This document shows, one piece after another, positions 1 through 64,000 of a stretch of 64,000 bases of DNA (the first letter of the stretch is position 1; every line of letters begins with the position of its first letter). The DNA is from Yuukianura sp. NJ FZ-2021 (Eukaryota), in assembly GCA_046563655.1 (NCBI GenBank), contig CM102289.1, positions 7,440,001 to 7,504,000 of the forward strand, in the 5' to 3' direction. The translations under genes were made by a program, and so were the position numbers. A model generated the notes under the pieces. The model did no database searches and was not told the origin of the DNA. It saw only the letters and a program-made list of their open reading frames with translations.

Positions 1-897
1 ATTGCCCTTTCCACAGTTTTCCAAATTTTCGCCGCTTTTGCCATCAATCACTTCATAGCGTTCAATTTTTTGACGCCAAAAGGCACAACAGTTAAATAGT
101 ACCGCAGTTTTCCAAATTTTGTTCTAAAAACACAGGATCCAGTAAAATCGTCAGTTGTAAACTTTAAAAAACCGAATTGTTTGTTTTAAACTTAAAAAAA
201 ACTTAAAGCTAGAAGCAAGCTAAACTCTATTTTTACTTCAAGCTGTCGACTTTTAAAAAATGGCGGGTTTGGAAAATCTTAATGATAAATTTTGAGATAA
301 TTTTCAAGAATTTAAAGTTTAGAGTTATTAGAAGTAATGGAATAATTTTAGAGTATAGCATAGCTGTAGTATTTTGTTAAAAATGTTAAGCGTCACGCTT
401 TCCGGCTTTACTAAAAAACGGTTCTTGGAAAGGACCAAAAAGGAGGCGTGTGTTGGCGGAAATGTTGGGATTAGAAAAAGAAAAACGCGAAGTTTTGAAG
501 TTTTAAAGCTTAAAAGAACGAGAATCTTTTTGAAATAAGTTTTTCGTTTTGTGGGAGCCTGTGCGTGTTGACTTTAAAAAGTTGAGAAAAAAAAAAGAAA
601 TATTTATGTCAAGATGGTGCTGAGTCAGGAAAGCACGAAAAGACTTAAATTGGAGACAATTGTCACCTTTGAGTAAAATTAATGAGGCAACATAACACTG
701 CCGAAGCAAAATACAAAATAAAGCCGCTTTTTCCAAAATGGTTTCTTCATAATCGTTTCTCCCATCCGATTAGTCCACACGAAGGAAAAGGAAACGGAAG
801 AATCAACGTCTTTTTGCAAAAGTGTTGAATTCCAAAATAATCGTCTCCAAATCTTTAGCTTTTGTAGCTCACATTTCTTTTATTTGGTTCAAAATAG

Positions 898-3800
898 TTG
901 ATTGGATGCCAAGAAGCTTGTGAGTTCCATCTTCATCAACCAGAAAATACTGAACAAGATGCCAGCAATAGTCAAATGTTGCCTCCCATCGCTCTACCGG
1001 TTGAACCTCTTCTTAAAATTTTCACAAATTTGAATCCCCCGCTTCTTAAATGGCCGAACTCCTCCGCGCGTCATCACGTGGTCTACTCTGTTATCAAATA
1101 CGACCATTCTTCTTGGATTCCCGTTGGAGAACAGACGATTTTAAACCAAATGTCAATTGATCTGGACTCATCTCACACTGGCCAAAGGTCAAAGGTCATT
1201 GACCTGAGGTCAAAGGTCACAGACCTCAGAGTGCTAGCTGTCACCGCCCAGGGACTGACTCATGTTTACTCAACTGCTGGAGGGAACTTTGAAACAAGAC
1301 GCGGGAGACAGCAAGAAGAAGATGATCCTTGGCACTTTCGGTTATCTTCTCTTGTACATCAAAAGTTTTTGGTTGTTACAGAAGTCAGGTGGGAATTTCC
1401 GCGGGAACTTCAAAATTTTCAAACTTATGGCGGAGAGCGTAGAAATGACACCCTGGAGCAACCGAGAGATCGAAGTACCAATGCAACTGAAGATCTTCGT
1501 AGCCATGACGACAAAGACGACGACATGCGGCGACATACACTGTTCCTATTGACTTGGGAAGTTTATGGGGGATTGGTTCGCGGTCACTTGGTGACTGAAA
1601 CCAATGTCGTCACAATCAGCCTTTGGCCAGAAACGAGCTACAGTTTACAGGTAAACCATACAGTTCTGTCATACACAGGGTTTGTGGACCACCGTTTAAA
1701 AATTTTTTGGCACTTTTGGAGAAATAGTTACGAAATTGGCGCATTGTGGTCACGGTTGACAAATTTGACGACAAGAAAAGTTGAAGTACGGAATAAAGAG
1801 GTAGAGACACACTTAGCTTCTTTTGTGAAAGCCGGAAACATAATCGAATTTTCTCCTTTCCGTTTTTTCATTTTTATTTCCGTACGTACAAAAAAAGAAA
1901 GTTGGATTGAGTTATAATCCAAATCCACCTAGCCATCTCCTTCTCTTTTTCTTTTCACCACCTTTCTTTTATATTTGGAAAAAGTATGCTTTAGAAAGCT
2001 TTAAAGTAACGTTTTGAAAAAAAAACTAACACTCTAGCCGGTTTTCTAAATCTGGCACGTGGAAGTAAAAAGTTAACCAACGTAACTGTTATGTATTTAA
2101 GCGGAAGTGGATTTTTCAAAAATTGTTTAAATTTTGGAAGATGAGGCGCAGTTTACTTTGAGGCGTGGTTTTAAGCTTGGGCGAAAGCAGGATATTGACT
2201 TACGACTTTCATATTTACATGAACAGGAACTGTTGATTCTGATTTTTTTGCTTTCAAATAGACGCTTTCGCTACATTTCATTTTAGTTGAGATTTAGATT
2301 TCCCTGTGGTAAATAATATCATCAGGAAAACCTTTCAGCGTCAGCGGGAGTTTTGAATTGAAAATTTCCTCATTTTCAACGGCAACAACTTTCCCTAGAC
2401 TTCCTCTCTTTTTAAATTGAATTTGATCCACAGTAGGGAAGAAAAGGTGTGTGTAGATTGAGCAAATAAATTCATTTTAAAATCCACTGCCTTACCACAA
2501 CTTTAATTTCTGTTTCCAATTTCCAATTGAATCTTCCCTCCAAATTCGTTTTCTAAAAGTAGCTTTTTAGTCTAGACTAGAAATCCAAGAAAATCCAAGT
2601 TGTTTGCTAACTATTTTCAAAACTTGGATTTGAAAGTTCCCGCACATTTAAAAATTCTACCCGGGGAATTTCAAATTAAATGTAGGTACTGCTTCAAAAT
2701 ACAATTTTTCACTAAAACGTGACAAACTTTTAATTCAAATTTCGCGTTTGCATGTTTTTGACAAGGTCAACTAAAATAGTTCACATGAAAGTAAACAGAT
2801 TTGAACTGCTCACTCAAAATAACTGGAGGGGAGAAAGCGAGATCCGGTTGAATAGAATACCAAAGTGTCAGGTTTTAATTTGAAATGAACTTTTGTAATT
2901 TTTGAAACTTTTGATAAAAACAGAAAAGTTGGAAAGCTTTTAATTTGGAACATAAAATTTGAATTAGAATTACTCCCGGTTTTTTGTTTCCATATCCAAT
3001 CAAAAGGAAGGGGAAAACGGAGAAAGGGTGAAAGAATTTCAATTCAAAATTCAATAAAAATGATTTTTGTTAAACCAAACCGCAAGGAAAAGCTTAAACT
3101 TGTTTTCTGAATCAAAAACTGAAAGTTCAACACAATCAAATATGCTAAAACGTCTTTTTAATATTCCACGATGAAGATGGAATTGCATGGAATTAAAGAA
3201 AAGTTGAGGGAAAGTCTGAAAAGCTCATTTTCTGAAGCATTGGTTTTTAGATTTGAAACATTTCACTTTTTTTCTGAATTCTTATTCTAAAACAAATCAA
3301 GTTTTTTGAAACTGTTTAACTTTAAATTTTGGATCAAGGGTAGGCGGAAATGGAGTGAACTCAAACACAATTTTCACTTTAGTGAAAGTTTAAAAGTTTC
3401 CCTCCTCTTTCTTGGTTGTCTTCCAAAGTCAGCCACTTCCTGACTCAAAATTATTCTAAAAGAGTGACGTTTCCGACGCCCGCGCTCTTTTCAGTTTCAA
3501 AATGTGCGGACTTTAATTACATTTTAGTCTATGTTAATAATGTCAGATATTTCAAACTTCCCGCTTTTCCTTGAAACCCAAAATAGTTACTTCCTTTGAA
3601 GTAGAACTTTCAGTCTGTTCTTTTTCCTTGCTCCAGGGCTTGCCCATTTCAAATTCCGAGACTGCTAAAGACTGAATTCTTTAGAAGGTCAATTATCTCT
3701 GCCTTTCACTTTCACGTTCACTTTCACTCGTATTTAGCCCTAAGTTTAGTAAGGACTTTTCAACAGGAGTCCTGACACTGTCAGTTAAAAAAAAGGTTGA

Positions 3801-4671
3801 TGTCAAGGAGATGCTACTTGACTCACGACTCAAGACTCAAGACTCTTGACTCCTTGACTCCTCTGACTCTGACTCAAGCCTTTTCTTGTACTTTTTTGCT
3901 TTTCAGGTTGGATTGATTGACGACACTGAAGTGAAAGTGGAGAAAGGGAAGTCAATTATGACTCAGCTCGAGGGAATTCTATCCACCGGGGGTGAACTTC
4001 CTGTGAGGTCAGAAAGTCAAATCCTCAAGGTCAACACTACTGACGCTCCTTATCCAGTCATCGTCAAAAAATCTGGAGGTCACGAGGTCAAAAAAACTGG
4101 AGGTCAAGAATTCAAAAAATCCGTTGGTCAAGAGCAACGTAAGCGATCAGCAGACGAACTTTCCGTTTTGCGTCATGACGCAACCAATGACACGAAACGA
4201 CTCCAATTTGGTGGATCAACTGGCAAGTACTTAGGTGAAACCAGGTCGACTGGGAGTGGGGGAAGTCACTTTTGTAGCTGGAACAGTCAAGCACATCACC
4301 AGCATCAGCACACCTCAGGTCCATCGGAAGATGAAGTACGAGCTTGTATGCTGATCTGGACCATTTTGATTGTTTGTCTCCTCCTCATCTTCATGATGTT
4401 CCTGTACTTCTCTGTAACAGTTTACTTAGCGATGAAAAAGCAAATTTATTTTCAAAAACTTCATAGAACTTGTTCCGTCTCAAGTATCTACTCAAGACAG
4501 TTCTATCGACTCCACAAAAGTATTTTTAGAAAAAATCATTATCCGACAAATCAACACAAACCTCCCTTTACTTCATCATCATCACTCGAACTCCTTCCTC
4601 TCACCGATTCATCAAATAGCTCAGCTTCCGAAGCAGAGGGTAAGCATTACAGTCATAAAATTCGATTTTGA
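898..4671 (+). CDS. Type I single-pass membrane protein with FN3-like ectodomain (fend/anosmin-like, tentative); 5'-partial
   Basis: Exons 898-1650 (AG acceptor at 896-897, donor CAG|GTAAAC) and 3907-4671 join in phase 0 (SYSLQ|VGLIDD). Cys motif GCQEACEF, FN3-like LLTWEVYGGLVRGHLVTETNVVTISLWPETSYSLQV, TM helix MLIWTILIVCLLLIFMMFLYFSVTVYLAM. No start codon; upstream exons not identified. Confidence 0.6.
3820..3878. repeat. Degenerate GACTC-core microsatellite-like run
   Basis: gactcac gactcaa gactcaa gactctt gactcctt gactcctct gactct gactcaa, just upstream of the acceptor at 3906. Confidence 0.7.
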
Positions 4672-7600
4672 TCGGTTTTTTTTACTCAATTTTACTAAAT
4701 TTTATTTTTTTTTGCCCTAAAATTTTACTAAAAAATTAACTAATACTAACAATTAATTTTAACTTCAATTGTTTGATATCGACATTAGAATTTTTTTTAT
4801 TTCACAAATAATTCGGGAACTTACAGTTAGCGTGTTACGAAATTACAGGATTTCATTAGTACTATATAAGAAACTATATTTTTGAGATTTTCACGTTAGG
4901 AGATTTTCGTACTCAGGAATTTTGAAATTTTGGCGGGCTTGAGTAAAGTTCAGTTGGTTTTCTTTCCAGAACTTTTTTCTACTGGTATTAATCGAGTAAA
5001 AGTCAAAAGTGAGTAGAATTAGTTGTAGAATTTCGACAAGATTTTGGTTTCTTGGAGATGAGGGTGTATAATCCCAGAATCCCAATGGGTACATTTGCAA
5101 CAGAAACAGCAAGGATACAAGCGGATGAGGCAGGAATGAAGAAAGAAATTTAGTAAAGCTTGGGGATGATTCGGATGTTGTTGGCGAGGGAATTTTGGTT
5201 CGGAGGGAAACTTTGAATTGTAACACTCTCCACGTCCAAAGCGAGAAGGGATTTGTTGGAGGGAGTAACTTTGGTCTAAGCCAAAAGGGAGCAGGAATTG
5301 GAATGAAGAGGGAGATTTGGAACCAATTCCCATGAGAATCTAAGCACCAGAGGAGTGTAAGAGAATGGTTGGCAGCGGGAAGTGAGAATTTTTCGGGGTA
5401 AAAGCCACTGCCAACAAAATCCGAAATCCGGGAATGTTTAATTTCCCTTGTATGATGAAGAAAGGCTTGGATGAGTGGAGGGCGGGAAATCTATTGTTAT
5501 TATTCAATTTCAAAATTTCCCTCTTGGCTATTCAATTAACGTTGGAGTTCTTTTCAATAAGAGGAAGACAAGGGAAAGTGGAGGGGTCTAACTTTCACTT
5601 TTAACTTTTAATCTCTCAAACTTTCCCGGCCTGAAGACGGGTTTCCCGCGTTGAGAGCAAGCCGTGCGTAGCTTTCGGAGTTGATCCTGTGTCATCCCTT
5701 GTGGTTGCTAATGTCGTTGTGTCATTTCGGCTCGAGAGGTTTCAAATTCCTGACTTCATCAACTTTTGTCTTAGTCACCAAAAGGCGTAGGAAGCCGCGG
5801 AAGAGAAAGTTGAGCTTTCTTCTTAACAATTTTAATGAAACAAGCTCCAATTTTCTTTGTGTTATTAATTTTGGAAATTAGGTTAGTCGTTAGGAACAGG
5901 CATTTGATTACTTATTGATTCTTGAAACTTAATGTTTTAGCACATAAGAGGCGATTGACGACACGAGATTTGATGCTATTTTGGGCTTATAGAAAACGAA
6001 AAAAAATTGAAAAAAAAATCCCCCAGTATGGTTTCTTTTTAGTTTGCTATGAAAGTTTTTAGAACCAAATTTTATGAATGTTTCGTTTTCAAATTTTCCA
6101 AATTTTCAGTCCCAACTTAATTTTTTGTTTTGTGTGTTTCTAGATGTTGAATTTGAATGAAGCAACCGACAAATCTGAAGCGGCTAAACATCAAACGAAC
6201 TTAAGGACAGGTCATTCGGGAACACGTTTTCGCCAAATGAAATTTTATAGCCTTCACTGTACTTATTTTTCTAATTCGAGCAGTATTGAAAAACGTTCTC
6301 TCAAAAAAAAAATTAGCTTGCAGTTTTTTGTTTTTTCAACGTGACTGCCTTTAACTTCCCAACTAGTCATCAAGTTCCCTGTTTTACGAATTTGTTAAAT
6401 TCATAGTTCAGAATTTACTGTATTTATCAATAAGTTAAGTTATTATTCTGTATACTGTTTTAATTTATTTTTTAGTTATTTGCTTTAAATAAAACTGTAA
6501 ATCAAAACTGAGCTTTATGTGAACTTTTTTCACACTTCAGCAGCTATTCAAGTAATTTTCACTTTGCAAGTCACTCGACACCACCCACTAAAATACTGTC
6601 AACTTTGCACAACTTTTGAACACTTTTACATTTTAGAGCCCACTTGTTTGAATTTTTTCGAAACATTTTTTGAAACGCCAACATTCCAGTGGCTGCCATC
6701 AGCTTACAAAAATTCTGGCAACTTGAATTCCCATGGGTGTGACTATTCCTGGGATGATTATTTTAGAAAATGAACAGGAAGCATGGAAGGGTTGTGTTTA
6801 ATGAAATCCAGCATCTATAGAAGTTGCACAGGAGTTAAATTCCAAGTTGTGCTGCCAGTAGTTCGTGAATGCTGACTTGTGCGGCATTTGTTTGAGGGTG
6901 TTGTCGCCTTATTCTGTGAGCCCCCCATTTGTCTCGCTTCCTTCCATATAATTTTACGCTTCAATGACTGTCCGAAGGAGGAAGCTCTTTGATGAAGCAG
7001 TGCCGAAGCTCACCAAAAAGTAAGCTTTTAGGACGACGCGCGATTTGGAGGGTCAAAACTTGCCTACCTTTTTCAATATTTTTGAACCAAATTGAAGGGA
7101 CGCGGAGAACGTGACTGATTTCTAAATATCTCTAAGCGAATTTTGAGTCATCAGAAACGGACTATGCGTCAGAAACATTTCTCCAGTTTCAGTCATCCAC
7201 AATCCAACGGACGTAAAAATAAAAACAAAATTTTCGAACCAGGATTGAAAAAGAAATTCGAGCATTACTCGGAAATCATAAAAAAGCAGCGGCATCGAAG
7301 TCCAACCATAAGTTTTCCCAAATAATTCAAGCAAATTACCAAAATAGCGTCAAAATTTTTGGAATCAATTCAAAAATTTCCAATTTTGCTTTCAGGAAAA
7401 AAAACAATTTGAACACTTGGAATTATTGAGAACTACTCGACTGGAGAAAAAATTTTGTTCAAAAAATTATGTGAAAATTGTGTTTAAAGCAAAATAATTT
7501 TTGATAATTTTTGAAAATGGTGTTTCTGGTTCTCATATTGTGGTTTTCAAAAAGTAATTTTTAGTAGCACAGCGTAGAACATCGACCCGCTAGAAACCTG

Positions 7601-10600
7601 TGGTCACCCTCCAACAGCCATTATTTTGACCTGCGGTTTGAACATTACCGCCACGAATTTCAAAAAAAAAAGTTTCTTTCCCGGATCTTGATTCTCTCCG
7701 TCGCCCTAACCCAGAGTTAACGTTGCCTCAGTCTTTTTCAGCTCCACTAAAAATGGACAGTAGCACGCAAAGAAGACATTTATATTTGTTCTGTCATTTC
7801 CAGAAGCATCGTAAGTTTCCGTCCTTTGTGAGCACACTATGCTTTTCGTTTTTCGGTGTGTGATGTACTCTAGGGTGTAATAAAAACCTGGGCCACGATC
7901 ATCATTATCCCAAGAAGATGCACAGATCCAACATCCCATTTCACCATCATCTTCCTACCATCATGTCTACCTATAGAGACGCTTACGCACGATTTCCTCT
8001 CAAAACCTCCCAATTGTCCTAACTGCCTAACCTAAACTTAGCCTAACCTAACATAAAAGCCTAAGAAGATGACGACGGTAGGAAATCTGGTGAGGACTTT
8101 AGTGGAAATCAATGACATGAAGTGACCTTAAGGAAATTAATTGCCAAATCCTCCTCTTTTGAACACAAAACGACCCACCTTTTCTTCCTTCCTCTGAACT
8201 TTTATGACCGAAACGATTTTCAATTGATTCGCTGCACTCTTTGTCCCGAAAATCTCCCGGATGAACAGATTTCTACTCTAATCTAACATAAGGTATGCTT
8301 TCAGCAGCTTCGCTTCAAAGGGAAGCCTAACAATAACAATTTTGTCGGCTATGCTCCAACAGCCACTGTGATCAGCTTCCCCTCATGCATAAAAATGGTT
8401 GCAATTTTTTGCGAAATGGAGTCTCACGAGATTTGCGAAAATTGATCTGCCTGAAAGCAGATGTATGAAAACGTCAACGGAGGGAGTCCAAATAATACAA
8501 GCCAAATTGTAACAAATTGCGATTTTCAACGGAAGAGACACGCAAGTACGAGTAGAAGCTTAACGAACCATTTTGCAAATTTGGTGAACTATGACGGAGG
8601 AAGTTACCCACAAAAATTTTGAAACTGAAAAGTCAACCAAAAGTGTTTCTTAAAATTAAACATAATTTTGTCAAAAAAGGAAGTTGTGTAATTTAAACTG
8701 GGATTTGAGTACTAGTGAGTTATTATTATTTATTTTTTTCTGAAAAATTTCAATCTATGACTAAACATTATTGTTGAATCATATTTTGTGGATGTAGAAG
8801 TAACTAGCACAAAAGAATTTCGAAAAAGGTGTGAAATACTTCACATTTCCATTGTTGCATAAAATCTTTGTAAGCTCATTGGGATGACTTTAGGTTGACA
8901 ATGACTTTGAACTTTTTGAATAAATGACGAAAAGTACTTGAAAGTCGTGTTGCTCATGCTCAGTCTACAATCTTCAGTAGAATCGAAATTTTGTCTGAAA
9001 AGCCGTAAAATTACAGAGAAGGACTTTCTGGGGACAAAAGGAAAGAAACCGGAGTAGTAATTATTTTAATGGAACCATTTAGCAACAAAAGTGTCCAAAA
9101 ATGCTACTCGACTTCCAATCTTCCTTGATCTCATCTACTATCTTGGACTTGGACTTATTGAAATTGAAATCTTAAGTGTGAGTGGGTCCGTTTTGTCAAG
9201 GGCCTGTCTAAACCAGTTTGGTCAAAAAATTTACTTCGATACAGAAATCATAAAGGAGGGGAAACTGAAAACGTTTCAACTTGGATTCGAAAAGACCAAT
9301 TTGTCCAAAAAGTCTTCAATACTTCCCTCCTCACAGTTGCCTTTCGTAATATATTGCATAGTTCGTCACCTGAGCAGTGAGGACATCCTTAAAATTTTGA
9401 GAATCCTCAATCTCCATGCTTGGAATTTTTTGGAAAAAAAAACTTCCCCAAAACGCATGGATTGACCACATTCTTAAAAAAAAATCAACAAAATTTCGCA
9501 AGGGAGCAATTCAAAAACAAGAAATTTTTTTTTTTTGAAAAACCCTAAAATTTTGATTTAATTTTCATAAAACCAACTTCTGAGGATATCCTCACCACCT
9601 TCAACACTAACATTGTTCACACAACAATAGTGAGTTCAAACTATAGAAGTTTGACATTTTCATTTCTTGTGACGTCTGACGCTCTAAGTCTGAAGAGGCT
9701 TTTCCCTTACTTTTCTCAAAATGCCCACAATCCGAAGTCGGACTAAAAGCATTTTGTAACAAAAAAATTCTTCGTCCGTTTCCTTTTCATGTTCAACTTC
9801 AATTGTTACGTTCGTGCGTAACAATCAACAACAATGGAGGTGGTGGTCTGGAAAATGCCATTTTGTTCCTACCATCCTCCAAACACACCTTTCCTTTACA
9901 AAAACATACTTCAAGTGACTTAATTTCCTTTGCTTTAACAATTGTTGATCAAATCTTTAAAATTTTGAATGTTCAAATCGAGCCTAATTTAAAACAAAAT
10001 TTTCATTTTCCGGCTTCTCTAACCGATTTGTTTTGTTTTGTTCAAGAAGCCACTTCAGCACATCCTCCCTCTCTCTTATTTACTAAACAGTTAATTTTTT
10101 TTTCAAAATGCAACTTTTTGGAAAATCGTTTTTCAAAAGCATCTTTCAAAAAGACGGCAGGATGCAGTTAGTCATAAAACGACGACTCTATTTAGTAGGT
10201 GGGCCATAAAGTTATGTCGGGGTTAATTACACTAAAATTTACGCCTTTCCTTGTACTTGAGCTTTTAGACTTTTACAGTAAGTAAAGTCATAACTTTTTC
10301 AAAACAGAAAAAGTGAAGGTGCAGCGCCTCTTTTGTTTGTTTTCACAAAGCAATTAAGTCCAATAAAAGAAAAAAGGAATGTCGGGTTAGTTGAAAGCAC
10401 CAAACACGCCACGTACTCAATCATTGTGATTTGCCAAAATTTGAGAAAACTGAAATTAGAAAATTACGTTTGCACTAATCCCAAACAGCAAAGGTATCAT
10501 CCATTTCCAAACTTACATGAAAAAGGCTTGACCTCAAATTTGATTCTCAAACTGACGAATTGGATATGCCAGGAAAAACGACAAAAAATTTTTTTGAGAA

Positions 10601-10820
10601 GAATGCTGCATGCGGCATGACATAAAAAGTACAACGTTCGTGATGCTGTTATAAAACAACTTATGGGAAATAAAATCCAAAGTGGTTTAAAACAGATAAT
10701 TGCGGAACATAAAGTAATAAACATAATCAACCTAACAAAACATGGAGAGTCAATTTTTTTTCAAAATGGCAAGAAATTTGATTGAAATAAAATTTATGAC
10801 ACTAAAACCTTAAATAATTA

Positions 10821-13628
10821 TCACAATTTATACGTTTCTGTTCCAGCGTAGTTAGCAGTTAAAGTTTCAGTTGGAAGTGGAATTTCTGCTTCCAGTGCAA
10901 TCCAATTTGTTAAATATTTTTGTCCAAGCATCTTCTTCCATACTTTTAGAATAGGAGCAGCAAAGAGACGTTCTTGTACAAGGACGCGTTTTTCGCTTGA
11001 CTTAACAGCGTTAACAATGGCGCTAACAATCAAACCGACAACAATCGTCGTTCCAATTCCGATTCCTGGAAGCCATGAGTACGAAATTGACCAAATTTGG
11101 ACATTGATGGGATCGTCACGCTCTTTCCAAGGATTGACATAATCTTCAGTGCATTCCATTGGGGAGTACTCAGGACTTCCAGTGCCGTTGACAACTTCAC
11201 AACCGGCAGTTGTCAAGCAGAGGCGCTGATCTGGAAGTTTTCCTGGAACGAGTTCAGCTAAGATCTGACCAAGACCTTGATAAACACAGACAAGCAGCGA
11301 CACGACAAATCCAACAAATACTCCCTGTCATTAGAAAAAAAAAGTTTCAAAAAAAAATTTTGTTCTAGAAATTTTCTGAAATGTCAAAAACTGGACTTAC
11401 AATTTCATTTGCCCATGGGAAAAACATTCCAAGTGTAAAAACTCCAAAAATTGGAGCCATAAGACAACCCGCCATCAGAGTTCCAAACTATTTTTTCAAA
11501 TTGAAATTTTTTAGAAATTATTGTGAAAAATTTTGTATTTAATTTAAAGTGAATTACCGGAACCATTTGGACGGATTCATTAACAATGGAAACTGGATAC
11601 AGAAAGAAGAAAGCTACAAAACCGCATGTCGCTGAAATAATTTTGGAGAACAGCGTAAGTCGCTCGTCGGAGATGTTCGGTTTGTAGACTTTGACGAAAT
11701 CTTCGACAATTGTTGCCGTTAGGGCATTCAGTGCACTCGATACGGAACTGAGCGTACCGCAAGTGAGACCACCTACTAGGAGTCCTGGAAGCCCCGGATA
11801 CTTGGCCAGTACGTCCATGACGAACAGTGGTAAAAGCTGGTCCGGTGAACTAACAAACTTAAAAACAAAGTGAGAATAACTATATACCAAAGGGAAAATT
11901 TTGAACATTTTGTTCGTTCTTGAAAAGTAATTATAAAATATTTTACCTCGGCACTGACGGGATCACAGTTGTAATAATTTGCATAAATTGTCAGCCCAAT
12001 CCAAACACTTAGCAAGACGATGCTCATCAATCCAAGCATATTGAACAATAGCGTTCTGAACAGAAAAAGCGACATAAAATGTGAAAAAATGTTAACGTTT
12101 CAAAATCAAATGTCGCCTTACATCCTGGCAGTTTTGAGATCTTTGACAGAGTTGTAACGTTGAATTTGTGCCTGTGTCGCGCCAAAAATTGGAAGCCAAA
12201 ACGCAACACCTCCGATTACGGTACTCCAAATTGTGTGTCTCGTCCGTGGGTCAATGTCGGGACTAAAAATTATACACATTTTAAAACATCAACCTTTGAG
12301 AAAAGTAATTCAAGTGGATGCGAATTCATAGAGAACTTGCAAATGCAAACTAAATTACTTGAAAAAGTCAAGCCTGTTTGTAGCACTATTTCTGTCAATG
12401 ATTTCAGTTACGCCACCAGCTTCAACGATTCCAGCAATGATAATTGCAGCCAACGATGTCAGCATCACAGTACATTGCAAAGCATCTGTCCACAAAACAG
12501 CTTTGAGCCCACCCTAGTCAAAATTTAGTCAATATTTTAGTAAGAATTAGTAAAAATGTTTTTTTTTTTTTTTTATAAATTATTTATAAAATATTACGTA
12601 TTGTGCCTTACAATTGACGAATACGCAATGCAAACCAAGAAAATTGAAATAGACGACATGTATTGGTTGATTCCAGCCACTGCAAATTTAAAACAAAATA
12701 AAAAAAAAAGTTGTCTAAAAACTCACCAGGTTAACTTTTAGGTAAATTTTTCTTACCTTGGTCAAGTGCAAGGCTAGGTGCGAGTACCGTAATCGGTGTA
12801 TATACGAGCTGAATAAGTAAAAATGGGGTAAGATTGACGTTTTTAAATTCAAGTTTTTAAAAAAAAATTGTTTTTACCAAGTAGAGAATTGAACAAATTG
12901 AGCAGAGTACACGAACTCTTCTGCTGAAACGCCATTCAAAATACTAAGTGACGACAAAAATCAAAAGTTACAACTTTCACCAGCATTTCACGCACTGAAT
13001 AGACTAAAGCATTAAAATGGTTTAATGCTAAAGTTGCTTACCTCGGTTGCTGAAATCAGTTTGAGTCGTACGTAAACTGGAACGTAAATGTAGACTAGCA
13101 CAAGTGTCATGAATATAAACGAAACGCTAAGTGTAGCATACTGAGATCCGTAGAAATAAACTTCAACCTACAAAATATTTACGCAACATTACTTTCGAAG
13201 TTCCAAAATTTAGGGAAAAAAAATTCAACAAATTTGGATTTCAGTCCTACGGGGAAACCAAGCAATCCAGCTCCCGAGATGAACCTGTTTATCCACAAAG
13301 CAAAGAAATAAAAATTAGGAAATTGTTTATCTTTTGTGCAAAATTTTTGTGCTTCTTGCAAAGTCTAAGAAACAGTTTTTGATTTGATAAGGAACAGTTA
13401 TGAGAGTTTCTCTTACGAGCAGATAAGTGACATTGTCACTGGAAGAATTCCCATGGACCGTCCAGCCATGAGGAATTCTTCATTAGTTTTATTTTTGGAG
13501 CCAAAGAAGCCATAGAAAACTCCAATTCCCATGGAAGAAATTAAAATTACAGCAAAAACGATGTACTCTTGCCATTCGAAGATTAGTTCTGGTACAACGT
13601 AGGTTGGGGGTTGCGGCGTGCTTGACAT
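10821..13628 (-). CDS. SLC5 sodium:solute symporter (sodium-coupled monocarboxylate/multivitamin transporter-like), about 12 exons
   Basis: Spliced motifs EYIVFAVILISSMGIGVFYG, EEFLMAGRSMGILPVTMSLICSFISG, EVYFYGSQY, YFEWRFSRRVR, GGLKAVLWTDALQ, QAQIQRY, PDQLLPLFVMDVLAKYPGLPGLLVGG..GTLSSVSSALNAL, PIFGVFTLGMFFPWAN. First exons 13628-13417, 13284-13251, 13167-13042; stop TGA at 10823-10821. Confidence 0.93.
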
Positions 13629-13997
13629 TTTGAACAGAAAAAAGTATACTTCGACTGTGTTTTTAAAAAAAAATTGAATTTGAGCCTATTTAACCAAAAA
13701 CTTAACCTAATTATGCTTTGTTTTGCTGAAGGGTTTTGGGATTTTGAAGTATCAAATCGTTACGTAGCTGTAAGTGCGATAACAAATTTTTATCACAATC
13801 TCTGCATTTTTTAGCAGTAGATACATGAAAATCACGTGACAAAATCACGTTTCAGTGTTTGGCAAGGCTAAATAGTCTTCTTCGGCATGTCGTAGACATG
13901 CGTCTCCAGAAGACTTAAAACTGGATCAATCTAGCACATTTCGTTGAGTGCATTTTCAATAACTTTGGGTTTAAATGTTTTACTTCCTGAGGTGGCT

Positions 13998-14866
13998 GGA
14001 ATTTTTTAAATTTCCATAAAAAAGGAAAATGCACTGTAGTGAATTTGTTAGCCTAATCCTGACTTTTTCCAAAAATCCTTCTGTAGAAAGTTAGAAGGTG
14101 TGATGGTGTTTTTAAAAATCAATACTTTGGAATTTTTTAAATTTCCATAAAAAAGGAAAATGCACTGTAGTGTATTTGTTAGCCTAATCCTGACTTTTTC
14201 CAAAAATCCTTCTGTAGAAAGTTAGAAGGTGTGATGGTGTTTTTAAAAATCAATACTTTGGAATTTTTTAAATTTCCATAAAAAAGGAAAATGCACTGTA
14301 GTGTATTTGTTAGCCTAATCCTGACTTTTTCCAAAAATCCTTCTGTAGAAAGTTAAAAGGTGTGATGGTGTTTTCAAAAATCAATACTTTGGAATTTTTT
14401 AAATTTCCATAAAAAAGGAAAATGCACTGTAGTGAATTTGTTAGCATAATCCTGACTTTTTCCAAAAATCCTTCTGTAGAAAGTTAGAAGGTGTGATGGT
14501 GTTTTTAAAAATCAATACTTTGGAATTTTTTAAATTTCCATAAAAAAGGAAAATGCACTGTAGTGAATTTGTTAGCCTAATCCTGACTTTTTCCAAAAAC
14601 CCTTCTGTAGAAAGTTAGAAGGTGTGATGGTGTTTTTAAAAATCAATACTTTGCAATTTTTTAAATTTCCATAAAAAAGGAAAATGCACTGTAGTGAATT
14701 TGTTAGCCTAATCCTGACTTTTTCCAAAAACCCTTCTGTAGAAAGTTAGAAGGTGTGATGGTGTTTTTAAAAATCAATACTTTGGAATTTTTTAAATTTC
14801 CATAAAAAAGCAAAATGCACTGTAGTGAATTTGTTAGCCTAATCCTGACTTTTTCCAAAAATCCTT
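13998..14866. repeat. Tandem array, 131-bp unit, about 6.6 near-identical copies
   Basis: Unit starts (ggaattttttaaatttccataaaaaaggaaaatgcactg...) at 13998, 14129, 14260, 14391, 14522, 14653, 14784; few substitutions between copies. Confidence 0.97.
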
Positions 14867-15096
14867 TTATCCATTCCGATTGCCGAAATTCATGGAGAAC
14901 AGTACTTCTTTATTTATAAAACCATGGGAACTAGAAATGCAAGTGTACCGAGACGTTAGTTGACGACAGCTTGACTTTCTGGGGTGGAACGTTTACATTC
15001 TATTGGTAGTAGAAAGCATTGAAAACAGTACTTAGCTTGTTATTATTAAGTCATGTGAAATAATTTTCCAACTAAATTTCTAAAATTTCCACCTTA

Positions 15097-15280
15097 GGCG
15101 TTTTGAAATTTGGAATTTTGCTTGCGTTATACTCAAAACTTCCACCTACATTTATAGCGTTTTGAAATTTGGAATTTCGCTTTGATTTATTATACTCTAA
15201 ATTTCCATCTAAATTTCTAGCGTTTTGAAATTTGGAATTTTGCTTGTTTTATAGTCTAAATTTCTAGCGTTTTGGGAATT
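15097..15280. repeat. Degenerate tandem repeat (about 47-63 bp, 3-4 copies) related to the 36.4-37.1 kb array
   Basis: Recurring gcgttttgaaatttggaattt...ctaaatttcta. Confidence 0.75.
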
Positions 15281-15653
15281 TTTTTCATAAGTCAATCAGT
15301 ACGTAAAGTACGGAAGTCCATGATCTCCTCAGTAGTCTTTTACGTCTCCAATGGAAACCAAAATTTTAAATTATACAAAAAAAAAAGTTGTGTGCTTTTT
15401 CTCCACGACGTCTTTCAATTTGGCTGTTCATTTTCTTATTTTCAATTTTTTTTCAAAGTATTTTCAAAATTGTTTGCCCATATCTGTGTTGTAGGGTGAA
15501 CATATAACTCGTAGTACCCCTTTGTCTAGCTATTATTATTTTTCCATTTTTTGTTGTAGTTGTTGTAAGTAAAAAAAAAACTCATACAAATCACCTTTAA
15601 CATTTAGTTTATTAGTTGATTTAGATTTAGGGGTCAATGAATGACACGAGATC

Positions 15654-16622
15654 ATGTCGAAACGTAGAGAAGTTAACATTGGGAGAGGCTTCATGTGCTC
15701 GAATCCATTGTGTCGATATTTTCATCAGAATGCAAGAAATTATGAATTGAACATTCGTCGTGAGAAGCTCAAGCAACTCCTCCGAGAAGAATCGGCGCAG
15801 TACGACAAGGAATTGCGAAATGGACGCATTCGGATTCAACCTCCGAGCGATATTACGAAGGACAAAATGGCAAAGAAACCTTCAGATGATTACAGTTCCA
15901 GAGCAGCCTTTCTGTCCGGAGATGTCGATTCCAGAAGGAAGGAGGAATTGGCCCATTTCTCTGTACTTCCGCTAAGTGTTCCTCAACCTCCAACAATAAC
16001 AATCACCGCTCCACAACTTGACCGTGAACCGCAACAGGCTACGACCGTTTCACAAATTCAGCAAGATGGAATAGCAAAAAATCATAAATTGAACCGTCGG
16101 CGTGAGAAGCTCAAGCAACTCCTCCGAGACGAATCGGCACAGTACGACAAGGAATTGCGAAATGGTCGGATTAGGATTCAAGCTCCGAGCGGTATAACGA
16201 AGAACGAAATGGCAAAGAAACCTTCAGATGATTACAGTTCCAGAGCGGCCTTTCTTTCCGGAGATGTCAATTGCAGAAGGAAGGAGGAATTGGCCCATTT
16301 CTCTGTACTTCCGCTAAGTGTTCCTCAACTAAGACTGGACCACTTCACTAGACCAATGTCCGCTCCACAACCTGACCGTGGACCGGAACAACCTCCTAGT
16401 CCTGTCGTTTCATCAATTCAACAAGGTCAAATAGCACCATCCGTTGCAGCATCAATCCAGCTCCAGCAACTTGCTTCACCCAGATCCGCTCGAAGCAGCC
16501 GTAGCAACAGCAGTGGCGCTAGCAGCATCATGTCTAGCATCGTTACTGGAAACAGAAGGAGGCCAAATCGCAATCATGCCAACTCCCCTCAGCCGGGCCA
16601 GTCTGTCTTTCGATTCTGGTAA
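15654..16622 (+). CDS. Intronless 322-aa protein with an internal tandem duplication; RREKLKQLL-x-EE-xx-Y-xx-EL motif reminiscent of trichoplein/CFAP53
   Basis: Uninterrupted ORF; 15759-15987 recurs at 16101-16329 (offset 342 nt, in frame); AATAAA near 16733. Confidence 0.6.
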   Translation: MSKRREVNIGRGFMCSNPLCRYFHQNARNYELNIRREKLKQLLREESAQYDKELRNGRIRIQPPSDITKDKMAKKPSDDYSSRAAFLSGDVDSRRKEELAHFSVLPLSVPQPPTITITAPQLDREPQQATTVSQIQQDGIAKNHKLNRRREKLKQLLRDESAQYDKELRNGRIRIQAPSGITKNEMAKKPSDDYSSRAAFLSGDVNCRRKEELAHFSVLPLSVPQLRLDHFTRPMSAPQPDRGPEQPPSPVVSSIQQGQIAPSVAASIQLQQLASPRSARSSRSNSSGASSIMSSIVTGNRRRPNRNHANSPQPGQSVFRFW

Positions 16623-17389
16623 ACATTCCACAGGGTAAACTACCTTAAAATTTCAGAGACAATACTCTTATTAGTTGTAACATTTTTACAATATTTTCAA
16701 AATTTTTCACAGCAGTATTTTCATAATCTCGTAATAAATAAGAAGTACCTCAATGCAGAAGATTGTTGCATCGTGTTTCAGAAATCTGGTAATAATGTCT
16801 AAATTAATGTCTTTTTACTATTTACAGTTCCATTGACAGTGGGTTTGATTTTCTATTTCAATTTTCGTAGATTATCTAATGTCAAGTCAAAGGTCAAGGT
16901 CACGTTAATAGCTTACAATTAGTTTAAGGCGGACGCTGATGCCCAAGTACGCCTGCGTGCCTGTCAGTGTATGTGTAATGTGTATAGTGAGGAGGGGCGG
17001 ATATTCATTTCTATCCTTGGGTTTTTTGACAGTACAAGGAGTAAATCAGAAATTCATTTGTCATTTGTTTTTAGTAAGCAGTGGAGTAGAAAAAGAGACA
17101 CTGAACTAACGTTAACGTGAAATGCCATTAATTGAAGCTCGCTAATTGCTTGAATTAAGCTACGGTTCAGCGAACTGCTTGTGTATTAGGTTTGTCAGCG
17201 GCCAAAACAGGTAACGGAGAAAGGGAGTTACTGATGTATGTCAGTGTATTTAGCACCTTATTTCCAAATTTAGTTCAAACGTTTACGATTACTAATGTAT
17301 TTGTCACTGATCTTGAATAGGTGGGTGCGTATTCCATTTGGGCCGCGGTTGGAGGCAAGGGAAACGATTAACGAAGTAGAAAATAGTGA

Positions 17390-19207
<1,818 letters not shown>

Positions 19208-20270
19208 AATCTTATTCAATGAATCTTGACTAAATCGGTGGTTTCCTCCTTTTGTCTCACAAGGTAGTAGTACCAATCAGGCCATTTTCCGTAGAATTAA
19301 GTGTCTAGAAACCAGAATCACGTTATTCCACTTCTATCAATTACAAAGACAATGAAGTTAATGACATTAGTATAGAACATATTTAACAAGCGAAAACTTA
19401 TTCAATTATTATTCAGTCCAGACAAAAGTAAAACACCAGGACGGTCGGTCGTGACCATAGTGGATTGGATGGCTTAATTCTAACGGTAAACTTACAGCAA
19501 TCATTTTGGCACAGCAATTGTGAACTCGAGTTCACATTTGCAATGTAAATGATGTTTTTGTACAGTTGGAAAAATTAGCGTGACTCTTTTATATCCTGCC
19601 ATTAGAATTTCCGTAATTCACTTTTTTTTCTATTGTGAATGTGTATTTTGAGGTCAATGTCAAACAAAACTTATTGCATTTCAACTTCATAACCATCCAG
19701 GATTTGCATGTCACTGGTACTGACGCACCGTCAGTGACAAAGGCAACAGGAGAAGGCAACTCACTTTTGTCATTTGAGCATCAGTATCAACCTGTAGTTT
19801 TCCAGAATTCATATAAGGGACGATGATCTGGAGAGATAATTGGACAAGTTATCTTCCACTTTCCAGCATAAGCCTGTCTTCAAATCACGTCCAAACCGAC
19901 TAACTTACAATTGCCGACTTTAATGTACGGAGAGTTTTGTAATAACGTTATCTTCCAGTTGAAATGTTTCTACACTGTCTAGCATCTCATGTGCTCGTGT
20001 CATTAACTTTTATAAACAGTTGAGAATAGTCAAGCATTTCTGAGAAGTTATAAAACCTATTATCTTTCCGAAGACAAAGTACTAAAACCGGACCAAAAGC
20101 AACTGTTTCAATAATTTCTTTTGCTGTTTCCAAGAACACGGATATCTTTTCGCATTTGAGTTGTCCAGAACACTGGCGTCACTTCGACCAAACTATAGCA
20201 TTAGGTACTGCTGCGACCAACTGTGGGAAGTATTTGGGACACTTCTGGAAGTTAATTAACTGGAGCCACG

Positions 20271-21930
20271 ATGGTAACTGGTGGATACAATGTGACAACG
20301 CCTGGAAGAGCAGCTCCGACAATTGCTTCGACAATACTTCCAGAAGAAAATGGCGGCAATTGCTTACTCGGACTTATTCAGAGACACTACAGGTAAACAT
20401 TCCTCAACCTTAACTTAATTAAACTAACTTGAAGTTGAGTAGTAACTCTATCCAATTGTTTCTTAATTTTTCAGTATTCAAGTCAAGACCAAAAGTGACC
20501 AAGAAATTGAAAGTGACAAGTGGCTACTGCGGAAGTACATCCGATTTAACCGTTGGTTCTCCATGCCAGCAGCATTCATCATCCAATTCTGCTGCGGATC
20601 TCTCTATACCTGGAGTGTCTTCAACAAACCAATTGATCAGCTGATGTACGGGTACAACGCCAACGTTGCTCCAATTACATTCTACGTTGCTATTGGTTTC
20701 TACGGATGTGCAGCAGGGTTAGCCGGTCCCTGGCTGGAACGAAATGGACCGAAGTACGCCTGTCTGGTGGGAGCAAGTATCGTGTTTATTGGAAATCTTA
20801 TTGCAAGTCTTGGATTGTACTTGAGACTGATGTCACTCGTGTTTCTGGGATATGGAGCCTTCGTTGGCGCCGGATTTGGGATTTGCTACATTTCGCCAGT
20901 ATCGGCTCTCCAGAAGTGGTTTCCAGACATGCGCGGACTGGGAGCCGGATTTGCAACGTGTGGATTCGGAGCTGGATCGATCGTGATTGCCAGAATGCAG
21001 CTACCGTTAATTGAAATGATTGGACTTCCATTGACATTTGTGGCCCTCGGTGGCCTGTTCTTCATACTCATGACTACGTCAGCCCTTGTCCTGCGCACTC
21101 CACCACCAAACTACTGTCCAAAAACGTCAGAGATCTCCAGTTCTCCAGCGAATTGCGCTACTTCAACATGTCCAGCAAAAAATGGCAGCTTGCCGTTAGA
21201 ATTGCCAGTGACAGGAATACTAAATACTGCCAACCAACATTCTGGAAACTCAGAAATGTCACTTCTGGAAGCTCTGACCTCAAAAGATTTAAGAATCATG
21301 TTGATCATGTTCCTGGGCGACATTGCATTTGGACTCGTCTTGGCAGCACGACTTGCCAACATTATTATCGACGTTTTTGACAAAACTCCGGAACAAGCCG
21401 CTACGGTCGTATCGGTCAACGGCGGGGTCAACTTCATTGGTCGCCTACTCTTCTCCATTGTGTCAGACTTCGTGGGACGCAAGTACTGCTTCATCATATT
21501 TCTGACATCACAAGTCATCGTTCTCGGCTTGTTTTCAACAATGACCAATGAAAAAATGTTCATTGCCTTTTGGATTTCAATTTCAATTGCCACTGGAACT
21601 TATGGAGCAGCCTTTGGAGTACTGCCAGCTTTTTTAACGGATAAATTCGGACCGACGAATATTGGCGCTTGCCATGGAATTTTCATTGCAGCTTGGGCTG
21701 CTTGTGGAGTCATTGGTGGACTAACGTTTACGTTAATTTTCAATTCATTGATTTCTGCTGGACATAAACCGTCCGATGCCATTTTGTATAATGCCAATGC
21801 ATGGTGGTTGTTTGCTGTTGCAGGTATAGGATGGATTGCAATTCATTTTGTTAAGCCTAGTTCTCAGGATTTACGATTCAAATCTGCTGTTAAAAATTTA
21901 TGTAAACGTATATTTTGTTTTTCCCGCTAA
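20271..21930 (+). CDS. MFS transporter, OFA (oxalate:formate antiporter)/YhjX-like family, 525 aa
   Basis: Exons 20271-20392 and 20475-21930 (phase 2, RHY-S-IQVK). Motifs FNRWFSMPAAFIIQFCCGSLYTWSVFNKPID, GPWLERNGPK, GFGICYISPVSALQKWFPDMRGLGAG..GFGAGS, NFIGRLLFSIVSDFVGRK, YGAAFGVLPAFLTDKFG; about 12 hydrophobic segments. Confidence 0.9.
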
Positions 21931-22428
21931 AAATAAATTCGGATTTATTATTTTCGTCAAGTTTCGGGCACCGAATTGCTACTTTTAAAAAAATTTGTCA
22001 GCTTTTAGTTTTTTTTTTCAGTTTGCGGTTATAGGTTGCATGCTCCTGCTTTCCACGAAATCCGACGTGATTAATTAGTTAATTGACGAGATTAGCTTTC
22101 AGTGTTAAACAAATAACTGTTGATGCATCGAGTATAACTTTGAACTTCACTTGAAGTTTGAACGTTAAGCTGATTCATGTTACTAACAGCAGGAAGTAAA
22201 TTGAAGGATGAATTTTATCTACTAAAGATTAGACAGAGTTAATAGGCATATAAACCTAACAGTAACTCAGCAAAAGTACATCCAGCTTAACTAAAAAAAA
22301 GTTAACTTCACAGTTAATTATATTTTCAAGGAGTCTAGAACTTGCGTTTGCATCTCTAAGCAAATTTTCTGTCAATTTCGAATTTAGTTCAACTTTTTTA
22401 TTTCAAATTCAATCTTAAAGTTCGCACA

Positions 22429-23001
22429 ATGCTAGAATCATCACAGAAGCTGATTGATTCGCTGATTGAATCTTCAGAAGAAGATACAGAAAGGCTCAAG
22501 CGACTTCGACTGGTTACCGAATCCTTTTTGACTGAAGCCCACGCCCGTTTTGAGCATGAGCAGAGTGAGCTCAAGGAAAAGATCAAAATCATCATTGTAG
22601 AAAAGGAGGAACTGCAAAAGGAGTTGAGTGAGCAGCGCAATCACTGTGAAGAACAGCTGAGTGCATTGACCTTGGCCAAGGACGCTGAAATTGAGAAACA
22701 GGCGGGAGAAATTGAGGATTTCAAATCACAACTACGGAAATTGGCAGAGGAAAAGGAAGATCTAGCAGAAAGGATGCGCAGCGCAAGCGAAGATTTCAAA
22801 AAAGAACTAGAAGAACTCAAAGAATTGAATGGAAAGGCACTGGGAGATGCAGAGTCTAAAATTTCCGAACTGCAGGTCAAATGTGATCATTTAGAAAATG
22901 AAGTTCAAAATTTGAAGGCACAAAATGCTGGACTCAAAGCCAGGATTCAAAAAATCAAAAATGAGGAAGAAGTTTCCAGCAGTTCATCGGATGACGACTA
23001 A
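22429..23001 (+). CDS. Single-exon coiled-coil protein (190 aa), unknown function
   Basis: ATG-to-TAA ORF, E/K/L-rich heptad pattern, acidic Ser-rich tail SSSSSDDD. Confidence 0.6.
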   Translation: MLESSQKLIDSLIESSEEDTERLKRLRLVTESFLTEAHARFEHEQSELKEKIKIIIVEKEELQKELSEQRNHCEEQLSALTLAKDAEIEKQAGEIEDFKSQLRKLAEEKEDLAERMRSASEDFKKELEELKELNGKALGDAESKISELQVKCDHLENEVQNLKAQNAGLKARIQKIKNEEEVSSSSSDDD

Positions 23002-23556
23002 AATAAGTTTGCAATCAAATATTTCTCGTCTACGTTGTATGTTGCTGACGTTTGGAGCTTTCCCGACTTGATTTAAATATTGATAAAGTATGCATAGTAT
23101 GTTGTGAAGCCTAATTAAAATTAACACTAATTTATGGTGTTTACCTTTTAGTACATTTATTTCAAAAACTTACGACGCTTTTTTAGTTTCATGGAAAATT
23201 TTTCTCATGCTGCTGATGCCGATTGCTGATAGAAATGCAAAACTCAAGGTCTTTAGACGTAAATCCATCTCAGCACTTAAGTTAAAACGCAAGGTCATAA
23301 ATAAAATTAATTAGATGTCATGTAGAACATGAACAAGTTTTTTTTATGGGAGTAAGTTTGGTTGTGTAGGAAAATCTTCTCCGTAAAAGATGTAAAATTC
23401 GATATCAGCTCAGTTTCAGCTTTTCAGTCGGTTAGTTGCAATAGGAATAGCGAAGCTTCTCACATTTTTCTTTTTTGCAAATTCAAGAGACAACAGCGAC
23501 TGAATTCGTGTAAAAGGCAAGCATATTTGCACTACACATTTTTGGAAAAAAAAAAG

Positions 23557-24814
23557 ATGGCTACTTACATCAGTGATCCAGATATTCGTAAGTAACCCTA
23601 TTATAGTTATGTAAATTTATATAAAAGTATATTTTTATAAGTTCATAATTTTATAAATGGCTTACCGCTACTCAACTTTCATCTCCATTTTGTGTTGTAT
23701 TCTCTAAACGTTTGCAGAAACACACAACGAGTATATGATTGACTATTTGATGAGAGCAATTTCACTTTCCAATGAACCTGAAGTGAAAACAATTCTTGAA
23801 AAAGCAGTGGAAATGGCTACTGGATTGGAAAAGTACTTGGAAAATACTTGTCCAGAAGAAACAGCATTACAGAAACGGTTGCTTGCTGACACACGGGCTG
23901 AACCGTGGGTGGAAAATCATGCAAAAGGACTCTCCTTGTATCCGTATCGTGTCTTTATGATTAACGCAAGACAGTCGAGTAAGCCGGAATTTATTAAATT
24001 CTGAATACTAGTGAAAAAAAGATTTGAATGTTTTCGAAAATGTTGTTCTGGTTTTGAAATTTTTTGAATCTTGTAGCTCAATTTATGAAGACGGTAGCAG
24101 AGGTGGCAAAAGCTGAAAGAATTTTGGAAATTGGAATGTTCACTGGCTACTCCACGGCAATATTTTGTGACACGAAGTGTGTCGTAAGTTTTTGAAATGA
24201 AATGTTCCTTTTTTTTAAAGTTCAGTTTTTTTGATTTGCTTAAAAAACGCATGTATTTTAGAAAAGCGTTACTTGCCTGGAACTTGATCCATTTTTGGCG
24301 AACTTTGTAAATTCACGATTCGCTGGAACAGAAGAAGGGAAAAAATTGCGGATTTTGACCGGTCCAGCACTCGAGTCTTTGCAGAAGTTGAAAAACGCTG
24401 GAGAAACTTTTGATTTGGTTTTTGTCGACGCTGATAAAGGAAACTACATAAACTATTATAAAGTAAGTATTTCTTTAAGTGATTGCTGTATATTTTAGAA
24501 ATCTCAAAAGCACTTTCTTTAGTTTATTATGGACAATGACCTTATTGGGTCAAACGGGATCATCTTGATGGATAACACTCTTTGGAGGGGTGAATTGTAT
24601 CCAAAACCGACTTCAGAATATGGGCAATTTATGTACGACCTCAATGACTATGTCAACAAGGACCCACGCGTCACACAGGTTAAAATTTAACATAAGCGAA
24701 AACGTATTGTGGTATTAGTGCGTTTCAAATTCAAACTTTAATTTAAAAATTTTGTTGCTTTTGTAGGTTATGCTGCAAATTCGTGATGGAATAAGCTTTA
24801 TCCGAAGAAAATAA
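23557..24814 (+). CDS. SAM-dependent O-methyltransferase (COMT/CCoAOMT family, MysB/MdmC-like), 267 aa
   Basis: Exons 23557-23587, 23718-23978, 24077-24183, 24262-24462, 24523-24678, 24767-24814. Motifs ILEIGMFTGYS, LELDP, FDLVFVDADKGNYINYY, MDNTLWRG, DPRVTQVMLQIRDGISFIRR. Confidence 0.93.
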
Positions 24815-25132
24815 ACAACAATGTTTAAAATCACTTAAAGTGTAATAAACTTAACCCACTACAAAAACAATAAATTTTAATTCAACTAAACATACTATAC
24901 TATAAAAAGCAATCTCAATTAATTGTAGTTAATGTGAAATTTTCTCGCATGATTACTTAAAACAACAGCTGTTAATGCTGCCCATATCGGATTATGGTGA
25001 TTTCACACCAAGGTGGTATGTGAAGGGAAGTTTTAGTGAAATGCAACAAACATGAAAGTTGGGGTAAGGCTTAACGACATTAATTGTCGCAGCACAGGGC
25101 ATCCAGCATCCAGCCCTTTGCTACTACAATTA

Positions 25133-25249
25133 GCGGCTACAATATGCGAAACACTACTAGTACTAGTACAATTATGTTGCCACTTAAGGTTAAGTTAAGG
25201 TAAAGTGGCTACATAAGTTACTTATCAGGTCTAGCCGCATATTGTGGCC
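25133..25249. mobile_element. Short fold-back/MITE-like element (copy 1)
   Basis: Nested inverted repeats: ggctacaatatgcg (25135-25148) / cgcatattgtggcc (25236-25249) and ttatgttgccactt (25172-25185) / aagtggctacataa (25203-25216), one mismatch each; related copy at 63692-63784. Confidence 0.55.
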
Positions 25250-25716
25250 AGGCCATCGATGGTCAAGCGGGGACGGACGAGGTGGCTACACTGGGCGGTT
25301 GCAATGGTGGTCTTTATTTCTTACTAGAACCGGAAAGTTGTAAGATTAATGCGTTTGAATTAATTTAATTTTGAAGAAACTTGATTTTAAATTCTTCATT
25401 TTTAAATTTTAATTACTTCACATTAAGTCTTTCACAGAGTTAAAGTCTCTGGAAAATGTTCTCGGTTTGGATGCCTAGCCCTTTGGATGGAATGGTTGAA
25501 TGGTAGGTTAAATTCGGTAGGTGTGTTGAAGCCATTAACGATTTATCGATCGTTAAACTAGTGTTGGAAAGGAATAGAAGGTCAAAAGGAAATTATTCGG
25601 TATGCGGCAAAAATATACTAACATATTTGTATATGTATTTGACTCATATGATTAGAAAATTTAGACTCAAGTTAAACTAAGATTCTCTATAATTTCTAGA
25701 TTTTTACGTCACGAAG

Positions 25717-27877
25717 ATGAGTCTGACCTTAGTAGATCCGCTACGCACCGATTTTAATTCGCAGGAGAATCCGAAGACTCTATCTTGTTTTGTTTGTGGC
25801 GATTCTGCTGACGAAAGCAACAATCCATTCAGTTCAGAATCTGTGCAGCAGCGTTACGTAGACAGTATATGTGAAGTCGTTGGATTGAGCAGATTTGAAA
25901 TTCATGATGCGCTCAAAAGATTTGAATGCTCAGATGACCTTGTTTTCTGCTCAAAGTGTCGATTCAACTTGCTAATGTTTCGTGATATTCAACTTCAACT
26001 GCAAAAGTTAAGCCTAGAATTATCCAACATTAAGGAGACACTTTCCAAAAATCTTTGCCAGGAGCGTAACGATGAAGACTCGCCTGGTGAATTAAGAAAA
26101 TACTTGATACAAGGTAATCGGCCAACTTGCTCTTAGTAACTACTACTACGGTCTGACGTATTTAGTTTTTAACATGGGATCGAACAAGTAGCCTACACTG
26201 ACTGAGTATATTTTGTTTTTAGAATATGAAACAAGACGAGGAGTAGTTTCTGTTAAACCGGAGAGTATTTTGGGAGACTTCGACATTATTGGCAACTGGA
26301 TTGATGTTACCGATTCTAATGACTTTCCAATTCCTGAAGACGATCCAGTTGTGGATATCAGCGCTCTTTCGGCACAATGGGGATTGAAGCCTTGTGCTGT
26401 CCAGGTTAACCGTATCAACGAAGGAATTGAGTCGAACCCGTTGGATTCCGAAGACGAGAGGAGACGGAAAAGACGTTTAAGGAAGTTATTAAGACGACAT
26501 GGAATTGAACTCATTGAACATGCCGAACGGAAACGGCGCAAGGAAGAAAAGAAGGAAATGGCCAACGATAAAACCAAAAAATTACCAACCATCAAATGCC
26601 CGTCGTGTCCAAAGTATCTCGATTCAGAAGAATTGTTACGATTTCACGTTCGGAAAACTCATGAAAATAGCAAACTGCCGTACAACTGTTCCTGCTGCGA
26701 AATAGAGTTTGACAGTCTCCGAAAGCTTCGAGTCCACGAAACTTCCAATGGTCATGGTTTAGCAAAAAATGGATTCGAATGTAAAAGTTGTCTCCATTTA
26801 TTTCGAACGCAAGAAAACTACGAAGCACATTTGGAACGACAAGGTGGGGAATGTAAACGAGAACTTTTGCCACAAAATTGTACTTTCGATCGATCTCAGA
26901 TAAAGAAGCATAGGTATATTTGTGGTGAAGAAAATTGTGGGAAAAAATACAGGTAGTTTGAACATCTTAAGTCGTAACTAATTACACAGATAGGGAACTT
27001 ATACTTAATTTTAATTGGCCCGATTGATTATAATAATTGCAGGTCTGCCCATCTTTTGAAGGTTCACATTCGAGCGGCACACACAGAGGGTTTTGCGTTT
27101 CTCTGGTAAGGTGTCTAGTATTGGTTGTGTAATTTTTGTTAACGAAAATTTAGTACTAATCGGTTCTTAATATAGTGAATTCTGCTCCAAACCTTTCAAA
27201 ACAAAATGCGCCATGGTTAATCATCAGCGAGTTGAACATCTTGAGCAACTGCTGCCTAATCATGCGAATGCAGAAGTGTTACTGGAAAAGGCCAAGAAGC
27301 TAACGTGCGAAATTTGTCAAATGCGTTTCACAACTATTAAGGTAATCAAGTTATTCCGCATAATCACAAATACAAAGATCCATTGAAATTCCCATTCCTA
27401 GTCTTCTGCCTCTTTCATGTACCAATATTACAGTGTTTGCAAGAGCATAACACAAAGGAACATACCAAGGCGTTCTTATATTGTTGCGACGTTTGTGGAT
27501 CTCGTTGGGTTACAAAAGCTGACTTAGAAAGACACTTTGCCAGTCATACTAAAGATCGTAAATTTCCATGTACACAATGTGACCTGAAATTTATACGGCG
27601 AGATCAACTCAAGCGGCACATCAGAGTTAAACATGGAGATGGATCAGACAAAAAATACATTTGTACCTACTGTGACAAAGCATTCTTCAGTACTACAGCA
27701 CGTCGAAGACATGAAGCTCTAATGCACCTCATAGACAGAAAAGATCCAAGTGCCTACAAATTTGCGTGCGATTTTTGTGACTATACTTGCATCAGCAAAG
27801 ACTACTTGAAAATTCATCAGCGTTGCAAGAAGCATTTAGCGAAACTGGCGGAGTTTGGTGCACTGAGCAACAACTGA
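25717..27877 (+). CDS. ZAD-like domain plus C2H2 zinc-finger protein (gene 1, isoform A, 599 aa)
   Basis: N-terminal CFVC...FCSKC (ZAD-like) and multiple C2H2 fingers. Exons 25717-26113, 26223-26952, 27043-27105, 27176-27341, 27434-27877. Confidence 0.88.
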
Positions 27878-28087
27878 CGACAACTTGCCCAATTAGAATT
27901 ACATTAGGATTTTATTCTAATTATTTAAATTGTGTTACTACTACTTATACAATTTAGTCATAAAACTCATTAAACCGAATATTTGTGAGACTCTTAGTCA
28001 TATTCTGTGCTAGAACTTAACCGATTATTTCCTAAACTAGTTGCCCTTTATAAAGTATGCTAATAATTACTTTGCTTTTAATTGCAG

Positions 28088-28585
28088 ACAAAACTGTACC
28101 ATGAACTAAATCATCGGAACAAGGAGGAATCGACCTACCAATGCGATATTTGTGGATCTCGATATCTAACCCCAGATAGACTCCATACTCACCTTAGAGT
28201 CCATCAAAAACGATATTCATGTGAAGTTTGTGGAATGATCTTTGCGTCAGCCAAAAAACTGGAAGTACACTTGTACGCCAAGCATAGTATCGGCGACATC
28301 GGGAAGACCAAGCAGTGTCCTCATTGTGACAAAATGTTCTGGGACAACTCTCATGTGAATCGTCACATCAAACTGATGCACTCTTCCAGTTCAACCAATT
28401 CAACAACGACTACAAACGAGTTTGCATGTGATCTCTGCTCCTACACTTGCGCAGTTCGTGACTACCTTGTAATTCATTCTCGGACGAAGAAACATTTAAG
28501 AAGAGTTGAAGACCTTGGCCTAACGGATTCTAAAGCTGGCCTCAGATTTCCACCAGACAAATTGTCCAGGCGGGCGGTAACCTAA
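28088..28585 (+). CDS. Extra C2H2 terminal exon (alternative last exon of ZNF gene 1, or a duplicated remnant)
   Basis: Acceptor tttgcttttaattgcag|; phase 0; begins TKLYHELNH, which completes the finger begun by CEICQMRFTTIK in exon 27176-27341; four further fingers; stop at 28583-28585. Confidence 0.75.
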   Translation, partial: TKLYHELNHRNKEESTYQCDICGSRYLTPDRLHTHLRVHQKRYSCEVCGMIFASAKKLEVHLYAKHSIGDIGKTKQCPHCDKMFWDNSHVNRHIKLMHSSSSTNSTTTTNEFACDLCSYTCAVRDYLVIHSRTKKHLRRVEDLGLTDSKAGLRFPPDKLSRRAVT

Positions 28586-29015
28586 ATTATTCTGGACTAC
28601 TAATCGCTGACTTTCGTTAGTGAAATTAACGATTAGCATTAGCGGTGATGCGCCTTTGTGAATTCGCGTTGTTTGTGTGTAAAGGCGGGAAGGCGGGACT
28701 GTACTGATTTCAAACGAAAAATTTCTAGTTTGTGGATCTGTTTCTTTTTTTCTTTTGTTTTTTTTAGGAGTTTCCTTTTTAGTAAGTTTGGAAGTTTGCT
28801 GTTCAATGGAATCGAAAATAAAGAGTTAAGTGGTAATTTGAGGTATAAGAAACTAATCGATCAATGAAGGAACGTCCATCTCAGTGTTAATTCAGGTATT
28901 TACAATGATAATAATAAATTTCATTGATTCGCAAATAAATAAGATTTTTCTCTTCAGAAAGGATCCGATTCCGAACATCTTAATAACGCTGCAAGCAAAA
29001 CACGAAAACGAAACA

Positions 29016-31501
29016 ATGGAAGAAGAGGAAGGAGAAATTCGGCTGGAACTTGTACGTTCTGGTCCGGAAGATATTGACGTCCAACCCGCTAAGAAAATTT
29101 GTCTTATTTGTGCAACGGACGTTACAGATACCAGTATCAACGTCTCCATTTCTGCCGATGAGCACCATGATCAGCGTGATCGTGAAAGATTGAAGACAGT
29201 TTGCACAACGCTGCAATTAGGAAACTCTGAGAAAATTCTCCAGAAAGTAGATCAGGATGAAGAAATGAGACATCAAATCATGTTTTGCCAGAATTGTTTA
29301 ACGAATTTGGACGAATTTACTAATCTCCAGAACCAATTAACAGCACTTTCGCTTCAAATTAATCAAGTTCGAGAGACGGTGTGTAATGCATTTGCAGAGG
29401 CAGCAAACTCGACGAAATCGGAAGCCCTAGCAGATGGATCCGGATTGCGACAGGATATTTTAGCGGGTAAGTTACTTCAAGACTGCCTTCAATTTTGAAA
29501 TAAGGGACACTTGTTATTGTAATTCGTTTACATGTCTTCTAGAACTATATTCTGATATCAAGCAAGAAGTCATTGTGTCAGACGACGTTGGAGCTTATTT
29601 AGATTCACCCTCACCAGCATATGCTGATCTTTTTCTTGACAATGATGACGAGAATGAGGAAGAGTGGAAACCAGATGAATATTTTGAACCGATCGCTCAT
29701 TGCAAAACCAAATCACAACGCCCTCGTAGGGCATCCAGAAAGCGTCGATTTGATCGTCTGTTATCTGACGATGATTCCTCTCATTTGACAAAACCTTGCG
29801 AGGTACGCGTTACTCGGTTGGACTGCGACAACGGCACGGAGACAAAAGTATCCCGGAGATCCAAATTGGATAGACTAATTCTGAGTCACAAGAATAAACT
29901 TCGACGTAAATCGTCAAAGAAGCGGATAACAGAATTGAAACGAAAATGGGAAGCTGTTGTAAAATCGGAACCAGCCGACTCAGACGATTTTTTTTCACCC
30001 AATGTGCCTCCACCTAAAATCAAGAAAGAAAAGAAATTCGGTAGTGCTAATCGATCGACGGAACTGTGTCCTATTGGTGGATGTGAAGAGGAATTTATAC
30101 GTAAAGGCCATGTAGGATTCCATCTCAGACAAGTTCACGAAGGATTGCCAAAACCGTTCAACTGCCTTGCCTGTGAATCTGAATTCGAGACTCATCTAGA
30201 GTTAAAGAGGCATATACGGACTGAACACGAAGTAAATCGCAACACGAAGAAAAAGTTGGATTCTGGCACTCATGGAAGGCGTACTGGTACTGTTAACTGC
30301 GTAAAATGTACACAAAACTTTAATTGCTACCAGGATTTGGTGATGCACTATCGAAGACAAGGAGGTCAATGTACAAAAGAACCTTTGCCAGACAACTGTA
30401 CCGTCTCACTTGAGACGTTAGAAGATGGAAGCAAGTTGAAAATGTTTAACTGTGGTAGTTGCGATAAAACATTCAAGTAAGTTTCGACATGTTTGAGGTA
30501 TTCGGTTTAGTTTTTGTGCCAAATCTTTAAAATGTCAAGCCGGTAAGCAGTTTTTGCTAAAATGTTAATGTTAAATGTTTTTAGGAGGCGATACTTGCTG
30601 GATATTCATATCAAAGGGAATCACATGGGAACTCATCCTTACCTTTGGTAAAAAATCGAAGATTTGTTATTGGCTACAGCATGAACTTCATTTTAAACAT
30701 CATGCTTCATTTGAAACTGTATGTTTTTTTGTACTAGTGAAATATGTTGCAAACCTTTCAAACGAGAAAAGAGTCTGCACATGCATCAACGCTTATCACA
30801 TCCGGAGGAATATATGCAAACATATAACATTGACCAGCAGAAATTCATAGACGAAGCGAAATCCCGCCATTGCGATATTTGCAACAAAACTTTTACGAAT
30901 GCCCGGGTAAGACTAATACCAATGTAGGGTGATATTTAACGTATTAATGCCATCGATTGTAGTCTTGCATTAACTTAAATCTTACTTCTTTTACGCCCTC
31001 TAGTCCAGAAAAGTTCACGAGATGTTCCACAGTCAGCAGTACTTGTTCCGCTGTGAAACGTGTGGATTTGGATGTGCCAACAAACGAAATCTCGAAATGC
31101 ATCAGCTGAAGCATACCAATCCAAGAGATTTTCCTTGTACCCAATGTGACTTTCGTTTCAACAGATACGACAAACTGATGAGACACTTGCATCGAGTTCA
31201 TCAAGTTGGAGACACTAAGAAATCCATGGTTTGTGAATTTTGTTCTAAAAGTTTTTGGGACAAATTTTCACTCGGGCGCCATCAACGGATTATGCATCGA
31301 GAACACATCCCAAAAGAAGCAGTTGAAGAATTCGAGTGTAAGATATGTAAATACAGGTGTCCAGACAAAGGCTACCTTGGAATCCATCTCAAAACGAAAA
31401 AACATAAGAAACTGGCAGAGGCCGCGATAATGAAAGGCCAGCTCGTGGACCATTTCAAGGATGACAGCGATCAGCCTCCACTTCTTCTACCTGCAATTTA
31501 G
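29016..31501 (+). CDS. ZAD-like domain plus C2H2 zinc-finger protein (gene 2, 704 aa), paralog of gene 1
   Basis: CLIC...FCQNC, then C2H2 fingers. Exons 29016-29466, 29543-30476, 30585-30647, 30738-30906, 31004-31501; same intron phases and same 63-nt third exon as gene 1; shared RQGG-C--E-LP-NCT motif. Confidence 0.88.
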
Positions 31502-32102
31502 CTGCTTTCTGGCGTCTCCTGTGGTTCCTGTTGTTCCCACACTCTTTACCGTCGTCGTAAGTTAGTATATATTTAAATTGTCGCATTTAAACCTAAATCA
31601 AGTATGTTTTCATGCCACGTATATTTAATCTAGCGGAGCTTAAGGCGCTTTGTGAGGAAATCAAAGCAGGAAGGTGGTTGTTAGATGGAACTAGAAAATA
31701 TTAATAATTTATCTATTTAGTTAATATAATTTAATTTAATATTTCTAACCTTTTTTTAGTAGTTCAAATTAAAATGCACATTTTACCACTCTTCGCCCCA
31801 CCAAAAATAGACATTGCCATCGAATAGGATTTCAGGCGGGAGTGAGTGCACAGTATTAAAAGTTTCATTAATCTTAATTTTTTTTTATAATGCTAAGTTT
31901 TCACGTTAAATTTTCAGTTTTTTATGATAAATGGACACATGAGAGTGAGTTGAGTTGGAGGAATGGATTCGCGTCAGGCGTCACTGTAGGTAGGGTGAGG
32001 GGACCAATACACGCAAAGTAAAGTTCTACAAATTAATCAGCAATTGAAAATCAGCTGGGTAACTTGTTCCTCGGAAGTTCGCTTAAATCATTTACATCCA
32101 TA

Positions 32103-32877
32103 ATGGCTGAAGAGCAAACGAAACCAGCGGTCAAAGGTAAAGTTTTTAGTAATCTTAATCTTAACAAACTGGATACAGTAAAACTTACTTATGTATTGTT
32201 TTTGTGAATTTTTAGAAATAACGTTCCAGGAGTTGGAATCTGAGTTCCTCCAGAAAGGTATGAAGATGTGAATTCTATGATCCAGACGGAAGCATATGCA
32301 GCATTGCAAGATTTATTGAAAGTTGCTAATAAAAACAACTCATAAACTTTGAATGTTTTTCGATTCCAGGCAACTTGGTTTTCGTTGACGTCAGAAATCC
32401 CGATGAACTAATTTCGCAGGGAGCAATTCCAGGAGCAGTCAACATACCTTGTAATACTTAAAACGAGTTGCTATGTATCGACGATATGATTAGAATAATG
32501 TAGTGCTGCTTTAGTTTCGTAATTGATGTTTTCATTTTACGCTTATTTTGTTTTACGTTGCGCTTTTTACTTGTTTAGTACCAGAAGTGCCAGACGCATT
32601 TAAGAATTTGGATGCAGATGAATTCAAAAGCAAATACGGATTTGACAAATGCACTGCTGAACTCGTGTTTTCTTGTCGCAGTGGAAAACGAGCTGAAGCA
32701 GCTATCGGAAACCTCGATGGTGTTGTGCCAGTAGAACGTTGCAGGTAATTGATTACATTTCTGATACTCTTTTAATACTAATTAACTAAAATCACGCTAA
32801 TAATGTTTTTGTTTCTAAGGTTGTATCGCGGTAGTTTCACGGACTGGGAAGCCAACGATGGACCAATCAACAAATGA
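32103..32877 (+). CDS. Single-domain rhodanese/thiosulfate sulfurtransferase (TSTD/Hsp67Bb-like), copy 1
   Basis: Exons 32103-32136, 32216-32257, 32370-32450, 32579-32744, 32820-32877. VDVRNPDELISQGAIPGAVNIPL, active loop CRSGKR, YRGSFTDW. Confidence 0.92.
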
Positions 32878-33625
32878 ATTCCTTCTATTGATAGCAACAT
32901 CCGGCCCACAAATTCCATTCGAATTGATGAACTTTCGCCTCTTCAAACTAATAATTAATTCTTTTTTCTTTCTAGTGATTTCTAACTACTTATTTAGAAC
33001 TATTGTAGTCTCTGACATTTTAATTTCAGTTTTGCTGGGTCGCCACTCTCTCATGTAAATTTTTCAAGTACAATTGTGAGTATTCATTTTGCCCAATTTG
33101 AATTAGATTTTGAAAATTGGTTCGCAGAAAACGCTTGGCTTTTAGTCTGATTTTTTTTCTTGTCAATTGTCGATTTGATGTTTGTAACCGCGACAAACGT
33201 CTTAGGTTGAAGTGAATCAGTAGCTTCTATCTACATGTCCCTGGAAATCAAAGCGTTCATTGCGAATATTTATTTACGTATTTTTACCTTGGAATTACGT
33301 TGGATGAATACTAAAGTGTACAAGTCAATCTTGGACTAGAACTGAAGTAATTTAAATTTGAAAACGCCTAAGGTGGAAATCTTGTTTGTATCACAACACA
33401 ATAGGTGTAGGTTCACCCTGTGTTTGGTTTACTTCAACCTGAGACGTTTCTAGGGGTGACGCTTCAAAAATCAAAACAACTGCACAGGAAAAAATGAACT
33501 ATAGACGGCTTTGCGAAAATACTGACGAAATTGTCTACATCAAATCACATTAATTATTGGCATTCAATTAACCTCTGTTGTTCTTTCCTTTACAACAATT
33601 GACATTCGAGCTTGTTTAAATTATC

Positions 33626-34318
33626 ATGTCGAAAGCAAAAGTTCAAGGTGAGTGAACAATGTTTTACACAAAGTGAATATTTATGCTGTTAGTTTTGATA
33701 TTTCTTTTTTCGTTTGTTTAGAAATTACGTTCCAAGAGTTGAAATCCGACTTGATCGATAAAAAGAAACGTAAGTGTGTCATTGAATTTTTGAATTCCGA
33801 AACACGAGGTTACATTTTGATTTGGATTCTGCTTGAAGCCAACTTCGTACTGATTGATGTCAGAAATCCAGATGAACTGAAGTCTCAAGGAGCCATTCCA
33901 GGAGCTGTCAATATTCCTCGTGAGAAAAATACTGATTTTTTAAAATTCCGTGACGATTAGGAAATTTTTGTAGTCCTGATGAGTTATTTTTTTCTGCTAC
34001 AGTTCCAGAAGTAGTCGGTGCATTCAAGATGAACGCACAAGACTTCAAGGCCAAATACGGATTTGACAAAGATACTGCCGACTGTGTCTTCTCTTGTCGC
34101 AGTGGAATGCGGGCTGCAACGGCCATTGATAATCTCAACGGAATCGTCCCGATTGAACACATGAAGTAAGTAAAAGAGCATTCTAAGTCCAGTACATCCT
34201 AAATTCAGCAATAATCGGTGTAAGTAATGATTAATTAATCACACTTTATTTTTTATTCAGGTTGTATCGAGGGAGCTTCATGGATTGGGAAGCCAACAAA
34301 GGACCAATCAAAAAATAA
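33626..34318 (+). CDS. Single-domain rhodanese/thiosulfate sulfurtransferase, copy 2
   Basis: Exons 33626-33647, 33722-33769, 33839-33919, 34003-34165, 34261-34318. IDVRNPDELKSQGAIPGAVNIPL, CRSGMR, YRGSFMDW. Confidence 0.92.
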
Positions 34319-34520
34319 ACTCGCAACCAATTTCCTACATTCCAATTCGTTTCAACAAATTCAAATACTTTTCAACATCCAAGTGCATTGACCCATCTTA
34401 GCATTGAAAATTCTAGACCAATTGAACCTACTTTAACGAATTTAAATTACTAAAAGTCAAGTTCTTTAGCTAATTAAATGTTACTAAACACCGATATTTT
34501 GATCCAAAATTTCTGTAGAT

Positions 34521-35994
34521 TCATAGTGGTGTCACAGTCATTCCGCCAGTGATTCCTCCTCGCTGGTTTCCAAAAATGGCTGTAAGCAGTTGGCGAACAA
34601 TGTTCGTAGTTCTTTTGACATTTTCAGGCGTTCCTAAAACGGGGTTCACTTCAACCATATCCATGGATACCATTAGTTGAGTGCTATGAACTTCTTCTAT
34701 AAGGACATGAGCTTCCCGTAGGGTGAGTCCTCCGGGAACTAAATTTCAACAAACTTTTAAAAAACGTTTTCAGTGTTAGCAGATGATTGTTGTGTAGCTT
34801 TTCAAACCCGCAGTGCCGGTTGTGGGCACTTCAGTGTCATCGAGAACGTCAATGTCAAAGCTCAAGTGAAGCGGCCGTCGTCCATCGGCAGTAATTTTGT
34901 CCAGCGCCATTTTCGTGACGGCCCTGATTCCATGTCGATCAATGTCAGCCATGCTGTAAGCACTAATTCCCAACTTGTCAATGAAACACCTAAAATCAAT
35001 TCGAATTTTACTAAAAAATTTCAATTTCAATTTTTTTTCGGAATTCAGACTATTTGAGTTCATGTTGTTAACAAACCGTTCAGAGAAGTCGACATCTCGA
35101 AGACCGATATACGCTATGTTTTTAGCAGAGATTCTTGGAGTTAGCCAATCAAATCCAGGCAGTTTTTCTGTGTAAGGTTCCAGTTCTTTAATAAGGAATG
35201 ACAATGGCATTCCATGTAGATTTCCACTGGATGTGGTTTGAGCTGCATTGATATCCGCATGCGCATCGACCCACAAAACAGCCAGGTCGTCATACACTTG
35301 TGAGACGCCATGAATTGATCCAATGGCAATGGAATGATCTCCGCCAAGAGTCAAACTAATCCTGTCTTCTAGTAGAATTTTACGAACAGCGTCGGAAATC
35401 TGATACATTCAGACAACAAATTTTTTGAAAAGATATTTTTAAAAGAAATTTTGAGAAAAGCATTTAAGAATTTTCTAACCAGCTTGTTTGCTCGAGCCAC
35501 TTCAGGAACATTTTTTAAGTGACCTACTGACGTCTGAACAGTTTGAGCTGATGAATGTTTTCGTTGCTCCAAACCAAAATCAATGTCACCAAAATCTTTA
35601 ACGTCCAACTTTACTGCAAAAAAAATTGACATGTCAAAATTTTGAAAATGGGGGTCGAGCCATCAGTTCCTTGTTTTACGTTCAATGGTAAAAAAAATTT
35701 AGGCTTACAAGCGTCAGTTAGGAAACTAATGAATCCCGAATCTCTACAAATTTTTGGTCCAACTTCCGTACCAGCTATTCGCTGTTCAAACAGAATCAAA
35801 AAATTTATTCCAGTGATCAAAACTAAAATTTGAATTTGTTTTTTGAAAACCTGTCCTCTGTCGAAAGGAGCTCCAATTACGCCAATTCGAGTCTGTTGAT
35901 ACGGTCCTGTCCTTGTAGCAGTAGAAGCTGTTCGGAACACAATTGAAAATTGCTTAAAAGCTACAAGTCGTTTAAAAATTTTGATATTGGACAT
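34521..35994 (-). CDS. arg: Arginase with a basic, hydroxyl-rich N-terminus (possible mitochondrial transit peptide)
   Basis: Exons 35994-35851, 35781-35709, 35613-35480, 35399-35077, 34989-34808, 34738-34521. Motifs GAPFDRGQ, GGDHSIAIGS, WVDAHADIN, SGNLHGMP, IGLRDVD, HLSFDIDVLD, TGTAVPGGLTLRE, MVEVNP. Confidence 0.96.
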
Positions 35995-36419
35995 ATCGAA
36001 TGAAAAATTTTCAAGTTGCGGAAATTCTTAAAGGCCAACTTAGTTACTGACCTTCGGCGTGACTCTTCTAAATTAATTGCCACAAGCAGAAGCAGCATTT
36101 GGTTAACGTTGTCACCTTCAAAACGGGTTTTACAACTTTTTCCATTTAGCAAAGGCTTGACCAGGACCACTGGACATAAGCGAGACCTAGACATAGATCT
36201 AATATTGCAAATCCAAGGTTTTCTTATGTAAGTCTTATGAAATTCTAATTCATGGAATGAGATGATAGTTCAGATTTTTTGCGTCTTTTTGGAATTTTCT
36301 GAAGTTTTCTGAAAATTAAAATTTTCCTCGCTTGATTAATTCGTAAGTGAAGTTTCAAATTTCAGCGATTGTTTTGTTCAGGGCGTTCAGAAAGTATCTG
36401 AAATCCTAAAACCTGAAAC

Positions 36420-37145
36420 TATTTAAAAAGAGTGATTTTCCTACTAAATTTTTAACGTTTTGAAATTTCCAATTCTGTTATTTAAAAAGAGCGATTTTCC
36501 TACTAAATGTTTAACGTTTTGAAATTTCCAATTACCATGTTATATTTAAAAAAAGTGATTTTCCTAGTAAATTTTTAACGTTTTGGAATTTGGAATTATG
36601 TTATTTAAAAGAGTGATTTTCCTACTAAATTTTTAACGTTTTGGAATTTGGAATTATGTTATTTAAAAAGAGTGATTTTCCTACTAAATTTCTAACGTTT
36701 TGGAATTTGGAATTATGTTATTTAAAAAGAGTGATTTTCCTACTAAATTTTTAACGTTTTGGAATTTGGAATTATGTTATTTAAAAAGAATGATTTTCCT
36801 ACTAAATTTTTAACGTTTTGGAATTTCCAATTCTGTTATTTAAAAAGAGTTATTTTCCTACTAAATTTTTAACGTTTTGGAATTTGGAATTATGTTATTT
36901 AAAAAAAAGTGATTTTCCTACTAAATTTTTAACGTTTTGGAATTTGGAATTATGTTATTTAAAAAGAGTGATTTTCCTACTAAATTTTTAACGATTTGGA
37001 ATTTGAAATTATGTTATTTAAAAAAAGTGATTTTCCTACTAAATTTTTAACGTTTTGGAATTTGGAATTATGTTATTTAAAAAGAGTGATTTTCCTACTA
37101 AATTTTTAACGTTTTGGAATTTAGAATTATGTTATTTAAAAAGAG
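36420..37145. repeat. Tandem array, about 59-bp unit, about 12 copies
   Basis: Unit tatttaaaaagagtgattttcctactaaatttttaacgttttggaatttggaattatgt repeated head-to-tail. Confidence 0.97.
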
Positions 37146-37183
37146 GACGGATGGATGGACGGACGGAGGCGGATGGACGGATT
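37145..37183. repeat. (GGAC/GGAT)n microsatellite abutting the 59-bp array
   Basis: ggacggatggatggacggacggaggcggatggacgga. Confidence 0.85.
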
Positions 37184-40100
37184 CGGAAGTGGTTTCTGGG
37201 GATGGATGTTTGACGACGCGAGAACTAAGATTCCGAATGCTGTTTGACCTCAAGTGACCTCTAATAATATCAGAGATCAAGGCCAGCAAGGCTTTCCAGT
37301 AGTGAGAAATTTCGACAAAAACAAAATGTAACTCTAACTCAAAAATTTCGATTTTTTTTAAGTTTGGAAATATAAACGTCTCTACATTTCTTGTGAGATT
37401 AACTAGGTATTATTAATATACAGCCAGATTTTTATTCATGTGATGACTAATTCGCTTAAAATGTACAACAATGTCAGACGTATTGCTAAAATATGAAAAA
37501 AACGGAATTCCCTATTTTAAAATCTTTTTACCTTCATTTAACGTGTAAATTACCTCCATCAACAGCAAAATACGCTTTTAAGCTTATAACACGTCCCTTA
37601 AGCTCAGCTTTCAGCATCCTATTGTCATTCTCATCATCATCCCCCTCCCCCTCCGCACCTTTGCTCATACTTATAGTTTAAGTGCATTTCTACCTGTGGG
37701 AATGAAGCCCTACAAACATCTCAAGTTTCATTCTCATTCAATTTAGTAACTTCAAGTGGGAGACGCTGAAGTACATCAGTAGTTCCGCACATTTACAAAA
37801 ACGTGTTTTTCTGAACAATTGTCTACCTAGTTACCTTGTTTATAGCAAATTCTTTATCATTTTTTGCACTTTTTTCTTCATACTATATTTCCCTTGTGTA
37901 AGTCAAAGCCAAAAATGCAAAAGGCAGTGAAGTGAAAAAAAGTTTGAGCAAGTTTATACACTTTATAACAACACTGTTATAACTCCAAGAAATTGTTTGG
38001 CTTTTGTATCGTTTGACTGCATTTTCCAAAAGAATCAAGATCACTTTCTATAAGATCCGCAAATGTGATTATAAGAGATAGCCAACGAAACCAACCAAAG
38101 TTTGAGCAAAAAAGAAAATTAATGAATTTTTTGATCTTTTGTGCTAAAAAGTAACATTTTTAGTGTCAGACTGTTCACACTTCCTAAAAAAATTAAGTGT
38201 CATCAATAGTGTCGAATTTCATCATAATTGATTCTAATTTTTTGTGTTTCGTGTAAAACCATATACACACACGCAATTTTTAGCAAGAATTTTTTTTTGT
38301 ATTAGAAAAGTGCTTTTTGATGCGCAGGGGGACTGTTGAACTTCAACCCTGCCTCAAGTGATTCACGACTTTTTTAATGTTGTGTCAAAATTTGGAAATA
38401 GGTGAGAGCCCTCAAAAATTTTTGTTTTGAAAAATGAAATTATGATTTCTATGATTTCAATTATAATTGGGTTTGGTGTTGCATCCTTAAAAAGGAATTG
38501 CGGCACAAAATGTCATTACACTACTAGTGTGTGTGATCTCCCTGTTTGCCAAACGTGCCCAGAGAGTTTGATTACGCAAACGCAGAAAGATCAAGAGATG
38601 ATATTAGCAGAGATCATACATTTTAGAGTGCGTTGGGTCCATCCCTCCTCTTCAATCAGTTATTCAATCAGCATCACTAATAAGAACCTTAGCAATAAGA
38701 CCATTATTCCCATTTCCAAAACCTTGTTACAGAAAATTGATAGAGACGTAGACAACGCCAAGTTGAACGGTAAGATGACCAGGACATGAAAACAATTGCA
38801 TCAATGCGGCAACGCCTTTAAAAAGTTAGGTTAGGTTAAATCAAAAAGACATTTATTACAAATACACTTGAAAGGAATGATGCTCTCTTTAACCTATTCA
38901 CGCAACAAGCGTAAAAAATTATACGTTTTGGAGTTGACGAAATTACTCAATTGTCAAAATGTCTGAAAGAACCAAGTACTCTACTGGTCAAATGATACAT
39001 TTTCATTGGGAAAAAAATGAAGTAAGGCGTGCCGGTAAATGTCAAATTTTAGCAACAAAAAAGTCGCCCTTCAAATACTTTTACAAAAAAAAAACAGCTT
39101 GTTTTTATGAAAAAGGATGTTGGATTCCTAAACTGCAAAAACGAAATTACAATACCGAAGATTGTGGAAAAATATATTTCTCCAATTTTTTCGACTTGGA
39201 TTTAAAAATTGTAACTTTTTTGCGGATTTAAAAAAAAAGACGCCAAAGTCGAAGTCAGTACGAAACGTCATTTAAAAATTCAGAATTTTGCTTACAAGTT
39301 TTTGTGCTTTGCAATTTAAATAGTTTTGAGCAGTTCTTTCGGAATATTTTTTAAAACTGGGTTTGAACTGTAAAAGTCAAAAAAAAAAAAGTTAACTTTG
39401 TTTATGTTTTTCAAAATGTCTCTTAAAATTCGACAAATCAATCCAAAAGTTCTTTTTTGCTTTCGATTTTTTAAAATTTGTAAACAAAATTGGTTATAAA
39501 TTCGACAAAAATATTTTTTTTTGAGTTGTGATATAAATTTCAAAATGTGTTTGTAAACTGCTTGAACAGAAAGGGCAGACTTTTCTAAATTACAGCATTC
39601 ACTAGCATGTTGTGAGTTGTTTACAAAATTTTGAGGGAAACGGAGCGACTGCTAAATTTAGTTTCAATGTCACACAGAAGTGACAAAAGATGGACAACCT
39701 TAAGAACTGTTTGTTTCCTATGATTAAAGGGGAGCAGAAAAGGTAAAGGTAAATCTTGCGTTGCTAGGCAACCATCGTCATCCCTGTGTATTTAGTAATC
39801 TTCTGCTTCAACTTGAGGAAGATCTAAAACCATCAAGGTAACCTCAGGTTCGAACAAAATAGAGAGTTATTGAACAAAAACGAAAGTCAGCTTCAATAAC
39901 ATAGAGAAAAAAGATAGGGCCTGAAAAGACCTCCATACTTTTTTGAACAACAAAATATAAACCTCAGAGCAAAAGCTTTAAGAACGCCATTTATTTTACA
40001 TGCCTCATTCATTTTTGTCATCGGAATTACCGCCAAAAATTACCTTAATCCCTATGCTCATTTCACTTTAGAGGTTTTAATTACTAAAAGCCTAACTTTT

Positions 40101-43100
40101 AGCTAAGTTTTATAATTAACAATAGTAGTGAGACAATGGAGGGACTTGATTACGCTTATTTTATTATCCTAAGTGCACAGAATACTTACATAAAAGAGGT
40201 TTTGCCATGCATGTCATTGTTCTAAAATCTACGCGCATATGCAGTAGTACTACTGATACAACAGGGAAACTGCAATTCATTATTCCCCATCTACTCTTAC
40301 GCTCCAATTAAGTTTAACACTCTTACTTAATTTTTTTTTTGCATAACATACTTATAGGAAGACACTTCTCAAGTTGACACTCTTTTTTAAATGATGCTCA
40401 GTTGAATCTAGAGCAATTACAAATTGATTGAGGCAAGTACAGACACTTTAGGGTGTCTTTTTAATTGAGACTACTCAAAAGAAGTTATTTCAATTGTCAC
40501 ACAAAGTACAATGACAGTGAATCTAATCGGAAAGAATTAATTGTCCACTTTTTACAAAGTGGAGAGTCATAAATTTAGTGCAATTGACAATTTAGTGTCT
40601 TGTTTCAATTCAAAATTTATTGTTCGGTTTGAATTGAAAATTTATGGAGTCGGCTAGCGGCATAGGCGCGGTCAAATATTTGCGAACAGTCCGCTTAAGA
40701 TTTATTACCGTGTGAAGTCGTTAAGGCTTTCACTTTAGTTTTTTTTTAAAACTATTTGCAATGTTTCTGAGAAAATTTGGTATAAGTGAAGAAGAAAACA
40801 AATTTCCGCTTTTGGAAAAAACTGGAAATTATCAAATTGTTTGAATTTTTAGCGGTGTCAAAAATATTTTTAAAAAATGAACAGGTTACTTGACTCAGAA
40901 TTAATTTTTATACACGAAACTATTTTGTGCTGCAAAAAAATTCACACAGTCATGCTCTGATTAAAATTTTTGAACTTTAAACGCTTCCTTAAAACGTCCC
41001 TTAACCACTTTATGCGGTGAAAGGTATTAAGTTTACATTGTACATTTGTCACTCCCACAGTATGCATAGTTAAACACATCACGTTACATATTATGTTTCA
41101 TGTATTACACCACATTACATTATGTATTTTCCATGTATTGCATTATATTTCTTTTCCGTGTTATCTAAATATTATGTTTTGCCAATATTTGAAATTTGTT
41201 TCACACAAATTTTCAAACCCCCAAAACAGTATTTGTACACGAAAACGAAAACGTAAAAATCAAACATGTTTTAGTACGGTTACAATCCTTTGATCCTTGA
41301 ATTTTCGTTGGAAGCTTATTACACAACCTTGACAAGGGCTTTTGAACAATACTGAAAATTTTGAATGCACCAAACTTGAAATTTGATGAGTCTTACAAAG
41401 AGATGAATTGGCATGAATTTGCCTAGTTAATTTTGCAACAATTGACGACTACTTCCTTCCAAGTAGTGTGTTGAGTCAAAAGTTGCCTTCAGACGTAACT
41501 AACAAAATCGTAAGCAAATGTAACGAAACGAGCAACGACAGCAGCGTTAGTCGCTAGGAGCCAAATAGGATCTTACTTTGAACATGACAATACCCAATGC
41601 CTCTCTTTTGTGTTGTTGTCTAAGCGTATCATTATGAAAACCCACAGTTAGCCTTCTCCCTTAAGTCACAATTTCCATTGTCTTTTGCAAATTTTTTATT
41701 TAAGCCAAAAGCCTCCATCGTCCCAGGACAGTAATTACTAAAAATGTAATCAATCATTTTCTCATCTCACCAAAGGCATCTACCACATCTTCATCTTTTA
41801 CATCTTTCAAAATACACCAAGGAAAACTATACGTTTCACTTTTTGTGCTTCGCCTTAATCAATAAATCTCACAGCACAATTTGTTAATCATCAGCATTAT
41901 CAAATTGCTGATCATTTCAAACCGGGATAAGCTTAGTTGAATGTCAAACATGTTTATGAGCTTCTGATTGGCTGATTTCCTATTTTGGAATATGGAAGGT
42001 CAATTTTGAAATTTCTAAACTGTAAACAAGAGAAAAATTCAAAATGTAACGAAAGATTTTTGGTTTCAATTTAAGTCTTTTTTAGCTTCTAATAAACCTC
42101 GGAGTTTTTACTTGAAAAATGTTTTGTATCTTTGGTTCAATTTGTTTTTCGTTGAAATTTTGAATTTTTTGAACTCTAAATTTTCTGAATTTTTAGTATT
42201 GCATGACAATTTGAAGTTTTGCAAAAACGTAAAAGGACAAAGGTTAAAGTTGTTACATAATTTACGCGTGAGCAATGAAATTTTTCCATTGACGTAAAAG
42301 TGATTTACGCGTACACGGCATGAAATTTAGGCATTCGAAACGAATGGACTTTAAAAATTAAAAAATAACTATACTATACTGTTTTTGAATTAACAAATTT
42401 ACAATTCAAAATCCAATTGATTTACGCAAAATATTGAAATTGTATGTTGCAAATCCATACATAAAAACCGCTTCATGACACTAACGACATGTCTATTAAA
42501 ATTTGTGAAATTGATTGATTTTTTTTTTCACCCACCTTTAACTAAAAAGTTTATTGCGCCAGTTCATTTATTATTTTAACTTTGCCTATAAAATTCTTCT
42601 TCTAGTTAACTTCTCAAAAAAAATTGATCTCCTCCCTAAGTTAATAACAGTTTTTGTTAAGTTTAGTCCCTCCCTTGTTATCGATTGCTTCCAATTGTTG
42701 CCAAATTTCGTTTTTAGGCTTCCAACACCCTTATTGCGCCTGCGTTCAATTTTGCTAACCTAACCATACTAGGTTAGGCTAACCTACGTTTACCACCTCG
42801 TTATTTACGACCAGAAAATTCCGTGAGCTAGATGAAGAGGAGTAAAATTCAACCAAGGAGCTTTAATCATAACAATTATGGGATTAATTAGACTTGCCTC
42901 AGTTTAAAGTTCCCTCCCTTCTGAGAGTTAAGGCCGCCGCCATATTGCTTGCAACAACTTTGTCAGTATCGATGTGGGTCATCGAAGCTTTACAATGTGC
43001 TGCTGGGCGATACTAGCTTAGTGGTTACGGCGTAACCTTTTACCCTCTTCACTTCATAAAAGTTACGCTGGTGGTTACATTTAAGGTGGTAACCATTAAT

Positions 43101-43852
43101 TCACTTTCTTCTACCTTGGAATTGCTAAATAATTTATTGGTTTTAACTGAAGTAAAAAAACAGCATAAGTTGGACTGTTCGTTGGCACTTGAATACAAGA
43201 CAAATTAAGAAATTTGCAAATCCAACAGATTCGTATCGTGGGAATGTCTAGGGCTGAACAATGATATAAATCGTTAGTCAACATGAACAATACAGTTACA
43301 CATTGCATTGTACTCAGGTAGCTACTAATGTTACTCATACTTTGTAAGTTAACAAAGTGTATTTTGGTCAATTCATTAATTTTAAAGCATGAATTGATGT
43401 AAATCTGACACTTTTGGCGTTGATTACCCCAGTGGCACCTTCACCGTCAAATCCTTAACTGGCACACGCCTGACCAGACATGGGAATAGGTGTCAAGTCT
43501 CCCCTATAATTATCCTTGTAAAAATATGAATAAGGAACAAAAAACGTGATTGGGTAGGTACAGAATGAGTAGGTACAAAAAATTACAATGTTTCAGAAAA
43601 ATTGAGATGTTAACAAAATTCTAAATTGGATTCAGGTCAATTCGAGGCATACCGAAAGAAAAAGTTTCATGTTGAGGAAAATTTGATACACGACTTTCCT
43701 ATATTCGGCTACCCCCCAAGTTTAGTGAAAACGTAAATTTCTTTTGCAACTAAGGCTATGTTAATAAAGTAAAATTGAAGAAAATTTTTCTGAAATGTTT
43801 GCTTTTTTCAAATTCATTGAAATTTTGTTAATTTTTGCAGATTTGATGTACG

Positions 43853-45652
43853 ATGGAACTGGAGGACTGTGTAAACGTTTACAAACGAAGAAAACGGCGA
43901 CGCCGTGAACCCAAGTCCGGAACTTTACAAATTTTAAAACCGGAAACGCCAACTTCCTCCAGAAATCGACTTAAAATGATGAAAAAATGTGATCAGCAAG
44001 GATCCAACAATAGAAGATCATCCTTCCAACACTTTGTTTCTTCCTCCTTACTAACTAACATGATTTACACCTCTCTTCTAATTACTTTGGCCTTCCCCTT
44101 CTTCTTTGTTTGTGCAGAGGAACAGCCCCATCCTTCACCAGCAGGGGTAAAGGGCAATTAGCACCTTCTTAAGTGCCTCCCTACCTTGTTTGCAATTTCA
44201 CTTTCAGCAATTACGCCAAAAACGCAATTTTAACATTAAAAGATTAACAAAGTTTGACTTTTTGTTGTTTTTTACAGTTTCTAGATTTTGACAACTTACC
44301 TGTGACGCGATTCACTTGTGATGGGAAAGTCATTGGAGGTTACTACGCAGACGTGGAAACTGGATGCCAAATGTTCCATGTTTGTACTCTAGGACAGAAA
44401 GGTAAACATTATTTTCAAATTTGGGTCAAAAAGTGGTAAATTTTGAATAACTTTTTTGAATTTTTTGGTTACCGTAGATGAAATCCAAGATATCAAATTT
44501 CTCTGTGTCAATGGAACCGTGTTTGACCAAGAGACGCGCGTCTGTGAACGTGTTGACGAAGTAGATTGTTCCCAAGCTGAAAAATATTATGACCTCAATT
44601 TAGATTTGTACGTTCCGTATGTCACTACTCCAAAAACGTCTGAAGAGGTCACATCAACTGTTGCTACAACCACAACAACTACAACAACAACTACGACCAC
44701 CACTACGCCGGCGCCAACCGTGGCCCAATTTAGACCCCTGCACCCATACCTCACTTCGTCCCAGCGATTCCAGCACCATCTTCAGCACTCTACACCTAAA
44801 CCTACCTCTCCAGCCAATTCTAAAGGCTTTTCCTCCTTTTCATACTACCAGAGAAATCCAACAGCGAATTTCCAGCCTAAAACTTCACCAGAATCAGTTC
44901 CAATTTCTTCATCTGAATACAATTCGAACTTTCGACAATCATATGTTATTAATCACTCTCGAAATGATGACGAAGAAGAAGGAAGTCCGACTGGAAGAAA
45001 AGTGCCGTCCGGAGGTTCCAAACCGGCCATTTTCTACAATACTCATTCTGGTTTCAAAAGAAATTCCAGCAGTAGACCACTTCCGTATACAGTGACGACG
45101 ACCACTACGACGACGACGACAGAGCGGTCAATTCCGACATTTCCGCCGTCAACGGAAGATCCCGAGTACTATGACGAAGACTACTCGGAATCAGCGGCAG
45201 CCGAAGAGTCGTCGTCGTCAGCCAATGACCATTATCCACCAGTGGACTATCGTCAGAGTAAGAACATGAACGAGCAGACGAGTACTGAACATGAACAGTC
45301 GTCGATCACTAGTAACAACAGCACATCGGCCCAGAAGAGCAGTGTTGAGAAGGAGCCGGAATCGCTGTACTATGACGACGAATATGGAGATGAAATGCCG
45401 CTGGAGTATAGCGATGAGGATCATGCCATTATTAATCCAAATGAGCATCATTTTACGCATGTTGATGTTCCGAGGATTCCATATGCAAAACCGAACGTCC
45501 CTCGTGTTTTAGTAACCAATGGGAAACCGTTTCTACCACGTCTGAGGCGTCAGAGTTATCATCTTCATCAGCTGATTCCAAATATCTACAAAAGTAATCC
45601 AAATCCTCATCACTCATCTTCGAGTAGTGCCACACAAATATTTTTATATTGA
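43853..45652 (+). CDS. Chitin-binding type-2 (peritrophin-A/CBM14, CPAP1-like) secreted protein with a Thr/Ser-rich mucin-like tail
   Basis: Exons 43853 (or Met at 44060)-44146, 44278-44401, 44478-45652. Signal-like MIYTSLLITLAFPFFFVCA; six-Cys domain FTCDGKVIGGYYADVETGCQMFHVC...FLCVNGTVFDQETRVCERVDEVDC; poly-Thr tracts. Confidence 0.9.
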
Positions 45653-45818
45653 AAAAATCAATACAATCTTATTCTTTGATTTGTAAAATAGCGGTTAATA
45701 AAAATATGACCTTACCTCAGCAACTTGTATGAAGTTAACACTAAACCGAATGTTGAGTACCAATCTAAAGTACCGAAAGCTAAACTTACGTTGATAAAAC
45801 TAGTTTATGGTTTAGAAA

Positions 45819-47072
45819 TCAGAACTTGAGAATCTTCTTGTCCCTGGATGCATTTTTGGCTCGCTTCTTCTTCAAGTAGCTCTCGATTTTTCCTTTCGCC
45901 TTCAGCTCGTCGTACTTCTGGGCGAGTTCAACATACTTTTTGGTTGCTAATAAACAGGAAGAACAAAAATTGATTAGTTTCTATTTTGTTTTCAATTAAA
46001 GGTTTTTAGAACATCAGCAGAAACGATTGACCAACAACGAAACTTAAACTCACATTTCTTCATGTAATAAGGTTTCTTCCCTTGAGCAACCTGTTCTTGG
46101 CGCTCCTTTTTGGCAGCACGTCGCTTCTCTTCCTCTTCCGCTTTCTTGGCTGCAGCTTTCTCTTTGTTAGACTGAAAAATAATCGTCAGAACCAACATGA
46201 TAGGTAATTAACATAGTAGGTTTAGGTTTAGATTACGATTCAGCTTACCAATCTTTGTAAGAACGTTTTTATTTTTGTTTTCTTTGTTTCGTCTAAACTC
46301 TTATCCCTGCTGAATGTTTGTTTTAAATTCTTCTGCTCATCCTTAGCCATGTCCCGGAGGAAGCTGTAGTTCGTATTCCATAACTAAAAAAAATATTTTG
46401 CGTTAAACATGAATTTGATTTTTTATGATAAAATACTACATCAGATCATTACTGATTGAGTAAAAAGTTTACCTCTTCATTCAATTTCCCACAGTCTTCT
46501 GCAAATCTGGGGTCCCTACTTATGATCTTCTTTTTCTTGACTGGAACGATATCTCGTACAGCAGGGACACGAACTTTAGAAGACATTTCGCGCGGACGGT
46601 TTTTGTTGTCCCTTTTGATCTGTTTCTGTTGTTTCTTCGTGGATGAGCCGGATAACCCCGATTTGTGCTTAGAACCAAACATAGCTTCGTTGTACTCCTT
46701 CGTCCCGAGTTTCTCTTTCAGAGCCAGCAATTCTTCAAATGTTAAATTTGAAAGCTGATTTCTAATCTCGGTCTGAAAATGAACAAAAGGTTACCGAAGT
46801 CATGACTTGATGGCTACGTAAATGTGCTGATGCCTCCACAGTGGACTTACCCTGGTCGGTTCCGCCTCCATTTCTTCTGAACTACCACTACTAGTACCTT
46901 CATCTTCTCCGGAGTTGCTTTCTGCATGTTTTTCCTCTGCAGAATCAGAATCTGACTGTGAACCTGCGTCTTCATTGTACGACACGACCTCGTCCTTTAT
47001 CTCTACATCTGATTCGTCTTCAAATTCGGATGAAACTGACACAGGCACCGCTGACTTCTTAACTCTTGGCAT
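45819..47072 (-). CDS. RRP36: Ribosomal RNA processing protein 36 homolog
   Basis: Acidic N-terminus, then LSNLTFEELLALKEKLGTKEYN, NKNRPREMSSK, RDPRF, NYSFL, GKKPYYMKKS..K..EL..KYDELK..GKIESYLKKKRAKNASRD; five exons with GT-AG introns. Confidence 0.9.
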
Positions 47073-47847
47073 TATTCCTGCGCTACCAAATGCTAACAAC
47101 AAAGGATAGGAAGTCAATTCAATTCCAATCCAACAGTATATTCTATTCAGAAAGTTTATTAAGCAGTTAATGATTTACCTTCGTCACCTTACACGAACGA
47201 CTTCGTCGTACCTATTTGTATTCAGATAACCAAAGGACCTAATCGTTATGAAAATTGAAAAAAATTGAGAACATAACGTTGACTATTCAGTTATCCCGTA
47301 GCCGTAGTTTACTTTGAAGTAATTAGGTTAGCGGAGTAAGAAATTACAGAGCGGGCCATAAATTTTTCACCTGTTTTCATATGTTTCAGAAAATTTTCGC
47401 GGTCTTTTTCAAATCAGGCGTCTATGATACTACGCAAAATTTGTTTGGAACAATAACAAAGTAATACCATAAAGCACGACTTTAAAACGTTAAACATTAT
47501 TGAACAAAAAATTGAAATTGAAAAAACATTGAATTTGATTGATGCTTTCTCGGTGCCCTATAAAAAATTGCACGAGTTCCTCAGAATTCCGACAAAATTT
47601 TTTTTTAAAAAACAGGGTATTGGATAACGTAAATATAATTACATTATAATATTTAATTAATTTAATTTCATTTTTGTTAAATACGCATACCGAAGAAATT
47701 GTGCAACAAGTACAAAATTTAATCAACAACTTATTACAAAATCACTAAAAATTTCTCCGGATTCCTTCAGAAATGGAAAAAATTTTAACTTCTAACTTAA
47801 CTAAAATCCTACGCTAAACAAATGAACTGTGATTTTCATGAGCTTTT

Positions 47848-49117
47848 TCAATCAGATTCAGAAGGAATGCCGATTCGTGGCAGACAAACTGAATAGTTAT
47901 TGCAAGGATTGAAGCAGCAAACGGTTCTTTCGTCGTCACAGTCTGACTGTACAATGCATTTTGGCAAATTGTCGATACTGCAAATTCCAGCAACAATGTC
48001 CCCGGGACAGTCAGGCTCGTGGTCATCATAATGAAAATCTGCAAATTTTCAAAATTGATATTTTTTTTTTTTTGCAACTTTTGAAATTTTTAAATGTCAA
48101 CTCACGACTCGTGTGAAACCCGTCTCCGCGTGAAGGAATTACGATTCCTGGTGCAGTATTGACCAAGGTGGGTAAACAAGCAAATTGTTGATTGCTACAA
48201 GAGGTTATTCGTTAAGAAGGAATCACACATGGCAACGGGGTGTCTCGTTTCGCCTCAAATTAACTAACTTTAAGGTCTAATTAGACCTCACAGGTATATC
48301 GTAGAAATGTGTACAAGGGCTCTAAAAATTCGTCATTACCTGTAGAATACAGAGCAGTGATCGGAATTTGAATTTTTATTGCGAAATAATACTAAAAATT
48401 GAATACAAAGTTCAATTTTTTCTAAGCGTGGAATGATACAAAAATTCGGAAATTTGGTTACGGCGACTTAAGCGCCATGGTCTTCCGGATTTTTAGACAC
48501 CTCAAACGCATTTCTAGGTCTTATAATGAACATCTAATTAGCCAAAATAGATGAAATTCTATAGTAATTTGCAAATTAGCAAAAGTCGGCACTGAAATTA
48601 GCCGTCTCCATGGGGACACGTTGATTGTTGAGCCCCAGATTATTTGAAATGTTGTACTTTGAAAAACTTTGATTCGTCAACCATTCGAAAGAGTGCCGAC
48701 TTTTGCACGTTTGAGCAGTGATTTTGCTTTGTTACTAACGGCAATGGCTGACAGCAAATCGTAAACAAACGCTGCCTCTTACCCGTCCTTAAGTCCGGTT
48801 ACTACGTTTTTTGCGAAAATTTTCAAAAATGAAACCGACTCACGTTAGCCTTCTTTTCCATGGCAATTTTTTAAAATTGAATTTTTTTTTTCATAAAAGC
48901 TGAGATTTTATTATCAAAATCAAAATACAAAACTGGAGTAGTAAACAAAATTGGCGGAAAATTGGCGGAAAAAGTTGTTTGCACTCAATTTTTATAAAAC
49001 TCGGAGGTACGGAACAACCTCTTGTAGCAAGGGCAATTTGGTTGCTATAGCAACCTTGGTATTGACTACTTTGCTCAAGTGGCAAAAGATGACGCAAGCT
49101 AAAATTATTTTGTACAT
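47848..49117 (-). pseudogene. Secreted single-WAP (four-disulfide core) peptide gene, 99 aa when reconstructed, disrupted by a TIR element in exon 1
   Basis: Joining 49117-49059 + 48155-48106 + 48038-47848 gives MYKIILACVIFCHLSKVVNTAPGIVIPSRGDGFHTSHFHYDDHEPDCPGDIVAGICSIDNLPKCIVQSDCDDERTVCCFNPCNNYSVCLPRIGIPSESD*: a signal peptide plus the 8-Cys WAP pattern with CC; canonical intron 48105-48039. Confidence 0.85.
48164..49058. mobile_element. Non-autonomous TIR DNA transposon (hAT- or P-like), 895 bp, 8-bp TSD
   Basis: TSD GTATTGAC at 48156-48163 and 49059-49066. Imperfect ~41-bp TIRs: left CAAGGTGGGTAAACAAGCAAATTGTTGATTGCTACAAGAGG, right (reverse complement) CAAGGTTGCTATAGCAACCAAATTGCCCTTGCTACAAGAGG. 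Internal perfect 15-bp IR at 48579-48593/48692-48706. No transposase ORF. Confidence 0.88.
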
Positions 49118-49672
49118 TTTGAATTCAAAGTGTAAATAAGGATGCAAAATATTTTTGATGCTTCTCAAAGTTCAAGTGAAGATGATCATACAAAACAGCG
49201 TTTTACGCAAGTTACATCAAATTTTTTGAGCTTTATATAGAAAATGATTGCAACCATTGTCAGTTGTTGTTCCAGATTTCATGCTTTCCAGAACATTCTA
49301 TTTGTTTACTGTTATTTTCCAAAAGACCTATACAAAAACAAATTACAAAATGAAGTTACGAAATTCTCAGTCGCAGTACGACGCTAAAATTTCAAATGCA
49401 AAGCTTATAAACAATTGTGATACGCTTGAAAAAGTTGACATTTTGGTAAACAATGTCCGCTTTGGATATGAAACCCGGAAGACTTATTTTTCTGGATTTT
49501 TTGTCAACAAAATAGACTATTTTTAGCTTTGTTAATTGAAATTTTGCATTCTGGAAAATTATTTCCTATTAGTAAAATGTGCTCATTCTTATGTAAGAAT
49601 TTCGTTAGGAAATTAATACACAAATGGGAGACTCAATTAACTGTTTTATTTCTTTTTTTTAGTTGTTACAAC

Positions 49673-50282
49673 TTAATAGGCCCCGTAGCCTCCGTATGCC
49701 CCAGGGTAGCCACCACCATAACCACCATAGCCACCATAACCACCTCCATATCCGCCGTATCCGCCGTAACCACCATGACCCCCTGGGAAGCCCCCGTATC
49801 CTCCGTAACCGCCATATCCTCCTCCATAACCACCGTGGTGTGGGAAGCCACCTCCGTATCCGCCATAACCGCCATAACCTCCAGCTGGGCCGTAACCACC
49901 GTAACCTCCAGCTGGGCCGTAACCACCGTAACCTCCAGCTGGGCCGTAACCGCCATAGCCTCCAGCTGGGCCGTAACCGCCATAGCCTCCAGCTGGGCCG
50001 TAACCACCATATCCACCACCATAACCACCGTAAGCTCCTCCTACATGTGGGCTTGCTGCCGTGGAGTACGAATTGCTGTACGACGAAACTGATCCGCCAG
50101 CAAGTGCTGAAAAGAAAACGAATTTCACTTTCAAACTTTTCAAATTCAAAACATTTTTAATGAAACCCGTCTAGTTAAAATTTCGTTGATTTTCACATAA
50201 TATTTTAAAACAGAAATAACCTACGGGCAACAGGAGCAGCCGAAGCTGCAGCGATGAACCCGAGAAGAAGAACAGCCTTCAT
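49673..50282 (-). CDS. Secreted Gly/Tyr-rich protein (cuticular/structural-type)
   Basis: Exon 50282-50225 (signal MKAVLLLGFIAAASA) plus exon 50106-49673; GGYG repeats including about five 30-bp units encoding GGYGGYGPA-type repeats. Confidence 0.88.
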
Positions 50283-51373
50283 TTTGATCTTTTTTTGAGC
50301 GGTAAAATTCAAAATGGCAACTAATTTCCCTACTCTACGCGACCTCCCTTTTTATTTACTTTTTCTTACTCCAGTAGCGCTAAATGCAGGTTAATTCCCT
50401 ATTCTTCCTTGGAATTAAAAGAAAGTAGCGACACAAAACCCATTGTTAGACAAAACGCGGAAGCAAAAATCCGATTTCAAACGAACTTAACTGCCGCCAT
50501 ATTCTTTTTGTTCAAAATTTAAGCATGCCGCTTTCTTCTGTTTGAAATTGCCGAATTGAATTGGTGCTAATGGTATGTTCTAAAAACAATTGAAACACAC
50601 GTCCCATTCTGTTTAATTTGAATCGAAGGTTATAACTTCAAGGAGAAATCCTGCTTCAACTCTTCAACGCATGGCGTTTTAATTCGAACTTTCAGTTCTC
50701 CAAATTTTGAAATAATGTCATGCGCTACACTAAAGTCAAAATTTTTTCAAAAGCCTAAAAAAAACTGGTTTTGAACATTGGTCAAAAACATGCGATGATG
50801 CACTGTGCTATTAACCTAGTATTTGTCAGTATGTTTTTTGTGAGTGTGCAATTATTGCTACTTTTTGCTCTGACAGAATTCTGCACAAAAAGAAAGCTAA
50901 AAAAGTTGTTTTTCAAATGCATGATTGTGAGGTAGGTTTTAACTAGATCTTGCAATGTCAGTACTGACGTACTTCGCACAATTCGTGTGAAGTTTATTTA
51001 GTTTATCTGATTGTGAATTGAAACAATTCAAAAGATAATAGAAGATAACAGGAAGTTTGTCACCCTTGACCTCCAAATTTCACAAAAACGTGAATAACTA
51101 CGTAGTAGCCTCAAGCGTAATACTTAAAGTTTCCACGAATAAAGTGACCTCACTGGATTCCGGATCTACAATTATCAAAATTCAACACATTGACAGAAAT
51201 ATCGTGTCAGTTTTCATTTTTTCAAGTGTTGAAACAAGTGCAGTATTAAAAGAACTCAAGTTAGAATCTGAGATTTGAAGTTTGAAACAGTTTGAGTTTG
51301 GCTAAAAAGTTTGAATTGTTAAAAGTTACCTTTCTGGTTGACTTTTTGACGAACTTTGCAATTTCCAGTACAA

Positions 51374-52553
51374 ATGGCATTCACCGATGCAGAATTGGAC
51401 AGTATTGGGCAACTCCGAAGCCGGTTTAGTGACCTGCGCGAGGAACAATCCACAAACGAGTACCTCATTCGATGGCTCCGTGCTCGTAACATGGATTTGG
51501 ACAAAGCCGAGGTCATGCTGCGCAAGTGCCTGGACTGGCGCAAAGAAAACGGAATTGACAATATCCTGGAAACATTAAAAATCCCTGAGGCAATGCTCAA
51601 GATGACTCCGTTTGCTTATCTCGGGATTGATCCAGTATCGGGATGTCCAGTATTTTTGTACTTGATGGGCCGAGATGACATAGCGACAAAGTTGGATATT
51701 CTTGGAGTGGACAAAATGATTTTGTACAACGCCTACATGATGGAGTACGTTCACAAGGTCATTTTCCCACAATGTTCCAAGGTCGCTGGTAGACCTATTA
51801 CACAGTTCATTGAACTAATTGACATTGAGGGGTTCAATTACCGCTTGTTTACTGACTCCAAGTATAGAGACTGCATGACCACAATTCAAACGAAGTTTGA
51901 CAACTTGTATCCCGAAGTCGTTAATCACTTTTGTGTAATTAACGCTCCGAAAATTTTCTCTTTTGTATTCAATCTTTGCAAACCTTTCATAGCTAAGGCT
52001 ACTCTTGAGAAAATGGCAATTTATGGACCAAACAATTGGCAAGAGGATGTTAAAAAACGATTTCCGATGGACCTCGTGCCACCGGCCTACGGCGGGTCAC
52101 GTCCAGGCATAGACGAGTTTTGTTCTGGTGATCCCATTTGGCTGTTTGGTCTTGAAAAAGATTTTTTCAAAAGTAGGTTTCACTTTTCGAAAAACTTTAA
52201 TGAATTTTTTAAAGTTTGAATTATTTTGTTTTTTAGCTCTGGACGTGTTGAAAGTGAAGGCACGTGACAAAGCACACTTGGAATTTGATGTTACCGAGCA
52301 AGGAGCATCGTTGGTTTGGAAATTTAAGTCTGCGGCGGACGACATTTCCTTTGGAATTTTGCATGAAGACGATGAAATTTTGCCGCTAAAACGTGTTGAT
52401 GCTCATAAGGAAACTCAACGCGGAGAATTAACTTGTAGTCGCGTGGGAAAATATAAAATTGTTTTTGACAACACCTACAGCTACACCAAAGGAAAACAAA
52501 TTCATCATAGAATTGAAGTAATTAGTTCATTTGACACGGTTAATATAAACTGA
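51374..52553 (+). CDS. SEC14-like lipid-binding protein (CRAL-TRIO + GOLD), 371 aa
   Basis: Exons 51374-52172 and 52237-52553. YLIRWLRARNMDLDKAEVMLRKCLDWRKENGID, YPE...VINAPKIFSFVFNLCKPF, PPAYGG; GOLD motifs LVWKFKS..DDISFGI, GKYKIVFDNTYSYTKGK. Confidence 0.94.
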
Positions 52554-52701
52554 GTTACTTTAACGTTAACTTAAGATGCAAATGCAAAAATTAGTCAAAA
52601 GGTTTTCAAATTTACACATCTGAAATTTTGAAAATGTTTACTGACTACCAAACCCAACCCCATAAAAAATAGTGATCTTAGCTTTAAACTAGAAGAACGT
52701 A

Positions 52702-55347
52702 CTAAATGTAGCGCAGTCGCAAACGAGATTTCAGTAAAATAAATACAGCGGTAATGGTTGTTAAAATTGAAATGTACAAACTTGAGCTGGCGGTAAATTC
52801 AAACCAAGTAGAAATTCGCGCCAAAATGTTGCAAGCGACCATTCCTAGACTGTGGACAACGAGTCCTGCGTAGCTGACTTTTGATCTTCGGCCCATTAAG
52901 TAGAGCATGTGATCGGCCCAGGGACGTGCGAAAAATTCAACCACATTGCTAACTAGTTCAGACGACCTCATGCCAGATACAACCGGAGATGCCAGTTTTT
53001 GATACATCTGAAAATTTTTAAAAACCAACAAAATTGGAAACAATTTTTTTTTCAAAAAAAATACGCAGCTTCATGTTTTTGTGTTCACCTGTAGTGTTGG
53101 GAGTGACTCCAACGAAAGTCGACTTCCAAATTCCGCATCAACCAAAAACGTTTCCAGATCCAGCCGACCTTGACGAAACAGTTCGGTACAAATTACAGTT
53201 GTTTCGGCAAATGTTCTGCCCAGCAAACCACCACAGTTGGCAAATGTCGTAACGAAACACGGTCCGGTACAAGCGGCCGGTAGAACTCCAAGTGGCAACC
53301 GACCAAGCACAACGACACAAACGGAACATCCTGTAGCTGCGCCTACGCATGCGCCGACAAAAGGCAAAGTACTTTTGAGTAAACCGCGTAAATCTGGTAA
53401 TTTTGAAACTGGTTCAGCAGCGGGCGTCGGTGCTGCTTCTGTTGTGGCTTCTTCAGTTGTCGTGGAACCTTCGGCTGCTGCATAACTTCCAGCAGTTGAA
53501 CTTGGCGCCATGTAGAAAGGCATGGAAGTCGTAGGAACTTCAACAGGCGGTACCATGTAAAGCATATTATTCAAATTGTCATCACGATTATTGTAACTGT
53601 AAAACGAATTTTGAAATTTGCGATTCAAATTGTCGTCCCGCTTTTTGCGAATTTGGATATTGGAATTGTAACAATGTAGAGGGCCTGAAATGACGCTTCC
53701 CATGGTAGTAGTACAAGCCGTTTGAATGCGTAATTCCGTTTCGTCGTGAGTTTTGCAAAGCAGTTTCAACCCATAACCAAATTGATTTGGCACTATTAAG
53801 GTGTACGGTAAATCTTGTGAGTTGAACAAGTATCTGCGTAAAGAAAAATTAGTACTAAAACTTACAATATTTAAAAATAGTCATAGTATGACCAAAATTT
53901 GGGTTACTTGTAAGTTTGCTGGTTAAACGGATCATGCGCAATGACTTCAAATTCTGTCGTTTCGCATTCCTTTTTATGTAAAGTCAGTTTTTCCTTAGCA
54001 AATTTGAGCAAATCATCTCTTGGTAGAATCGACGAAGTTCCAACTTCGAATTTGAAAATTTCGTTTTTCATGGTGTGATTGTCATGCACTATTTGAACAG
54101 ACTCTTCCAAAATCCAAGATGAATTTTGAAGAAGTAGTGCAAAATTGCTGGAATTTTGTGAAAGAGCTGAAACTCCTATGAAATTTTGTTCTCCCGTTCT
54201 AAATCCCACAGAATCAAACTCAATTTTTCCAGAAAGTCCTTTCGGAATTGAACCAACTTTGCCAAACTTCGCATGTGACGCAGCGACTGTTGCTGTGTCG
54301 AAGGCCAATAGAACTGAAATGACATTTGGAGTTGGATCTGGCGGGAAAAAATGAAAAATTTGAAAAATAAAATAAAATTCCAAAACTTCTAAAATTGGAA
54401 ACTGAAAAAATTCAAAATTTACCCGAGGAATTTCCAATGTCTCGAATAACATTCCGTCGTAGCGGAGTATCCCAATTGGTTGATCCAACATACTGCACAG
54501 AATACAGTCCAAATAGAATATCACTTCCCGCCTTGAATTCTTGAACTGGAGCATGCGCAAACCACCGAAAAGAATGTGTGCTTGACCAAAATCCATCCTT
54601 GGGGTCTGGAAGCCAATTGGCTGACAATAACAGAATTCCAGCGTCGTTTGGTTTAGGATGAGAGTCCAGAAATGATTCAATGCGAGTTGAATTAACTACC
54701 AAGGTTCGGTTTTGAGTCGATTCAAACACAAAAATTGGCGCCGTGAAATTTGCACCATCTAGGAATCTTGGAGCTAAACGGTGATACAAATTGAGCAACG
54801 GGAGTTGACTGGCATCGTCCAGAATTGGAGTCAGCATGTGAGTTTGTACTTGGCCAATACGGTGTAGTAAAGCAATGGCTCTAATTTCATCGGTTGGTTG
54901 AAGAGTTAGCAAACGAAAAATATTTGAATATTTAGAAATTAAAGCACTCGGTAGAATTCTTGGAGTAAAAATTGCAATTTTTTCAGAAATTCCTGATTCT
55001 TGAATTTCAGTTTCAAATTGTTTGCAGAACGAATCCAGTTGAACCGTTGAAAGTAACGAAACAATTGTTTTGGTTCTTGAAGCTACAATTGAACTGATTT
55101 CTTGCGACACATTTTTGACTCCAAGGTCAACAAACGATGGGCTAAGATCCGAATCTGAGTCGGCTTCCATTAAACCCAAAAATGCTCCGCGCAGAAGCGA
55201 TTCTTGAAAACATCCATCTGAACCTGCTTTTGAATTGTAAAGAACTACGACAGACTTGTTTTCTGTTGAGGTCAATGCAAGGGTCACCAATGTATTTAAA
55301 TTAACGTAACTGAGGAAGAACAATAACGTGTAGAACTTGCAGCGCAT
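52702..55347 (-). CDS. Secreted or membrane-anchored orphan (801 aa) with a probable type-1 periplasmic-binding/ANF-receptor-like domain and a Cys-rich region
   Basis: Exons 55347-54423, 54337-53908, 53833-53089, 53007-52702 are phase-consistent. Signal peptide; NIFRLLTLQPTDEIRAIAL, LLAFDTA, GLSGKIEFDSVGFR recall PBP1-fold motifs; hydrophobic C-terminus. Confidence 0.7.
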
Positions 55348-56738
55348 GATTTAAAAAAACACGTTTTGTACAATTGCTATACCGAATTTCTTCTTAACGC
55401 AAGCGTTCAATAGCTTTTGAGGTAATGACGACTAGGTCTTTTGTGTGCACCTCAGAGATGTACTAGTAATACTAATTTGTTAAAATGTATAACTGTAATC
55501 ATCGATTTATTTTATGTTAATCAAAATTTAAAAGTTAAATTTAAACTGGCTTCATTTTCATTACTTGGTGTAACTTTAGCATGGAAATGTTTTTCACAAA
55601 ATGATTGTCTAGGAATAAATTTGGATTACAAAAATCACAAAACTAATGTCAAAAATTAATTTAACAATTTGAAATGATAAATAAATTTAATCAAGTTAGT
55701 TTTACTAATTTTTATTTTGACAATGTTTCTGATAACTTATGCCCAACAATGATTATGGTGCTAGACTGCTGTTGAGTAGCTTTAAGTGTGACATAATTAT
55801 TAGTCACCAACCAGCTGATTTTTCAAAATACGACAGCAGTTTGTTATGCGGGGAGATTTGTTGATAAACATTAGGAATTTCTCAACCTCATGAATAATTA
55901 TTAAATACAGGCTATAACCTAATTAACCTAAATACACAGAATCGTGATTTCCAATCCTTAACTTAAACTTTCTGCAATTGAAATTGGACGTCACGATTCT
56001 CTGCCTTAGGAATTGGACGTCACGATTTTCCGCATTAGGAGTATCATGTTTCTTATTAATTCCTGATTTCTATGTTTATCAGGAAATCTACCCCCATAGT
56101 TTGCTGGCAAAACGGGAAACGTTTTGGTTTCTACCTAGTCTACCACAAAGGTTAACGGCGGTCACAGAGAAGCAGCGTACACATCCCTTTGTTTGGAAGC
56201 TTTTAGTAATCAAGCACGGGTGAGTCGCATTTGATAATTATGAAGTATAACTTGATTAAGACAACATAATTAATAATTAATCTTGTTCTCGATTGACTAA
56301 ACTTATTATTCCAGTTCTCGCCCACTCAGTTCTAGAAGGCTCCGAATCCTTAAATTCATGAATTCCTGTTTGTTATCTCTACGCACTTAAAAAATAAGTA
56401 GGTAACCTAACATAGAGTTGATTTTATTCAATTAAGTCATTAACAATAACAACTGTTGAGAAAATGATTTCTTTGTTAACGTACGGTTTATTTACAGGTT
56501 TTTGAGCCACGAACGACTGATTAAGCATAATCTAAAAGACTGATTTTGTGTTCACTTATTTGTTCCTTTTCAATCGGAGACTGGACACAGTTTCGTTGCC
56601 TAAAGGCAGGAACTGACTATTAGTCAACAAGTAAGCTAAGGATTAATATATGAAAGAAAAGAAAGTAAATTGTATTAATTGTTAATTCTAACTAATCACT
56701 CTTGGTATGGTATTCGATTTTTGGATTATTTCAGGACA

Positions 56739-59700
56739 ATGTCCTTCTTATCCACAATGCCAAGTCCTCCGCCACTCGTTCCTGCGGAGTCGAATCAGAG
56801 TTCACAGCCCGAGGTCTGCCTTAATAGGAAAACAAAAAATCATGACGAACAGAATGTCGGACCAGTTCATGTCGAGAAGAGCAGAAGGAAACGGTTGTAC
56901 GGCCGCAAAATCGAGGCTCATAATCGAAACGGCAGTGTCACTAATCACGACTCAGATCCAAAGCCCCAACCGCGCATAGATAGATTCGTCCTTTTGGAAC
57001 ATGAACATCAAATCAATGAATTACGCAGCACAATCGAACAGCTAGCATCTAAAAATGTATCAGGAACTTACGGTCAAGATGAAGCAGAACTGGAAAAGGC
57101 TCTGTGTATTCAACGGACTCATGAGTCTAAACTGGCAGAACTTGAGGTTCAACTTGCAGTTTACAAGACTCTCAAAGAACGAGCAATTACTAATTACAAA
57201 TCGAAACCTAAAGAATTAGCAGCTCAACTCCACCGAGAACTTTATCGCTTTCAGAACCAACTGCCAATTTTTGCAAAACGCTTAGAGATTGAAGACTATG
57301 TTGAACACTTTGATCAGAAATGTAGATTTCTAATTGTCCAGGGCGAAACCGGATCTGGAAAAAGTACACAACTGCCACAATATTTTGCTGATCATCCGAG
57401 ATTCCAGGGAAAGAAAATCCTATGTGTTCAGCCCAGGAAGATTGCTGCTATTTCTCTGGCCAGTCGAGTAACGTTTGAGTACTATTGTGGAGATTATGAT
57501 GCTGTTCCATGCTACGGCAACATAATTGGATATCGTGTTGCAGGAGGCAAGAAAACAGGTCCAGAAACACGGATCGAGTTCATCACGGAGGGAAAGATGT
57601 TGGAAAATATCATTTCTGGAACTTCAGAGCCATTCCAAAATGTCGGTGCAATTATCTTAGATGAAGCTCACGAGCGAAGTATAAACTGTGATGTACTTCT
57701 TGGCTGCTTCAAGATGGAAGACCCAAGATGGAATGAAATTATGATTGTAGTCACTTCAGCTACAATTGACTTGGATCAATTTTCGGACTTCTTCAATAAG
57801 GCTCCTGCTATAGTAGTTCCTGGCCGTACATTCCCGGTTTCAATCAATTACAGACCGTGTCCTGGATTTGGATTTTTTGACAACACACAAGAACTTTTGA
57901 AGGCATGTATCCAATGCACGCTGGACATTCACATGTCAAGCAGACTCACTCCTGGAGACATTCTATGTTTCTTACCGGGTCAAGCCGATGTACTTGCAGC
58001 ATTGGATATGTTCAACTCTGAATACAGAAGGGCGTGCTCAAAGATCCAGCAGTCGAATGTCCACCAGCTTCTGGAACCAATCATTCTGCCACTGTACAGC
58101 AGACTGGAGCCAGAACAACAAGCACAAGTATTTGAACAATTTGAAAATCAATTTCGGAAGATTATTTTCGCAACTGACATTGCCGAAACGTCTGTGACAA
58201 TCGAAGGGGTCGTTCACGTAGTGGATTCGGGAGTTAAGAAAGGTATCACCTATGATCCGAAACGTAAAATTTCGTCACTTCGTCTTCAGCCGATCAGTAA
58301 ATCCAGTGCAATTCAAAGAATGGGCAGAGCTGGACGTACCAAACCAGGAGAATGTTACCGCTTGTACACACCAGAAGATTTTGAGGACATGGAACTTGGC
58401 AGAAACCCCGAGATACTCGCCAGACCCTTAGCTTTGACAATCCTTACTCTTAGAAAAATGAAGATGGACCCCTTAACGTTTCCATGGATATCACAACCAC
58501 CGAACGACGCATTAGAATCTGCAGAAGAAGAATTATTGCTGCTGAAAGCTTTAGTCTATAGGCGATCGGTAGAAGATGACATTGACGAGGATAATCAAGT
58601 GGAGTTGACTGAGTTGGGCCACCTTATCTCTACAGTCCAACAGGAACCGAGTTTAGTAAAAATGATTCAATATGGATGTGGAAATGGATTAGGAGAAGCG
58701 GCTGTTACGCTGGCGTCAATTTTTTCGGTCTCAAGCACATTTTACTACAGCGGTTCTGATCCAGAATCAAAATCGAAATCGCTGGAGAAACGAAAGTCAC
58801 TTGCCCTTGTGGAGGGCGATGTCGTTTCCCAGTTTCGGACTTTTGAAGAATGGACACGCATATCCAAGGACAACCCAAATAAAGTTGGAATTTGGTGTCG
58901 AGATAATTTCGTTAACGGTAAATCTATGAAGATCATCGTGTCCACACGGTAAATGACGAGAAATAACAGCTGACTCACAACGAACGTATTAAATACGTCG
59001 TATTCAGGATTGATTTTTAAACAATTTGTTGTTTTTGTGCCAGGAACGAGCTGAGAATGTATTTTCGTCATACGACAGCTTGGAAAGCTACAGAACAAAC
59101 AAATTCTCCATCAGATGAAGAACTTTCACGAATTGCATTTGCTGGACTCTTCCTGAATACATGCCACATTATGAAAACGAGACAATCGCAGGGGAAAGTC
59201 CAGTACTATTCGCTATGGAAGGGCGTTCCTGGATTCTGTTCCAGAGATTCCGCACTATGTCAACATCCAAATCCTCCGGACTGGATTGCCTATGATCGAG
59301 TTCTTCAAGTTCCAGTGACACTATTTCTCACATGCAACAAAGTTCTGGAGGATTGGATTCGAGAAGAAGATGCAACTTTCTACTATCAGTGTAAAGAAAT
59401 GTCTCTTCAACTTCCGACGTCAATCAGCCGCCAACTCTCTCCCGAACTAGTTTCAACTCTCGTTGGAAAGTTTTACTCCAAAATTCGGTTTCTGGAAAAT
59501 GAGTTGGAATCTACAGTTGAAACAGATTTGGATAGCGGAATGATAACTCTGTTCTTTCCAAAATGTAACAAAGATGAAGTCGAGCGGAAGTTAGACACGA
59601 AAGTCAAATCAGTTTTAGACCAACTGAGTGAAGGAGTGATTGAACAAGAGTATTTGGGTGGATGTCGTCTTCTCGTCGGTGAAGGATTCCACGTCAAAGA

Positions 59701-62220
59701 TGTCCTGTTTTCTGACGACTTTGTTTCAATCTTTCTACGCAACCTTCCCCCTTCTACAACCGAAGACGACATCAAGGATTTGGTACGTAGTCAACGTCTT
59801 CCGTGCAGCGACAATCGAATTCACAATGTCCAAGTCTTTCGCGGAGGAAATCCTGGATCCGGGTCAGCCTTAATCACGTTCTACTCGAAACAGTATGCTC
59901 AACAGTTCCATCAAAAATGTTTTAGTCAGCAAGTCATTTTGAATGGACAGCCGGTTGCAAGTAATCCAGCATTGGGAAAACGTAAAGGAGTTTCAGCAGA
60001 GATTACAGGCAAACTGAAATATTCATGGCCTCTCGGCCCATCAGAACAAAAGGCCAAGCTGTGGTTCAAATCTGGAGTCGACGCAAATACGTTCCTTGAT
60101 CGAGCCAATATATTCCTATCTGGAGCTGGAGTTCATGCTGTGAGCAGCCAATCAAATCAAAACCATTCTCTTCCTTCCTGGTCTAAAAATCAAAAGAGCA
60201 GAAACAATATTCCTGCTCCTACTATAAAAATGCATGCCGTCCGCCGAGCAAAGGCTGCCAACTACCGCTTCGATATGACCAAAATTATGAATCTTGCGGA
60301 AAATGAACAGAAACAGTTGGAGTACACCGTAACTGTTGACAACATTCAGCCAAGTATGGATGAGTATGCAATCATGGAATCTTTACGCCATTTGAATTTA
60401 GTTGCTGTACGAGTTTTTCGACGTCCTTCGGAAGTTTTGCCTATAAGAGATGAACTTCTTGTTCCTGTTGCTGAATTAGTGAAAACACATCCCTCTCATC
60501 TATTCAACGAAGAACTAAGTCGGCGCACAGGAGTTTGGATTTCATTCAATCGACTCGGTCTCCTGCGGGAAGCTTACAGTGACATTGTGTCGTCGCCTGA
60601 ATGGGCCGAAATACAGAAACCATTTGGACAACAGCCTAGGCTGGAGATTGAATACTACTATACTGCCACAGTTCTAGTCGAATTGTACCTTGTCCTTGAA
60701 AAGGAGTTCCAAGAAGTTATGAAGTATGGACAATCCATTGGGGTTCATATCCAGCATCCTCTTCCATTCAAGCAACTGGAAATGAATCAAATGAAGCAGC
60801 AGAAATCCAAGTTCATTCATATCCGATTCCACAGCAGTACAGAACTCAACTTTCCAGAGATTAAGAAACGAATGGAGAAAGTAACAGAATGTCAAAAGTT
60901 CCAGTCTGACTCGATTGAACTTTTTTTCAATTCTACTGGAAGAGCAATCCTGAACCGATTTGAATTCAAGCGCTACTTGTTTCCAAGTTTCCATTCTAAA
61001 ACGATTTGGATTTATGGAGAAGAACAACTTCGTCAGAAAATCGCTGAGCGACTGGAAAGCCAACTAAACAAACTGAAGTCCCTGGATTACTTGGATCATC
61101 AGCTTTCAATAAACAAGAAAGGCGTGACTAACAATCGTAATAGAGATGATCATCTTTACCGAATATGTTCGAAGGCGGGTCTGGAATTTTGGGAAATCCG
61201 GGGGTCAAAGATCATGGTTTCTGGATCAAAGGAAAATGTAGAAAAATTGAAGCATAACCTGGAAAAGAACAAGTTAATTTTTACACACAAACCAAGGAGA
61301 AGTTTTGTGTCTACTTCGGACTGTGGACTCTGCTTTACCCAACCTCAAGATCGGAAGTATGCAATTACAACCAATTGCTTGAACGGAACAAAAAACTGCG
61401 AGAGGATGTTTTGTCAAGAATGTATTCAACCAATGTTTGAACAACTTCCTCCTCCATTTCCACTCAAATGTCCCACTTGTGAAACACTGCTTTTGATTGG
61501 AGACATTATCAAATGGGCATCACCTTCAGCTCTCAAAAAAGTACTGGAGGTTGCTATTCAAGATTTCAAGGAAAAGAACTCGGACGTAATTTTGTCATGC
61601 CCAAAACCGGGATGCGGACAAGTTCTGGACGCAAGTTTGCTGAAGAAAGGTTTGTGATTGCCAAACTTCATTTTAAACTTGAAAATTAATTGATTTGTGT
61701 ATTTTCAGGACATTACGGAGGATCGTTTATCTTTTGCGACGAGTGTATCACGACGTACTGCCTAGACTGTTCTAAGAAAATGGACAAGGCTGTGGAGATG
61801 CATGAGGACGAGAGTTGTGAAGAATTTCAAAGCGGATCGCCGAACCGAGCCTGCATCCACGTCAACTTCATTCGGGAAAACATTCTCAACCTTTGCTGTC
61901 CGAAGTGTAATGCTGCATTTTTGGATTTTGATGGTTGTGGAGCCTTGACCTGCAATGTCAACAAATGTGGTTGCAATTTCTGCGCCCTTTGTCTCGCAGA
62001 CTGTGGAGCGGATGCGCATGGTCATGTGCGGACTTGTACATGGAATTCGACGCGGAATTTTTACGTAAGTACGCAGGATGTCATGAAAGCACATCGAGAA
62101 ACCCGAATCACAAAAATAAGGGAGCGGTTAAGCAGTGTTACAGCAGAAGAGCGAAAGCGGGTGCTAAATATTTTGTGTAAGGATCTAGTTGATCTTGGAA
62201 TCAATTTAAGTGATATCTAA
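56739..62220 (+). CDS. DEAH-box RNA helicase fused to an RRM-like region and an RBR (RING1-IBR-RING2) E3 ligase; DEAH11/12-like, 1775 aa
   Basis: Exons 56739-58948, 59044-61649, 61709-62220. GETGSGKSTQLPQY, QPRKIAA, DEAHER, TSAT, FLPGQ, ATDIAETSVTIEGVVHVVDSG, QRMGRAGR; RRM-like IFLRNLP...SALITF; CGLC...C..C...FCQEC...CPTC; CPKPGC...CDEC...YCLDC...H; CPKC..DGCGALTC..CGCNFCALC..H. Confidence 0.93.
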
Positions 62221-63250
62221 TTATATAACACTTAAGTTCAGCATGCTCAAAATCTTTAACTCCGATTACAACAGTAGCCTCTAAAGAACTGTTGTATGTT
62301 ACGTTTAGGTACGCTATGTTGTGCTGGATGTGAAGTGATTCAGGTTTTACGTAAAAAAGATCCAGAATATATGTTATATTCAGTACAGCTTAACTTCAAT
62401 ATATTTATTCTAGTTTTGTCAAATCCGCTGTGATTTTGAAATTGTTCATCTATTCCCAAGTATCTAATCGTTTAATGTAAAACTCATTTTTGTAATTGGA
62501 AATTTATTGTCAAAATAATTAAATTTCTAATTCTCAAAAATTCGTAGATCTCAAATTACACAACAAAAAATCCATCCATTACTTTTTTTTTGAACGTCGC
62601 GTGCTAAAAGTGAAACTAAAAAACAGAAAAAATTTCTCGCCGTTTTACTAGTTTCAAGGCTAAAGCGTAGTCACGACATAGAACTATCATTTATTGCACA
62701 AAAACTACATTTTAGCGTCGTTTTTGCAATCAACAAACCGTTCGAACTGTGTTTAGTTTTAGCATCTAGAATGAAATGTAAAAGTTCCAGTTGGACTTTT
62801 AGATAATGAAGAATGTGTCACTTTCTGTTATCAGAATCTTATATCAAAGTGGATGATGATTTACGTTATGCAGCAAAAGTATAGTCACCACTACGTTTAT
62901 AACCTATTTTGATGATTTATCACCATCATGAAATAGTATGCAACATTTAGGTAGGGCTGAATAGGCAGATCTGGCAGACACTGCCAAATAACTGTAATGT
63001 GAATTTGGAATTGGGAAGACATTTAACATACAAAAGGTGTAGAATCCACCTTTCATGCTGGTTTTTACAAAGCATTGTGTCCTATTTTCCCCCTTTACTT
63101 TACTAAACGTATACTAAACTCGTCAAAGTTGACTTCATTCCCATTGTAATAGTTTTCAAAATTCCAACACGATATGTGAGACTTCCCTAAAAGTTGATAG
63201 TTTAAATTTTTAAAGTTCTTGTAAGCAAGTGATTTTGAATTATTTTTGAA

Positions 63251-64000
63251 ATGAGAGCAGTCCATTCTGAAGTTGTTGTCAAAATATTAGAAACTTTTCA
63301 TCAACTTAAATCTGACGGTACTATTGCGGTTTCCGAAAAACCGAAAAATTGTCAACCGGAGTCAACTGATTCAGAAGATGAAGAGGACAGACTCATACTG
63401 CTATTTTTAGAAGAGGAATTGAGCATTCGGGGGATTTCAGAATTGAGTCAATTGCCAATTGGTGGTGAAAAATCAGTGGTTCAATTTGCGTACAATTTAC
63501 CAACAGACACTACGCTGTTTACAATTTTACAAAAATTAGAATTCACAGAATGTATCCCGTTTCCAACGTTGCCGGCACTGCATTGCAAGGTAATTCGAAA
63601 AAAAATGTACCGCTATTTCGGTCGAGGTAAGGTTTAAAGACCGTCATGGTAGCCTCACAGTGAACTCCGGTCATCTTGTATGGCAACGATAGGCGGCTAC
63701 ACATAGTGGCAACATTTGTAGCCACTTGAACTTAAAAAATTTAATCTAAAGTGGTAACATAAGTAGCCACGTTGTGTAGCCACCGATTGGAGACCCTGAG
63801 TGGCTAAGCTGTAAGGTTACAATGACGGTCGTTAAACCTTACTTCAACCGTCATTTCTAAAGGTTTTGTACCTATAGCGGGAATTTTCAAATTTTTTGTG
63901 TTTTTTCTTCTTAGATGACGCTGCGATCGCGTCGAAATTTTAGTTGCGCAAGTCTCTACCTCACCGGAACGGGCTACCATAGCCTTGCAGATCAATCTAC
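63251..64000 (+). CDS. Possible 5' part of an uncharacterized gene running off the window
   Basis: ORF from ATG 63251; donor CAAG|GTAATT at 63588/63589 joins in phase 0 to acceptor ttag| at 63915, which stays open to the window end. No recognisable domain. Confidence 0.35.
63692..63784. mobile_element. Short fold-back/MITE-like element (copy 2)
   Basis: ggcggctacaca / tgtgtagccacc outer IR; inner tgtagccactt...taaagtggtaacataagt matches the 25133-25249 copy. Confidence 0.5.

Follow-up and report, generated by a model that had tools for sequence, protein, structure and literature searches.

The window analyzed here, a stretch of 64,000 nucleotides, raises the question of whether a small secreted-peptide gene on its minus strand has been split by a transposable element and, if so, whether the gene is lost, persists in an intact allele, or is turning the element into an intron. 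Our overall reading is that the window probably holds a disrupted allele of a small two-exon peptide gene, split by a non-autonomous hAT-type element, while an intact allele segregates.

Structure of the interrupted gene

The gene lies on the minus strand, with its ATG at 49117-49115 and its stop codon at 47850-47848, and exon 1 is interrupted by an 895-bp element (Table 1). When the element, one copy of the flanking duplication and a 67-nt intron were left out, a frame of 99 aa with eight cysteines was obtained. The earlier note had described this frame as seamless once the element and one duplication copy were removed; the restored frame stands, but it depends on removal of the phase-1 intron at 48105-48039 as well. 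That intron was absent from the earlier account of the gene. Every coordinate given in that account was reproduced, including the TAA at 48994-48992 at which the unspliced read-through frame ends after 41 aa.

Table 1. Positions of the features of the locus within the window
Feature	Position	Strand	Remark
TATA-like motif TATATAA, candidate core promoter	49233..49239	-	motif only; 122 nt upstream of ATG
Exon 1, first coding part: ATG and hydrophobic leader; last 8 nt are the duplication copy	49059..49117	-	
Target-site duplication copy 2, GTATTGAC as read on the + strand	49059..49066		
Non-autonomous hAT-like element, 895 bp	48164..49058		
Terminal inverted repeat near the gene's 5' part, outer end CAAGG	49012..49058		
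Hypothetical 816-nt intron, donor TCC/GTACCT at 49010 to acceptor ...CTCTTGTAG/C at 48195	48195..49010	-	frame arithmetic
Premature TAA ending the 41-aa read-through product	48992..48994	-	
Terminal inverted repeat, other end, outer end CAAGG	48164..48210		
Target-site duplication copy 1, GTATTGAC	48156..48163		
Exon 1, second coding part: linker with R-G-D and start of the His/Asp-rich stretch	48106..48163	-	
Ordinary phase-1 intron, 67 nt	48039..48105	-	GTGAGT...TTTGCAG
Exon 2, coding: His/Asp-rich stretch, then eight-cysteine domain, then stop at 47850-47848	47848..48038	-	
First polyadenylation-like hexamer	47718..47723	-	motif only; 124 nt after stop

Mean Kyte-Doolittle hydropathy, in 9-residue windows, was 2.0-3.5 over the first residues of the leader. 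The eight cysteines fall within 42 residues in the spacing C-8-C-7-C-5-C-6-CC-3-C-5-C, and the exon-2 product is strongly acidic, with a pI of 4.1 and a charge of -9. As read from the sequence, the disrupted gene would encode an acidic 99-aa peptide with eight cysteines that is predicted to be secreted. A tRNA and Rfam scan of 47500-49500 returned no tRNA and two Rfam rows, both below the gathering score, and tblastn detected no second copy of the gene within the 64-kb window.

The inserted element and its family

The element is flanked directly by a perfect 8-bp duplication, GTATTGAC, with 8/8 identical letters. At the local base composition, two 8-mers at a given place would agree by chance with a probability of approximately 2.5e-5. 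Both ends of the element begin CAAGGT, and its terminal inverted repeats are imperfect, the 49-nt arms being 71% complementary. We further collected all pairs in the window in which an 8-mer direct repeat is accompanied by inverted ends of 6 nt at a distance of 200-3000 nt. Among the 30 pairs obtained, the ungapped inverted-repeat identity was 33/47 for the element's pair and at most 22 matches for the remaining 29. Many of those 29 consist of A/T-rich 8-mers or stem from a single tandem array. The earlier proposal of an element with terminal inverted repeats and a perfect 8-bp target-site duplication, splitting a small secreted-peptide gene, was thus borne out by the GTATTGAC copies on both sides and by the repeats. 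No long open reading frame was listed within the element, which contains 15-19 stops in each gene-sense frame, and a motif scan revealed two polyA-like signals in the sense of the gene.

Typical features of the hAT superfamily are 8-bp duplications and terminal YARNG motifs (PMC3014272, in excerpt). The CAAGG at both ends of the element matches YARNG, and the duplication has the typical length. The target preference of Hermes is 5'-nTnnnnAn-3' (PMC10368747, in excerpt), which GTATTGAC fits, its second letter being T and its seventh A; this is a single site and hence weak support. Because of the 8-bp duplication, the CAAGG at both ends and the nTnnnnAn target, we assigned the element to the non-autonomous hAT elements; its features fit this class, and a hAT transposase would be the agent of the insertion. 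Among the papers listed on hAT and MITE elements of Collembola, judged from titles and abstracts, none treated this element.

To describe the family, we used contigs of DNA from four public runs, X1-X4. X1-X3 derive from the sample that probably also gave the assembly and are not independent of it, while X4 comes from another organism, organism B. Word depth in the element was 10-350 times that of the flanks in all four runs. In X1, the summed word depth was 1,175-71,131 in the 12 bins wholly inside the element, a range that also included the two boundary bins, versus 141-478 in the flanks; one flank bin over an A-run of the intron reached 802. The same pattern was observed in X2, X3 and X4. 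Loose contig ends with mixed flanks were located at 48163/48164 and 49060, so that the repeat stops approximately at the proposed boundaries, and shorter relatives of the element were represented by joins of 48201 to 49021 and similar places. Word depth, loose ends and shorter forms point to many copies with the same termini; being summed over contigs, the depths do not give copy number. Since the depth inside the element is very uneven, its interior may be a composite of other repeats. Within the 64-kb window, no further copy of the element was found. A metagenome scan with the 19-nt block shared by the inverted repeats gave five loci with matches of only 19-27 nt, which we read as chance in a database of that size. 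The earlier note had counted a lack of other copies of the element among the findings against its reading; by word depth in four runs, it belongs to a high-copy family. This family is abundant and apparently recently active.

Empty and filled alleles

The earlier note had offered a recent, perhaps polymorphic, knockout as one explanation and had proposed that reads be checked for the empty allele. Record 10 of X2, a 725-nt contig with a depth of 89.3 from the same sample, matches 47670-48148, continues with 12 other letters and then matches 49064-49163. A total of 915 bases are skipped and 12 stand in their place, giving a net loss of 903 bases, or 895+8, and the frame is kept. Because the contig runs through the 67-nt intron, it represents genomic DNA, and because exactly 895+8 bases are removed in frame, it represents the empty allele, which makes the insertion polymorphic. 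Its junction differs from the expected unoccupied site at 6/12 letters, far above the rest of the contig, which differs from the window at approximately 3 in 100 letters overall (16 substitutions, 10 of them not itemized). The frame at the junction is kept despite these six substitutions, and the whole open reading frame of this allele is putatively intact.

Further contigs end at or cross the junctions. In X1 (records 7 and 8) and X3 (records 21 and 22), the match ends at exactly 49064, and each record continues for 24 letters that disagree with the element. The filled allele was represented by X1 record 3, a 228-nt contig that runs from 47971 into the element up to 48190. In organism B (X4), an 858-nt contig follows the window over 47670-48159 and then departs from it without entering the element, its remaining letters being unplaced. 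X3 record 16 is the only contig with all differences itemized: of its 9, 8 lie past the stop codon, over 302 nt, and the ninth, K to R, lies within the 197 nt that cover exon 2 and the intron edge. The latter contrast (8/302 versus 1/197) rests on one contig.

We examined other origins of the two forms. An assembly artefact was rejected, given the perfect duplication and the independent short contig (X1 record 3) that crosses the left junction. We also rejected the idea that the short form arose as an excision footprint: no remains of two duplication copies were seen, its length shows no net change, and its flanks are those of a different haplotype. It is very improbable that the short contig is a paralogous gene copy from elsewhere, which would allow the insertion here to be fixed. 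The divergence of the short contig from the window, highest at its junction, would suit a paralogue, as would the presence in X1 of three different contigs over 47776-47812. Against this, the short contig is the only one over 47830-48027 in X2, where the bin depth of 89.3 equals its own depth, so that X2 shows one form of the locus, not two. Its flanks match on both sides, over 479 and 100 nt and including the 3' flank and the intron, the exon depth is not above the flank depth, and the tblastn search of the window gave no second copy. Since an uninterrupted allele segregates in the same sample, the locus is polymorphic for the presence or absence of the element rather than a fixed pseudogene.

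We propose that cut-and-paste transposition placed an 895-bp member of a many-copy family at codon 19-21 in exon 1, whereby 8 bp of target would have been duplicated. On the insertion haplotype, translation from the normal ATG would enter the element and stop after 41 aa, before the cysteine domain. Because of this stop and the polyadenylation-like signals of the element in the gene's sense, the insertion allele is most likely null. Both its loss of function and any biological role of the peptide are presumptive.

Possible splicing of the element

The alternative raised earlier was that the element is being converted into an intron. A message spliced from 49010 to 48195 would encode a precursor of 128 aa in which 29 additional residues separate leader and linker, and the allele would be functional. 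The frame arithmetic of this putative donor and acceptor was confirmed: the frame is restored, and 128 aa correspond to the 29 extra residues. Among 12 GT/GC-AG combinations that restore the frame, no other GT-AG pair has donor and acceptor both within the element; the retained parts of the element are stop-free, and a short pyrimidine run precedes the TAG of the acceptor. The usual animal donor consensus is MAG/GTRAGT, which the donor TCC/GTACCT matches only at GT, +3 and +6, with no G at -1 or +5, unlike the GTGAGT donor of the gene's own intron. The two polyA-like signals within the element also argue against such a message. Aureococcus has introners that bring both of their splice sites with them and insert additional codons (PMC9860276, in excerpt), 12 nt in the case described; the spliced product here would retain 87 nt of the element and duplication, with a ninth cysteine. 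Taken together, splicing of this kind seems quite unlikely, and we retain the reading of a disrupted allele. If it did occur, hAT-type elements would act as introners in this animal lineage, and the segregating filled and empty alleles would let the process be watched.

Identity of the peptide

The cysteine-rich domain had been assigned to the WAP family, and a test of the reconstruction with the WAP profile had been suggested. Pfam hmmscan of the exon-2 product returned no family at E<=10, including no PF00095, HMMER filters dropping most matches above approximately 0.1. A word-index homologue search with the peptide gave no candidate, and phmmer against 1.84 billion representatives gave none at E<=0.001, the 66-aa Cys-rich query being a weak probe at such size. 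By our own estimate, a query of this kind against billions of sequences misses relatives below roughly half identity. A PDB sequence search at E<=10 yielded five rows, with a best E of 1.1 and none of them WAP: two EGF-like (E about 1), two hantavirus glycoprotein and one phosphatase 2C. An EGF reading was rejected, as the domain has CC and not CxC, and eight cysteines and not six.

Structural models were of little help. AlphaFold2 models built from the single sequence, 62 and 49 residues long, were of low confidence, with pLDDT values of 55.9 and 61.5, respectively, and Foldseek with both models gave no match in the PDB at E<=0.001. In a wide VIA-align search with a low-confidence model, the best Z was 3.5, among SH3-like rows. 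The fold searches gave only weak SH3-like, chemokine and Rossmann-fragment rows, which we read as noise from poor models.

A lead toward WAP came from the Atlas language-model feature search, in which the best cluster had a score of 0.84 with 177/256 features in common, and the ten best family matches were all WAP. The recognition value was 2819, versus 2300 for the level reached by 9 in 100 shuffled sequences; when PF00095 was left out, no usable named match was obtained. The cysteine pattern agrees in number: all eight fall within 42 residues, the fifth and sixth form a CC doublet, and the gaps are 8, 7, 5, 6, 0, 3 and 5. Taking the canonical loops as C3-x5-C4-x5-C5C6-x3-C7-x3-C8, the C3-C4 (5) and C6-C7 (3) spacings agree, whereas C4-C5 is 6 and C7-C8 is 5. 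The one protein used for comparison, crab Es-DWD1, has domain II cysteines at 91, 102, 111, 117, 123, 124, 128 and 132, so that C4-C5 is 5 and C7-C8 is 3 (PMC3742519, in excerpt). The crustin signature of types I, II and V consists of four cysteines plus the eight of the WAP domain (PMC9680087, in excerpt); the mature part of this peptide has only eight. Among the papers listed on the WAP domain and four-disulfide core, none mentioned springtails.

The WAP assignment was therefore not established, with no Pfam WAP match at E<=10, no sequence relative and no usable fold. The profile test itself was negative, and the cysteine count and the language-model lead alone favor WAP; a WAP-like four-disulfide domain is no more than possible. 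Since the WAP assignment is unsupported, the earlier label of a defence peptide is conjecture; antimicrobial peptides are usually short and cationic (PMC6398976, in excerpt), and the exon-2 product is anionic. Neither label should enter annotation without a better test.

These negative results bear on whether the gene is real. Because no search found a sequence relative of the peptide, the evidence for a real gene is internal. It could be argued that the transposon lies in noncoding DNA and that the 99-aa frame and its cysteines are coincidental, given the lack of a homologue among 1.84 billion representatives or by word index, the lack of a Pfam family and the low pLDDT of the models. We consider this unlikely. 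The hydrophobic leader coincides with a short canonical intron whose removal fuses two frames exactly; eight cysteines fall within 42 residues; a TATA-like motif and polyA signals lie at sensible distances; and the junction of the empty allele keeps the frame despite six substitutions. The Atlas value above the shuffled level, with all ten best family matches WAP, points the same way, and relatives below roughly half identity would be missed with such a short Cys-rich query.

Significance and comparison with known systems

The disrupted allele is most likely an ordinary segregating knockout by a common transposon copy and not a new kind of element; because segregating gene-knockout insertions of transposons are common, the mechanism adds little. 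The locus matters in other respects. What the assembly contains is the broken allele of a gene that looks real and would escape annotation. The coexisting intact and broken alleles provide a natural knockout for an orphan, predicted secreted cysteine-rich peptide, and the abundant element family is relevant to the influence of mobile DNA on coding sequence in this genome. If the domain is WAP-like, the gene would found a lineage-restricted, acidic, His/Asp-rich variant of the four-disulfide core, for which the polymorphism would be a ready-made natural knockout.

Compared with single-WAP peptides (type III crustins, four-disulfide core, PF00095), the peptide shares a predicted signal-peptide precursor with one C-terminal domain, eight cysteines in approximately 50 residues, the CC doublet at 5-6, C3-x5-C4 and CC-x3-C7, and WAP is the only family indicated by the language-model search. 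A P stands directly after its first cysteine, in agreement with the KxGxCP motif (PMC3742519; PMC9680087, both in excerpt). It differs in having no PF00095 match at E<=10, in its C4-C5 and C7-C8 loops of 6 and 5, in its acidity (pI 4.1) and in a His/Asp-rich stretch that replaces the Gly-, Cys- or Pro/Arg-rich N-terminal regions.

The Aureococcus introners (Gozashti et al. 2022, PMC9860276, in excerpt) are likewise elements with inverted repeats and a duplication inside coding sequence, and an internal GT-AG pair would restore the frame and add codons in the present case as well. The additions differ, at 12 nt there versus 87 nt here, and the donor here is weak. A further difference is that the empty allele still segregates here, and splicing is hypothetical, being a matter of frame arithmetic.

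In kind, the element resembles the non-autonomous hAT elements (hAT-N, MITE-like; compare Ds/Ac of maize). The inverted repeats of the present element are long, at approximately 47 nt, and matched at only approximately 70%, and it is known without an autonomous partner or transposase. It shares with them the 8-bp duplication, the CAAGG ends, imperfect inverted repeats and an interior without a transposase open reading frame. Ds comprises heterogeneous elements with common termini (PMC3260210, in excerpt), and the members of the present family likewise have common termini and differing interiors, including much shorter forms.

Interruption of a small cysteine-rich peptide gene

A small two-exon gene on the minus strand of the window is interrupted in its first exon by an 895-bp insert. 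We consider it likely that a hAT-type insertion has given rise to a polymorphic, probably null allele of a small orphan gene whose product is a secreted, acidic peptide with eight cysteines, a further case of a known kind of event and of modest significance. The WAP/defence label and the intron idea, both proposed in the earlier note, are unproven.

The leader of the gene is hydrophobic (9-residue windows average a hydropathy of 2.0-3.5 over the first residues), and its frame runs into the insert past codon 20. When the filled allele, the copy carrying the insert, was read through, the frame ended after 41 aa (stop at 48994-48992). Removal by script of the insert together with one of the two 8-mers kept the frame open, and with the 67-nt intron also removed, the restored product was 99 aa with its stop at 47850-47848. 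The length of the 99-aa precursor described previously was therefore reproduced only with removal of this intron, which that description had tacitly included. The linker that connects the leader to the cysteine domain (48106-48163, minus strand) contains an R-G-D tripeptide, which may be due to chance.

Features of the interrupted gene and its insert (window coordinates)
Feature	Position	Strand	Basis or remark
ATG, start of leader frame	49117	-	sequence reading
GTATTGAC, 8-bp direct repeat	48156-48163 and 49059-49066		bounds insert 48164-49058
Hypothetical 816-nt intron	49010 (donor TCC/GTACCT) to 48195 (acceptor ...TTGTAG/)	-	frame arithmetic, product 128 aa
Ordinary intron, 67 nt, phase 1, GTGAGT...TTTGCAG	48105-48039	-	joins exon 1 to exon 2 frame
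66-codon open frame holding exon 2	47848-48048	-	ORF listing
TATA-like motif	122 nt 5' of ATG	-	motif scan
PolyA-type hexamers	124-190 nt past stop	-	motif scan

The termini of the insert are inverted: the 49-nt arms are 71% complementary, an ungapped comparison matches 33 of 47 positions, and CAAGGT begins both ends. At the local base composition, an 8-mer match at one fixed place has a chance of ~2.5e-5. As a window-wide control, we collected 8-mer direct repeats 200-3000 nt apart with 6-nt perfectly inverted inner ends. The whole window yielded 30 such pairs. The GTATTGAC pair matched at 33/47 positions of the inverted repeat, compared to 12-22 for the remaining 29, many of which are A/T-rich 8-mers or belong to a single tandem array. 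The coordinates, the repeat pair and the frame were all reproduced, confirming the earlier observation of a gene split by a TIR element with an 8-bp target-site duplication. Each gene-sense frame of the insert contains 15-19 stops, and no open frame of more than ~77 codons overlapping it was listed; searches for tRNAs and for Rfam matches above the gathering score were negative.

Filled and empty alleles in read contigs

In one search, five DNA runs and no RNA run were listed as matching the stretch; a single sample (organism A) supplied four, and the fifth belongs to a separate study (organism B). Four of these, X1-X3 from organism A and X4 from organism B, were compared across 47500-49450. 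X4 carries exon 2 and the 3' flank of the gene at ~97% identity, and the match of one flank contig in this run ends at 48159, without entering the element.

The filled allele was found in X1, in which record 3 (228 nt, depth 59.4) spans 47971 to 48190, extending into the insert. In X2, record 10 (725 nt, depth 89.3) aligns with 47670-48148 apart from 13 differing letters and 5 gaps, continues with 12 letters of its own, and then aligns with 49064-49163, where 3 letters differ. It omits 915 bases and carries 12 instead, so that the net loss is 903, exactly 895 + 8. Because the 67-nt intron is retained, this contig represents genomic DNA rather than a spliced message, and the omitted part has TG..TT at its ends instead of GT..AG. 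It is the sole X2 contig across 47830-48027. In X1 records 7 and 8 and X3 records 21 and 22, the match ends exactly at 49064 and is followed by 24 letters unlike the insert, as the same empty form would predict. Over 47776-47812, X1 showed three different contigs with depths of 74.3, 21.4 and 71.9, which add up to the bin total of 167.6; therefore, the sample has more than two haplotypes. Several animals were probably pooled in it. Within this sample, the probable source of the window, the insertion is polymorphic, and the earlier suggestion of a "perhaps polymorphic" insertion is borne out by the empty-allele contig.

The 12 junction letters of the empty allele keep length and frame when compared with 48149-48155 and 49059-49063. 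Read by hand in the frame of the gene, the junction is L-A-A-P in the empty allele versus N-T-A-P in the restored filled allele, corresponding to two replacements and two silent changes in what is likely the signal-peptide cleavage region. The junction differs at 6 of 12 letters, compared to ~3 in 100 elsewhere in X2 record 10, and the 8-bp target has T at its second position on the filled haplotype, where the empty haplotype has C. A usual excision footprint was rejected as the origin of the junction: it holds no remnants of the two duplication copies, its net length change is zero, and its flanks belong to a different haplotype.

Proposed splicing across the insert

We further examined all GT/GC-AG combinations 5' of the normal donor for the proposal that the insert is being turned into an intron. 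The frame was restored by 12 combinations, and the sole GT-AG pair with both sites in the insert was the one predicted earlier (49010/48195), for which the frame arithmetic was right. Although this pair would restore the frame, the sequence features of the insert make its conversion into an intron very improbable. The usual animal donor consensus has G at -1 and +5. Both are missing from the predicted donor, whereas the gene's own intron has GTGAGT. The predicted message would retain 87 nt of foreign sequence, including a ninth cysteine, whereas Aureococcus introners carrying both splice sites are described as adding 12 nt (PMC9860276). Moreover, two polyA-like signals are located inside the insert in the sense of the gene.

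Affinity and family of the insert

The preferred reading is a hAT-type insertion, and the insert is consistent with a hAT element as defined by structure. CAAGG stands at both ends and is a form of the YARNG terminal motif, which together with 8-bp duplications is given as typical of the hAT superfamily in PMC3014272. The duplicated target GTATTGAC conforms to nTnnnnAn, the target preference described for Hermes, a hAT transposase (PMC10368747). When metagenomes were scanned with the shared inverted-repeat block, only chance-length matches were returned.

In X1, summed word depths, which are sums over contigs and not copy numbers, were 141-478 for flank bins (802 for a single bin covering the intron A-run) and 1,175-71,131 in bins inside the insert. 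The jump was likewise observed in X2, X3 and X4, the last with 1.9-6.0 in covered flank bins and 11-3,072 inside the insert. These results show that the insert belongs to a multi-copy family in organisms A and B. Contigs with unrelated left flanks start matching at 48163/48164, and those with unrelated right flanks depart at 49060. Other family members depart from the window copy at 48215 and return at 48949, and in short forms 13 other letters separate 48201 from 49021. These contig boundaries, divergence points and short forms show that the termini are common to the family and the interior is variable. Interior depth was 50-350x that of the flank at 48226-48819 but only 5-8x at 48820-48951, and this unevenness suggests that the interior (48216-48948) may be a composite of other repeats. 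Internal inverted repeats are present at 48302-48332/48486-48516 and 48572-48593/48692-48713.

Neighboring frames

Neighboring frames encode ordinary animal proteins: an arginase, an MFS transporter, a CRAL-TRIO protein with GOLD, and a DEAD/DEAH helicase. A Gly/Tyr-rich open frame (49673-50170) lies just 5' of the peptide gene and, like it, on the minus strand. It has repeats of GGYGGYGPAGGYGGYG and no Pfam match; because no ATG is present inside the frame, a short first exon is likely. A long plus-strand open frame at 44447-45652 contains Thr and Ser runs (Thr runs of 13 and 10 residues) and looks mucin-like, with no Pfam match. A tandem array with a period of 131 nt was observed at ~14009-14795, in which the 8-mer AATTTCCA occurs at 7 positions, 131 nt apart.

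Comparison of the peptide with WAP domains

The exon-2 product has eight cysteines with the spacing C-8-C-7-C-5-C-6-CC-3-C-5-C, a pI of 4.1, and a net charge near -9. A His/Asp-rich stretch precedes the cysteine domain, with R-G-D before that in exon 1. No Pfam family matched the exon-2 product at E<=10, and no relatives of the peptide were found by word-index search, among 1.84 billion representatives, or among PDB chains. Confidence was low for two single-sequence models, and fold searches with them returned noise only. The Atlas feature search gave a top cluster score of 0.84, with 177 of 256 features shared, and its best ten family hits were all WAP. On the tool's own calibration this counts as a lead and not as a finding; exclusion of WAP left no usable named cluster. 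A defence role is an inference from the WAP label. The peptide is strongly negative, unlike antimicrobial peptides, which are usually short and cationic (PMC6398976).

The missing Pfam family and sequence relatives, together with two deviating loops, left the earlier WAP assignment unproven. The chances that the peptide is WAP-like appear roughly balanced, and the gene was not filed as a member. The peptide differs in two loops from a crab WAP domain as given in PMC3742519 (C-5-C-5-CC-3-C-3-C), but agrees with WAP domains in the cysteine count, the CC doublet, two loops (C3-x5-C4 and CC-x3-C) and a C-P at its first cysteine.
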